This document shows, in pieces, positions 1 to 64,000 of a stretch of DNA of 64,000 bases; position 1 is the first letter of the stretch, and every line of letters starts with the position of its first letter. Source of the DNA: Podarcis pityusensis. Lineage: Eukaryota. Both the position numbers and the translations under genes were made by a program. The notes under the pieces are model-generated. The model saw nothing but the letters and a program-made list of their open reading frames with translations. It made no database searches and was not told where the DNA came from. The stretch is taken from assembly GCA_964106645.2 (NCBI GenBank), contig OZ067038.1, one strand, 5' to 3'.

Positions 1-2958
1 GATAATTGTGACAAAGGTACAAGCATTAATACAGTTTGGGATGCAAGTAAAGCTGTAATAAGAGGATATTTTATTCAACAGAATGTGATTAAAAATAAGA
101 ATAGAGAGAAAGGAAAAGAGATAATCTTAAAGCAGATTATGGACAGTGAACAAAAATTAATTAGGAAACCTAACTGTCAGGAAACAAAAGAAAATATCAA
201 AATTTTGCAAGCCCAATTTGCCACAATAATAAACAGAGAAGTAGAGTGGAATATAAAAAGACTAAGACAAAAGAATTTCGAATTTTCAAATAAATCTGGT
301 AAGTGGCTTGCATGGCAAATTAAGAAAAGGAAAGAACAAGGTACAATAAATAGAATTATAAGAGAGGGAGAAGAAGTAACTGACCCAAAAGGAATTAGGA
401 ATGAGTTTCTGAATTACTATAGAAGCCTTTACAAAAATAAAGAGAGAAATAATTTAAGGAGGATAGAGAGATTTTTGAAAAATAAAACGGTGCAGAAAAT
501 CCCAACGGATAAGAAACAACGACTAAATGAGCCAATCGAAATAGAAGAGATAGAGGAGGTAATCAAAGATCTAAAGAGAGGGAAGGCTCCGGGACCTGAT
601 GGATTTACAGCGGGTTATTATAAAGAGATGAAATCTGTTTTGATGAATCCCTTGAAGGAGACTATGAATAACATCTTAAGAAAAGGGGAGATTCCGGAGA
701 CCTGGAAAGAGGCATATATTACCTTTATCCCAAAACAGGACGCAGATCTAACCCAGGTTAAAAACTACAGGCCGATTTCGCTGCTAAATACGGACTATAA
801 AATCTTTGCAGGAATTCTGGCGAGAAGACTGAAGTCTCTACTGGTAGAAACTATCCACAAAGATCAAGCTGGTTTCCTTCCAGGCAGGTATATGAGAGAC
901 AATATAAGAAATATAATTAATATGTTAGATTTCTTATCTGTCAGGATTGATAAACAAGCAATAATGATGTTCGTGGACGCAGAAAAAGCGTTTGATAATG
1001 TAGTGTGGGACTTCATGCTGAAGAATTTGGAACATATGGAAGTGGGCAAGGACTTTTTCAATGGTGTAAAAGCGATATACACAGAGCAAAAAGCTAAATT
1101 GATCATAAATAACATCGTGACAGAAGAAATAAAGATACAGAAAGGTACAAGACAGGGATGTCCACTCTCCCCGCTGCTATTCATAATGGTATTAGAAGTA
1201 CTTCTGAATTCAATTAGGCAAAACGGGAAAATTAAAGGAGTAACAATTGGACAAAATGCCTATAAGATCAAAGCATTTGCAGACGATCTAGTAATAATGA
1301 CGGAAGACCCAATAACTACAATAGAAGAAATCTTAAAGGAGATAGACCAATTTGGGGAAATGGCAGGCTTCAAATTAAACAAGAGGAAAACGAAGATGAT
1401 GGCTAAGAACGTCGATCAAAGTGTAATAGAGACAATCCAACACCAATCACAGATAGAGGTGGTTAGGAAAGTGAAATATCTTGGGATTTGGCTTACGCCC
1501 AAAAATATAGATCTATTTAAAAATAATTATGAGTCGGTGTGGAGAGAAATAAGAAAAGATTTGGAAGTTTGGGGAGGACTGAGACTGTCCTTTTGGGGAA
1601 GGATTAATACCATTAAGATGAATATATTACCGAGGGTACTATTCCTATTTCAGACTATCCCCATAATTAAAGGGAGCCGAACATTTAAAGAATGGCAAAG
1701 AGTGCTTTCAAGATATATCTGGCAGGGCAAAAAACCTCGGATAAAATTTAAATTGTTGACAGATAGAAGGGAAAGGGGAGGATTTGCCCTGCCAGATTTG
1801 AGACTGTATTACGAGGCATCATGCCTCTGTTGGATAAAAGACTGGGTCAAATTAGTGAATAAGGAGCTACTCGATTTAGAGGGCTTCGACAATAGGTTCG
1901 GCTGGCATGCCTACCTATGGTGTGGCAAGAGGAAAGTGCATAAGGGGTTTGAGAATCATATTTTTAGAGGTCCACTTATTGAAACATGGGAAAGGTATAA
2001 AAACATACTAGAACCTAAAATACCGCACTGGCTCTCACCCCTTGAAATGATGAGTGTCAAGAAAACCAATATGAGAAGTGATTGGGCAACATATGGTCAA
2101 CTGTTAATGAAAGATGATGGGAAATGGAAACTAAAGCCATATGAGCAGGTTAAGGAGTATGTGTATGATTGGCTCCATTACTTCCAAGTCAATGAGATGT
2201 TTAGAAAAGAGATCAAAGATAGAGGGTATGCAGATAAAGAATCAAAATTTCAGATGGAAATCATAAACAACGATGTGAAAATAATATCTAAAATGTATAA
2301 GATATTGCTGGATTGGAACTTGGGAGATGAGGAAGTTAAAACAGTGATGATTGGATGGGCTAGAGATGTGGGTCACAACATACAATTTGAGGATTGGGAG
2401 AATCTATGGAAGGAAGGTTTGGACTTTACGGCGTGTATAACGGTGAAAGAGAACGTTATGAAGATGTTTTACAGGTGGTATATAACACCTGCGAAACTAT
2501 CGAAAATGTATAAAGTAGATAGCAAATGCTGGAAATGTGAAGAGAAGGAGGGCTCCTTTTACCACATGTGGTGGGAGTGTGGGAGAGTGAGAGAATTCTG
2601 GGAAAAAATATACAATGAACTAAAGAAGGTGTTAAAGTATACGTTTATAAAAAAACCTGAAATATTCCTGTTGGGGATATTAGGGAACGAAATAAAAAAG
2701 AAAGATCATAAATTTGTATATTATGCAGTTACAGCAGCAAGGATAACCCTCGCCAAGAAGTGGAAAAAACAGGAAATACCAACAATAGAGGAGTGGAGAT
2801 TAAAGTTATTAGACTACGCGGACTTAGATAGATTGACGGGAAAGATTAGATATCTAAGAGACCAAAAGTTTATCAAGGAATGGGGAAAATATGTAGATTA
2901 CCTGGAACATATTAGCAAAGGACAAATAACGTTAAGGGGATTCAGAGAAGTACTGTGA
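1..2958 (+). CDS. L1-clade non-LTR retrotransposon ORF2 (reverse transcriptase + C-terminal CCHC knuckle), 5'-incomplete in window
   Basis: Frame is open from base 1 (DNCDKGTSINTVWDASKAVIRGYF..., an L1-type W..KA..RG motif) to TGA at 2956-2958; the track's start at 85 is a GTG. RT motifs GKAPGPDGF, NYRPISLLNTDYKIFA, QAGF, DAEKAFD, GTRQGCPLSPLLF, FADD, YLG; C-x2-C-x8-H-x4-C knuckle (CWKCEEKEGSFYHMWWEC). The endonuclease domain would lie upstream of the window. Confidence 0.96.
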   Translation, partial: DNCDKGTSINTVWDASKAVIRGYFIQQNVIKNKNREKGKEIILKQIMDSEQKLIRKPNCQETKENIKILQAQFATIINREVEWNIKRLRQKNFEFSNKSGKWLAWQIKKRKEQGTINRIIREGEEVTDPKGIRNEFLNYYRSLYKNKERNNLRRIERFLKNKTVQKIPTDKKQRLNEPIEIEEIEEVIKDLKRGKAPGPDGFTAGYYKEMKSVLMNPLKETMNNILRKGEIPETWKEAYITFIPKQDADLTQVKNYRPISLLNTDYKIFAGILARRLKSLLVETIHKDQAGFLPGRYMRDNIRNIINMLDFLSVRIDKQAIMMFVDAEKAFDNVVWDFMLKNLEHMEVGKDFFNGVKAIYTEQKAKLIINNIVTEEIKIQKGTRQGCPLSPLLFIMVLEVLLNSIRQNGKIKGVTIGQNAYKIKAFADDLVIMTEDPITTIEEILKEIDQFGEMAGFKLNKRKTKMMAKNVDQSVIETIQHQSQIEVVRKVKYLGIWLTPKNIDLFKNNYESVWREIRKDLEVWGGLRLSFWGRINTIKMNILPRVLFLFQTIPIIKGSRTFKEWQRVLSRYIWQGKKPRIKFKLLTDRRERGGFALPDLRLYYEASCLCWIKDWVKLVNKELLDLEGFDNRFGWHAYLWCGKRKVHKGFENHIFRGPLIETWERYKNILEPKIPHWLSPLEMMSVKKTNMRSDWATYGQLLMKDDGKWKLKPYEQVKEYVYDWLHYFQVNEMFRKEIKDRGYADKESKFQMEIINNDVKIISKMYKILLDWNLGDEEVKTVMIGWARDVGHNIQFEDWENLWKEGLDFTACITVKENVMKMFYRWYITPAKLSKMYKVDSKCWKCEEKEGSFYHMWWECGRVREFWEKIYNELKKVLKYTFIKKPEIFLLGILGNEIKKKDHKFVYYAVTAARITLAKKWKKQEIPTIEEWRLKLLDYADLDRLTGKIRYLRDQKFIKEWGKYVDYLEHISKGQITLRGFREVL

Positions 2959-3253
2959 AAGACTAAGAGTTATTGTTTAATGAAAATAGAAGAAGAGAAA
3001 TGTATAATGACAATACAAACCAGGTAATGCGTAATTTTGATTTCTACTACGGAAGATTTACGGACGAGCTGAAGGAAGCCCAGAAAGAAATGACAATGTA
3101 AAATTGTAGGTGAAAACTTCTTTATTGTGTATATTGTTTATTGGTTTTGTGTTTTGTTGTTGTTTTTCTTTTTGTTTGTTGTATGTGGTTTTCCTTTTCT
3201 GTTTTTTTTTCTCTTTGAAAAATCAATAAATATTTATCTGGAAAAAAAAAAAA
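1..3253 (+). mobile_element. Young L1-clade LINE, 3' portion with 3' UTR and poly(A) tail
   Basis: Intact ORF2, T-rich 3' UTR 2959-3240, AATAAA at 3225-3230, A12 tail at 3242-3253. Confidence 0.95.
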
Positions 3254-3392
3254 GAAGATGGCTATCATATCACCTCTTGGTCTTCTCTTCTCCAGGCAAA
3301 ACATATCCAGCTACCTGAACTGTTCCTCATAAGGCTTGGTTTCCAGACCTTTTATCATCTTGATCACCCTCCTCTGCACATGTTCCAGCTGG
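3254..3392 (-). mobile_element. CR1 LINE 3' ORF2 fragment (target of the L1 insertion)
   Basis: Minus strand encodes MFCLEKRRPRGDMIAIF, matching the CR1 ORF2 C-terminal motif LFSLEKRRLRGD(M/L)I. It is cut at the L1 poly(A). Confidence 0.8.
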
Positions 3393-3611
3393 TCTCATTC
3401 CTGTACATGTTCTGCCTCATTCACTTACTTGCCAGAACAAGAAGGATTCATCAGTTCCTCTTGTGCTTCATCAGATGATGTCACCGTTTCTGCTCTGAAA
3501 GAAAAGGTCCTGTATCTTTGGTCCCTTGTTTGATCACTGCTACATCACCGGCAGGCAACAAGGCATTGGTAGCAATTTGTGTGGGAAGTCTGAGACCAAG
3601 ATGAGCATGGA

Positions 3612-3873
3612 AAGTGCCAGCGTTGTGTTGTGGTTAAGAATGGTGGACTCATAATCTGGCAAACCAGGTTCGATTCCCCACTCCTCCACATGCAGCTGCT
3701 GGGTGACCTTGGGCTAGTCACACTTCTCTGAAGTCTCTCAGCCTCACTCACCTCACAGAGTGTTTGTTGTGGGGGAGGAAAGGAAAGGGGATTGTTAGCC
3801 GCTTTGAAACTCCTTAAGGGGAGTGAAAGGCAGGATATCAAGCCCAAACTCTTCTTCTCTTCTTCTTCTTCTT
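3612..3873 (+). mobile_element. tRNA-derived SINE, Squam3-like
   Basis: A-box-like TGTGGTTAAG, B-box GGTTCGATTCC (3667-3677), body GCTGGGTGACCTTGGGCTAGTCAC, L2-like 3' end and (CTT)n tail. Confidence 0.85.
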
Positions 3874-4062
3874 CCACTTCAAGCATCAGGTATAGAATGA
3901 AGGCTGCTGCTAAAACAGTTGATATTTATGTCACCTTATCATTATAGGCTTTGGCTTATTTCTTACTAAATCACACAACTACCTTTGGGTCACCTTTTAA
4001 TCATGCAACTATCGAAGACTAACTTCTTCCATATGAATCTACACAAACTATAACTTCTTCTT

Positions 4063-4890
4063 CAGTGGACCTGCTTTGAGTGACCCTCTAAATGAAGGAA
4101 GGTGTGGACTACCAGGAGAGGATCTTTTTGGTTGTGGCTCCCTGGTGACAATACAGCCTTCCCAGATAGGCACCATCTTTGTATCTTATGGTTGCCTGGT
4201 GAAAACCCTTTCAGATGCCATGTGAAAATAACTTATGTTTTAGAGTCTGATCCTTTAAGTTGTTTTTTTTAAATAAAATAACACCCTGTGATTTAATTGT
4301 GTTTTTTAAAAAAATTTTAAGTGTGATATAATTTTATATAATTCTGACTGAGAGGGGTGGAGAGAGAGAGGAGCAGAACAGGATGATCAAGAAGACAGTG
4401 GTGACAACTGTTATTACGAACCTGACATCGAATATTCTGAATTTTTTGGATTGCCAGAAGAAGATGATGCTCCAATTAAGAGAAGAAATACTGTAATGTA
4501 TTTTCCCAAATACACAGAACAGTGGACTGACCTGCTCCCTGCCTTGCAGGCCTTTTCCCACCTGGCCTGGGACCGTAGGTCCCGGACAGACTCCAGCTAC
4601 AAAAGCTGAGGCTGGTGAAGAAACTCTTGGGCTGGGGTGTTGTTTGGGGGCTGGGGGTGGGTTGCAGAAGGGGGTTGTTGCTCCTGTTGCTGCCATTTTC
4701 TTTGTATCTTCATTTTAGATTTGATTTAGGTGGAAATTGTTCAGTTTGGTTGTGCATTTTAAAAATGTTTTATTCTTGTTTATGACTGCTTTTCTTGTAG
4801 TTAAGTATTTTTTTTTCATGTAGTGAACCACCTTGAGCATGGTTTAAACTGTGGAAAGGCAGCATTCAAATAAAATTATGTATGTATGCA
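4063..4890 (+). mobile_element. Decayed L2-type LINE 3' end(s) with an unclassified internal segment (about 4340-4700)
   Basis: ACCAGGAGAGGATCTTTTTGGTTGTGGCTCCCTGG resembles the L2 RAFSV.AP.LWN region; tail GAACCACCTTGAG...GAAAGGCAGCATTCAAATAAA followed by (TATG)n. Confidence 0.5.
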
Positions 4891-6218
4891 GTAGCTCTTA
4901 TTATTTTATATTATTTCAGCCCCAGCCAGCACAGCCAATGGTTAGGAAAGATGAGAGTTATAGCTGAGAAACCTCTGGTGGACCACAGGTTTCCTATCCC
5001 TGTTTGATCATTGTGTTTTAATTGTTCTATTTGTTTTGTGATTCACCCAGAGTACTGTTATCCAGAGTTCTTCAGCTATATACTCCCAGTATGTCAGTCA
5101 GTCGGTCAATAATTAGGAAGATGGCACTTGCTCTTGCTGTACAATAAAACAATGCATTGCCGTTCCAAGTGCTTATGTTGTTAAGCCGCTGAACATCTCT
5201 TGGGTAAGAATGTTGAACTGCTTACATGATAAGCTAATTACTCATCTTCTTGCATTTTTTTTCAGACTCGTAAAACTTCAGTGTAACATGATCACACACA
5301 AATCTGATTCCCTTCCCAGTTCAACACAACTAGCATCTAATAGCACTGTCTTCATCAATCTGGTATCCTATAGAAATATAGAAATACTTTATTGTCACTG
5401 TACCACTTGCTTACAGTGAGATTAAACGAGTACAAAACATCCTCCAGATGTTTTGTACTCTGACTCCCATCAGACCCAGCCCGAGCCCCCAACATCTGGA
5501 TGGTAGTAGCCTGCACTAGGGTGTTGTTATATGTAACAGTAAAGCAAAACCTAAATCCCTTGACAATTGACACCTATGGTCTCCCCCACCCCATGCCATT
5601 ATTCCCACTTTCTGTAACTGATATTCAACAAAGGATCCTCCACTTTTAAGACCCTTGCTTAACATATTTTTATTTATTTTTTAGGGACATGGATCACAGA
5701 CTTTGTTTTTTTTAAAAAAAAATCTATTTGGAACTCGATCAATGCACATTTGACTTTTTACCTTATTTATTGCGCTTCTGTGCATGAATTATAACTTAAT
5801 GGCTGGCATGCTTTGAATTCCTTAGCATGTTTTTTATACCTAATAAGTGAATCATCCTGCGTGTGTGCATTTTAAGGCAGTCTTTATAAGTCCTGTGTTT
5901 GAACATCTGTCAAGGGATGGAGATTAGCTGAATAGATACAGGATGCAAGTATATTCTATTCTCTGTTATCCTGTATACTGCAATTATCTTGATCCTCAAA
6001 CAACTCTGTGACAGTTACAGCCACTTTTGCAGACTTGTTATTACTGCAAATTCAGAAATTTATTTTACTTGAATCTAAATTAAATTGATATGTAACAAGG
6101 CTCTACCCCCCATTTCTTTCCATTGCAAAATTATATTTTAAATGTCCTTACCTTCATATGATACAGTATCGTTTATAAATGCTTTATAGTGTTGTATTGT
6201 ATCTACCGGTACATCTTT

Positions 6219-6595
6219 GGGACGTGGGTGGTGTTATAGTGTTGTATTGTATCTACCGATACATCTTTGGGACATCCAGGGCTTGCCGATCAGAAGGTTG
6301 GCGGTTCGAATCCCCGTGAAGGGGTGAGCTCCCGTTGCTCGGTCCCTGCTTCTGCCAACCTAGCAGTTTGAAAGCACGTCAAAGTGCAAGTAGATAAATA
6401 GGTACCACTCCGGCGGGAAGGTAAATGGCATTTCCATGTGCTGCTCTGGTTCGCCAGAAGCGGCTTAGTCATGCTGGCCACATGACCCGGAAGCTGTACG
6501 CCGGCTCCCTCAGCCAATAAAGCAAGATGAGCGCCGCAACCCCAGAGTCGGTCACGACTGGACCTAATGGTCAGGGGTCGCTTTACCTTTTACCT
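6219..6595 (+). mobile_element. Sauria SINE (Squam1-type), with rearranged head
   Basis: GGGACGTGGGTGG head, B-box GGTTCGAATCC, GCCAACCTAGCAGTTTGAAAGCAC core, (ACCTTT)n tail; flanking TACATCTTT at 6210-6218 and 6599-6607 (TSD). Confidence 0.92.
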
Positions 6596-6609
6596 ATCTA
6601 CATCTTTAT

Positions 6610-7097
6610 AGGTAAAGGTAAAGGACCCCTAGACGGTTAAGTCCAGTCAAAGGCAACAATGGGGTGTGTCGCTCATCTCGCTTCAGGCCAAGGGAGACGG
6701 CGTTTGTCCGCAGATAGCTTTCTGGGCCATGTAGCCAGCATGACTAAACCGCTTCTGGTGCAACGGAACACAGTGATGAGTGTCAGAGCGCATGGAAACA
6801 CCAGTTACCTTCCCCTCGCAGCGGTACTTTTTTATTTATTTAAACAGCATTTCTGTGTGCTCTGGTTTCCGTCACAATGTTTCATTTCTCCAGAAGCAGT
6901 TTGGTCATGCTGGCCACATGATCCGGAATGCTGTCTGTGGACAAACACCGGCTCCCTTGGCCTGAAAGCGAGATGAGTGCCGCAACCCCATAGTCGCCTT
7001 TGACTGGACTTAACCATCCAGGGATCCTTTACCTTTACCTTTTATCTACTTATTTATCTACTCGCACTGGTATGTTTTTGAACTGCTAGGTTGGCAG
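6610..7097 (-). mobile_element. Sauria SINE (minus strand, 5'-truncated), split by a nested SINE
   Basis: Begins AGGTAAAGGTAAAGG (reverse tail), breaks at about 6840 and resumes TATTTATCTACTCGCAC...GAACTGCTAGGTTGGCAG at about 7050-7097. Confidence 0.88.
6841..7043 (+). mobile_element. 5'-truncated Sauria SINE nested in the previous SINE
   Basis: GTCATGCTGGCCACATGA...GAGATGAGTGCCGCAACCCC...CCTTTACCTTTACC; collinear with the 3' half of 6219-6595. Confidence 0.88.
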
Positions 7098-7890
7098 TTT
7101 GGAATATACCATTTCTGGGCTTGATGAAAAAAAAAATCATTCACACAGTTGTTAATAAAGAAAATTAGCAGAATTGATTCCATTGGCCTGGGTGTGTGTG
7201 AACCTTTTATTCCATTATTTCGTTCTTTCATTAAGGATTCTTTTTTAGAAGCATTCTGAAATCCTGAACCAAAAGTTAGTAAGGGGGAGGAAATGAAAGC
7301 ATTGCTTGTTAGGTTATGTGAGTTTAAGGCTGAAATCCTACACACACTTATCTGGGAGTAAGTCTCATTGCTCAACAAAGTCTACGATTTGACTGTGAAC
7401 TACGCTCTTCTAAAACTCAGTGATGGGCTGTAGTTACATAGAACCCCCTGCTCCGGGATCCTATTAATTACCTCATCTAGCAGGCCTGATCCAGCAGGCT
7501 CTCCTTATGGACTTGGTAACTGGACACACCTACTTGCTTTCTTTTCTCTATTACTGCAACTTGCCATCAGTATTCCAGCTGCTGGAACAATCTTTGGTTC
7601 CGTCTATGACTCCCACTTCTCCAGTGTTTCCTGAGCTCCTATTCTTCTTCATTTCTATTCACCACAACTCCCATCACTGCTGGCAATTGACCATGGTGGC
7701 TGGAGCTGATGGAAGTGTGAGGTCAACAACATCCAGAGGGCCATAGGCTCCTCATCACAGCATCAAAACTGACTTTGAACCTGTCCTATCCTAAGGGTGG
7801 GATTCAGCTACGTTTTACACAGAGGAGACTCCCTAAAATTGATGACCATGACTAAGTTATATCCATTAATTTCAGTGGGTAATTCTGAGA

Positions 7891-8067
7891 CAGTGGTTTC
7901 CAATTAGTCTGAGGACCCCATGGGGTCCACATAAACCACTCAGGGGGTACATGGCACCATTCACATAACAAAAACTACACTAGAGATATCAAAACTTTCA
8001 AAAGTAAGGAGTCCATGGCTTTTGAAAAACAAGGGGCCGACAGTCCTTAGCTAATTTAGAACCACTG
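7891..8067. mobile_element. hAT-type MITE nested in an older palindromic MITE (about 7795-8098)
   Basis: Termini CAGTGGTT...AACCACTG; 8-bp flanks TTCTGAGA/CTCTGAGT (2 mismatches); outer element GGGTGGGATTC...GAATACCACCC. Confidence 0.7.
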
Positions 8068-8764
8068 CTCTGAGTAAAGCATAGTGGAATACCACCCTAA
8101 GATTTCATGTGGCAGCAAACTGCATAATGCACATAACTCTTCAACACAGTCTGGCCACATTGATGTCAGTAATGACACTTCATGGACAGACTCTCATTGT
8201 CCCATACTGGAATATCTCATTAGTTAACCGACTGTAACTTATGACTTCTATGCAACTCTATGTCAATGCAGCCATACCCAAATGGCTACACACTTAGCCA
8301 AGTGTCTCATTATCCACACGTTTTGGATGTCCTCCAGACTATTTGGATAAATGAAGATGTGCTTTATAGCACTGCTTAATTTGTAGAATGAATTCTCACA
8401 TTATTGATTTTTTTGATTTTTTTACTTCAAAACCACAACCACTCTATGGTAAAATCACGTGAGCCTTTTCACAACCTTGAATCTTTACTTAAAAGATTAA
8501 AATTGCATCATAATATAATGATGATATCACAATGCAATTATTAACTTTCTTTCTGAAATAAAGAATTTAAATTTGGCACCAGCTGCCAATAAAAGAGTTT
8601 CATTGTACTTTGTTATCTAGTTATAAAAGGCCCTTGGGCTGGCAGATGCTTCAATACACATTTATTTGCCTATTATCTTTTTTTTCTTTTTTGTGGCCCG
8701 ATTGTATAACCTCCCAGTCAGTCATTTCTGATAAATTGAAACGAAGGACCTATCATAGACATAT

Positions 8765-8833
8765 TTAGATAGATAGATGAATGATAGATGGATGATAGAT
8801 AGATGACAGACAGACAGACAGATGATAGATAGA
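8765..8833. repeat. (GATA)n/(GACA)n microsatellite
   Basis: Direct reading. Confidence 0.9.
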
Positions 8834-9204
8834 AATAATTTGTGTCATTATCAACAACAAATATAGTTTGATAACAGTTATGGAAATACAGAATATGCAG
8901 TCAAAGACTATATGCAGATATTTTCATCTCTCTCTGTGTTAAAAACCTTCTAAAAATACAACTGCCATTTCCCTAAAGTACATAATGATGATTTCCAGTA
9001 ATTTTTGCAGGTTACCATCAGCCCATTAATGTACATGGGCAGTATTTTTCAAATAACACAGACTTTATCTATGCATTATGATGACAGAAAGTGGGTAGGG
9101 TTTTACTTTAGTGTATTTTATTGTATTTAGGCTTACAGCCTTTTGAATCTGTCTCCCCCAACTGGGTTCATCTTGAGGGAAAGTGGCTATGAGAATCCTA
9201 TGTG

Positions 9205-9700
9205 GTCGAACCGCATAGCACCAATCTTGAAGCACTTGTACTTTCTGCCTATATGTGACCAGGCTGCATATGTGCCACCAAGCCTGAATCTAGATGTTGC
9301 TATTAGCATGTATGCTACATGACTTGAGACTCAAGTATATTGAGCAGTGTCTCCACCAGAATGGGGTGGAGTTAGCCTTGCTTCTGCTTACCAGAAGAAG
9401 AAGAGGGTCTAGCTGGCACTGAGGTCAGGCCTGTGTGAGTACACCAGCAGAGTCTATCTGGTGCTCGCACTGGTGACCTTGGCAATAGTTCACTCCTCCC
9501 CTCATTTCTGGCATTGTGGCTCTGCTCCACCAGGTGAGACATTTCTAGTATCAACCTGCCCATGAGTTAAGATCAGCAGGAGAGGGCCTTATTGTTGTTC
9601 CATCACTGAGAAAAACTTAAGGTGCAGTGGCACAGAATAGGGTCTTCTCTGTGGCAGCACCTCCTTTATGGAATTCTCTCACCCATGAGGTGCATCTAGA
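9205..9700 (+). mobile_element. Decayed L2 LINE 3' fragment with internal insertion
   Basis: CGCATAGCACCAATCTTGAAGCACTTG (HITP.L..LHWLP-like) and AGGGTCTTCTCTGTGGCAGCACCTCCTTTATGGAATTCTCTC (RAFSVAAP.LWNSL-like). Confidence 0.65.
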
Positions 9701-10306
9701 TGTTATTTTTCTCTGACACACATCAGCCAGTAGGGTGATGAAAGTTGGAGTCCAGCAACATTTGAAGGGCCAAAGGTTCTCCACCCCTGCTCTAAACCAA
9801 AATTTGGAGGTTCAGGATGTATGTACTTGTTCTTTCCCTTCCGATTTTCCCTCCTTCCTTTCCTATCATGAGTTGATTTCGCCTTTCCTTCCTTAGGTTA
9901 AGAATATTCCTAGGTAAGTTATGAGACCACATTGGCTTTTTAAATCTGAGCTGTATAAGAGCATGATGTTCACCTCATATTCAAAGCAAGCATTATGAGT
10001 TGCTGAGATTCCTCTTTATCAGCCAGGAAATGCAAATCGTGAAAACATTGCAATTCAAAACCATGGTTTGAAATGGGTTTTCAAACTATGGTTGGGAAAC
10101 AATCATGGTTAATGCTAGCTGTAGTTTACCCAGGTTGGATGTTGGCAAATTTTGGTTATAGGAAAATAGGCAAATGAGGTGTCTGAAGGAAGAGGAATTT
10201 TGTAATGAGCCAACAACATGCTCCTGATTCTCCCATCCATGAGGTCTAAGCTGGACCTAGAAGTTATTTATATGGAAGAGAAAACAGAGAAATGAGACAT
10301 GCACAG

Positions 10307-10307
<1 letters not shown>

Positions 10308-10385
<78 letters not shown>
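10308..10385. repeat. Compound (TC)n(AC)n microsatellite
   Basis: Direct reading. Confidence 0.95.
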
Positions 10386-10386
<1 letters not shown>

Positions 10387-10685
10387 CTCCCCACCCCCTC
10401 TCTCTGAAGGGATGGTTTTACATTTGCAACTGCATTTTAGAGATCAAATGAATTAAACCCCCGAGTAGAGCTGGGAGGGTGACCACATCAAAGGGATTTT
10501 TAATTGAAAAATAAGCCAACAACAAAAGACAATTATTTATACAAATGTTTTCAATCCAAAGTATCTGATTATATATGAGAAGGAATGACACCTGTTAAAC
10601 GAAACCATTTAACTTTTTTAATGCATGCTGCCTCTGTCTTTACAATTTCCTTTCTCCTGAGAAATAAACAGTTCATTATATGTGT

Positions 10686-10686
10686 C

Positions 10687-10723
<37 letters not shown>

Positions 10724-10742
10724 ACGCGCTTATGTGTGTGCA
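10686..10742. repeat. (TA)n(TG)n microsatellite with CG run (alternating purine-pyrimidine)
   Basis: Direct reading. Confidence 0.9.
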
Positions 10743-11509
10743 CAGATAATCCACTAGACATTTAAACAACTTTATATTTACAATTCTGCTTCACATAATT
10801 TTACAAAAGTAGGTCTAGATGCATTTCTTTCCATCTGGCAGCAGGGGGCAGTAGGCAGTGAAGAATCTGATCTCAAAAAGCCCACTTCTGCTTAAAATAA
10901 AAGCTAAAACGAAATATGTCCAAGACGTTTGCTGCCCTAGAGTTATGAATTTATCAGATAGAAGAAGAACTGTCAGAGAGAATTTGTAAACCGTCTTTTC
11001 TAAACAGGAGCTTTCACGAAATACAAGGAGAAAGCTAAATGAATAATAAAGCAAAATTGAGGCTACTGTTACAACAGTGCATTTGTAAGAGCATCTCCGT
11101 GTGTGTACAGAAAAGTACAGCTCTGGTTTAAATTCCACACTAAAGTTCAGGGGGGAAAACTTCTGCTAGCTGACTTCTTCAGTGGAACTGACTTGGGCAG
11201 CTATAGATTAATGGAACTATGCTGGCTATGCGGTGATCACAATTATTACGAGACAGCTTGACTGTTTGAAGTTTCCATTAAGCATAATGGAAAAACATAG
11301 TGATAGAGCTTATATAGTGACAGTTGTCATGGGCCTTGAACCTATCTTACATTTCTCTGTTATCATCCCTAACACTCCCTGCCACCTCCCACTAATCTCA
11401 GGTAAACAGGCCTGTGCCTGGAAAGACAGACCCCTCTCCACTCAAAAAACTCCTACCACAAACTTTGTTGGGAGTCTCCACTTCTGTGTGCTAAATATTA
11501 GTAGCTAGA

Positions 11510-11915
11510 AGGAGGAATGGACAATTCTAGGGATTTTGTTTCTCTCTGTTTTTCCCAATTTTAAATTCACTTCTTCGCATTTCCACACCCATCTGTGTTT
11601 TTTTAAAAAAAAAGAAAAGTCAGCATGAAAATGCACGTGTATTTTTCTGTGCATTTCACTTAATGTATGCTTTTTGTACACAATTTTATCTAATGTGCAT
11701 ATTTTTTTGCGAGCAACTTCTGCTGACTCTTGCACATTAAGTTCAGTAATATAAACCCTTTGGTGTGCACATTCCCCAAATAGTCATTTTTATACAACAC
11801 TTTTTGTTTTTCATAATACAGTACAGGGAACTGTTAATTCTGTTGGATAGCTGTATTTCGCATTTTGGAAGTGTGAACTGGGGTAGTTCACCATTAATGC
11901 AATACACCAATAACT
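11510..11915. mobile_element. Old AT-rich non-autonomous DNA-transposon-like repeat (related copies about 17540-17790 and 20050-20340)
   Basis: Recurrent TGCATTTT/AAAATGCA motifs and shared CATTTCCACA.....ATCTG and GAAGTGTGAAC-type segments. Confidence 0.4.
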
Positions 11916-14900
11916 TGTAACAACTTTCAGAACAGCATTTCTTTCTGAAAATGAATGAACATATATTTTCAAGCAGATGACATCCTGGGTTTCAAACAGT
12001 ACACCTGAAAGGTAATGCAAACTGAAAACTTGCTTAATTATTTTTGAGAGGTGCGTAGAGGCAGGAAGGCTAAACCATCTATGGCTGTATAATGGGTTCC
12101 ATATCTCTTCTGTGGGTATAAGTGGAAGGCTAGCAGTAGACTGAAGAGGTAAGCTGGCTGGCAGCTTAGCATATATAGGTTGAGACAAATCGATAGCAAA
12201 AGAGAAAGCCTGAGAACAGCAAGGTCGTGTTAAGGTATGGCCTGCAGCTTCAAAGTTCAGAATGTCCCTAATGAAAGTCACAAATATTTCATACCTTTTA
12301 TGCATTGAGAATCTTTGGTTTGGCATGTGTAGAAATCTCCCTACAGTCCTGAGTGTCAACAGGGCCTCTCTCACTTCCAAAGCAGAGTTTGGTCTACTAA
12401 AGATGAAATGTTGCAGATCAAGATAATCCCAGGACAACTAAAGTTTGACATTAAAGCACCCCCCCCTTTATATTATTAGCTTTTTCAATCATAGCTGCTT
12501 CGGCTGAGTAACACAACTCTTACGTTTAAAAGACATCAGATTGTTTACAGAGTTTTCCTTTCATGAATGGAGGGTGTTTTTCTTTCCACTCACATAAGGG
12601 ATTGCAATTCAGGGGTAGCTCCCACTGGAGAAAGGAAAGTGTGATTTTTACTGACTCCCTTTTGCCCCTGAAGCTCCTCACACCACTTCGGAGGGGTCTC
12701 CAAGCTCCTGGAGCAACTTTTCAGCAGACACAAGGGGGCAAATGAACAATAGTAAAAATTGTAAAAATACAAAGCTCAGGTCAGGGAAGTCCTTAGTCCC
12801 GGTCAGGGACTTCCTTAGCTTATCTTAGGTATCTTGATAAAACTGAGGGATGCAGGTATTCTTTTAGGTATGCAGTGTAAGACTCAATAAATCACATCGA
12901 AAGCATGAATTGAGTAGTGGCTGAAACAATATAAGGTGTCAGCTGAAGCTTCAGGGAAGTAATGAATCATGATGAGCAAACTCAGAGTAGCCTTGCATTT
13001 TATTCAGGCTTTTTTGAGCCCTCTCTTAGAATACTTGGGGAGAGCTTTGTGGGTGGTATTTTTGTTTTGTTCTGCTTTGAGAAAGCTGAAGGTGCCTGCC
13101 ACCTTCCCCCCACCAATTCCTTTCATCTGTCCAAGCAAACCTATGCGGAAGAATGGAATGATCTAGCAGTGCAGAGGAGTTACTACAGACAGAACATGCC
13201 TGGTAGAATTGCACCCTTTAGGCTTCAGGGTGCCTGAGCAGTACTCCTTCTAGAGGAACCTCTTTCAGCTTGAGGGCTGCGTTCCCTTGCAGGCAACTTC
13301 CTAGGGCAGAGGCGGGTTTAGGACAGCATGACTGGTTCCGCCACACTGGGTGCCAAACCTAGGGGGCGCCGCAGAGCATTCCAAGTATGACATAGTGGAT
13401 TAAGCAGAACGGAAGGCAGAATCTGAAAGACCAAAGTCCATCCTTACCCAGGGCCTGTGTGCCCATGGAGGGGAGGGCCAAAGCCTGGAATTGGTGGGAC
13501 CTATACCACATAAAAACCTTTATATTCCATTCACACTCTTCCCCCATTCATACGCTTACATCCACCCACCCACTTACCTAAGGAGCAATCTCTTCCATCA
13601 TGGGCAGCTCTGTAGTAGGATGGTCAGCAGCCACTCAAAGGTTACGCTGCTCATCAGATTAGCAGTAAAGTCACTGGCTTCTCACGTGCTTCTCTCTGGC
13701 TTCTCTCAAAACCCTGCTGTTTTGCAGCCCATGGAAGGGCAGAAGAAGTGGCAAGGCTCACCATGCCCAGAGTGGCAAGTGGTTCAGCTTGCTGAGTCAT
13801 AAATAGTAGAGATCTGGGCTTGCCAATATAGGATTTTCACCATATGGACCAATTGTTCTACAAGTACATCATTTATTCTTGCGATTCAGCAAAGCCTAGT
13901 GTAACTGCTACAATTGTCTACTTAAAGCAGCGTGCCTGGGATGCCCTTGCAGTTATGAAATGGACGAGAAACCTTCTTTTGGGGGGCTAGATTTTCTTTG
14001 CTTTATTTTTAAATTCTTTGAGAAATATTCATTCAGCTGACATTTTATTCTGCAACAGTACATAAATCTCTCTCTTCCCCCCTTCTCGGTTTGGAAGCGC
14101 ATACCTCAAGGTTTGACGATGTGTCAAAATTAATTGAGAATGCTTTAATTTAATCAAGTTCAGTTCATTAGGCAAACATTTAAATTATTAATTTAAATAC
14201 TAGGGTAGTTCAATAACATTTATGACAGTAACAAATACAAAAACATCTTCTTCTCAAAGCCTGATTTCTCAGAGATGCACAGCTCAGTAGGTTGCTGTAA
14301 TTACCATTGTACATGAGCAAATAGTTTTCTTCTTCTTTGCCAGTGTTTAAACTTTTTAGGGCTGCCATTTGAGTGGGATTTCCTTCTGATTATATATGCA
14401 TAGGATTGTGCTGTTAACAAATGTTACGAGCTCATAAATGTTACATACAAAACAATAGCAGGAGGGGAAATGAATTGTTGAACTGAAGCAGCAATAATAT
14501 ATCCAGGAGGTCAGGGCATGGAAATTTAACACGTATGTAGGAATGCCTGCCATGACAGAAAGGTTTGTCAAATTCTATATTCAAGAACGCATTTACCGTG
14601 ATATGTTTTATCATTCTAAACTGCTTTGCAATGAGGGGGTGGAGGATCCAGAATTCAGGTCAAGTATTACGGTTTTGTCAGAGTGGAACTGAATCCTGGC
14701 CTGCTAATCTAAAATCTACCAGCCATTTAGAAGCCTGATGCTTAATCTCAACAGACATGTGTGGGGTGGGATAACTGGCTGCTCCCATTCCTGCTAATCC
14801 CTGCTCCCTAATTATCATTTCCTGCCTGTGAACACAAAGATCCTAGTTCCCTTGGCCTTCGGATTTAGTTTAGGAATCTAAATCAATTACCCATCTCAAG

Positions 14901-16002
14901 TGCCTAGGCAAGAAATCACACTCATCTTGACCCACCAGAAGAGCATCATTCCCAGTTACTGAGAGGCCAGCATGGCCTGATTATAACTTAGTCCTCCCAG
15001 TTACAATTAACTTCTGCCTTGTCTCAAACATTGCTTAGGAAGGGGGAGACTAATGGGGCCTGTGTTTTATTCTTGAATTTGAGGGGGGTTAGCTTTCATG
15101 AAGAAAATTAGCATGCCTTTTAAAAATAGTTTTCAATGAACAATTTTAAAAAATGGTTTTCAAGGCAAGCTGACAGAAATTTGCTCATCACTCCTATAAT
15201 TTCTAATTTTAGAATATCTTGATGTTTCTTCATTTTACAAAACTGTTTACTTAGATATTAGGCTGCAGCTTTTTACACTGAATTATCACCCAGCATGGAA
15301 ATAGCCTGTTTTCCTATTTACTATGCAGAATACAAAAATATTTAAGAAAATAGTCTATATGCTTCTTTAAAAATGGAAAAAAATCCATATCATAAAATAG
15401 AGTTAGGATCATTAATAATTCTTTGTGCCTTGCCTTCTCTGTCAGGAACCATGCTTTCCTTTGAGTATTAAAATTATTTTGCAATGAATATTTGACACAG
15501 CTCATAATTTGCAAAAATGCACGAGCAGTATGTGTTTCATTGCAAATTTTGTGCCAAACTTGACCTATGCTATAATGATTTTTTTCTCTCTCTCCAAGAT
15601 TTTTCCATGATTGGAAGCAAAATAGCCTTTTGTGAATTAATGGAGAGAGCTTTGATTAATAAATAATGTGTGAGATATTAAATAATAATGGTATGATTAC
15701 ACATATGACTCCTGTGCCCACACCCAAAAAGAACCATATAGAACTCAACGAAGCCTTCTTCTACATTCTGTGCTCATGCATGGGCTCATGGGTAGTTGAC
15801 TAGGACAGTCTGAGGAAAAGGAGGTCTGTGCACACCTTTCATATCCCCATCCTGCCCACCTCCTCTACTTGATTAAGTCATGTGAGCTCCAGACCTGGGT
15901 CAGCTTGATGAAGCAGAGAAAGCAGGCTGTATGGGGGACATGGAAGGCGCACACACAAACCCCCCTTTCTGCTGACTGCACAAAGCCAACCTTCTTATTT
16001 AG

Positions 16003-16735
16003 CAAAGTGAGGCAGATGCTCACCGAGGCAAGACGGTTTGAGCATAAAGTGCCAATCCTGGCCCGACTGCACTGGCTGCCAATTAGTTTTGGCGCCCAAT
16101 TCAAAGTACTGGTTTTGATGTATAAACCCTTATATGACTCAGGTACACATTATCTCAAGGACTGCCTCTGTCCATATGAACTGACCTGGTCCCTGCGGCG
16201 ATCACCATCTGAGGCCGTTCTTCAAGTGTCCAGGGGCAACATGAGAACAGACCTTTTCTGCGGTGGCTCCTTGCTTGTGGAAATCCTCTTCCCAGGGAGG
16301 CTCACCTGGGGCCTAAAGTTATGTAACAAAGACACTAGGCAAAAACATTCCTCTTCTCCCAGGCTTTTGGCTAATTAAACACTACAGTGGTACCTCGGGT
16401 TAAGTACTTAATTCGTTCTGGAGGTCCGTACTTAACCTTAAACTGTTCTTAACCTGAAGCACCACTTTAGCTAATGGGGCCTCCTGCTGCTGCTGCGCCG
16501 CCGGAGCATGATTTCTGTTCTCATCCTGAAGCAAAGTTCTTAACCTGAAGCACTATTTCTGGGTTAGAGGAGTCTGTAACCTGAAGCGTATGTAACCTGA
16601 GGTACCACTGTATGTGGCATTTTAAACTATGGGAGGTATTGTTTTTGTTTGCTACTATATTACATATTTTTGTGCTGCCATGTGATACTTGGATGAAGGG
16701 CAGTATAGAAATTTAATTAATGATAATAATAATGC
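16003..16735 (+). mobile_element. L2 LINE 3' fragment interrupted by a MITE
   Basis: Translation HKVPILARLHWLPISFGAQFKVLVLMYKPLYDSGTHYLKDCL is a typical L2 ORF2 C-terminus; tail GAAGGGCAGTATAGAAAT..(TAA)n at about 16695-16735. Confidence 0.85.
16385..16610. mobile_element. Tc1/mariner (Tigger/pogo-like) MITE, copy 1
   Basis: TIRs CAGTGGTACCTC / GAGGTACCACTG, TA duplication on both sides. Confidence 0.93.
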
Positions 16736-19700
16736 GTCAGGCTGAAGATGGAAGTGGCAGCAAGATGTTGGAAGAAAGAGCTGGATGTGCCACATAGCTT
16801 GTATGTACTGCAACTTCTAAGCTAGCTCTCAAGTGCAGAAGAGGATGCTGTCCTATCACTAGTGCTGAAACAAAATTCTTTAAGTTGCCATCTTCTCCTT
16901 CACCTTTGGCAACACAATGTCTTGTGCTGGCCCTGTCAATGCGTGTATAACAACAGGCAGAGAAGGAAGAAATAGGATTCTGCTGAGCTCTGTGGGAATC
17001 TGCACAAGCAAATAATACCTCCAATGTTTGCAGCTCAAAAACATGGTTGGTTGAGGAAGGTATACCACTGATATTATGATGATATTGGCATTCAGATGAA
17101 ATACACAGTGCCAAATGAATTTCAACAAGCTGCTGCAAAATACTTTAAACTGACATGGGCGGTGAACCAGATGCTTCCCAGGGAAATACAAAATAGGTGT
17201 GGTTGAGGTATATGGACAATGACATGTGATTCCTGAGGTGCCCAATCTTGCACTAAGGAGTGATACAGGATCTTCAGTAGCTGTGTAGCCTTACCAGCCA
17301 TTGTCCATAACTTCTGGTAGCAACTGCAAGTCTCTCAATGCAAACTTCAAAGAATTGTGTCCAGTGCTGACACTTACAGTGCTGACACTTTGTTAATGCA
17401 CGGCTAAACATAGTGCAGCATGGGTTTGGTACAACTTACTGTTGTCCACTATCTTTCAACCAAAAACAGAAGACAATGATAGCATGTTCCAGAGATGGCA
17501 TTTCATAACATAGATCCAGCGGGATTTTGTAAGATAGATTGATCGATAGGAGTTCTGCACATTTTTAGCTAAATTTAAATCCCACATTTCTTTAAATTGC
17601 AATCATTTACTATTAAAATACACATTTCATGACGTTTCTTTATTTAAATAAATGTGTGTTTAATTATTTAAAATGAAGATTAAAAATGCCCTTTTATATT
17701 ATTTTGAAGTGCCCTTTTGAGTTCATTCCTCCTCCCAGTGAAAATTCATTTAAAAAACCCTGGTTTCCTGTGACCTCAATCTGGGATAGGCAATCACATG
17801 TTTACCAAGTATGAATTCATGGTGGCTTTACTGCTCAAACAATCTAGACTGTCCTCACCCTCGATGACACAAGTGCATCTTTAAAAGCTCAAATGATCAA
17901 GCTTTTCCAACAGCATGATTTTCTCAATTTCCTTTTGTCTTTTTGCAATACTTCTCCAATAACATTGCAGAACTGTAGGAATGTAATATTATTATTTTTT
18001 CAGCAAGAGACTAAATCCTCTGTGCTCTTAAGAAAAGCAAAACAACCAACTTCTAGCTTTCCCCACAATTAAAAGTAAAATAGATAACAAATATAACTAA
18101 AGTGAGTTTGGGTATTAAATCTTTTTGCAATCTTTGTTCCTCAGTTAACTGGTTTAAGAGATTCCATTATTGAAAACAGGTTTTAAAAGCACAAAAAGCC
18201 TTTCTTTGCACAGTGGGGTTTTTTTAATCTAGTCCTATATTACAGGTATAATAATGTCTTCTTTTATCTCTCTATTTAATATTTTTATTTCTCTTTGATA
18301 AGATTTCTGTTGAAGTAATATAAATGATTAATGTGAGAAATAGACAGTACTTTTTCAAATCACACAAAAAAACACAGAATACTGGGCATTTTATTTTCAT
18401 TTATTTGCACCAGATTATTCAGAAATAAAGATATTGATTCCTACTGTTAATGAGTTACATTTGCTTTGTTAGGTACAGAGTAAGAGAGACCCATATAATC
18501 ACTCAGTGCTACGATTGGTACTATTTGTGTTTTGTTGCATATACTATTTATGATGTCATCCTAAGTTTGTGGGGGGTGGAGCAAAGGCAAGTGCCTCTCC
18601 CCATCAGGGCAGAGATAACGGTAGAGAAGTACTCTTGCACTCCTCCATCTGTTTTGCATCTTCCTGCTTTTTGTTTCAAGAAGATGGGATGCTGGGCTAA
18701 ATTTCTTCCCGATTTGGGGACATATCTGGTCCCTAACACCAGCAATACATAGGCAGGCAGGAACAAGTAGGTGAGATAGGAAGGAATGCACCATATAATT
18801 ACACTTCTTTCTCTCCCTCCTTCAAAAGTCCTTCTTTCTGCAGCAAATATCCAAGCCACCACCAGCACACTGGTGAGTGAGCAAGTGGGAAGGAAATGAG
18901 GACAGGGATGAAGCGATCCCTGCTATTGTTTTCTTCACTCCTGCTACTCAAAATCACTTCTGGGCAACAATATAAGCCCTCACCCCATTACCATCTTTTG
19001 AGTCCAAACACCTTAAAAGAGGCAAACAGGCCTACCTTTGGCTACAACCACCTTCCTGACTAACTCAGAATTCCCTCCAAAAATAAGGGGAGATTATTAT
19101 TTCACAGTCAAACAGATTGTAAGGGGACGAGCCATTGTGACTCCTTGAACTGCTCTGCAAAGCAATATGAAGCCCGTGTCTCTTACTTCAGAAATATCTT
19201 GTTTCCAGTCAGGTTGGTACCTTGCACATTTTGATTCATAACTTGGGAGGGCTAGAGACTTGCTTTTCTAAAAAGTAAAGCTAAGACTTTAACCATCCCG
19301 CTCCCTGCAAGCATGCAATTGTTCCAGTTGCACCATGGATAATCTAGCCTTGGGTTCTTGGGTACAGAAGAATGAGTCAAGTCACCTCAGCGTTCTTAAG
19401 TGCTTTGGTAACAAAGGTATGCCACTTTGGGCTGAGAAGCAGGGACAGAGAGGGGTGTGGCCTGGAGAGAGTTTTGAATGGCAGATAGAGAGGCCAGGAG
19501 GGCTATGTTCAGCGCTTGGGCCTGAAGTTCCTCACCTCTGCAGAAAAACAAATCAGGATCCAGGTAGAATAAGCCCCAAACCAGGGTGGTGGAATATTCT
19601 AAAAAGAAGCTCAAATGCCATTGAACATCTGAGAGAACAGGATGGGTTTCACCAGGCATATAAAGGACCACAATGAAGATGCCAGGCGAAGATACTTAGG

Positions 19701-19920
19701 GAGGTGGTTTCAACCTTGGTTAGCCATCCCTGAGAATATCATCTCACCATTAGCCAGGCAGCTAACCTCTCAGAGTGCGGAAACCCAGAGAAGGGCTTCT
19801 GATTTGCCTGGTGGGTTCATAAGGAGAACTATAAAATGAGAAAATCACAAGGAATAAAGGTTATGAGGGAATTTCCATGGCTACACTGGCAGCTCTTCCG
19901 AGGTGCAGCAGACCCTCGCC

Positions 19921-19967
19921 TCATTGATTTTACCAGTTCTGTCATTGATTTTACCAGTTCTGTCATT
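19921..19967. repeat. 21-bp tandem duplication
   Basis: TCATTGATTTTACCAGTTCTG x2 plus TCATT. Confidence 0.9.
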
Positions 19968-21225
19968 CTACAGAGGAGTGGAATACAATGTGGAAGAATC
20001 AGAAAGGACACTGCTTAGGAAACATATGCCTCAGGATTGATAAAACAGGCTTTTCCCAGACTGTATCAATTTCCCACATGTTCATTCATAAGTCTGTCAT
20101 GTCCCTGCATTAATCTGCAATTTTTTATCTCCACAAACAGTTTCTTTAAATATGTATTTTAAAATGTATTTATAAACATATTTTATCTCAGAGTACACAT
20201 ATCTAAAAGCATTTTATTATAAAATTTGCATTTTTAAATGTATTTTGGCATGCCTTTGAGCCCAGAATTGCATCACAACATTTGGTGAAATGAGAGGTCT
20301 GATTTATATGTTAGTTCAGGAGGTGTTAGTTCAGTTTTTGCACAGGAGTTCTCAAAGACAGCAAGCACTTCTTCAGCAATACCTGGATCTTGGTCATTCC
20401 CATGCACAGCATTTCTCAATGAAAATGTGTAGGGTGTCACTGCAGCTACTGTTTACATGATCCCTTAACCTAGAATGAATGAGAGGTGACTCTAGTCCCT
20501 GACCTGTCATGGTTGTTGACTCTTTTTCAACTCACTGATACTTTTGATTCATCACTTGAATGTATACTACAGGCCAGGGGTTGTAATCTCAAGTTAGTTG
20601 ACTGTACAAACAGAACCTTAATAGTCCCAATGTTTTTTCAGTATGATTTCTAGAGCAAACACATATGTTCTGCCTTTCACTTTTACAAGCAGGGACACCA
20701 CTAGTTACTTAAAGGACTCAAGCTCCATCATACCAATTTGCATACAATTTTCATATACTAACTTATATGCATAGATGTAAATTTCAGTTGACATTAAAAG
20801 AGGGGGAAAACTGGACTGTGTCCTCAATCCCAAAATGAAGGCTTAAGAGAACAGATTTGATATCAATGTTATATACATTTAGTGCACTTTTTTGTGATTA
20901 TAGTCACAGGTATGGAGTACTGACACCTCCTTTTTTGCTCCTCATGACAGCCATTTTGGACTGGTGCCCATGACGCTTTTATAAAGAGCAATAGCACCTC
21001 ATTTTTTAACACCCCCCCCCAAAGAGACCACTTTATCGTTTAATAATATAACATGTGGATCTGTGCCAATAGTTCGGCTTAACAAGTGTAGACAGCTGCA
21101 GAGGCACCAGGTTGCCCCCACGATTGGGGAACCTGACACTCATTGTGCATGCAAAATCACGCATGCAACACGTGCCGTGTGTGTGATGTCTCACACATTA
21201 TATGCATGTGATGATGCAAACACAA

Positions 21226-21659
21226 TGTTAGAGTAACTGAGAAAGAGCCATTAGTTTCCAGGAACTGTGATAAGATTCTTGAAGCATCGAGGTGCAATAT
21301 TATTTAGTCTATAGCAGCTATAAATAGCTGTGGACTTGTGTGATTCCTACAGAGGAGAGAAGCTGAGCCGAGGGCAGGCAGCTTGTTCGACTGAAGTGTG
21401 CCTTACTATCTGTGTGGTAGAAAAGTTGTAAATATTCTTCTACCAGCAAGATTGTCGATGCCTGTCAATTAAACAATGCTTGACTGAACTTTACTACTTC
21501 CATGAGTGTTTTACTGACATCGTCTGTGCACAACTTGAACCTTCAACACTTAAGCTGCGTGAGTGTTACTCTGCTAAGCAAGGGAGCTAGCATACATGCA
21601 AGGAAGTGTTGCTGGACCACCCTCAAGATGTAAGGTTGAAGATCGTAATATCTTCTTCA
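21226..21659 (+). mobile_element. Solo LTR (434 bp)
   Basis: TG...CA termini, flanks CACAA/TACAA (5-bp TSD, 1 mismatch), TATA box CTATAAATAG at about 21318, ATTAAA at about 21468; inserted in a GC-rich MITE-like sequence (about 21098-21824). Confidence 0.65.
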
Positions 21660-21996
21660 TACAATGTTTGCGTGACACAGGATGCCAAGTGCTCTGGAGG
21701 AGCCGGCCACTGGATCAGTGCACAACATGTACAGGGCCACCTGAAGATTGAGGGGGCCTGGTGTCCTTAAAACAAATATTGAGGGGGCCAAGGTGCCTTT
21801 GACCCCGTAGAGTTGGCATGCCTGGACAACTGTAATCTGCAGAGATAGCATGGGCAGACCTGCTGCCTGCTGCCAAGGCCAAAACCACCCCAAGAGTGTC
21901 CCACCATTCTAAATGGCATGATGGGACTCCACAATGTCCATCTCCCTTGAAAAAGGAGCATTGGGTGTATGTAACCATATTGGCAACCCTAACCCC

Positions 21997-22405
21997 TACT
22001 GTTAAGTATAAAGCAGATGGCACCCACCAGACCCCCAAGAGCCATTAAAAGGAACAACACCCGTCCATGATAAGGCAATCTAATTAAGGATAGTGTGGAA
22101 AAAGGTGCACCAAAGACCAATTGAGGTGGACCCTGACAATTCATAACCACCCCCCACCCCACCTCCCGGGTGGAAGAGCTGGATGCTGCAAATAGCAAGA
22201 GAGATATGTGATGATGGGGGTACCACTTTTTATAGGGCATACCAACCCCCATGCTGATTGGCCAAACAGTCCATGTGACTGCCTCCCTCACCATTTCCTT
22301 CAGAAACAACCCTATTGAGACTCTCTCCTCATTAAATGCCCGCCCCGTCAGAGTGGTAAAAATGTCATAGTGGGTTCCTACGGGTATTTCACTGCATGAG
22401 GTGGA
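21997..22405 (-). mobile_element. LTR-like fragment, possibly related to the 42601-43358 element
   Basis: Minus strand has CCAATCAG, then CTATAAAAAG, then an AATT...ATTGG...TTTTT hairpin motif; shares a TCTGAC...GGGCGGG motif with 43169-43187. Ends not defined. Confidence 0.4.
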
Positions 22406-25400
22406 TTGGCCATCATGCTGCTTATAAATGTATTAAAACTAACACAAATTAAGGTGGAAGATGGCTGGGTCTCCCTGGTGTTGCATTTGTACTGTGCTCA
22501 GTCACTGTGTAAGCATGATTTAAACACACACACACACACAATTTTATTTTATTTTATTTTATTTTATTTATTTTATTTAAAAAAAAGAGGGAGGGGAGGC
22601 ATGCAATTAGTGGTCCAGCAGAAAAAAAATCTCTGGCACTCATATCCTTGTTTACAAGAAAGAAGCCCAAGTTTGAAATGTAACTCTATTGTTTCTCGTT
22701 CTGACAGGTAAGAAGCAAAGGAGGTTTAAAAACTTGTTTCAAGCATCTCAAAAGAAATGAAAAGGGTTAAAATAAATCCCAGAAATGTTAGGATGAAAGA
22801 TTACAGATACCGAACAATAACCGTCCACAGTAAACTGTTGATCTGGGTATCTGTATTAGGTGGTGTTTGTAGTCTCTTCATGTAGAGTGATGGAAAACAC
22901 AGATTAGGGCAGTGAAAGTTGCACAACAATGTAGTCTGATGCTTTGTTTCCACTTTTCAAAGGCTTTTTTTTTATTTATTTGATAAGGCCCAGGAAATTG
23001 TTAGCGACATGCTGGTGGGAACCTATGGAAAAGAATACGCACTCTATCAATGGCGCAGTTCTTATCCCAAGAGCTGTGTTTGGTGGGTGTGGGAATAGCA
23101 TGCTTTCAGTGTCTGCTGTTGCAAGGAGATAGCATTGAGAGACCAGGCTGGAGAACAGTACAAATTCAGTCTAGGGAACTAGGGGCTTTATCCAGCTGTA
23201 ATGTGTGTACAGACAATGTGGCAGTATATTTGGCCGAACAACAAAGAACTGTAAAAGGATTTGATAGAAAGGGATTGGCAGAAATGCTGGATTGGTGTGC
23301 AGTATAATAACAACCTTTTTAAGGCATTTAAGTGATATACTTATGACCTAAAAAGAGAGTATTTGAAACTATCCATTATCTTTAATAGGTCTCATTATTT
23401 TTCAGTATGTTCATTTGATACAAGATGAGTAGCATTTAATAAAGGCTTTAGCAGGTTCAGTTACTTACATTATAGCTATTGAAAAGTGTAATATATACTA
23501 TGGCAGGAATGGGGCGAAAAAAGGCTTAATAATCAATTAATTTTTATAGGCATGAATTCAATTTGGATTGCTGAGAAGTCAAAGGTGAGCACAAAATTTT
23601 TACGGCATATAATGTATCAGATTAGTCCCCACATAAACCTTCATGTCCCTTTCCTATCAAAAATTCAAAAGTGTGCTTTGTGGCCCTGATAATGGCAGAG
23701 TGTTAAAGCTTTCTCATGAAAGCACTGCTGAATCAGGAGTAGATTAGCGATACATGCAGTTGCGCCGATATCCTGTTCTTTTTTGACACATCTTTTTCTC
23801 AGAAAGGGCCGATTGCTGGGTAAACAGCCGAGACTCTCTTCCTAATTGTATGCAAAGGAGGAGTAACTTTGGGCAAGGTAGAACTGTCTCCCTTACCAAA
23901 CTCTGATGAAAGTTGATTACCTTTTCCAACCAATTTGAAGAAGCCTCAGATATCCAGTTCCACCCAGTGCAATATTGAATCAGTAAGATCCTTATCCTCT
24001 ATCCTCATTGTCACAGACAATTATGTGGCCTAATATAAAACTTTGGAAAGAAAAGGGACTTGGACTTATGGATAGCTCTGGAATGTTTCAGAGAGGAGGC
24101 TTGCCTAGTTACATAAATTCTGGGATATGCAAAGAAAGCTGCATATCAACTTGCATGGTGTTTGGTTTTTTTCTTTTTCATTTGTTTGCTATTTATGTTG
24201 TTTCTGCATTTTAATAGCGACAACAAAAAGGGCATCTTGTTCTGGAGTGGCTTAAGTGAAGCACATTTCCCCCACCATTCAGATTCTAGTCCCTCCCTTC
24301 TGTACCCTGCCTGGCACCCTCTGAAGCAGGTCACTTCATGCTCCTACATGGGAGGACAGGACACAAAGAAATTGCTAGGTTTAAAATCTCATGATGTAAG
24401 TGGCAAGTCCACGTTCTGCAACAGACCCCATGGTTTTCTTTATCTTAAAAAAAAGATGTGCAGAGAATCTTCATGTTTGGGTGATTCTTTGACATCTAAG
24501 TACATATTTAGCTTGGGCAGACACGCTCCTTTTCTTGCATGAGTTCTTTAGCGACCATTTGCCAAGATGGCAAATACACAAAAGAGGATCTGTGATAACT
24601 TGTGAAAGTGTGCCTATAGCAGAGGCTGATGTCACGCAGGCAGCCCTCTAAACATTGAGGGAACCAGCGCCCTTGGCCTGTACAAAGCTAGTTTTGGTGC
24701 TGTTTCTTATTTCAATAATTATTAAGGAAATACAAACATATCATTTTCATCCTACCCCTTACTCAAGGCAGTGCACATGTCCCCCTCTCCTCTTGCAGCA
24801 GCAGCAACCCTTCTGAAGAGATGGGGATTTGCTGAACAGCACCTGCTGAGCTTCATAGCTGAGCAAGAATCTTCCTAACCCAGCTTTCTATATCCACTAG
24901 ATGAGGGCCACATTGGCTCAAATCCAAACCTCTAAGGGCCATATTGAAAGATCTGGCAATGATTGTTTTTTGTTAACACCCTAAAAAAGGTAAGAAAAAG
25001 TGCAATTGCTCTTCAATAGCTGTAAGAGAACAGAATGGAGAGTTATAAAAAGCAAATTAATGCACTCAAGATGTCTTACCTGTAATTATACCACAAAATG
25101 AAATCACCGGAATATTGACTGTCCTCATGCTAAACACCATGTTTAATTATAAAATATCACGTGCAGACACTATTTTCAGCATTTGGAACATTTATATGGA
25201 GTGCTAAAAATCTCCTGTTCATGGCTGTTTATCTTCAGGCACTGGAGAGTTAAATAAAAAATATTAAAATTGTGCTGAGGGAAAGGGGCGAGTGGGAAGA
25301 GGCTTCCTTATAACATATTTTCATTTATTTCAGTGTGTAATCTTTCCCCCCCCCTCTTTTCTTTTTTTAAGTGGATACACTTCAAAGATAATGTGAAATT

Positions 25401-25984
25401 GGAATTATGAATATCCCTGCTTTGTAGTAAATGCATTGCAAGCTTCTTAAATAATTAAATTATGTGAGTTCTGAAAATGGAGTGTAATTAGTCATTAAGG
25501 AGCAAACTCTATTGCTGTGCTGGGCCACTACTGTGCTCTGTGAAGAATATCTTAGAGCTTGAGAATATTATTACAGGATAGTTTCAAATACCAATGGAGC
25601 AAAATCAACTATTGTCTACATCATGATGAGAAAAACTAAGCTGTGTTTCAACCCAAATATATTAAACAGCAGTTTAATAAATGATTGTACATCACAGCCT
25701 TTGATTCTCTTGCTTCTCTCACAAATTGGAAACAAGGCCTGAGCCAGACCAACACTGGGGGCTGTCATGGGCAGTCTCTTAATTTGCAGAAGGCAGCAGT
25801 CGCTGAGGACAACAGTGATAGTGAGCAGGTTTCAGTTGGGGTGAGTAAAGAGAGTTCCAGAAGGCGAAAGGGTCACAATAAGGTTCAAAGGCCTGCTTGA
25901 AAATTAAATTGCAAGAGGCAGACTCTTCCAGCAGCATTCCTTATGGTTATTTTTTAAATACCTCACAGGAACCAGAGGTAAAGG

Positions 25985-26301
25985 CAGTGGCGTAGCATGG
26001 GGGACACAAGGGCAGTTGCCCCAGGCGCAAAATTGTTAGAGGACGCAAAATTTCAACACGCAGTGCAGCCTCAATACAACTGTGCACTTCTGTCGCTGGG
26101 CTCCATTGAAAACTTCCATGCCAAGCAGGAAATGACCTCTCCAGACAACAGAACAACTCTTCTTTTCCTATTTCTGTGGCTGCAATCTCCTGGGTGCCGT
26201 GGACGCTGTTAGGCCATTGAATGAGCATGCGTACTCCATTTCCCTCCCTCCCTCCTTCCTCCGTGCAGCCCTGGGCGCTGGCAACCCACACTAAGCCACT
26301 G
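25985..26301. mobile_element. hAT-type MITE
   Basis: TIRs CAGTGGCGTAGCATGGG / CCCACACTAAGCCACTG; 8-bp TSD GGTAAAGG/GTTAAAGG. Confidence 0.85.
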
Positions 26302-26665
26302 GTTAAAGGTATTCCTCGGTTGGGGGTAGGGGTGTAAAAATCACATGTGTTTTGAAACATTGGGAGAGAACCACCACCCTTTTCCTCTGCTCAGCAATGG
26401 AGCTCTGCCTGAAGGGACATTGTAAGAATGGCAAGGGGGAGGTGAGTGTGGTTGTTATTTATTTGAGGGAGGGGTTTTTTATTCGCCAGTTGCCATAAGG
26501 TTCTGGGGCAGGTTACAACAATTTAATTATATATTTATAAGAACAGGCAAAGTAAGTAAACCTGTCCCACCAAAATAGATTCCACCAAAGGAGTGGGTCC
26601 CACGAAACAAAATACCTCAACTGTCAAGAGATAAGTCTCCAGCATACAGCAGAAGGTGCTAGATG

Positions 26666-26850
26666 CACTGACGGAGGAAGAAGAGTGCGGGGGGAGCATA
26701 CCGCCCCCGGCAGCGCAATCCCAGTGGGGTGCCATTGCGGCTGCCCCCCGCCCATGCTGGGCGCCACACCATCACGCCCCCATAGATGGAGAACCACGCT
26801 CCCGCCTGCTCTCTGCCCCCCTGGTGCTGAAGCGTGAAGCTCCTCCACTG
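26666..26850. mobile_element. GC-rich hAT-type MITE
   Basis: Termini CACTGACGGAG / CTCCTCCACTG; 8-bp TSD GCTAGATG/ACTAGATG. Confidence 0.8.
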
Positions 26851-28625
26851 ACTAGATGTCCCTCAGAGGGACTTTCACAATTCATGGACAGCCTCAGATA
26901 AACTCCTCTCCAACCCCACTTTCCACACGCACCTGAAGGTGATGACACTTGTAAGAAGGGAGCTCCCTTTGCAGATCTTAACAACTGAGAAGGTCTTTAG
27001 TGATGGACATAGTTGAGGCTTTCAGATATTTGAGGCTTCAGCCAGGTCTTTCATTTATTAGGGGAAGAAGGAAGTCAAGATGTGCTGGCATAAAAATGTA
27101 AAAGAAAATTTAAAAAGTTGGACTTGGCATCAAAACTAAGAAATAGGAGTTTGTATTGACATGCAAGTCCTGGTCCAAAGTGCCAAGCGCTCAGCAACAC
27201 ATACACAGAGCTACTGTGGACAAAAACCAGTAAGATTTATAGGCACTGGCATGTGGCTATAAAATGGCATGTTAAATAATGAAAGGCATAGAGAGAGTCA
27301 GTCTAGCATTCTTGTTTTCCCTTTTGTTTTACTACTTAAGTACCAGAGAGCTGACCAATGGAATAGTCAAGTAACAAATAAAACATAATAGGAAAAGTAA
27401 TTTTACACTGTGCATAATTATCAATTTGGAGTCCGGAATGGGAAGGGGCCACCATGGCTGGATTATTTGTCTCTATGGGACTTTATATGGACTTATCATT
27501 GAAACAATAACCACAACTGCATAAATAATAAAAGGATGTGCCACATGCTACGGGGAATGCGACCTAATTGTTAAAAAGCTGCCTTGCAAAATCGAATGCT
27601 TAAAAGCTTTCCTTTGCAAACACTGTTCCTGCTTCCTGTGGGTTGCTCTTGTGCCTCAGTTTGACCTTCTGCCAAATGGGGACAGGAACATTTGTTGTAC
27701 ACCAAAAGTATGTGCCACAGTTTAACTATGGATACGAACAAAATGCTGGTCGTGGGCCCTGTACGGAACATGTCAGCAGCAAAGGGCAAATACACTGGTG
27801 GTGCTGGCCTTACGCCAATTTGAGGAAATGCATGGTGTTCATTACCAAATCCTTCTTTAGGTTCCTCCAAGTTAAGTGAATGTGCATGGGAGTCAGCAGA
27901 GACAAGAACACTCACTCTGCCCACTGGTTCTGCTCCCTGCACCCCCCACAAGTTCCTGAATCTCCATACCCTTTAGAACTCTGATTTTCCAGAGGGAGAC
28001 TCCATGAGTAGAGAAGACTCCCCATTTTGAGAAAAAGGACCACTCCCACCCCTTTAAAGATCAGGCTAAGCTTATAAATGGCAACTGCATGGCTCCAGGC
28101 ATTGAAACACTACCTCAGACCTTGTATCATGAAGAGCTTGACTTGAAAGGTAATATTTGGAAATGTTCTTGAGTCAATTTCTCCTGAAGGACTGATTCGT
28201 GAATTGAATTAGAGGAAGATTTGCTGTGGCTTTTCTCCTTTTGCTGCATTACTTTAAAGAATACGCAAAACATTCATATGGGTGACGCTTAAAAGTTGCT
28301 CTGAGCACAATAAATATGTTTAACTAATTAGTGTTTGCAAAGTTCTTCTGGTTATTTGATAAGAGGCACTATAGATGTGCAAAAGCACAATTATTCAATC
28401 ATTTATTAATGACTGCTCGCAATATAAAAAACACAACTTAAGTACTATTTCAAAAAAACAGGAAAAATTTAGCTTTCTGATATTTGCAAGCACATTGTAA
28501 GAAGACCTTTTTGTTGTTTAAATTTATATTAGAACTGGTAGCAAAAACACATATGGTTACTTCTACTGTTGAAGAGATGCTGCGCGTTGATCATCCTTTA
28601 GTGCATTTTGAATGATAGTTGGTCT

Positions 28626-28789
28626 NNNNNNNNNNNNNNNNNNNNNNNNNNNNNNNNNNNNNNNNNNNNNNNNNNNNNNNNNNNNNNNNNNNNNNNNNNN
28701 NNNNNNNNNNNNNNNNNNNNNNNNNNNNNNNNNNNNNNNNNNNNNNNNNNNNNNNNNNNNNNNNNNNNNNNNNNNNNNNNNNNNNNNNN
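28626..28789. other. Assembly gap (164 N)
   Basis: Run of N. Confidence 1.
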
Positions 28790-29188
28790 AACTGAAATAA
28801 AAAATATATCAATAGTATTTCTTTCCTATCAAAGTAGGACACACAATATGTGGAATGGACTTCTGGTGTGGGGGAGGAGGAAGGAAGGTATCGCTGAACA
28901 GGAAGAATAGAATTACTGTATTCCAATTTGTTGAAAGGGAGGACGGAGAAGGAGGAAGAAGAAAAAGAGAACAATAGCACATGGTGCCAATGTATGATAG
29001 CTAACGCATGCTATTGTTTGTGGAGATGTTTGTTATTTTAAACCTCAGCCTGCTATCAAATTAAATCAGCAAAATATTTAGATGTCTATTTCAAATGGAC
29101 TTCAGTTTAATTCACTCTTCTCTGCCTCAGGCTCTCTTGCCCACAATTCCTCTGCCCTCACCAACAAGGTACAAGGTCTTTCCTTGGG

Positions 29189-29366
29189 TAGGAATATAGA
29201 GAGCCAGACTATTGGTCCATCTAGTTCAGTGGTGTCTGCACTAATGGGGCAGGGGCTCTACAGGGTTTCAGATAGGGAACATTCCCTGCCCTGCCTGGTG
29301 ATACTGGAGACTGAAGCTAGAACCTTTCGCATGCAAAACAGCCACTGTACCACTGAGCCAGGGCCC
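29189..29366 (-). mobile_element. Old tRNA-derived SINE, Squam2-like
   Basis: Reverse complement reads GGGCCCTGGCTCAGTGGTACAG...TTTGCATGCGAAAGGTTCTAGCTTCAGTCTCCAG...CTAGATGGACCAATAGTCTG. Confidence 0.7.
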
Positions 29367-30015
29367 TTCACTCATTTCTTCTTTTCTGAAAATTAGAAGG
29401 CAACAAGGAAGACATACAAGAATGATTTCCACCCCTCCTGGCTTTCTCCAAGGAAGCCCAGACTGGTGTACCATTGTCCCCTCTTCTATCCCCACAACAG
29501 ATTCAGCTGCAAGATACGCTTCATGGCTGAATGGAGAACGGAGCCCGATCTCCCCAGTGCAAGACTAACACTCTCCCATGGAGAGCCAGCATGATTTCTA
29601 GCTTAGCCTTCTCCAGTCATGCTTTATTCTGAAAATGTAGATGAGCTCTGATATGCAAAGGCCTCTGGGGATAGGGTTGTCCGCCTGGGGTGTGCCATGC
29701 TAGCTACTGGGATCTTCAGCCTCAACATTAATTAGTAGTCCAAGATGTCTGCTATATATATGCAGGGGTGAGGAATATTAAAACTAGGGGCAAAATGTGG
29801 TCCTGCAGTGCTCGCTATCTGGCCCCCAGGACTCTCCCTAGGTCACACTCTCTTCTCCATTCCACACTGGCCCTGCTTCTAACCACCTCAAGTTATTTTG
29901 CCTTGCTGGAATGACTTTTTGAAGTATGATAGGGCTTCTTGATTAACTGGCTGGGGGTGGGGCAGGTACAGCATTTCCCAACTTTTGCCTACTGCACAAA
30001 GTTAAGTCTCGCACC

Positions 30016-30450
30016 CAGTGCCGGATTTACGTATAAGCTAAACAAGCTATAGCTTAGGGCCCCACTCTCTTGGGGGTCCCAAAAAAATTTAAAGGGAAAA
30101 AAAACTGGATATATTTCCAAAATATAAGATAAAAAAACAAATAACATAAAACCTACATACAGTTAGAGCTTAATAATTATTTCACTATTAATATACTTCT
30201 TCTTCATTGTATTTAACTATTAATAAACTTCTTCTTAATTGTATTTCAGTTCAACAATTACTTTGATAAAATACATATTTTGTTATGTGCAAATGGCTTT
30301 AGATACCTATTAGGTCCATAAATTACCATATAGCATATATTCAACACAAAAAACAGCGACAATTTGTTGTTGACAAAGGACAGCTGGACATATAAAGGAC
30401 GCCATTACCTTCAGTAGCTTAGGGCCTCATCACACCTAATTCTGGCCCTG
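30016..30450. mobile_element. hAT-type MITE with AT-rich core, nested in an older MITE (about 29764-30530)
   Basis: TIRs CAGTGCCGGATTTA / TAATTCTGGCCCTG; 8-bp TSD CTCGCACC/CTCACACC (one CpG transition). Confidence 0.88.
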
Positions 30451-32504
30451 CTCACACCTGCTACCCTGCCCAATTTTGACTCTGGCCCCAACTGCCACGG
30501 GCATGAGGCCTCTGAGGGATTGAACTCCCTCCATTTAGAAAGGAGGGAGAAAAAGGGGGCGTTCGTGCTGGAGCTATGCTTTCTGCTCTTAACCTCTCTG
30601 CCTGGCTGGTTTTTAAGTGGGTTGGCCAATGCCAACAGCTACCATATTGTGAACAAGTGCCTGGGAAATAAGAATTGTTTACATCTGTAGGGAAAAGAGG
30701 CAGCCCTGTGACCATGCTTATGGTACATGGAGATATAGCTCTGCAGATAAGACACGCCATGTAAGGAGAAAGAGTAGTCTTGCCATCTCTCTCCACCCAC
30801 TGTTGTTCCCCCCATACAAAGTAACTATGGTAACCTTGCCAGCTTTCCCTTAGGCCTCTTCATGCTGTTACTGAATACTAGTTCATGGTCTGGTGTGTAT
30901 TATGGAGGCATGGGTGGGTGATATGGAAGGAGCACCAGCTCAAGGCCTGTCTCCATGCTTCCTGGCTAGCAGACTACCAGTTTTGAGTTATTGTGCCTGG
31001 TCAAATGGAACAGATCAGTGGTCTCCTAAAACATAGTTATCCCTTCACATATTATGGTTTTCCTGCATGGAGTTAATGTTCACATAGAGAAGAAAAGCCG
31101 CAAACTTTTACTTAAGAAGGTCAGCACAAGTGTTGATTTTACTCTGGGAAGCTGAGTTGAGAAGCATACATGTGGGAGATTCATCCTATGGGGGAGATTA
31201 TCTCTCATTTGGAAAACCATGTGAATGCCATATGTGATTTGGCTTTTACTGCCTACATTAAATAGAACTTTCTCCTCATTCTTATTCCATTGAGTTGGCA
31301 TCTCAACAAAATAATGCCTTCTTTACAAAGGTGCATGGCACACTGACAGTGCATCAAAGCTACTTTGGTATGAATCAAACCAGAGGTGGGAGTACTGTGA
31401 TTGGCTAGTCCCTTTATCAAAGGCATCCATCAATACCCTTGGGCATTTCTCCGGATCAAAGGGCCTTGTGTTCATAAATTTGGTTTACTGGCAGTTCCTC
31501 TGTTCAGATTATGAATTGTCACTCTTGCTGCTACTGCTTCAGGTCAAAGATGACACAGAATCATAATAGTCAAAAGTTTTTGTGATAGTAACATCAGAAG
31601 GAGATCGCTGAAGTTTCAAACAATGTCCCTCAAATCCCCCAGAGCAAAACATGAAAATGTGATTTAGGAATACCCGAGGCAAATTCAGAAGTTGAGGGGG
31701 AAGCAGCTCTCACTATTGGCTTGAAAGTTAAAGTATTCCCCCCCTAACATTATTACTTTGTTCTGACAGAATTATTCACTCTCAGGTGTTGTTGTGGGGT
31801 TTTTTTTTTTCCATTTGTAATGCCCTCTGATAGCTATCAAAAAGGAGACAAACTCAGGAACTCTTCACAGTTTGGTCTAGGCATTAACACCTGAGCAAGA
31901 TTTCTTACTGGGTTAATTTATGTGTCATCTCCTTTTACATATATGTGTGTTGTTGCTGTTTTTTAGAAACAAATAAAAAGAAGCCAATCTAATACCTTTC
32001 ACGGAATTACAGGTCTTCATGTGTAAAATGGGAGTGATATTGATTAAAACAGGAGAAATATTGATCTTTCTTTGTACAGTAGTTATTGTTTGGGATACTA
32101 AAGCCAAGACTGAAAATAGGGCAAGTTAACGTTAGAAATGAGTCTGTAGTTAGTTTTTCACTCCTGGTATAATAGGGTGAAATGCATGCAGATTGAGTAA
32201 GGCTGGGGACACTCTAAATCTTCAAAGCACATTGGAAGCAAACTACAGTGCCCAGAATTCTTTGAAGGTGTGTGTGCTTCAAATGTTCTTTATGTGCACA
32301 GTCTCAGAGCAAAATCAGAGTAAATAAACTCTGGCAGTTTTGTGGGAGATACTGATGATTTGGGGATACTGGAGTTGGTGGCAATACTGTGCCTTATTCA
32401 TGTCCCCTGCCCTTTAGAAAGTGTGTTCCATACCTGGTGTACTAAAATAAAGTAAAATTTGAGTAGTCAAGTCCTGAGGTGTCACCTTTAGACAGAATTT
32501 ATCT

Positions 32505-33507
32505 AAGATGTTAACAACATGGTTACAATATCATAATCTGTATGAAGTATTTGAAAAGGATATGAAGCGGGAGTTTAGGGAACAAACATCACAACTAGAA
32601 AGAGACCTGTTAAACTGTAATGTTAAAGTAATATCTAACATGTATATGTTATTGGAATGGGAGACAAAGGACAAACAAGAGAAATATTCAGTGATACACT
32701 GGGCAATAGATATTGGTGATAATATAGAAATGGATGCATGGGAACATTTATGAAATGTGGATATAAAATTCACAGCATGCAATACTTTAAGAGAAAACTA
32801 TATGAAAATGTTATATAGATGGTACCTAACACCTAGTAGATTGGTAAAAATGTATAAATCCAAATTGAATATGTGCTGGAAATATAAAGAGAAAGAAGGT
32901 ACCTTTTCATATGTGGTAGTCTTGTAATAAGGTTAAATCTTACTGGGAAATGATACATAAGGAACTGAAAAAGATGTTTAAGATAACATTTATTTAAAAA
33001 CCAGAAGCCTTTCTTTGGGGAATTATGGGATCAGAACTACCTAAACAGTATAGAAATTTATTTATGTATACAACCACAGCTGCAAGAATGTTATTTGCCC
33101 CCAAAAATGGAAGGAATAATAGATCCCAACGAGAGAAGAATGGATACAGAAGTTAATGGACTACACAGAAATGGGGATACTTACCAGGAGAATAAGAAAT
33201 CAAGATAACTTTTTTTTTTTTTAGAAAGGAGTGTAAATGGTCTATTGTGTATTTACAAACAAACTGCAAACAGATGAAGACATTGACAGGATTAATGTAA
33301 AAATCTGCAGTTTCAAAATATATATGGGATATATATGGGAATAAATATATAAAATAATATGTTGAGATAATTTGGAGTATGCAGGAAGATTAAAAGAAAT
33401 GTAAAGAACCACAGAAAGAGGGGGGAGGGAGTCAGGGTTTGAAATGTTAAAATTATGATCAAATAATTGTTGTTATATATATATAAATGAAATTATAAAT
33501 AAAAAAG
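32505..33507 (+). mobile_element. Decayed 5'-truncated L1-clade LINE (ORF2 C-terminus + 3' UTR)
   Basis: WLQYHNLYEVF...ISNMYMLLEW...WAIDIGDNI...W*..KFTACNTLRENYMKMLYRWYLTPSRLVKMYK aligns with the C-terminus of the ORF at 1-2958; has stops and frameshifts; ends AATAAAAAA. Confidence 0.92.
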
Positions 33508-33949
33508 AGATGCAAAAGCAGTGGTAATACCAGGGGAAAATGGGGCATTGAAGGGGCAAACTATATTTGTAGGTGAGCAAATTGTGCCCCACATATTAAG
33601 ATCTCTGAAGCAAAATATTTGTTAATGGCAGAGTCCAGCAATGAGGGCAAAGCTTTTTGTTTAGGAGAAGCCCCGCCCCCAACGCTGGTGTTACCTGTGA
33701 CTCGAGGTAGTCAAGCTCTCTGCAGACGCCTACTTGCAGACAGGACCCTTCCAGACCCCCACTTACTAGGTAAGTGGAAAGAAGGCAGCAGGGCCTTACA
33801 CTGGGAAGATTTGAGAGAAATAAGTGAGAAGTGAATACCACAGGATAGAGTATGGGCGCTTCTGAGGGGGAAAGGGAGGCATGGAATACCAATGGTGGTC
33901 CTGAGGATGTTATGGAGGTGTGACAGGATTCACATATTGAAATTAGTTT

Positions 33950-34270
33950 GGAGAACAAGAAAACGCCTTTCAGTTGTGGCATCACAGGTATGGAATATTG
34001 TTCCCATGAGAGCCACCTGGCACCAAAACCAGTGCCAGGTTAAATCTTTATTCACATGCATTTTGATGGTTTTGATGTTTTGATTCCTTAGGATTTTTTT
34101 GTTGATCTGTTTGTTGTGTTGATTTTGAGAATTTTTATGGGGCTGGGTGGTTTTAATATTGTATGGGAAAACTGCCATTTTATTGTTTTTAGAAAGTTGT
34201 ATAATTTGTATGTTTATGTAAGTCACCTTGAATCTTCCTGAGAAAGTTGACTAAACAATTTAGTTAAATA
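33950..34270 (+). mobile_element. Decayed L2 3' end
   Basis: CGCCTTTCAGTTGTGGCATCACAGGTATGGAAT and tail GTAAGTCACCTTGAATC...GAAAGTTGACTAAACAAT. Confidence 0.55.
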
Positions 34271-36458
34271 ATCACAATATATTTTCCAATTTTTTAAGGA
34301 AATGTTTCATTTCTTGAAATATATTTGCCAAAATATCACTTTCCTGAGCCCATTTCCTAACTGAGATGGCATGAATTCTCCCATGTCTAATGAAAGAGAG
34401 CAAGCAACCAGAGGAAGAAGATACTACTAATATGATATTGATATAGATATAGATATATTAGATAAATATATATAATCAGATATATTTTTCTTTAGCAGGG
34501 TTGACTTTAGAAGAGCAAATGCTGACTTTAAAATAAAAAGCCCACCTTTACAAAGTAATACTGTGAAGAACAGAAATCATAAACTGGGTTTTAAAATACC
34601 CATTTGTGGCATGCCGTTGTAAGGAAAGCAAACAAATAAAGAATTCTTGAAGAGATCTGCCGTTGGTGTTTGAAGGTCTGTGGCAGCATCTGAAAGACAA
34701 AAAGGGAAATAATTGATTAGTGGGTTTTGTTTGATCTGTTCAGGGATCAAAGGGACAAATACTGTCTGCAAGGATGAAAGAAAGGGAAACTGCTCCCTGT
34801 ACTGATTCAGTTATCTGCTTAATCATACACTCTTTATTGTGCATTAGAGAGTTGCTGCTACCTGACCCTGCCTCAAACTTTGAAGCAACAACTGCAGGGC
34901 CTAAGCACTTCCTGCTGTTGCTCAATAATCTCACGTTGAGGAGTATTGTTGTTATGCAGATCTATAAGAGTGAGATGCTTATTTTCCAGAACGTGGAATT
35001 TCATTGCCAGCCTATTACGTAGCTGGGAGTAATAGGTTCTCAGCTTGTGAATGAGGGCTGCTTTGCCCTCATCTTCCCAATCCCAGGTGCTGAGAGTTAT
35101 TTGGAGACCCCTCACGGAGCTTACAGTTCCCAGCACCCTTAACAAACTACAGTTCTCAATATGCTTCAGGGGAAGCCATGACTGTTAAAGTGGCACAAGC
35201 GTATGGTGTGTTTTTGATCTAGAACTAATAGCCTTGAGTTATGGAAGTGCTGGTTTTGGGTGAACATAAGCAGAAATGTCTTGATGGTAAGAGCAGCTTG
35301 GCAATGGAACCAATTACAGAGAGAGTGGTCCCCCCCCCCCATTGGAGTTCTTCCATTATCTGCAAAAAGGAAACATGCACATTGGATCTGGTAGCGTTAT
35401 TGGTCATATTATTTCAGCTCTGCTTTAGAATCATATGCCTCATGTGCTTTGCCATCCCTTCTACTACATCGCTCCTTTGCATTCCATTCTTCTTTCCCAG
35501 AGTCTGGACAGTTTCGTTTTTTCTGACATAATGAAGGGAAAGCACTGTTAAGAATTAAATTGGCCAGGCTCATGACAGGCTCATGACAAAGCATCCAGTG
35601 GGTTTGTCTTTCTCTGTCTGTTTATAATCATGCATGCCTCCTCTTGCACTTATAGTTGCAGAGTCAAGGGTTGTGAGACTTAAGGAAACAATACTAACTA
35701 AGTTATGAGAGTATTGGCTGGTGACAACAAGGTCACATGGGACCCTGTGAGGCTGGATCCACAGGATGTCACAGTCTCAGGCTGCCAAGAGTGGTTAGGG
35801 TTAGAAGTCAATCCTGCTTAATTGAGCTCTCACCAGCCTTCTCTACAACATAAAAGTGAAACCCAGACACTCTTCTTTGCCCGCAGATGGCAGAGAAAAG
35901 GCTGAGAGACATATGAGCACTACTAATAACCTTAAGCATCAAGTGGCCTGTTTTTGTTATTTGTTTGCTGCTCTCTAGAAATCAGTTGTAAATGCATTTT
36001 CCTAAATGTCTTTATTTATAATAGCCTGGATTGAATCCAAGGATGATCTTCTAGATGCCATCCATTCAAAGAATGGCTGTTTTCTGCCATACACTACTAC
36101 AGTGTGGAATGAGAAAAATAAGACCAGCCCTTCAATCCTGTGGTCCCTGGGAGGGCATCCTAGGGGGCAAAGGATGTTTCAGATCTCCCCCTCCAAGGGT
36201 GGTTTGACCTCAGAGATCCGATTCACAAGGCCTTTCCGCACAACTGAAGAAACCTCTGCAGCCCTTGCCTTAGTGACATCAAAACATCAACATTGTTGGA
36301 AGTTGAAAGAGGTGTGTGCTGGTGTTAGGCTTAATTTTGTGCCAACGTGCTTCAGCAATAAGCTAAATTAGCAACAAGCTTATGTAGGCATAGAAAATCA
36401 TATATAAATATCATAGGGGCTTCTCTGGTACTATTTTAAGCATTAAACCTCTGTACAG

Positions 36459-36817
36459 GGGACGCGGGTGGCGCTGTGGGTAAAACCTCAGCGCCTAGGA
36501 CTTGCCGATCGTATGGTCGGCGGTTCGAATCCCCGCGGCGGGGTGCGCTCCCGTCGTTCGGTCCCAGCGCCTGCCAACCTAGCAGTTCGAAAGCACCCCC
36601 GGGTGCAAGTAGATAAATAGGGACCGCTTACCAGCGGGAAGGTAAATGGCGTTCCGTGTGCTGCGCTGGCTCGCCAGATGCAGCTTGTCACACTGGCCAC
36701 ATGACCCGGAAGTGTCTGCGGACAGCGCTGGCTCCTGGCCTCTAGAGTGAGATGAGCGCACAAGCCTAGAGTTTGTCAAGACTGGCCCGTACAGGCAGGG
36801 GTACCTTTACCTTTACT
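36459..36817 (+). mobile_element. Full-length, CpG-rich (young) Sauria SINE
   Basis: GGGACGCGGGTGGCGCTGTGG head (A box), GGTTCGAATCC B box, (ACCTTT)n tail; flanked by TACAG on both sides. Confidence 0.95.
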
Positions 36818-36819
36818 TA

Positions 36820-37048
36820 CAGCGGTACCTTGGGTTACAAACGCTTCATGTTACAGACTCCGCTAACCCAGAAATAGTACCTCAGGTTAAGAACTTTGCT
36901 TCAGAATGAGAACAGAAATTGCGCGGCGGCAGTGGCGCAGCAGCAGTGGGAGGCCCCATTAGCTAAAGTGGTACCTCAGGTTAAGAACAGTTTCAGGTTA
37001 AGTACGGACCTCTGGAACGAATTGAGTTCTTAACCAGATGTACCACTG
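36820..37048. mobile_element. Tc1/mariner MITE, copy 2 (opposite orientation to copy 1)
   Basis: TA-CAGCGGTACCT...GTACCACTG-TA; internal sequence is the reverse complement of 16385-16610. Confidence 0.92.
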
Positions 37049-37399
37049 TATTATATACTCTGGTTCAGGATGCGCACCATTAAGTATGAGGCTTTTAGAA
37101 GTATTTTAAATGTAACTGCCAGGTTGCTGGAACAGAAGAAGGATATAGTAGTACAGGTATAAAAAGTGAGAGAGTGGTTGAGAGGGAGACGTCAGCCAGT
37201 TTCACCTGGCCTTTTAACTCCTAAAAGGCCAGTTTCACCTGGCCTTTTAACATCACAGTGTATCTGTGATGTGACAAGATCGACTGGGAGAATCTAAAGA
37301 ATCCATAGCTTCCCCAGGCCTCCAACCTAGTGAGACAACTATAGTAACTCTGGAGGCTGTGACGGACCTTGGGGTCTCAAATCTCAGTGCACCCTGTAT

Positions 37400-37583
37400 G
37401 ATGCCATACCCTGATATAGCTGACAATCGACCATCAGAAGCAGTGTCTGGGCAGAAATCGCTGAAATGTCTTGAAAAATCCAGACGCATGGCAAAAAAAA
37501 GCTCAGCAACTTTGGCCATAAAAAGCAAAAAGCTCAGCAACTTTTCTGTCCGGATTCTCACTTTTTGAAATGTGGCAACCCTA
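37400..37583. mobile_element. MITE fragment with TGGCAACCCTA terminus (similar end at about 21981-21991)
   Basis: Ends GAAATGTGGCAACCCTA; internal repeat AAAAAGCTCAGCAACTTT x2. Confidence 0.5.
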
Positions 37584-38816
37584 TATTACCTTCCATTTTA
37601 CATCATAGTTGTGGTGCCCCCACAACACCCCCAAGGCTCCATGCCCAGTGCGACTGAATTGATCACGCGCTCCTAAATCCACCTCTGCTAGAAGTGGCAA
37701 ACAGAATTTCTGCCACATCATTCTCATGGATGGATGTCATTGAATGAAATGTCACTGGATGGAGTGGGGCAGGAAAAGATGAAGGAGCAAAGGAATGCGG
37801 CTCTGTTTTCTTTTCTGCCCTGCCAGCATGAGCTCGACAGAACACAAGGTACTTATGAGCTGATCTGCCTTCTTTAAAATATGTTTTACAAGAATTCAGG
37901 CATTGTATAGAAAAAGGATGGCTGTCCCCACTGTTACTTGCATACAATCTCCTTGCATGTCATTCCATGTCATCCCTCTCCAGGACATTTCTGGCTTCTT
38001 CTCAACCCTTGCAGTAGCTGCTGTGCTTTCTAGTTGCACCAAGCTGCTAAATCTTATAAAAAAACAAACAAGCAAATAAATAAATAAATATAAAGGAGAA
38101 AGGGAGAAATATTAAATGCAGCCCTCAGGCCACCTCATAGAACTTGGCAGGAGTATAAATTTTGGAACAAGCCACATTCCAATCTAAATATTAATCCAGA
38201 AGCTGCAAATCAAGTGAGTTTGCTCTGGAATGTGGACACCTTCCTCCCCAAATTCCTCACCCTTTGTAATACCATCACACCAAGACTACTTTCTTAAAAT
38301 GTTTCATCAATGCACACGTGCACAGTGGCAATGCAGAGCTGGGAAGAGTCTGAAAAAGAAATGAAAGCTAAGGAAATGAAATCTAACAGAAGAAAAATCT
38401 CCTGGTTAAGCCAGAATTGAGGGCAGAGTGAAAAAGGAAGCCCAATGAAAGAAGAAATGGGGGGTTATTTCACCCCCGTAATAAATATAACACAAATGTT
38501 CAAACAATGTCAAACACAGATAAATAGTCCCTTTTGGTTCCCTCTTCCTCAATTATGCAAGATCTGGAAGTCTGAGGAAATGTTTGTTATTCCTTCTGAA
38601 ACCAATCTTTCCTCTTTCTGTCATCGACCCAAATAAAAAACCTACTCTGGATACTTATTCTGCATCAGAGTAGCTTCAGCAGCTGTTTGATACTGATTGC
38701 CAGATCCCTTCTTAGTAACAGGAAGCCAGACAAATTCCCAAACTTCTTCAGTGTCAAACATGCCTATCTTCTCTTGTAAAAAAAAGAAGAACACAACCAG
38801 ACAATTTCAAAAGTTT

Positions 38817-39078
38817 ATATACCACCCAAGATTTCTCCAGTGAAAATAGGGACGTCCTATTTAATGATGATGATGATGATGATGATGATTTGCTATTTAC
38901 ACTCCGCCTATCCTAAACATTAACGAACTTCACATACCTCCATACCCTCCAGCATTCCTCTGATGAAAATAGGGATGTCCTAAGAAAAAGTGGGATATTC
39001 CGGCATCAAATCAGAAACTGGGACAGCTTCTGTAAATCCAGGACTGTCCCTGGAAAAAAGAGACACTTGAAGGGTCTG
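38817..39078. mobile_element. MITE with duplicated left end, split by a (GAT)n/L2-tail-like insert
   Basis: ATACCACCCAAGATTTCTCCAGTGAAAATAGGGACGTCCTA repeated as CATACCCTCCAGCATTCCTCTGATGAAAATAGGGATGTCCTA; right end TTGAAGGGTCTG. Confidence 0.55.
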
Positions 39079-39933
39079 AGATTATAAAATACAGTACATT
39101 ATTTTGCATATTCTTACTTATTTGGTAAACAGTAATCACCCAGATAATTTGCCAGCATCACCTTTCCCTGGGAGTGTTGATGGATGGTTTGTTCATGGCT
39201 TTGATAGCTTTGTGCTCATACCACATTTGAATCTTTTTCACATGACCAGAAAAGAAGGGAAACAAGATGAATAATTGATTTGTTAACATAAATTGTGCTG
39301 CTGGGCCCTTTAGTTGTTTTTGCTGCTGCAACAGCCTAAGACAGTCTTCCAAACATGCCCCCACAGAAAGATGTGCAAACTCCCATTGGGAGGTTATTCC
39401 CCAACTAGGAGAGACGGGGCAAATCAGAGAAGTCCAAGGAAGAGAAGTTAATAGTTTGTCATAGCTTTCCCCAACCAAGTGCCCTTCTGATATTTTGGAC
39501 CTCAACTCCTATCAGCTACAGCCAGCATGGCCAGTGGTCAGGTATGATGGGAAAGTCTGGAGGACATCAGTTTGGGGAAGTCTAGCTTATTCTGTTCTGC
39601 TTCCTCTGCCCTGATGTGCAATCATGACTAAAGTACCCCATTAAAATTTTATAAAAGATACAAAAAAGGTATGATGCTAATGATCTCCCTTCCTTCCAGA
39701 AATAACTCTGCTGCAGTGGTCAGTTGTCCCTCTATTTATTTATATAATACATAGAATAACCAAAACACATAAGGCAAAAATTGTACTGTACTACTGCAAA
39801 GATTAGAGTAGCTTAACCAGGGATGAGCTGAAACTTCTCAAAAGAAACTTTCAGCAGAGGTAAATGCAGAGCTTTGTCCAGGTATGAGGTGAAATTTACT
39901 GGTGCTACCAGAGTTTATCCCAGTGGTGGGCAA

Positions 39934-40328
39934 CAGCGGCGTAGCGTGGGTTGTCAGCACCCGGGGCAAGGCAAGTAATTTGCGCCCCCTAACCCCTAAC
40001 CTGCCGCCGCTGCCAGCTTCTTCTTGCTGCTGCCTGGGCTGGTCTGGTGTGGTTCTCTCCCGCGCTCAGCGCTGCGCTGGGCGGCCACTGCACTGTCCCT
40101 CCCCCAGATAGTCCCTCGCTCTCTCTCCGCACCGCACGCCTGGCACCCACCCCCTCCACAGTGGGCGGCGACCCAGCGGCTCGGATCGGATTCGCACAGC
40201 CAGCACTGCAGTGAGAGAGAGTGAGTGAGCCAGGTAGGGGCAGAGAGCTGCGAGTGCGAGCGCGCACCCCCCAGATGTTGCACCCGGTGCGGCCGGCCCC
40301 CCCCTGCACCCCCCACGCTACGCCACTG
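39934..40328. mobile_element. Young CpG-rich hAT-type non-autonomous element
   Basis: 17-bp TIRs CAGCGGCGTAGCGTGGG / CCCACGCTACGCCACTG (1 mismatch); perfect 8-bp TSD GTGGGCAA (39926-39933, 40329-40336). Confidence 0.95.
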
Positions 40329-40558
40329 GTGGGCAATTGCCACCCCCCCCCAAAAAACAGCCCATCCTTTAGACCAACAGAACATCAATCAACAATGTGA
40401 GTAACCAGGCAGGGCAATAGGGTGAAAGGTACTTCTTCATGCAACCTGGTCCCAAGTTGCTTAAAGCTCTGCAGGTCAAAACTAAAAGCTTCAGCCGGGC
40501 CTAGTAGCATATTGGCAGCCCACCCAAGCTGCTCCATTGAGAACAGTGTAGCTAATGC

Positions 40559-40781
40559 ATGAGAAGAGAAGACTCCCTGGAAAAGACCCTGATGCTGGGA
40601 AAGATTGAGGGCACAAGGAGAAGGGGACGACAGAGGACGAGATGGTTGGACAATGTTCTTGAAGCTACCAACATGAGTTTGACCAAACTGCGGGAGGCAG
40701 TGGAAGACAGGAGTGCCTGGTGTGCTCTGGTCCATGGGGTCACGAAGAATTGGACACAACTAAACGACTAAACAACAACAA
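40559..40781 (+). mobile_element. BovB (RTE clade) LINE 3' end
   Basis: MRREDSLEKTLMLGKIEGTRRRGRQRTRWLD is the BovB ORF C-terminus; 3' GGTCCATGGGGTCACGAAGAATTGGACACAACT and (CAA)n tail; TSD GCTAATGCA/GCTAACGCA. Confidence 0.95.
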
Positions 40782-42600
40782 TGCTAACGCACACTCCACT
40801 CAGGACCCTAGCTGCTGCATTTTGCACTAGCAGTAGTTTCTGGACACCACCCTTTTCTGGCCTGAAAATGAGGCCACAACATGGTGGAGAGAGAGGAGGC
40901 CTGCCCTAAATAAACATATTACTCTGTGTGGACTGCCATAGAACATTTTAACTCTCACACAGCCACTTATTGTTTAAGTTCTTTATAAATTGGATTTATT
41001 GATGGAGTTCTAGGCATTTGGTGAGCTTGGAGACAGGAATCATAAATCATATTCCTTCTTAAATGGAACAACCCAGTCAGGTGCTTGTTTGCTTGGAAGT
41101 ATGCCCCACAGAGTTCAAGAGAATCTACTTCTAAGAAAGTGTCCACAGGTGTGAAGTCTCACGTCCACTTCATCTTTGAGCATCACCTTTTGTTTAATAA
41201 TAATATGGGCACCAAGCCTTAGTTTGATCAGCATTTTTCTTCCAGGTCAGTTTTTGTAATGGCATCAAGGTAGCATATGCAGTCATTCGCCCACATATTC
41301 TTGACTGTACTTTGCCAAATGCAATTAGTAACCAGTTTTATGGCTTTCGGACAAACAAGCTATTTTCAAACATCACAATGAGCTCCTTATTCCTGAGCTC
41401 TGTTGAAGTCTCAGTAGGATACATAGGAATTTGCCTTTAATTAGGGCTTCTAATAGAAATGTCAAAAGAAAGATGCAGCTTAACCTTAAGCATAATGGAA
41501 AATTAACAATTTGTTCAGCTACCATATTTTCCTAGAAACAGACCCCTTTTGATGTTGGAACGCAAATAAAGCAGGCCAGATCCCCTATAAAAGAAGGTTA
41601 ACTCTCATGTCATTTTAAAATAAAGCTAAATGGATGAAACTGAAACAACCGTCTCTGTTTCTTCCCATGCCAAAGGGTAGAACATGCAACCATTTAAGCT
41701 ACTGCATTGCTTTCTTATACACTGCTTTCTGATAAAAATCAAAGCATTTCATTCACTTTTCTGCTTTTCATGTTTCGTTTGTAATGTGTGAAGAAGGACT
41801 GGAGCTAAGAACCACGAGATTCGCTTTGTGTATTGCGGTGGTAGAGACAGATAAAGTACATTAGAAATTGCTCATGATTCTGAAATGCTCAATTACCCAT
41901 CATAATGAAGATACAAGTCATGAATGGGATGAGGGTCACTCACTGTATTGAAAGAAGAGCTTTGCAGCAGATCTCTCAGATAAAGGTCAGAGCCTTCAGT
42001 AGAGAAGTGCACAAGAAGGTCAGTGCATCATATCTAATCCCCACACCGGAAAATATAAGCCCAACAGACAATTGTGCACATCCCTGTTGACTCACCTCCT
42101 AGCCATTTCAATATGGTTAGGATGGCGGGCTCTACATAAAAAGCGGTATTCCAGCATCTCAGACCAAACAATCATGAAATTAAGAATCCAAGTCTTTAGT
42201 TACCAGATATCCTGACTGTGAAGACGAATAACTAGTAATGCACCATGCACAGGTTAAGATCCCAAAACTGAATGGACACATTGTGAAACTTCTCTTTCCA
42301 AAAGCTACCACGATAGGGAGCAGTTCAGAAAAAGTCAGGTTTTGAGTTGACTCTTGAGAAACCCAACTTTCAAGTTAGCGTTCTGCCCACCAACGCCTCT
42401 TGGGAAATGCCCCCCCCAACCAATTCCAGCAGCAGCATTTGTGACAGTTCAGCCTTGAGCAATACAGTAAGGTACTCCTCCAGAAAGAAATGCAATTGAA
42501 CTGTAAAATGCACCTTCACATAAGCATGTCGGCTCTCATGTGAGCTGCACCCTGTGAAGATGATCAGCAGTAAAGCATGTTCTCCTTCTTGGAGACCACA

Positions 42601-43358
42601 TGTTGCGATGGGTGCTAACAAGACACCCCACTGTTGCTGGGCAGGTAAAGAATTTTAGCCACCATATCCATTGGTTCCTATCTGTTGCTGGGGAGATTTA
42701 TATGTTGCCATTTTGTGATTGACAGCCATAGCTTATATATATGCCCTGCACACAGTGTTGAGCTTCCTCTTTTTGCTGGATGCATCGGATCACCCGCCCT
42801 CCCTCCCTATTTTAGGCTGTTTGCTTGACCTTGCTATGCCTATCATGGGGTTGTCTGCTTTGGGGCAGGGGCCCGGTAGGAATTTTGTCCATTTGGCTGA
42901 TTGGCTGGTGCCATTTGGGTTTTGCCTACTGCGTAGCAAATTGTCACAACTTGTAAGGTTGTGGTTAGGAATTGGTTTTATTAATTTGTTGGTGGAGGGG
43001 TACGGATTGGCTGTGCCTGTCCCTCCAAAATACTGCTCCAGGGGATCGCCATGCTTTTGTCCGAATCCCTGTCAAGGGGCTAGGGCCACGCAAGAGCCCA
43101 TGGGAGCATTTGGGGAGAGGTGAGGCATGGTACCCAGCTCCGTCTCTCTCCCCAAAATGTTTTCCCTTTCTGACTTTGCGGGCGGGTGAATGTCAGTTTG
43201 TCCCCATGCGGGGGCAGATAGTCACAACCAATGTCTAAGCAACCACTCACATCGCTTGTAATTTTAATTGTGGCCAAAAGTATGCCAAAAACCTTAAACT
43301 AAAATTATGTGTCAATTGTGCTTTATTTGGGGTGGCTTGGGGACCTCGACGCGCAACA
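42601..43358 (+). mobile_element. Solo LTR (758 bp)
   Basis: Perfect 7-bp inverted termini TGTTGCG...CGCAACA; flanks CACA/CACT (possible 4-bp TSD); TATA-like TTATATATAT at about 42733; GT/T-rich U5-like end. Confidence 0.75.
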
Positions 43359-45029
43359 CACTATCTTGTGTCTCAAAGCATGTGAAGAAAGGCATGCCAA
43401 GCGGCCACCACCTCACAGGCAGAAGTAAAGTGCCTCACTAGTTCCTGAAGCTGCCTGAGAGTCACACCTTTGGCCTTAGAACAACTTTCCAGCCTCTTTC
43501 TGGAGGTCAGCACCTTACTCTAAGGGAGGCAACCAGTCTCACTCACCATGTTAAATTGGTGGCTGGCACCTTCATTTTCTTTACAGCTAAGGGGAAGCCA
43601 ATATAATCTGCTCGTTCCTTAAATTAATGTATTTAGGGCAAATATTGTCCTTAAGTGGCAGGGCCTGCAAAAAGCAAATTATTGAGATAATTAATGACAC
43701 AAAGCAAACCAGCCTTGCCTTGAGGATCCACCATATCTCTATGGTGGCTGGTATCCATTGGGACTGTAAGAGCTTAAGGCAGGAAGCCAACAGTAGGTCT
43801 AATCAGAGCAAATAACAGGTGAAACCACAGCCAATGGCAGGCAGAACCAATTAATTATGGTTTTGTCCCCATCCTCATCCCTGCTGTGTTCTGCAAGGAC
43901 AACACTCAGAATAGAAGGAGGAAGCTGATAGCCAGCATCAAGCTGACACCCCTAGACTGGTTGTAAGTATGAAGCTAGGCAGATGGGGGTGGCTGAGGGT
44001 AGACTGAAGTTGGTGAGGTAGTGCCCATTTGCCCTAATGGACTGGTCTTCTCTCTCTCTCAAGCACATTTTGGGCTGCACAGGGGCTGCAGGGAGGATGT
44101 TGTAGGAGCAGAAGTCTGTTCCATTCACATGCAGACACCACTGGATTTCACCCTGATAAAATTATTATGGCATAAACTTTTGTGGACGACACTTCACTTC
44201 ATCAGATGCAGGAAATTATCTTGGGACTGTGGTCTAGCAAAAGCACACACAATTCCAATTAGCTGTGCCAAATTCCGGACTGTTTTGAGGATTGTTTTGT
44301 ACAGATTATTTGCCCTGTTGATTAAACTGCCTGCAAAGCAGTCAATTTCCAGATACAAGTAGAGCCCCAGAAATATTATGCAGCCCGCAATTTGCCAGTT
44401 GTCTCTTGACAAAGACTGAGAGTAAGCCACTTACTACTCTTTTTATACAATGAATCACTTTTTCCCCCTTCTTGCAAAAAGGGAATCGTCTAATGAAAAT
44501 TCAAATGTATTGCTTTCCAGGATACAAACATAAGCCCAGGCACTTCATATACTCTGTAAATAAGCCTCATTTGCTGCACTGTGTCAGCTAACAAGTGATT
44601 TTAGTTTTACATGCAAACTCCAAGGGGAAATTTTTCAAATGAAAACAGGTAGCTTCATTTCACGTCCAATAAGCAAACATTTTCAAAATATTTAGACATC
44701 TGTATATAATAGACTTTATAAACTGTTTGTTCGGAAGCGTAAATAGATCTCTCGGTGTTTGAGTTACCGTCTATGTTTCTCATTGTAGAAAACAAAACAA
44801 AAAAATTCTACCTACAATGCAAAGCCATATGTCTTATTCTTCTTTCCTTTATGTTAAAGGTTTTCAGAGTCAGGCCTTTACAAGCAAAGGAAACAACTTC
44901 TTGTTCATGAGGCCTGATTCACCAGTGTGGTGGTGACCATGTGGGTGGGCACTTGGCATTGCAGATGCATGGGTTTTACAGCATGCAGAACAGCGTGGAA
45001 AGCACCTCCTTGTGTAGTTCTCAAAAATG

Positions 45030-45215
45030 TATGGGGACACCAGCTGGTTCAGAATGCAGCAGCTGGGATATTGGATATTGACAGCAAAGCACTGCAGCAG
45101 TTAGATCCCACCAGTTCTTAAAGATCTCCATGGAAATTCATGGAGGATAAGGTTACCAATGACTACTAGTCATGATAGCTATCTTATAACCCCCTAGTGT
45201 ATTGGAGATCTGTAC
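45030..45215 (+). mobile_element. Highly decayed L2 fragment
   Basis: CAGCTGGTTCAGAATGCAGCAGCT (QLVQNAAA motif) followed by CCCACCAGTTCTTAAAGATCTCCATGG (ITPVLKDLHW-like). Confidence 0.65.
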
Positions 45216-47014
45216 TAGGGGGTCAGTTTGTTTCGAAACACCATCCAAAGTGTTGCCCTGAACAGTTTGGTTTCCGTGTAGCAGAGGGTGCAATCCCATA
45301 CAGTTACAGATTCCCAACTGGTACAGCACCCATTTGACTTGCATAAAAGCAGCCTCCAAACCACAGTCACTGCACTTGAGAATATGGTTGAAGAGAGGGT
45401 GCTAACGCTTGTCCAGGGTGGAGGCAGACCAGGCGAAACAGAGAGAAATATGCACATGTGCAAGAACAATGAACATTTGCACAGTGTTAAGACTACAACA
45501 ACCTATGATGCAGTGTGAATGTGTGTAATACATGCATAAGCAAAAACATTCATGTCCTTTAATGGAAATGAACAGTTGACAGAATTGAAGAAATAGTGAG
45601 GGCACCACAGTTCATATGAGACAAGGCTGCTTTACTATGAGTACATCTGCATATGAATTGTCAACCCGGAAATAAACGTTATTCCGAACTAACCCTTATT
45701 CATAGTTCCATTTACAACTGCAGCATTCTTTATATTACCTTCACATTTTTGAGCTAATCTCCACAACCATGAGTGACAGACACACTTTTAATGCGTGTGG
45801 TTTTTTGTTTTTTTTAAAGTATCTCAGAATTATAACAAGAAGTCGGGGGACACAACAAGCCACATCACAACTCTGTTGAACCCATGGGCCATGTTGCTCA
45901 CTTTTGACTGAAGGAATGATTAGGACAACCACTAGCTCAGTTTTTTTTTCCGTAGCTAATTTTGCTACTTTTGAAAAGAAATATATTTTATTCATCATCG
46001 TATCACTTGGATATCAAGCTGGCTCCCTTTGTGAATCATTAAGAGTATGCCTTTTGTGAAATAATATAAAATCATCCACCAGAGAAAAGGACATTAACCG
46101 CTTGTGCTTTGGAGCCAAAAACTTATCTAAAGAGTATTTCTACCAGGCTAACTTTTACTTATTTTGCTTTGATATAGAGGGTGCCAGCATCCCAACCAGA
46201 GCCTATGGAGGGTGGGCGGGGGGGGGGGGATCTCATTTGTTAGAAGCCTGAGAAATACTTACTTTTTAACGAAGTTCACTACTTAAAGACTTTACATGGT
46301 ATGATATTGCTGGGAGCTGGAACCTGACACCCCCTTCTCCTGCCTTGCCTTTTCTTTCTTCACATATTTGCTTTTATCAAGTCAGTTTTACTCAAGTGAC
46401 ACTGAAATATGGAGATTTTTCTGATCCTTTCTTTTTCGAGAAGGAGCTTATCAGTTGTAAAGCCTACATTTTTTAATGTGAGCTTTGATGTTAACAGCCC
46501 CAGTGCTTTTCTTTCTTATTTGGGGCATTAAGTTCAATTACATATTCAAAGTATCTGTTCAGTGCTTTTCCTAGATTTTTTAATAATTCAAATGGCTAAG
46601 GTTTTTTTAAGGTCTCTTTCATCGATGTTTCATATATTTTAGATATGTGATTCAGGTTCAGTCCAGTCTTTCCTATCCATTTTTCCACTTTAGTGGCTAA
46701 TACTGACCAGCAGTGAATACTTTAGTTTAGGTTGTTTCATGCATGTGGAGTAGCAAGGAATCTATGGAGTAAAAAATAAAATGGAACAGCTGGAATAGTC
46801 AGTACTGCCCTGAGTATGTACACTCATTTCCCAAGCACTTCCAAGGAACTGTGTCTCCACAGCAGAAATGGGGGATCAGTGGCCTGCAAATATTTCTCCC
46901 AATTTACCTTGAATTTTCCTGTAAGCAAAATCTGGTGGAGCTCAGGGAAGGGCAGAAGCCCCCTCAGAAACTTTATTCTCCTTATTGAAATGCATATGGC
47001 ATTCATTTTATATA

Positions 47015-47256
47015 CAGTGGTACCTCAGGTTACATACACTTCAGGTTACATACGCTTCAGGTTACAGACTCTGCTAACCCAGAAATAGTGCTTCAGGTTA
47101 AGAACTTTGTTTCAGGATGAGAACAGAAATCGTGCTCCGGCGGCGCGGCCGCAGCAGGAGGCCCCATTAGCTAAAGTGGTGCTTCAGGTTAAGAACAGTT
47201 TCAGGTTAAGAACGGACCTCTGGAACGAATTAAGTACTTAACCTGAGGTACCACTG
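47015..47256. mobile_element. Tc1/mariner MITE, copy 3
   Basis: TA-CAGTGGTACCTCAGGTTA...TAACCTGAGGTACCACTG-TA (18-bp perfect TIR); internal TTCAGGTTA repeats. Confidence 0.95.
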
Positions 47257-48609
47257 TAAACACACAAACTCTTTTGGCTTTCCTCTCAGTTTTTTGGGGG
47301 TATTTTGCCTATGAATTGTCAGTGTGAAAGCCTGAAGTCATTCCAAAACTTCAGACAGAGCTCAAGCCACTGTTAGCCACTGTAATCTCTAGTTTCCCTC
47401 CTTCCAAAACTTATCTTGTGGCGTGAAGGAAAGGGGGACTGATAGTGGCTGAGTCCTAGTCCTTAAGTTCTCAGTTTACTGGCACCAGTGAAGGGTTCCA
47501 AGCATACTCAGAATCATCCATTGACATTAGACACACGGCTCAAGCCGTAAACCAGGAAAGTTGGAAACTGCGTATCAGAAGTCACCCATGTCTTATGATG
47601 TCTGCTGTGAGGCTTCCCAATAGCATTCCTGCATCACAAGGATTAGTTTAGGAAGAGGGTCTTGTACCAGACTGAGCACATAACTTCAAGGGCAGGGGGT
47701 GGACTCAACATCAAATGAGCTCAGGGAACAAACTCATGAAGCCACCCTTCCAACCCCCTCCGTTATGAGGTATCCCTTGCTCCAAATTAAAATTGAAAAG
47801 GGTATCTTAATGTTACCGTTTGACAGGAGACATAGCACCCAGAAGGGAAAGTTGCTTCTTGTTGGGACTTTGCTCTGGCTTCCAACCCAAAGGCTTTTTA
47901 GCTCCGAGCAGCATAAAAGGGTAGTTCACCACTGTAGGAGCCTCCTGCCTCCATTGCAGATTTACTAGTCACAACACTGGTTTTTGCCATAATCCTGAAT
48001 GTATTCCAGCAAAAGACTATACAGTTGGCTGCTCTACAGCATTCATATGAACCTTCCAAGAAAGTTTTCTAAAGCTGGAATTATTTGCACAGTCCCAGTG
48101 CCATTTTGATTGCACAGTGTGCTCATATTGGCATTGTACTTGTTAGGAAACTTTTCAGAGTTTATTGGAAATACACATTAATAGTAAACAAGAACTGAGA
48201 TTGGCTATGGCTAGATACTTGCAAACTGTCCTCCCATAGGCAAAAGCTCTTCCATAGCAGGGACTATGGGACTGTGGCTGCTGATAAGTTGGAACTGCAT
48301 GGGCACCCCTTGATTCTATACCTGCCAACATGTGTCTCATTCACAGGAAGAGGATGAAGAGCTAGAAGAGGAAATGGGGAAATGTTGTTGGCCCCATTCC
48401 TTTTAGCATTATACTCATTGAGGCTGGACATCCAAGTATGGGCGTCTGAAAATGGATGTTCATTGAATGTGGATATCTTACAGGTTCAGAGCAAGATGTG
48501 CATAGGCATGAACAAGATCTGGAACTCTGAACACAATGCTGCCACAAGTCTGCATGGAGCCCCTTTCATGGATGAAACACACCAAGAAGCACTTCAATGT
48601 TTCATTCTT

Positions 48610-48790
48610 ATTTTGTACCATAAAATTTATACATCGCTTGATTGGGGGGGGGGGACTCAGAGCGGTTTGCAAAAAAAACACAAAACAATAAAATTATCAG
48701 TAAGAAAAATCAGCAACAATAATTTGAAAAGTTAAAATAACAATAGACTAAAACAGATTAAAACTCACACCAACTTTCTAAATATCTGGG
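48610..48790 (-). mobile_element. LINE (L2-type) 3' tail, minus strand
   Basis: ATTTATACATCGCTT...CTCAGAGCGGTTTGCAAA followed by A-rich run (reverse of GTAAACCGC..GAG..AAGCG.TATAAAT tail). Confidence 0.5.
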
Positions 48791-50774
48791 TTTAAATACC
48801 TGTCCCTGGTTTTCAAATACTAGACATTACACAGGAAAGACACAGACACTACCCGCAGAATATAGCATTTACGTCAGATGCTGCTGGATGTGGGATGTGA
48901 TAATTAAAGAATTGGGAGTGGGGATGTGGCAGGGGAGATGAGAATAGGGTGATATAGGGGCCCAACGTGGGTCTTGAGGAGAGACTTGAAGGAGGTCCAA
49001 TGAAGAGACAGAAAGCTGCTGTTCTGAATCTAGTGATCAAAACAGAAGAGAGGGAGATAAGACAAGAAAGAAAGAGTTGAAAGTCACCCCCCTCCCCTCA
49101 AAAAAACCAACAAGCAGCTATGGTTTACCATTTGGATTGCATATTTTCCACAGTATAACTAAAGCTTTTCTTTACGTATGAGGTATCTGACCTGCTGTAC
49201 AGAAACAGTGTAAATCCAGTGTCCACACAATGGCCGCCATGTTAAGGATAGGATGCTTAAACTTGCTTGGGGGAAAGGATGTGGAAAGTTGTAAAAATGG
49301 AGGCAGTGCAGAGACTTAAGGGTGACTGCTGACAGGAAAATAGTGATGTAAAGGAAATACATGTTTAGCAGAGAACTGCTTAAATGCTGTTACTAATACT
49401 TTGTGCATTTGTGTAACTTGAAAATGTGTTTTCTACTGGAAAGTTTACTTTGAAGTGATGAGCGATCTCAAAACAATACAGTATTGAACAGGAGGGGAAA
49501 TCCTAGTTTCCTTTGCTTTGATTAAACAATTGTTCACATAATGGTTACTGGATTAATTGCACAATTATTTAATAAATAGCCTTAGGGCCATGTGATGAAC
49601 TTTTTTTTCTTAAAAAAAACACCAAACCCTTAAGAATCAGACTCACTAAGCAATTCTTCTGCTAGAGCCTCACCACTGGGCAATCATTAGGAGTGGAAAT
49701 GAGTGGTTTTGTATTATTAAACACCTCTCCAAACTCACCTATTAAGTAAAGCAGCAAAGAGAACGAGGATAAGCTAAGTCTTGGGCTTAATGTGCTACTC
49801 TTTTCCCAGTAAAAGCCTTTAGAAGGACAGAAAGCTAAAACAAAAGCAGATTTGTAATACAGCATCCCATCTGAATGAAGCCCCCCCACCCCGGCCGGTC
49901 TGGTGCTTTATTAAAGACCAGGACATACTCGATACAAAGAGTTCCCTTGCTCAGATGAATACGCCTTTCACAATTTGTTTGGGAAGTAGGAAGGGGAGGA
50001 AGGGGAGGTTAACACAAAACAACAGCAGCAGCAACAACACAAAAAAGTCCATTCATGGGATGAGTGGGGAGGGAGGGGAGTCTGAGGAGATTTTGCTTCA
50101 TAACTCAAGTGAGAACATTAGTGACACAGAGACCTGCTTAGAAACCTTAAAGTGTGTTTCAGTGTTTAACAGAACAAGTCATTAACAGATATTCAGGCTC
50201 AAAACTAAGGCATCTGCAGAAAAACGTGTAATGACGGACCCTCACATAGCATTTGTACTTTCCTAACAGTGCAATAATATGCACTGCTACTCAGAAGTAA
50301 GTTCCATTGGATTCAAGGGGGGTTCCTCCCAGGTACAGGAATGCAACCCAACAGCACAATCCTATACATATCATCTCAGAAGTCAGTCTGATTTCAAAAA
50401 GTAGTAAATTGATATAGGATTTCAGCCTTCATCTGTTTCACAGATAAGTAGGTTTGAGATATATAGGGTTAGCCTACCCAAAGCAACAGAATGCTATTCC
50501 ATTGACCTCTTTGCTTTACTTGTTTTTAAAGACAGAGAGATGTGTTTGCATACAGGTGGAGACCATTTTGCATGGGGGTTCTGTTCCCCACATAAACCCA
50601 ACACACCCCATGCCACCCTTTTTGGGCCACTTCCAGGTTGGCAGCGACAAGTGTATGCTTGATCGTGCACCAATCAGACGTGCCTAAAATGGTCACTACT
50701 TGAAGATGCTGGTGCAACCAAACCAGCTGTGTTCCAATAGACCCACCTTTGTCTGTGATGCAAGGATTTCCACT

Positions 50775-50906
50775 TGTGCAATGGAACTTTCTCCTCCTCT
50801 TCCTTTCCCCATGCTGCCTCTGGGGGGTTAGGGGGGAACCCAGAAGAGATTTTGGAGGTGTGGGAGGATACAGGGAGAGGAGAGGGAGGGGAAGTTCCAT
50901 TGCACA
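50775..50906. repeat. Inverted repeat / hairpin MITE core
   Basis: TGTGCAATGGAACTT (50775-50789) is perfectly inverted to AAGTTCCATTGCACA (50892-50906), extended by pyrimidine/purine tracts. Confidence 0.8.
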
Positions 50907-53900
50907 GCCAGAAGTCATTGTAGTGGCAGGTAGGTACTTCACTGGATACTGCCCATTGTTTCCTCTTTGGGGTGGGGGTGGGATATATTTTTGTCACCAT
51001 AACCTTCAGTGAATACTTCTCTTTTCTGAGGCAGTTGTGTTGGTAATCCATTTGAACCAGGAATTGTGTTGCTATACCACCATTATAAGGCTGATGGCAT
51101 TATTCACTTGCACAGTTTACACTATCCCACACCTCACCATCCATGAATTGACAGGAAATGTATGAAGAGGGGAAGCTGCACTACATAGACTGCCTTTGGT
51201 GATGTTGAACCCTAATCATGCAGTGTTCTAAATAACCAGGGTAACCTAAACTCATAGAGGAGATTCCTCTCTTTATATGCTTCCCAATCCATGGATGAAG
51301 AGAGTTGGAGCCACGGGGTGGGGTCTCAACCCCCCCCCCCCAATGTTAGTTGATTATCGGTACATAAAATTATGTGGGCTAATAGAACTGACTCAGCGGA
51401 TTAGCTGGTTGGAGAAATACCTGTGACAACATTCCATTCTTACCTAAGGAGCAGCTTTCAGGATGCTGCTAGATTTTCCGATGGAGGCTTTCTGGCCTGG
51501 AGTTTTCAGATGGGACTGATTCACCGCCTGTGTTGGAAGATAGGCACCTGACCACCATCATTCACATCCAGCTCAGACTAGTGTAATATGCTCTATGCAG
51601 GGCTGCCATCAAAAGTAGTCCATAAATGCCACTGCTCATTTGTTGACTCATCTTGATCATCCTGAACATATAACACAATTTCTAGAAAGCAGGAAGTTGC
51701 CATTCCCCATTTGCGGTAAATAGTGAGTAGTTTGTTTACGCTGAGTTTAATTACACTCAGAAAATGATTGCAGAAATTCAGTATAACATCCTGCTGCAAA
51801 CAATAAAATTTAAGTTTTAAGAAGTCCGCATGTATTGACAAATGAAAATACCTTTTTGTCTTCAGCATAGGGAATTAGGCAGCAGTTATAGCAGGCACAA
51901 TTAATATGATGTGGCATTATTTGTTGTAATCTACATGGCATTTTGTACCCTTTCCTAATCGTTCTGATGCTCCAATGACCCAATAAAAGCCCAAACCATG
52001 TTGTCTACAATTTTGTCTGCATCCCTGCTTGACATCAACAAAAATTACTGTATTTTTCATTACTTTGGCACCTTTCCAGTTAGGAAAATACAAGTCTAAT
52101 GTGATTTCTTTATTGGCCCATAAATGCTGCCAGTATGATTATCCATGAGACCTCTCATTTCATATGCTAACCCCAATCACATTCTTATATTTTAGTAATT
52201 ATTATGGGTCAGCAAGAATTGATCGGGCATTGTGGTTTTTCCATATGAACTTCATGCCTTTGTGACAAACACATGCCATGATGCAGTTTAGCTTTGTTAG
52301 CCCTTATTATAAAGAAATCAAGAGTAGGTATTATATCAACATTTTGCATGTTGTTACCTTGGTCTTTGACGTTAGGGTGACACCAGACTTTTGCCAACAA
52401 AAAAAACCTCTAAACAAAGGGAGCTGCAAAAAGTTCCACATTACATCCCCTTTGTTTACCTTTTCAATGTGCTACCTCTTACCTGTCCACAGCTGTTTCA
52501 TTTTCTCATCTACAGCTTTAGTACCCTTTTAAAAAATAACCAGAGGCTTCTTCTTGAAGTAATCCCAGCCAGGCTGGGCGATATGATGAGTTATAATCAT
52601 AATTATTATAATGAGTAAGGGCAATACTTCATGGGGGGGCCTTTTCCACATACCTATGTCTTAACTGAAACATATTTGATATACATATTCACTCATGCTG
52701 ATGGTAAAATATTGACTTTGTTTAATGAGGGAGCACTACCTATTAGAATCTGAGAAATGCAGGACACTTCATATTTTAACACTAACCATTAAAGATATAC
52801 TCAGTGAGATTCTGTAGAAAGTTAAATCGTATACTTCTAGTTCAATTAAGCCAGTACATATTAATAAAGTGCCATCTGCATCCTTTAAAATCTACTGGTT
52901 GCACTCAAACGCTGATTTTTAATGTAAAATGATTGAGCACTTGTTCACCTTATTCACTCAGAAGGATCAGCCTCTCTGATGGAGGCCAGTATCAGATATT
53001 TGAAATAATAGCTCTATAATTGGGCACTCAGTCCCCACACACAATTAAAATCAAGTGAGTGGAGCAAGGTATTTGCCCAACCACTTCAGTTGTATCGGCC
53101 CACATGATTTTATTTACTGATATCTGCTAACATACAAGGGGTGGGGAACCACCCTGTGGCCCCACCCCTCTCTGTCCATGCATTGGAGGGCAGGATTGTT
53201 GTGCAGGAACGCCTCATGTAATCTCCCTGATTTGTGCAAGGTTCTAAATCATGGGGAATGGGGGCTTCAATATGTGCAGCAGACTCCCCAATGCACACAT
53301 CTAGTGTGTGGAGGGCAACAGGTCCAAGGGATAGAGACAATACAAAGGGGGTGGGCAGTGAGGGTGGCCCCACTTTACCCCTCACACATTTATCTTGTGC
53401 AGAATTATTGGCAACAAGAAACCAGAAGTTCATTTGTATGTTCTCCATGCCAAGTCATCCATTCCCAGGCTTATGTTACTCTATAGTTTAATGGCTTTGG
53501 GGCACACCTAGAATAAAGCTTTACTAAGTTAGCGTATTTACCAGCATTTTGAACTTGAGTGAGCATCTTTCACAGGCTAACATCTAGCCCATTAATTTCG
53601 TTTCTGTGGAATTTATGTGTTCTTTTTGTGCAGGCACCATTCACTTTGCTTTTACTAAGGTGATGGCAGGATTTGCATTCTGGAGGTTATAAGCTGCTCT
53701 CATAAACAACTACACTAGTAGCCATAAAAACGTATCTCTGGAAAAACTCGGAAAACAAAATGCCAGCAAACTAACAATTGGCTCCAAATGTTCCAGGAGG
53801 GACATCTGGGAGGCAGCCAAAAGAGAAAATGTCATAATCATATGTGTCTTCAATTATCCTCACATCAACTGAGTAGATGTATATCTGGATAATGACAAAG

Positions 53901-56900
53901 GGACAACCACAGTTCTAGATATGATAAATGATTTGTTTTAGAACAATTACAACAAGCCTTTGATTTAATTCTGAGAGGTGCCCAGACCATTATTGATGTA
54001 GTTGTTGCCAAACCACTCGGAAACGCCAACTGTAACACTGTATTAAACTTAACCAGTTTGTGTTCTTTGAGATGGGACACCTCTGCCACAGGAGCAAGTG
54101 CCCATGCTTTGACCCAGCCTCCCCTAAGACCTCAATCCAGAAAAGAACAGGCTAGGGCTGCAGCATCATGTCTCAAGGTCAGTGTGCCCCTCTGCCCATG
54201 CCCTTCAGGGTCTTATGTGTTTGGCTGAAAGGGACTCCAATGCAGCCACGTGTAGCAGTTCTCAATAGCATGGAAGTCCTATACACCTACAGTGGAGGAA
54301 GACTCCATTTTAGCAGAGAATCCAGGAAGGACTTAGCATTGAATCCTGCTGAACTGAGCAGGCTTTTCCCTCTCTCCCTCCCCGCACTCCTCATCTGATG
54401 AGGAGGGCTAAATCCTACTGCCTTGGGAGAATTGCACAGCCAGTGCAGGATTTAACCTCATCTTCCTTCCCATCAACTGACAGTAGGTGACTGTGGTTTG
54501 GGAAAATAGCCTGATAGGCCAATTGGGGCTTCCTGGCAGGCCAAGATTTGACCTGTGTGTCTAAGGTTTCTCAACCCTGGTGTAACTCCACCACTTACAC
54601 TCTGTTCCCACAACTCAAACACACAGGAGAATGAGGACCCACGTGAGGAACAACCTTGGGTTATTTTCTTTGGAATCCTTCCTCCAAATCACTGTGATTG
54701 GCTTACTGCTGGAAAACATCCCACTATTATTAAAAGTTGGCCTTGTACATCAAAATACCCCCTTGTCTCTCTTCCACACCTGATCTCCTCTTGAGCTCTG
54801 AGAGTTTTCCTAGTTGGCTTGGTTTGTTTCTCAGAAAACAAGGGGGGAAGGTTGCATATTTAACTTTTTTGAAAACCTGAGACAACAAAGCTACTGCGAA
54901 GGTTGGAAACTCCCTGTTCTGCCTTGACAAGCCTTATTAGCAAGCAACCTGATTTGGGAATACCTCAGACCACCACAATTTGGCTTGTAATTTGGAGAAT
55001 ACACACAGAGCCAATGCACACCCCTAATATATGCTGCTTTCAATACAGATATACCATTCTCAGTGGGAGATCCACACCATGGAAGTAAAACCATCAAAAT
55101 ATATGTGTATGTTTCCTAAGAATCAGTGATAACACACCACCCAAAAAAGTCCAATATAATCAGAAAATACTCATTAGTGATCCCACCAATTTAACATGCA
55201 TGCAAGTGTGACAAACTATCTTTATAAACTATAAACACCCTCAAGAAGCTTTAATAATAGAAAAGCTATCTGTACCCAAATATAACATGACAGTACTGTA
55301 GCACCAAAAGAGAGAATGAGAGAGAGAGAGTTAGAGACCAGACAAAGACAAAGTTAATTAGTGAATGGGGAATCAGAGCCAAGTGAATCCACAGTTTATT
55401 CTAAGTTCTACTGAAACCTTCTAAACAGGAAAGTTGAGTGAATATATGTATTGAACCTTGCTTCCTGTATGAAAGTAGAAAGGCAGCACATCCTGCAGGA
55501 TGATCTTATAAGCATAACTTCAGCTCTGCGTAAGGATAACTTTAACTCCGTGCATGTACGTATTAACCAAAACATGACTCACACAATACGATATTCCAGT
55601 AGCTGTACAGAGAAACAGATGTCGCAAATAAGCATTTAGTTTATACTAAACATAAGAACTCAAATATTAGTCTAATTAAAATTGCTTGTGCAAAACAGGC
55701 ATGATCTTATGGTGAATGGCCAAACCAAGGGAATCTGCCAGAGTTTACAGAAATGTTCCCATTTTATCTTTGGTTTCTTTCACATTTAGAAATAAAAATT
55801 ACAGCAATGAAACTAAGGCTGAAAGCTGGGTCCAAATGCTGAGAAAGGTACCTTCATATTTGTAACCTTGGATTATTACATTCCTCTGCCAGGTCTTATA
55901 AATCACCAAAACATCATGACCAATGGTATCCAAAAGCCACTGAAAGTTGAATTAGATCAACAAAGAACATCTGCTTCTGTCAATATCCAACTAAAGATTG
56001 TGTGTCAGTTTTCTTCCAAAATGGAAGCATCTACAACCTCATCCACAACAAGTCCTGTCCAAGCTTTTCCTACCCAGCTGACACTGGCCAAAATGGCCAA
56101 TAACCCAACCTGCAGTTTGTTCCCTGTTTGCCACCCTCTACCCAACACATACCACCTCTGCTTCCCTTCTACACCTTTAGGTGATGCCAACTATAATTGA
56201 TCCATAAGCTGGACACAGCTGAACTTCTCCCATCCGGAATTCAGATTCTTTTTGAAGATGTTGGTGACTTCATCTGAGAGAAAGGTGGGGAATTCAACAC
56301 AACAGCAATTTACCAACCAGTCACTAGGTAGAACAAATGCAATAGAATGCTCTCAAAATAAATGCTGTCACTGAATAAAATGCTGGACCTTCTATGTCAA
56401 GCATATATATTTTTCTTTCTTTGAGGAAAGGTGCACTTTAATCTTTAAAGGCTTTTATTCACCCAAAGGTTCTGCATGAGTGAGGACAGCTGTTTTCACT
56501 ACTGAATGATCCAGTGGCAGATCTCTTGAAAGGATATTTACTGCTAATATTCACCTTTGGCATAGGTGGGACCCATTTGCACTGTGTCTAACCAAGAGGA
56601 TTAACACTGACAACAAGCCATTGCTCTTTTTGACAAGGGGGCCAAATGATTTCATGATGCCTCTCCTAAGTGAAAACAGTTTTACTGCTGTCAGGGATCT
56701 AAAATATGTTCATCTTTCTCATTTTATTGCAGGAGGAGACAAAGCACAGACCAAAGAATAGTGCTTTTTTGTGGTCACCATCTTAATTACACCCAGGAAG
56801 ATGGAGACAGAACCTCCAACTTCTTAAAAAGGGAAGTGGTGAGCCTTTTTAAATGTGTGCGGATAGAACACATTATCAGTGACACAATGGAGAACAATAA

Positions 56901-57349
56901 CAGAGTTAGGGTTTATTTATGGAGTGTGCATATATACTTACAATGTCTTGCATTTATAAAAAAATAGTGGGAGGAAAAAAATGTTTTTTCTGGGTATTAT
57001 AACAATGAAACGACTACCAAGAAACAGCATTCAATCGGACCAGAAAAGTCAAAAAATTAAACAGACAACCACAATAAGGTTCCTTTTTATAGTTTTTCTG
57101 TGCACACCTGCAAAAGAACTCAGAGAAATGAATGTTGTAGAGGGTTTGTGTCAGTCAGTGTAGACAGTGCGGAGCTAGATGAACCAATAGTCCAACTCAG
57201 TATAATGTGACTTCCTGTGTTATTAGCTAAGCAGGAGTGAAACTTAGGGTGGAGTGAACCAACTGAACAAGAGGGAACAGAATGAGTGAAATACTTTCAG
57301 CCTTAGTCAAATCCTCGAGAGCCAAGACCCACTGGTACACATGGGTTCA

Positions 57350-57572
57350 GTGTTGTGGAACGCCCTCCCATCAGATGTCAAGAAGATGAGTAACTACATA
57401 ACTATACAACCTTTAGGAGACATCTGAAGGCAGTGCTATATAGGGAAGCCTTTTAATGTGTAATGTTTTACTATGTTTTTATATTAGTTGGAAGCCGCCC
57501 AGAGTGGCTGGGGCAACCCAGTCAGATGGGCGGGTGTACAAATTAACGATGGTGGTGGTGATGATGATGATA
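57350..57572 (+). mobile_element. L2 LINE 3' end (same family as 59222-59690)
   Basis: TGTGGAACGCCCTCCCATCAGATGTCAAG...AGACATCTGAAGGCAG...GCCGCCCAGAGTGGCTGGG...CAGATGGGCGGG. Confidence 0.85.
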
Positions 57573-58840
57573 TTGAAATTGTTCCATCAGTGCAAACATT
57601 TCAGCTTCCCAGACAGAACAGTCCTGGCTTTGTCTGCACTGTTCTGGAGGTTCTGCTGGACACACCCAAGACAATTTCAGGAGGCAGGGGGAAGAAGGTC
57701 CTTGCACAAATTTCCACGGATGGGACTCATTAGTTGAATCCCACCCATGTTTTTCACTATTGTTTCCCACCTAATCTAGGGTCACATTTCATTTTTGAAA
57801 AGATACAAGGAATTATATCTTTCTATCCTTGATGAAGTTTTCTTTTTCTTTGCATGCCTTTGCATTCTGATCGGTTCTGTTAAAAACTGTGTTTTGTCCA
57901 AAGTGGTCCCCATAACCACCACCACCACCACCAGACCAGAGCTCCTGAGACCTGTGTAGAGTATAAGGTTTAGGGAACAATAATCTGTCCTTTCTTTTGT
58001 ATCTCAGTATAGACATATACACAAGAAATCTTCTGAGAAAGCTCACGGTATAATGAGGAAATTCTGGGAATAATTATGCAAGGGATAGTATATACTCCAG
58101 CAAATGAAAGACATCTTTTTATTTAAAGCAATGTTTTTTACCACCAACTTGCTGCAATTAGGAGGTTGTTGGAAAGATATCAGTTGAGATTTGAAGCCTT
58201 ATTTCTGAAGATGTTTTGAATTAACAACTAATTGGTAGCTTTCTTTGATAACTATTTTATTGTAGGGTGCAGCTCAGATGAAAATCAACCACAAAGGGAA
58301 CTCAATTTTGTTTGTCATTAATTTAAACAGATGATTTACATAGACCCGCTTCTCCGCCTCCATTTTTGTGTGCCTTACAATTCCTTAATGCCAACTAGCA
58401 GCAGTTGGAATTGATGCTGTGTCATTTCCTATTTATATATGTTACAGAATGTTTCCTGTCATACATTAGCAGTGGGTTGTGGGAATGGCTGGAACACTGT
58501 GAGAATCCAAATGGGAGCCCTTGCAATGTTATGAAGAAGTGGCAAACAAAACATTGTAAGGGCATGGCTGTGTTTGGGTTAGTGAGGCCATTCTAGTCCC
58601 ACTGGACAATTCAATCTCCATGAATTTACACTTGTAGCACTCCAGGATTTTTTAAAAACTCTCTGTGAACTTGCAAATAGAACTACACATATCTGATTTG
58701 AATCAGAAATCATGCAAGTGACCACAAATACCCACACATTATCTACAATCCCCCTATACTTGATGCGCCTGATGCAAGAGTTTAGGTGTTTATATTTTCT
58801 GGTAACTAAGTACTGGATGGTTGAAATACTATGAAAGGGA

Positions 58841-59051
58841 TGGACCATGGCTCAGTGTCAGAGCACATGGTTTGTATGCAGAAAGTCGTAAGTTCAGTCC
58901 CTGGCATTGCCAGTTAAGAAGATGAGGTGGGGGAAGACGAATCAGGCGGCTTGTGACGTGAAGAACTGATAGCTTGCATATCCAGTGCTAGTCAGGGTAA
59001 CAAAATGTTTGATGGACTAATAGTGTGATGGGACATTAGGCAACTTCCTAT
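58841..59051 (+). mobile_element. Old Squam2-like SINE (3' fragment also at about 57150-57220)
   Basis: GGACCATGGCTCAGTGTCAGAGCACATGGTTTGTATGCAGAAAGTC...TTCAGTCCCTGGCAT...GATGGACTAATAGTG...AGGCAACTTCCTAT. Confidence 0.7.
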
Positions 59052-59221
59052 CAAGTGATGACTTGATCAGAATAAGTCACAGAATTCATTCTGAGAATGC
59101 ATTGGCAATTCACTAAAAAAAAAAGCCTCACAACTTGCTCATAGGAGTGGGCTACTCATGGAATCTTCTGGTACACCTCTCTCAAAGTGTGGATGGGAGA
59201 AGGGGTATTCATGAAAGCTAC

Positions 59222-59690
59222 TGAGACCATATAACACCAGTCCTGAAAGACCTACATTGGCTCCCAGTACGTCCCCGAGCACAATTCGAAGTGTTGGTCC
59301 TGACCTTTACAGCCCTAAATGGCCTCGGTCCAGTATACCTGAAAGAGCGTCTCCACCCCCATCGTTCAGCCCGGACACTGAGGTCCACCTCCAAGGGTCT
59401 TCTGGTGGTTCCCTCACTGCATGAAGTGAGGTTACAGGGAACCAGGCAGGGGGCCTTCTCAGTAGTGGCGCCGCCCTGTGGAACACCCTCCCACCAGATG
59501 TCAAGGAAATAAACAACAATATGACTTTTAGAAGACATCTGAAGGCAGCCGTGTTTAGGGAAGTTTTTAATGTTTGCTGTTTTATCGCTTTATTAATATT
59601 CTCTTGGGAGCCGCCCAGAGTGGCTTGGGAAACCCAGGCAGATGGGCAGGGTATAAATAAATTATTAGCATTAGTATTATTAGTATGTTT
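59222..59690 (+). mobile_element. L2 LINE 3' fragment, relatively young
   Basis: DHITPVLKDLHWLPVRPRAQFEVLVLTFTALNGLGPVYLKERL...GAFSVVAP; tail GGGTATAAATAAATTATTAG. Confidence 0.92.
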
Positions 59691-61184
59691 CCTGCCTCCT
59701 CAGTTCCCAACCTTCCTTGTGTGATGTGGGGAAGGTCTGCACTGGGCTTGCGTCTGCTGGAACAGGAACAGGTTTCTCCACACAATCAGGGAGCCTGCTT
59801 TACTAGGGTCCCTAGTTGTGATGGGGGTTCTACTTGTATAGACCATGTATTCAAGTGAACAATGAATTGCTTGGGAGCTACCCACCCATGATTGCCTTCT
59901 CTTTGTGAACTGGAAAATTTAAAAGCTTTCCGTTTTTTCCTTTCATGGAAGAGGGACTATGATCTTGCATTGAGTTCACGGTTCTGATGCAACATTGTTT
60001 ATGAGACTGTTTCACTTTGATTACAAAATTTGGCTCTTGGGGTGTTGTAGGAACCAGTTCAGGGATAGTCACAGCAGCAGTAGTATACACTAATGGGCAT
60101 ATCCATCTTTGCACATAAGGGGTGTGTGTGTGTTATTAAGTGTTGCCTGGCTCCGAGGTCCCACCTGCCTAACCCCATAATGACATGGAATACTCACAAG
60201 CAATCTAACTTTTTAGAGGGATACTGCCAGCAATAGAATATTGCCACCTAGGGGGAGAAATGAAGAGTGAGTTAACTAGTCAAAATCCCGCACAGAGCCT
60301 AGGAAAATGAAAAATTGTGTGCAATGTGGCCAAAATTCACAATTACAGGTTCAGAATATGAATTTGGCACACTCGTATTGTGCACCTGTATTCCAAACTG
60401 GGCATCATTTCCCCCAATTCCTGTCCAGCTTTGATTATATTCATAATGTATGACTGTACGTAAATTTTGGAAGCATCCAAGAGGCTTTGTTCAAATCCTC
60501 TTTTAATCCCATGGTTGCTACAGGCCTCCAATCCACAGATCCTTGCATATAGCATGAGGCAATAGTGTACATGGATACTGAACATCAATCTATGGTGCTA
60601 GAGACAAAGTAGCATGAGCTGAGATTGGATTTGAGCTCAAAAGGATTCAGAAACTCTGAGTTAGTACAACCCATTCTTCCCACCTGTGATTTGAAGACAG
60701 AGCCTCCAGATAGACTTGACTCACTGGCATTTATTTATTTTCAAGAAAGAACACAAAGAAAACAATTGAAGAAAGGTGTCTGGCCTGGCTTGGGTATCAA
60801 GTTGAATTTGCATTAGAGGTAGCTAGACAAATAAACCTTTTGAACTGCAAACTCTGTAAGAACTATATGTATGGAACATGTCAAGAGAAAATAAATCCAG
60901 ATCACCACAATCCCACTTTTAGAAGGTAGTTTTTGTAAGAGGAGTGTTAATCTTACTTTCAATACAGTTATGAAATGTTTGGCTTTTCTGTATAATATTT
61001 TAAAGTCCCTGATGAAATTAAAGTGTCTAACTCCTTGAGCAAAAATGTATTTTTAACAGCCTTTCATAATTGGGATGATCATTTAATTGGACAGCTGTGT
61101 AAATTATATGAAGGGAAATCTGGATTTATACAATGTCCCCTTAGTTTGATATTTCAGAGTAGTTCTAAAAATTGTAGATTAAAG

Positions 61185-61565
61185 TATTTATTTATTTTAC
61201 ATTCAACCTGCCTTTCTGTAGAACAAAAATATACTCAAGATGGCTTACAATTAAAACAAAGCAAGGAATGTTGCACATACACAGCTCCCTAGAAGTATAA
61301 TACAATTTAAAAAGAATCAACAGAGCACCACCACAGCCCAGTTCGCTGGGCAGCACCCAAAAATGCTTGCTGGAGAAGGTTAATTTTAGTCTGTCAGAAG
61401 GCAAACAGTGGTTGGGCCAGGCCAATGTCCTTGGGCAGCCTGTTCCAGAATCTCAGTGGCATCACAGAAAAGGCCCTACTTCTTGTGCCTGGCTGATTTC
61501 GGATGATGGGCATCAGTGGCTGATCATAAGAGTTTAGCGTTTTCATGTTCTTTTCATATGGAAGA
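61185..61565 (-). mobile_element. Decayed L2 3' end, minus strand
   Basis: TATTTATTTATT...CCTGCCTTT...CTCAAGATGGCTTACA tail and GTTCCAGAATCTCAGTGGCATCACAGAAAAGGCCCT (reverse RAFSV..P..WN). Confidence 0.7.
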
Positions 61566-61572
61566 ATGTAAG

Positions 61573-61598
61573 ATGATAGATAGATAGATAGATAGATA
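61573..61598. repeat. (GATA)n microsatellite
   Basis: Direct reading. Confidence 0.9.
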
Positions 61599-61679
61599 GG
61601 GTACCAAATTCCATCCTTTGCGTCATCTTTGATTCAAAGTACACTACTAAAATTCCCCCTTTTCAGAATCCTTCTAGAT

Positions 61680-61817
61680 CAAGTATGGGAAACCAGTGGC
61701 CTTGCAGATGTTGCTGAGTTACAACTCCCATCAACCCTAGTCATTGATCATGCTCACTAGGACTGCTGGGAGTTGTAGTTCAGCATCTTCTGGAGAGTCA
61801 AAGATTCCCTGCTCCTG
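61680..61817. mobile_element. Short palindromic MITE (partial copies at about 4920-5002, 7660-7760, 9722-9790, 39470-39580)
   Basis: CAGATGTTGCTGAGTTACAACTCCCA...TGGGAGTTGTAGTTCAGCATCTTCTG fold-back; the same motif recurs across the window. Confidence 0.75.
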
Positions 61818-63667
61818 CCCTTGATCTTCTCCCTCCCCACCCCCATCTTCCTCTTCCCACCTCTAATGACCTACTGCCATAACTAAGAGGCATTGTTTTC
61901 AGGTTACCTTGGCTGTGTAAGGATAATGGGAACTCAGCAATATGCCATCATAGTGTGTGCTGTGAGCACAGTGGGCAACTGGACATGGCTCAGTTAACAA
62001 TGTACAGGCTCTGCTTCTTTATTTAAAGGCTTTAAAACTTCTATGCTTCCAAACTTCCCATGTTCTTTGGTTCACTCTGGAGCAATGTTGGGCTATGCTA
62101 CAAGAGACTGGGGCAATGACTCATGCGTTTGGGCTGCATAGAACATGCCTCACGAGGCTCATGGCAGAAGGCAGGGATTCCTCAGCAAACACATCAACCT
62201 GGCAGGTGTTTCGTGAAGGACGGTACCACTGTTTGAGGCCATTCAGTCACCCTCACAAGGAAAAAATAAAACTGGGGAAGTTTTCTTCCCCAATGTCTTA
62301 ATGTGCACACAAATCTGGCACCCTCAAAATAAGTGGATATGTAACTCACCTTGTCATGTTCTCAAAGCCACTTTAGAATTGTGGCATTGTTCTGGGCACA
62401 AATTTCTGTGTATTTACGAGGTGTGCGTGCAGGTATGAAGTGGCATATCACAAAAGCAGGTTGTTAGAAGCTACATTAAATCAGATAGTTTAGATTGTTC
62501 ATATATGCAGCTGAAACGGAACAGCATTGCAGCAAATGATAATTCAAGTATGCTAAAATGTGTGTGCTGTTTTGGAGTCTTCAGAAATGATTAGAGGAGA
62601 AGAGTGTTCTGGCTCTCCTGGATAGCGTTGCAGACTGTGAATGCTTTTAAAAACTAAACAATTTATCTACCGTATTATTCTTTAATATGTATTTAAGCAA
62701 GTCATTCCACTGACTCTTGTATTACATTACTTTCTGCCCTCTCTCGATATAGTCCACCATTTCCTAAAATTATAGGTGTAATCCAAGCTGCCAGTAGCTA
62801 TTTGTTTTCCAATTTAGAGCCAGAACTATGCAGTCCGGAATGGGAGAACACAGACAAGCATAGACTGTGTCCTAATAGAAGAAGAAAAGAGTGACCATAA
62901 AGCCATCGGTAGCCCAGTCCAGAAGAGACTGCAATACTTATAGCAGCATTAGCCACAACGTAACTTCAAGGTGCACAGATTAATGTGGGAATTGCATGAA
63001 TCCTAGATTCCTGGGATTTCACTTTCTGTGAACAATGCCCCAATGCAGTAGCTGTTCAGCAGGGTGGATGTTATTCACAGGACTGCTAGGTGGCATCTTT
63101 ACCTGAAAACTTGTGTGTTCTCTATTAAAAACATTGCTGTATACGAACAGAAATTTGAATCCTATGTGGAAGAAGGACTTTCTGTAATATCCAGTTGTTG
63201 GCATCTTTCTGTCTCACAAGACAATGGAGTGTGCCTCCACTCTGGGGCACAAGCCTGGGCAGTGTATATGGAGGTCCTGGGCTACCCAGATGACAAGACC
63301 CCACTCTCAGCTTCCCTAATGTGATCCAAAGGAAAGCAGAGCAATATACCGGTATTTGGCACCAGCTTGGCTGCAGGAGTTATGAGAAGGAGGCACACAA
63401 TATGCCATTCAACTGTCTTAGGGATTCCACTCCAGATATGTGTAGGGTTTACTCCTTAGCCTTTTCTTCTCCCCAAGATGTCCCACAAGCAGTGGGTACA
63501 GATTTTTCCTCGGGGTTTACTCCTGAAGCCTTTCTCACGAATGAATATAGCCATAAGGCAGCAGATGTTTAGGATCTGAGTTTCCCTTCTCCTGATATTC
63601 AGTAACTCGTGGTATTTAGTAGGTTTCCTACCCAATCAAAGCTGCAGATTGCTCTTGGGTTCCCTAA

Positions 63668-63781
63668 CTGCATGATTCCTTTATGGGAGATAGGATCCAG
63701 GCTTCCTGTCATGCTTAGAGTAGGAACATTTAGATCAAGGGGACATAAGTTCTAAGCATGACTAAGTCTGGCTCCAACCCA
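63668..63781. mobile_element. Palindromic MITE (similar to about 7795-8098)
   Basis: GTCATGCTTAGA ... TCTAAGCATGAC perfect 12-bp inverted repeat. Confidence 0.6.
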
Positions 63782-64000
63782 TTAGATCTGCATACTGTAG
63801 CAGCCAATATTGTATATATATATATATATATATATTTGTTTTTCTACATTGTGGGCTGCATTATTTTCCTGTTTTAGAGTTTTCCTGAGAAATGTACTAT
63901 AGTCAAACATGTGTAAGAACAGCAGGCGTGGAAGTGATACATACTCCATTTGTTGCTTATTGTCTTGTATAAGAAGTGAACTCATATTCTCTATCGCAGG

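Follow-up and report, generated by a model that had tools for sequence, protein, structure and literature searches.

An ENE-like RNA hairpin is conserved in the single-copy spacer of lizard Ngaro retrotransposons

Introduction

The closest known system for the elements considered here is the Ngaro superfamily with SGNH hydrolase, exemplified by Xenopus DIRS-53_XT with its split direct repeats (PMC9210276); solo AB repeats are known from Cafeteria (PMC8547959). As far as the available text of these sources goes, the Xenopus element and the solo AB repeats match the lizard elements in their A1-ORFs-B1-A2-B2 order, their RT, YR and GDSL/SGNH ORFs, the occurrence of 3'-repeat solos and the lack of a target duplication. 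The lizard elements differ in that a unique spacer of 162-225 nt, holding a conserved RNA structure, separates A2 from B2; that text describes neither a spacer nor a structure of this kind. The making, protection and priming of RNA in split-repeat Ngaro and DIRS elements have been little studied, and a conserved domain that occurs once per element offers a concrete handle on them.

The structure in question resembles an ENE. ENEs are defined by a U-rich internal loop next to G-C pairs, with G-C pairs flanking the loop, and four consecutive triples support a triplex (PMC7583470). More than 200 have been predicted in plant, fungal and slime-mold elements and in stickleback retroviruses, and about ten have been confirmed (PMC7583470, PMC13541005); the stickleback retroviruses are thus a precedent for an ENE in a vertebrate mobile element. 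Arabidopsis Evade/Copia93 has a tested ENE, located after the ORF and before the 3' LTR, that increases mobility (PMC12501189). The lizard structure shares with Evade and with the plant and fungal transposon ENEs and dENEs, as those accounts present them, a U-rich loop between G-C-closed stems in the spacer between ORF and 3' repeat, upstream of the poly(A) site. It belongs, however, to a different retrotransposon order and a vertebrate host, and its function is a prediction; where the plant and fungal dENEs have two U-rich domains, it has one main and one small pyrimidine loop, a three-way junction and a predicted tether. With KSHV PAN and MALAT1/MEN-beta it has in common a single U-rich loop with about 4-5 U per side and flanking C-G and G-C pairs, and with MALAT1 a 3' end that a helix would keep close to the loop. 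It differs from PAN and MALAT1 in that no tRNA-like element was seen, in the extra purines at the lower edge of its loop, and in tracts shorter than those of MALAT1. A literature search whose coverage excluded the main ENE survey found no ENE or RNA structure for DIRS/Ngaro or squamate elements.

Results

The element in the window

The window is the whole 64 kb stretch of lizard DNA analysed here, and an earlier note on it had described an ENE-like hairpin within a solo LTR. A query of 42601-43358 against the genome gave at least 41 matches at no fewer than 40 related places (40 of 4401 candidates were scored). When 30 copies were aligned, the common sequence proved to begin about 30 bases further left than the query, at AAA-GCG (42572), and to end at CGC-AA (43356). 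Mean identity of the window element to 29 close copies is 88%, and identity to full-length elements, over their A2-spacer-B2 end, is 71-73%; on these alignments we assign it to an old subfamily of Ngaro (tyrosine-recombinase) retrotransposons, as a solo A-spacer-B remnant (Table 1).

Table 1. Features of the Ngaro remnant and its spacer structure in the window.
Feature	Position	Strand	Basis or remark
Solo A-spacer-B remnant	42572..43356	+	30 aligned copies agree on both ends
Repeat A (split direct repeat with putative promoter)	42572..42792	+	aligns to A1/A2 of full-length elements
TATA-like box in A	42734..42742	+	TATA-like word, same place in aligned copies; putative promoter
Spacer C, single-copy, between A2 and B2	42793..42960	+	
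Pyrimidine tract ending AG/G	42793..42816	+	putative, 3' splice site-like; many, not all, subfamilies
Three-way junction	42831..42939	+	outer stem 42831-38/42932-39, side hairpin ~42847-73, ENE-like arm; predicted, intact families
ENE-like arm, whole	42874..42931	+	
ENE-like arm, lower stem	42874-80/42925-31	+	
ENE-like arm, U-rich internal loop	42881-87/42920-24	+	
ENE-like arm, upper stem	42888-91/42916-19	+	followed by small pyrimidine loop and apical stem
Spacer tail	42943..42950	+	conserved; complementary to the 8 bases that follow AATAAA in B; long-range tether predicted
Repeat B with long closing helix	42961..43356	+	aligns to full-length elements
Broken poly(A) signal	43264..43275	+	short deletion takes out AATAAA, by alignment

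This assignment replaces the solo LTR of the earlier note. The ends are AAA-GCG and CGC-AA instead of TG...CA; no target-site duplication is apparent among the 30 copies (4 bp in 3/30, against a shuffled mean of 2.1, and 5-6 bp in 0/30); and the full-length partners carry split direct repeats and a tyrosine recombinase, with no integrase family among six ORFs. Helentron and Penelope readings were likewise rejected in view of the split repeats and the recombinase. The hairpin had also been placed in a transcribed R region; its actual place is the spacer, a part of the full-length RNA that is not repeated and lies close to the 3' end. The TATA-like box does sit 140 nt upstream of it, as had been said. 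Repeat A starts at the AAA core of the B/A junction. A 10-bp hairpin (42572-42601) opens repeat A, and at the B/A junction AAA forms the middle of a short inverted repeat, as expected for a recombinase site, with AA-like bases flanking insertions on both sides.

AATAAA is kept in 28/30 copies. On the + strand of 42790-44200 in the window there is neither AATAAA nor ATTAAA, so that no replacement signal occurs within 1.4 kb. Because its poly(A) signal is gone and it is a solo remnant, we judge the window copy to be decayed and probably inert.

Full-length relatives

A right-end-to-left-end junction pattern found five matches (control, 0), all of which are 3' ends of longer elements with the layout A1-ORF1-RT-YR-GDSL-B1-A2-spacer-B2. 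Four of the five loci are 7.26 kb long and 99.9% identical, with an A1 of 219 bp, a B1 of 426 bp and a spacer of 168 bp. Both repeat pairs are visible in all five and in 14 of 20 further loci picked by recombinase matches. The ORFs match RVT_1 (E 4e-14), Phage_integrase (E 1e-4) and Lipase_GDSL (E 9e-4), the latter two under the Pfam cut-off, and gave no methylase match. Split repeats, RT, YR, an SGNH hydrolase and no methylase thus identify the parent elements, by layout and domains, as Ngaro. There are 871 recombinase relatives, the best named ones coming from lacertid lizards, then geckos and anoles. A metagenome scan for non-lizard Ngaro DNA returned one prokaryote-like integrase only, and a viral scan none; the 150 matches of a PF13472 search were taken as LINE esterases from frame lengths.

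The spacer measures 162-171 nt in 11 full-length elements and is longer in the most distant clade. Within each element B1 and B2 are 98-100% identical, which indicates that B is re-templated every cycle.

Several loci depart from this plan. Seven (L050, L054, L055, L057, L058, L060, L066) are probably non-autonomous Ngaro with degenerate, partly doubled RT/YR/GDSL remains. L050 and L054 have common sequence after A1 and different A-spacer-B modules, with A1 equal to A2 in each, a pattern that suggests module exchange with A1 copied from A2. In L053, L056, L062 and L067 the elements stop after B1 and have no A2-spacer-B2, the reciprocal of a solo A-spacer-B; the solos could be products either of recombination between A1 and A2 or of short circles joined through B. 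At L068:1-674 and 8403-9901 a full-length Ngaro is inserted in a 176-bp tandem array, and in L055 (oriented 7780-9014) a young element stands directly beside an older window-type solo, possibly after insertion at a related junction site.

The hairpin in the window

Sequence inspection located the stems and loop where the earlier note had put them. The minimum-energy fold of 42874-42931 (+) is the hairpin described, at -19.1 kcal/mol (z -2.41; 5/200 shuffles equally stable), and pairing probabilities in this copy are 0.77 for the lower stem and 0.79 for the upper stem. With 10 flanking bases per side the z-score is +0.37, so that folding energy alone does no better than chance. The upper stem UCCA/UGGG of the earlier note is present in the window copy, but its opening U.G pair is atypical: position 42919 is U in 27 of 30 close copies and G in only three, the window copy among them. 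The family 3' tract is therefore U5, and the U4/U4 loop of the window copy is one U short of that in those 27.

A descriptor of a U-loop between G-C-closed stems, which is optimistic in that it was composed after the hairpin had been seen, matches only the hairpin on both strands of the 64 kb window, and gave one match in 60 shuffled windows. Rfam over 40000-46000 returned no family at gathering score and five weak matches, none overlapping the hairpin. A covariance model whose training set included the window copy puts the structure at the same place and on the same strand, detects no second site in the window and still recognises older families, with scores as low as 23 bits.

Conservation across families

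The hairpin is no artefact: many families of lizard Ngaro retrotransposon retain it, once per element, in the single-copy spacer. The descriptor matched once per spacer in 17/22 element loci (in one locus together with a nested old copy) and never on the - strand; the five element loci that have no spacer gave no match. The hairpin is kept across clades whose recombinases are 45-75% identical. In a distant clade (L068/69/71), whose recombinase identity is about 55%, blastn matches the window element over 42867-42951 only. Identity to this clade is 73-79% for hairpin plus tail, against 52-55% for A and 59-60% for B. In a third clade (recombinase 45%) the hairpin is kept with its stems changed.

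A spacer-tail motif has 4054 exact matches in the genome, against 26 for a control. Pair and loop conservation were scored in 90 of the first 100 listed tail-motif places, a sample that, having been selected on the tail, is silent on conservation of the tail itself, for which the recombinase-picked and B-picked sets are informative. The strict descriptor passes 44 of these 90 loci. Eighty-one were parsed and nine dropped (six lacking the 5' anchor, four of these apparently chance motif matches; two lacking the upper GG; one lacking the lower stem). A B signal lies upstream in six of the 81 copies and the remaining 75 look solo.

The earlier note had named conserved U-tracts and compensatory stem changes as the checks for an ENE, and both were found across many subfamilies. 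Lower-stem pairs 1-6 are kept in 76-80 of the 81 copies. Pair 4 of that stem is paired in 78/81 (UA 49, AU 16, CG 8, UG 5; shuffle mean 48, maximum 59), pair 5 in 76/81 (shuffle 67), and upper pair 3 in 76/81 (AU 62, UA 14; shuffle 55), counts that are inflated by relatedness of the copies and reflect perhaps 3-5 independent changes. Among 22 picked representatives, 98.8% of cells are paired, against 28-53% in slid registers, and three pairs have changed on both sides. In an ENE, G-C pairs immediately beside the U-tracts form the A-minor receptor; here the second upper pair is kept in 80/81 (the first is fixed by the parser) and the lower G-C pairs in 79-80/81. The lower stem has P >0.5 in 38/66 decayed copies. 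The G.U pairs in intact families favour the + strand.

The loop is 88% U (714/815 bases in the 81 parsed loci), and the ENE-like anatomy of a U-rich loop between stems holds across many subfamilies. Opposed U-runs number six in 4 copies, five in 14, four in 37, three in 15 and two or fewer in 11, so that 55/81 have at least four and 70/81 at least three, and the short-tract subfamilies fall outside. The 5' side is 4-10 nt long and the 3' side 4-9 nt, and length varies by U's added on both sides. Read from the lower stem, the loop begins with an A opposite a G (81 and 73 of 81), then a purine opposite a pyrimidine, then 3-4 U opposite U; the lower G-C pairs are thereby set apart from the U's by the A.G and purine-pyrimidine positions. 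In PAN and MALAT1, no such positions stand between the G's and the 5' U-tract. The least variable letters are the A, U and U that follow the lower stem on the 5' side and three U's and a G on the 3' side. Six copies are U2/U3 and two have a G inside the 5' tract; short-tract loops cluster in subfamilies and so were inherited from active parents.

The larger fold and the poly(A) signal

The hairpin is one arm of the predicted three-way junction. The 5' strand of the outer stem is present in 76/81 copies, and the outer stem has P=0.15 in the window copy. Downstream, the helix that closes B (~42965-75/43228-38) pairs at 12 consecutive positions in 53-62 of 63 copies, with compensatory changes, and has two changes in the window copy. 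Covariation demonstrates selection on the lower stem, the third upper-stem pair and this long helix. By folding B out, the closing helix would let the poly(A) tail start beside the spacer structure; the hairpin lies about 320-370 nt upstream of the conserved AATAAA, the signal deleted in the window copy.

We predict that the spacer tail pairs over a long range with the poly(A) site region. The complementarity spans 8-10 bases at and after the end of AAUAAA and can cover the last two A's of the hexamer. It is the only 8-mer complementarity between B and spacer common to all four families tested, set against a chance rate at which about 2% of B 8-mers have a complementary partner in the spacer. 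With the RNA cut 10 nt past the hexamer, the predicted tether has P 0.76-1.0 in five of six families and P >0.5 in 49/66 copies, and with B uncut P 0-0.46. Both strands are nearly invariant. No covariation accompanies the pairing: a matching change was found in 0/22 copies with a changed downstream strand and in 0/4 the other way, and the one locus, on C2, that stands in both variant lists is within chance. In the window copy the tether was lost along with the hexamer.

Equilibrium folding in six families gave an unpaired probability for the hexamer of 0.18-0.57 in B2 and 0.21-0.73 in B1, the value being lower in B2 in four of six. Retrocopies ending in a poly(A) tail, which would mark where cleavage occurs, were searched for, with no match. 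A genomic A-rich third strand such as that of MALAT1 was considered and rejected, A-runs after the hexamer occurring in one clade only. A hammerhead core and an Sm site, considered by eye against their consensus, were rejected as not conserved across families.

RNA reads

Four raw RNA runs, read to 6-12% of each, contain almost no reads on the ORFs of the young element. Over the conserved blocks there is low depth on two strands, and 87-93% of the reads continue unlike L004. This sparse coverage shows no pile-up of transcript ends and, at low depth, no splice joint. With AATAAA lost from the window copy and RNA reads that show no transcript ends, the earlier suggestion that such copies donate promoter and stabiliser modules to host lncRNAs is without support.

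Discussion

That the spacer structure is a real cis-element of the family we regard as highly likely. As to its role, we suggest, with a probability of about one half, that the hairpin is an ENE-type clamp that would bind the poly(A) tail on the full-length RNA, shielding it from decay. The starting points are an element laid out as A1-ORFs-B1-A2-spacer-B2, with its hairpin once, in the spacer, and selection, as seen by covariation, on the lower stem, the third upper pair and the helix closing B. Transcription would begin in A1. The B/A junction would be retained only if the RNA passes B1 and continues as far as the AAUAAA of B2; since only such RNA holds the junction, copying should, judging from the anatomy, need an RNA that starts in A1 and includes B1, A2 and B2. 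Among full-element RNAs the spacer would be present only in those reaching B2, and because RNA ending at B1 lacks it, an ENE would enrich the replication-competent RNA at the expense of these shorter transcripts. Once the RNA has been cleaved, the spacer tail is predicted to pair with the bases after AAUAAA, and closing helix and tether together would bring the start of the poly(A) to the foot of the three-way junction. The tail could then climb the coaxial stems and reach the loop from the lower-stem side, as it does in PAN and MALAT1, forming three to five U.A-U triples next to the near-invariant G-C pairs. No conserved genomic A-rich tract was found, so that poly(A) itself would have to supply the third strand. 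The extra loop purines, the subfamilies with 2-3 opposed U's and the tether that does not covary weaken this poly(A)-clamp reading.

More tentatively, and with some doubt, we would extend the proposal to squamate, and perhaps all vertebrate, Ngaro: these may carry a tethered ENE, built as a three-way junction, in which the spacer tail docks the poly(A) site and the U-loop clamps the poly(A) tail, stabilising only read-through RNA and presenting its 3' end for reverse transcription.

It is possible, on the doubtful side, that the spacer domain is instead a protein-binding replication signal, used in packaging or as a platform at the RNA 3' end for the start of RT, with the U-loop as recognition surface. 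It would fit such a role that the least variable loop letters are specific ones and not a tract length, that short-tract subfamilies have spread, and that the domain stands immediately before B, a repeat that is re-templated each cycle and whose 5' boundary does not shift between clades. We know of no established account of Ngaro priming. The terms 'priming' and 'primer binding' do not occur in the available text of PMC7192593. Loop length, however, is free, with U's added on both sides, and this is easier to reconcile with poly(A) as the partner than with a fixed site for a protein. The spacer might also select the poly(A) site, rendering the AAUAAA of B2 usable while the identical signal of B1 is skipped, whether by a change of fold, by acting as an upstream enhancer rich in U, or through the motif at its start that resembles a splice acceptor. 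B1 and B2 have the same signal and only the preceding sequence differs, the predicted tether contacts the hexamer only in B2, and the acceptor-like motif starts the spacer in many subfamilies; yet that motif is absent from one clade, the symmetric U loop is left unexplained, and the B2 hexamer is not opened more than that of B1 in the six families folded, which counts against a simple folding switch. We consider poly(A)-site choice unlikely as the main role. Both it and a replication signal are compatible with a poly(A) clamp.

Retroviral CTEs lie between ORFs and 3' repeat and have purine-rich loops. The spacer structure has the same location and is a stem-loop with internal loops, and it could in principle serve nuclear export or retention of the unspliced full-length RNA; its loops, however, are pyrimidine-rich and Rfam has no match, and we find a CTE-like role highly improbable. 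A chance fold without function is the least credible reading of all. The z-score obtained with flanks is what such a fold would give, and the window copy by itself is likely non-functional, but covariation, the conservation peak and the one-per-element occurrence largely refute chance for the family.

The single window copy is by itself of little weight; what matters is that a covarying domain adjoins the second of two identical poly(A) signals. If that domain is an ENE, tested transposon ENEs would extend from plants to a vertebrate tyrosine-recombinase element, and a tethered architecture would be added to those described. The natural series of loops from U2/U3 to U6/U7 also lends itself to testing how small a poly(A) triple helix can be and still work. 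Should the tethered-ENE reading hold, the module, with its more than 4,000 copies in the genome, would amount to a reservoir of stabilised last exons ready for use.

Other observations

A stop-free frame of 134 codons (42719-43123, +) spans the spacer in the window, and one of 171 codons is similarly placed in a young family; the 134-codon frame has no Pfam match and is probably a chance product of GC-rich sequence. Pfam matched none of 30 of the 38 listed window ORFs, and no host gene was identified among them. Seven small contigs (C48, C88, C156, C204, C216, C222 and C331; L036-L043) have strong bacterial-type integrase matches and are possibly contaminant or symbiont DNA in the assembly. 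A short repeat with inverted ends, unrelated to the hairpin, occurs in three window copies (16376-16615, 36813-37057 and 47008-47258) and at L048:1300-1480; it is abundant and has very deep coverage in all four RNA runs.
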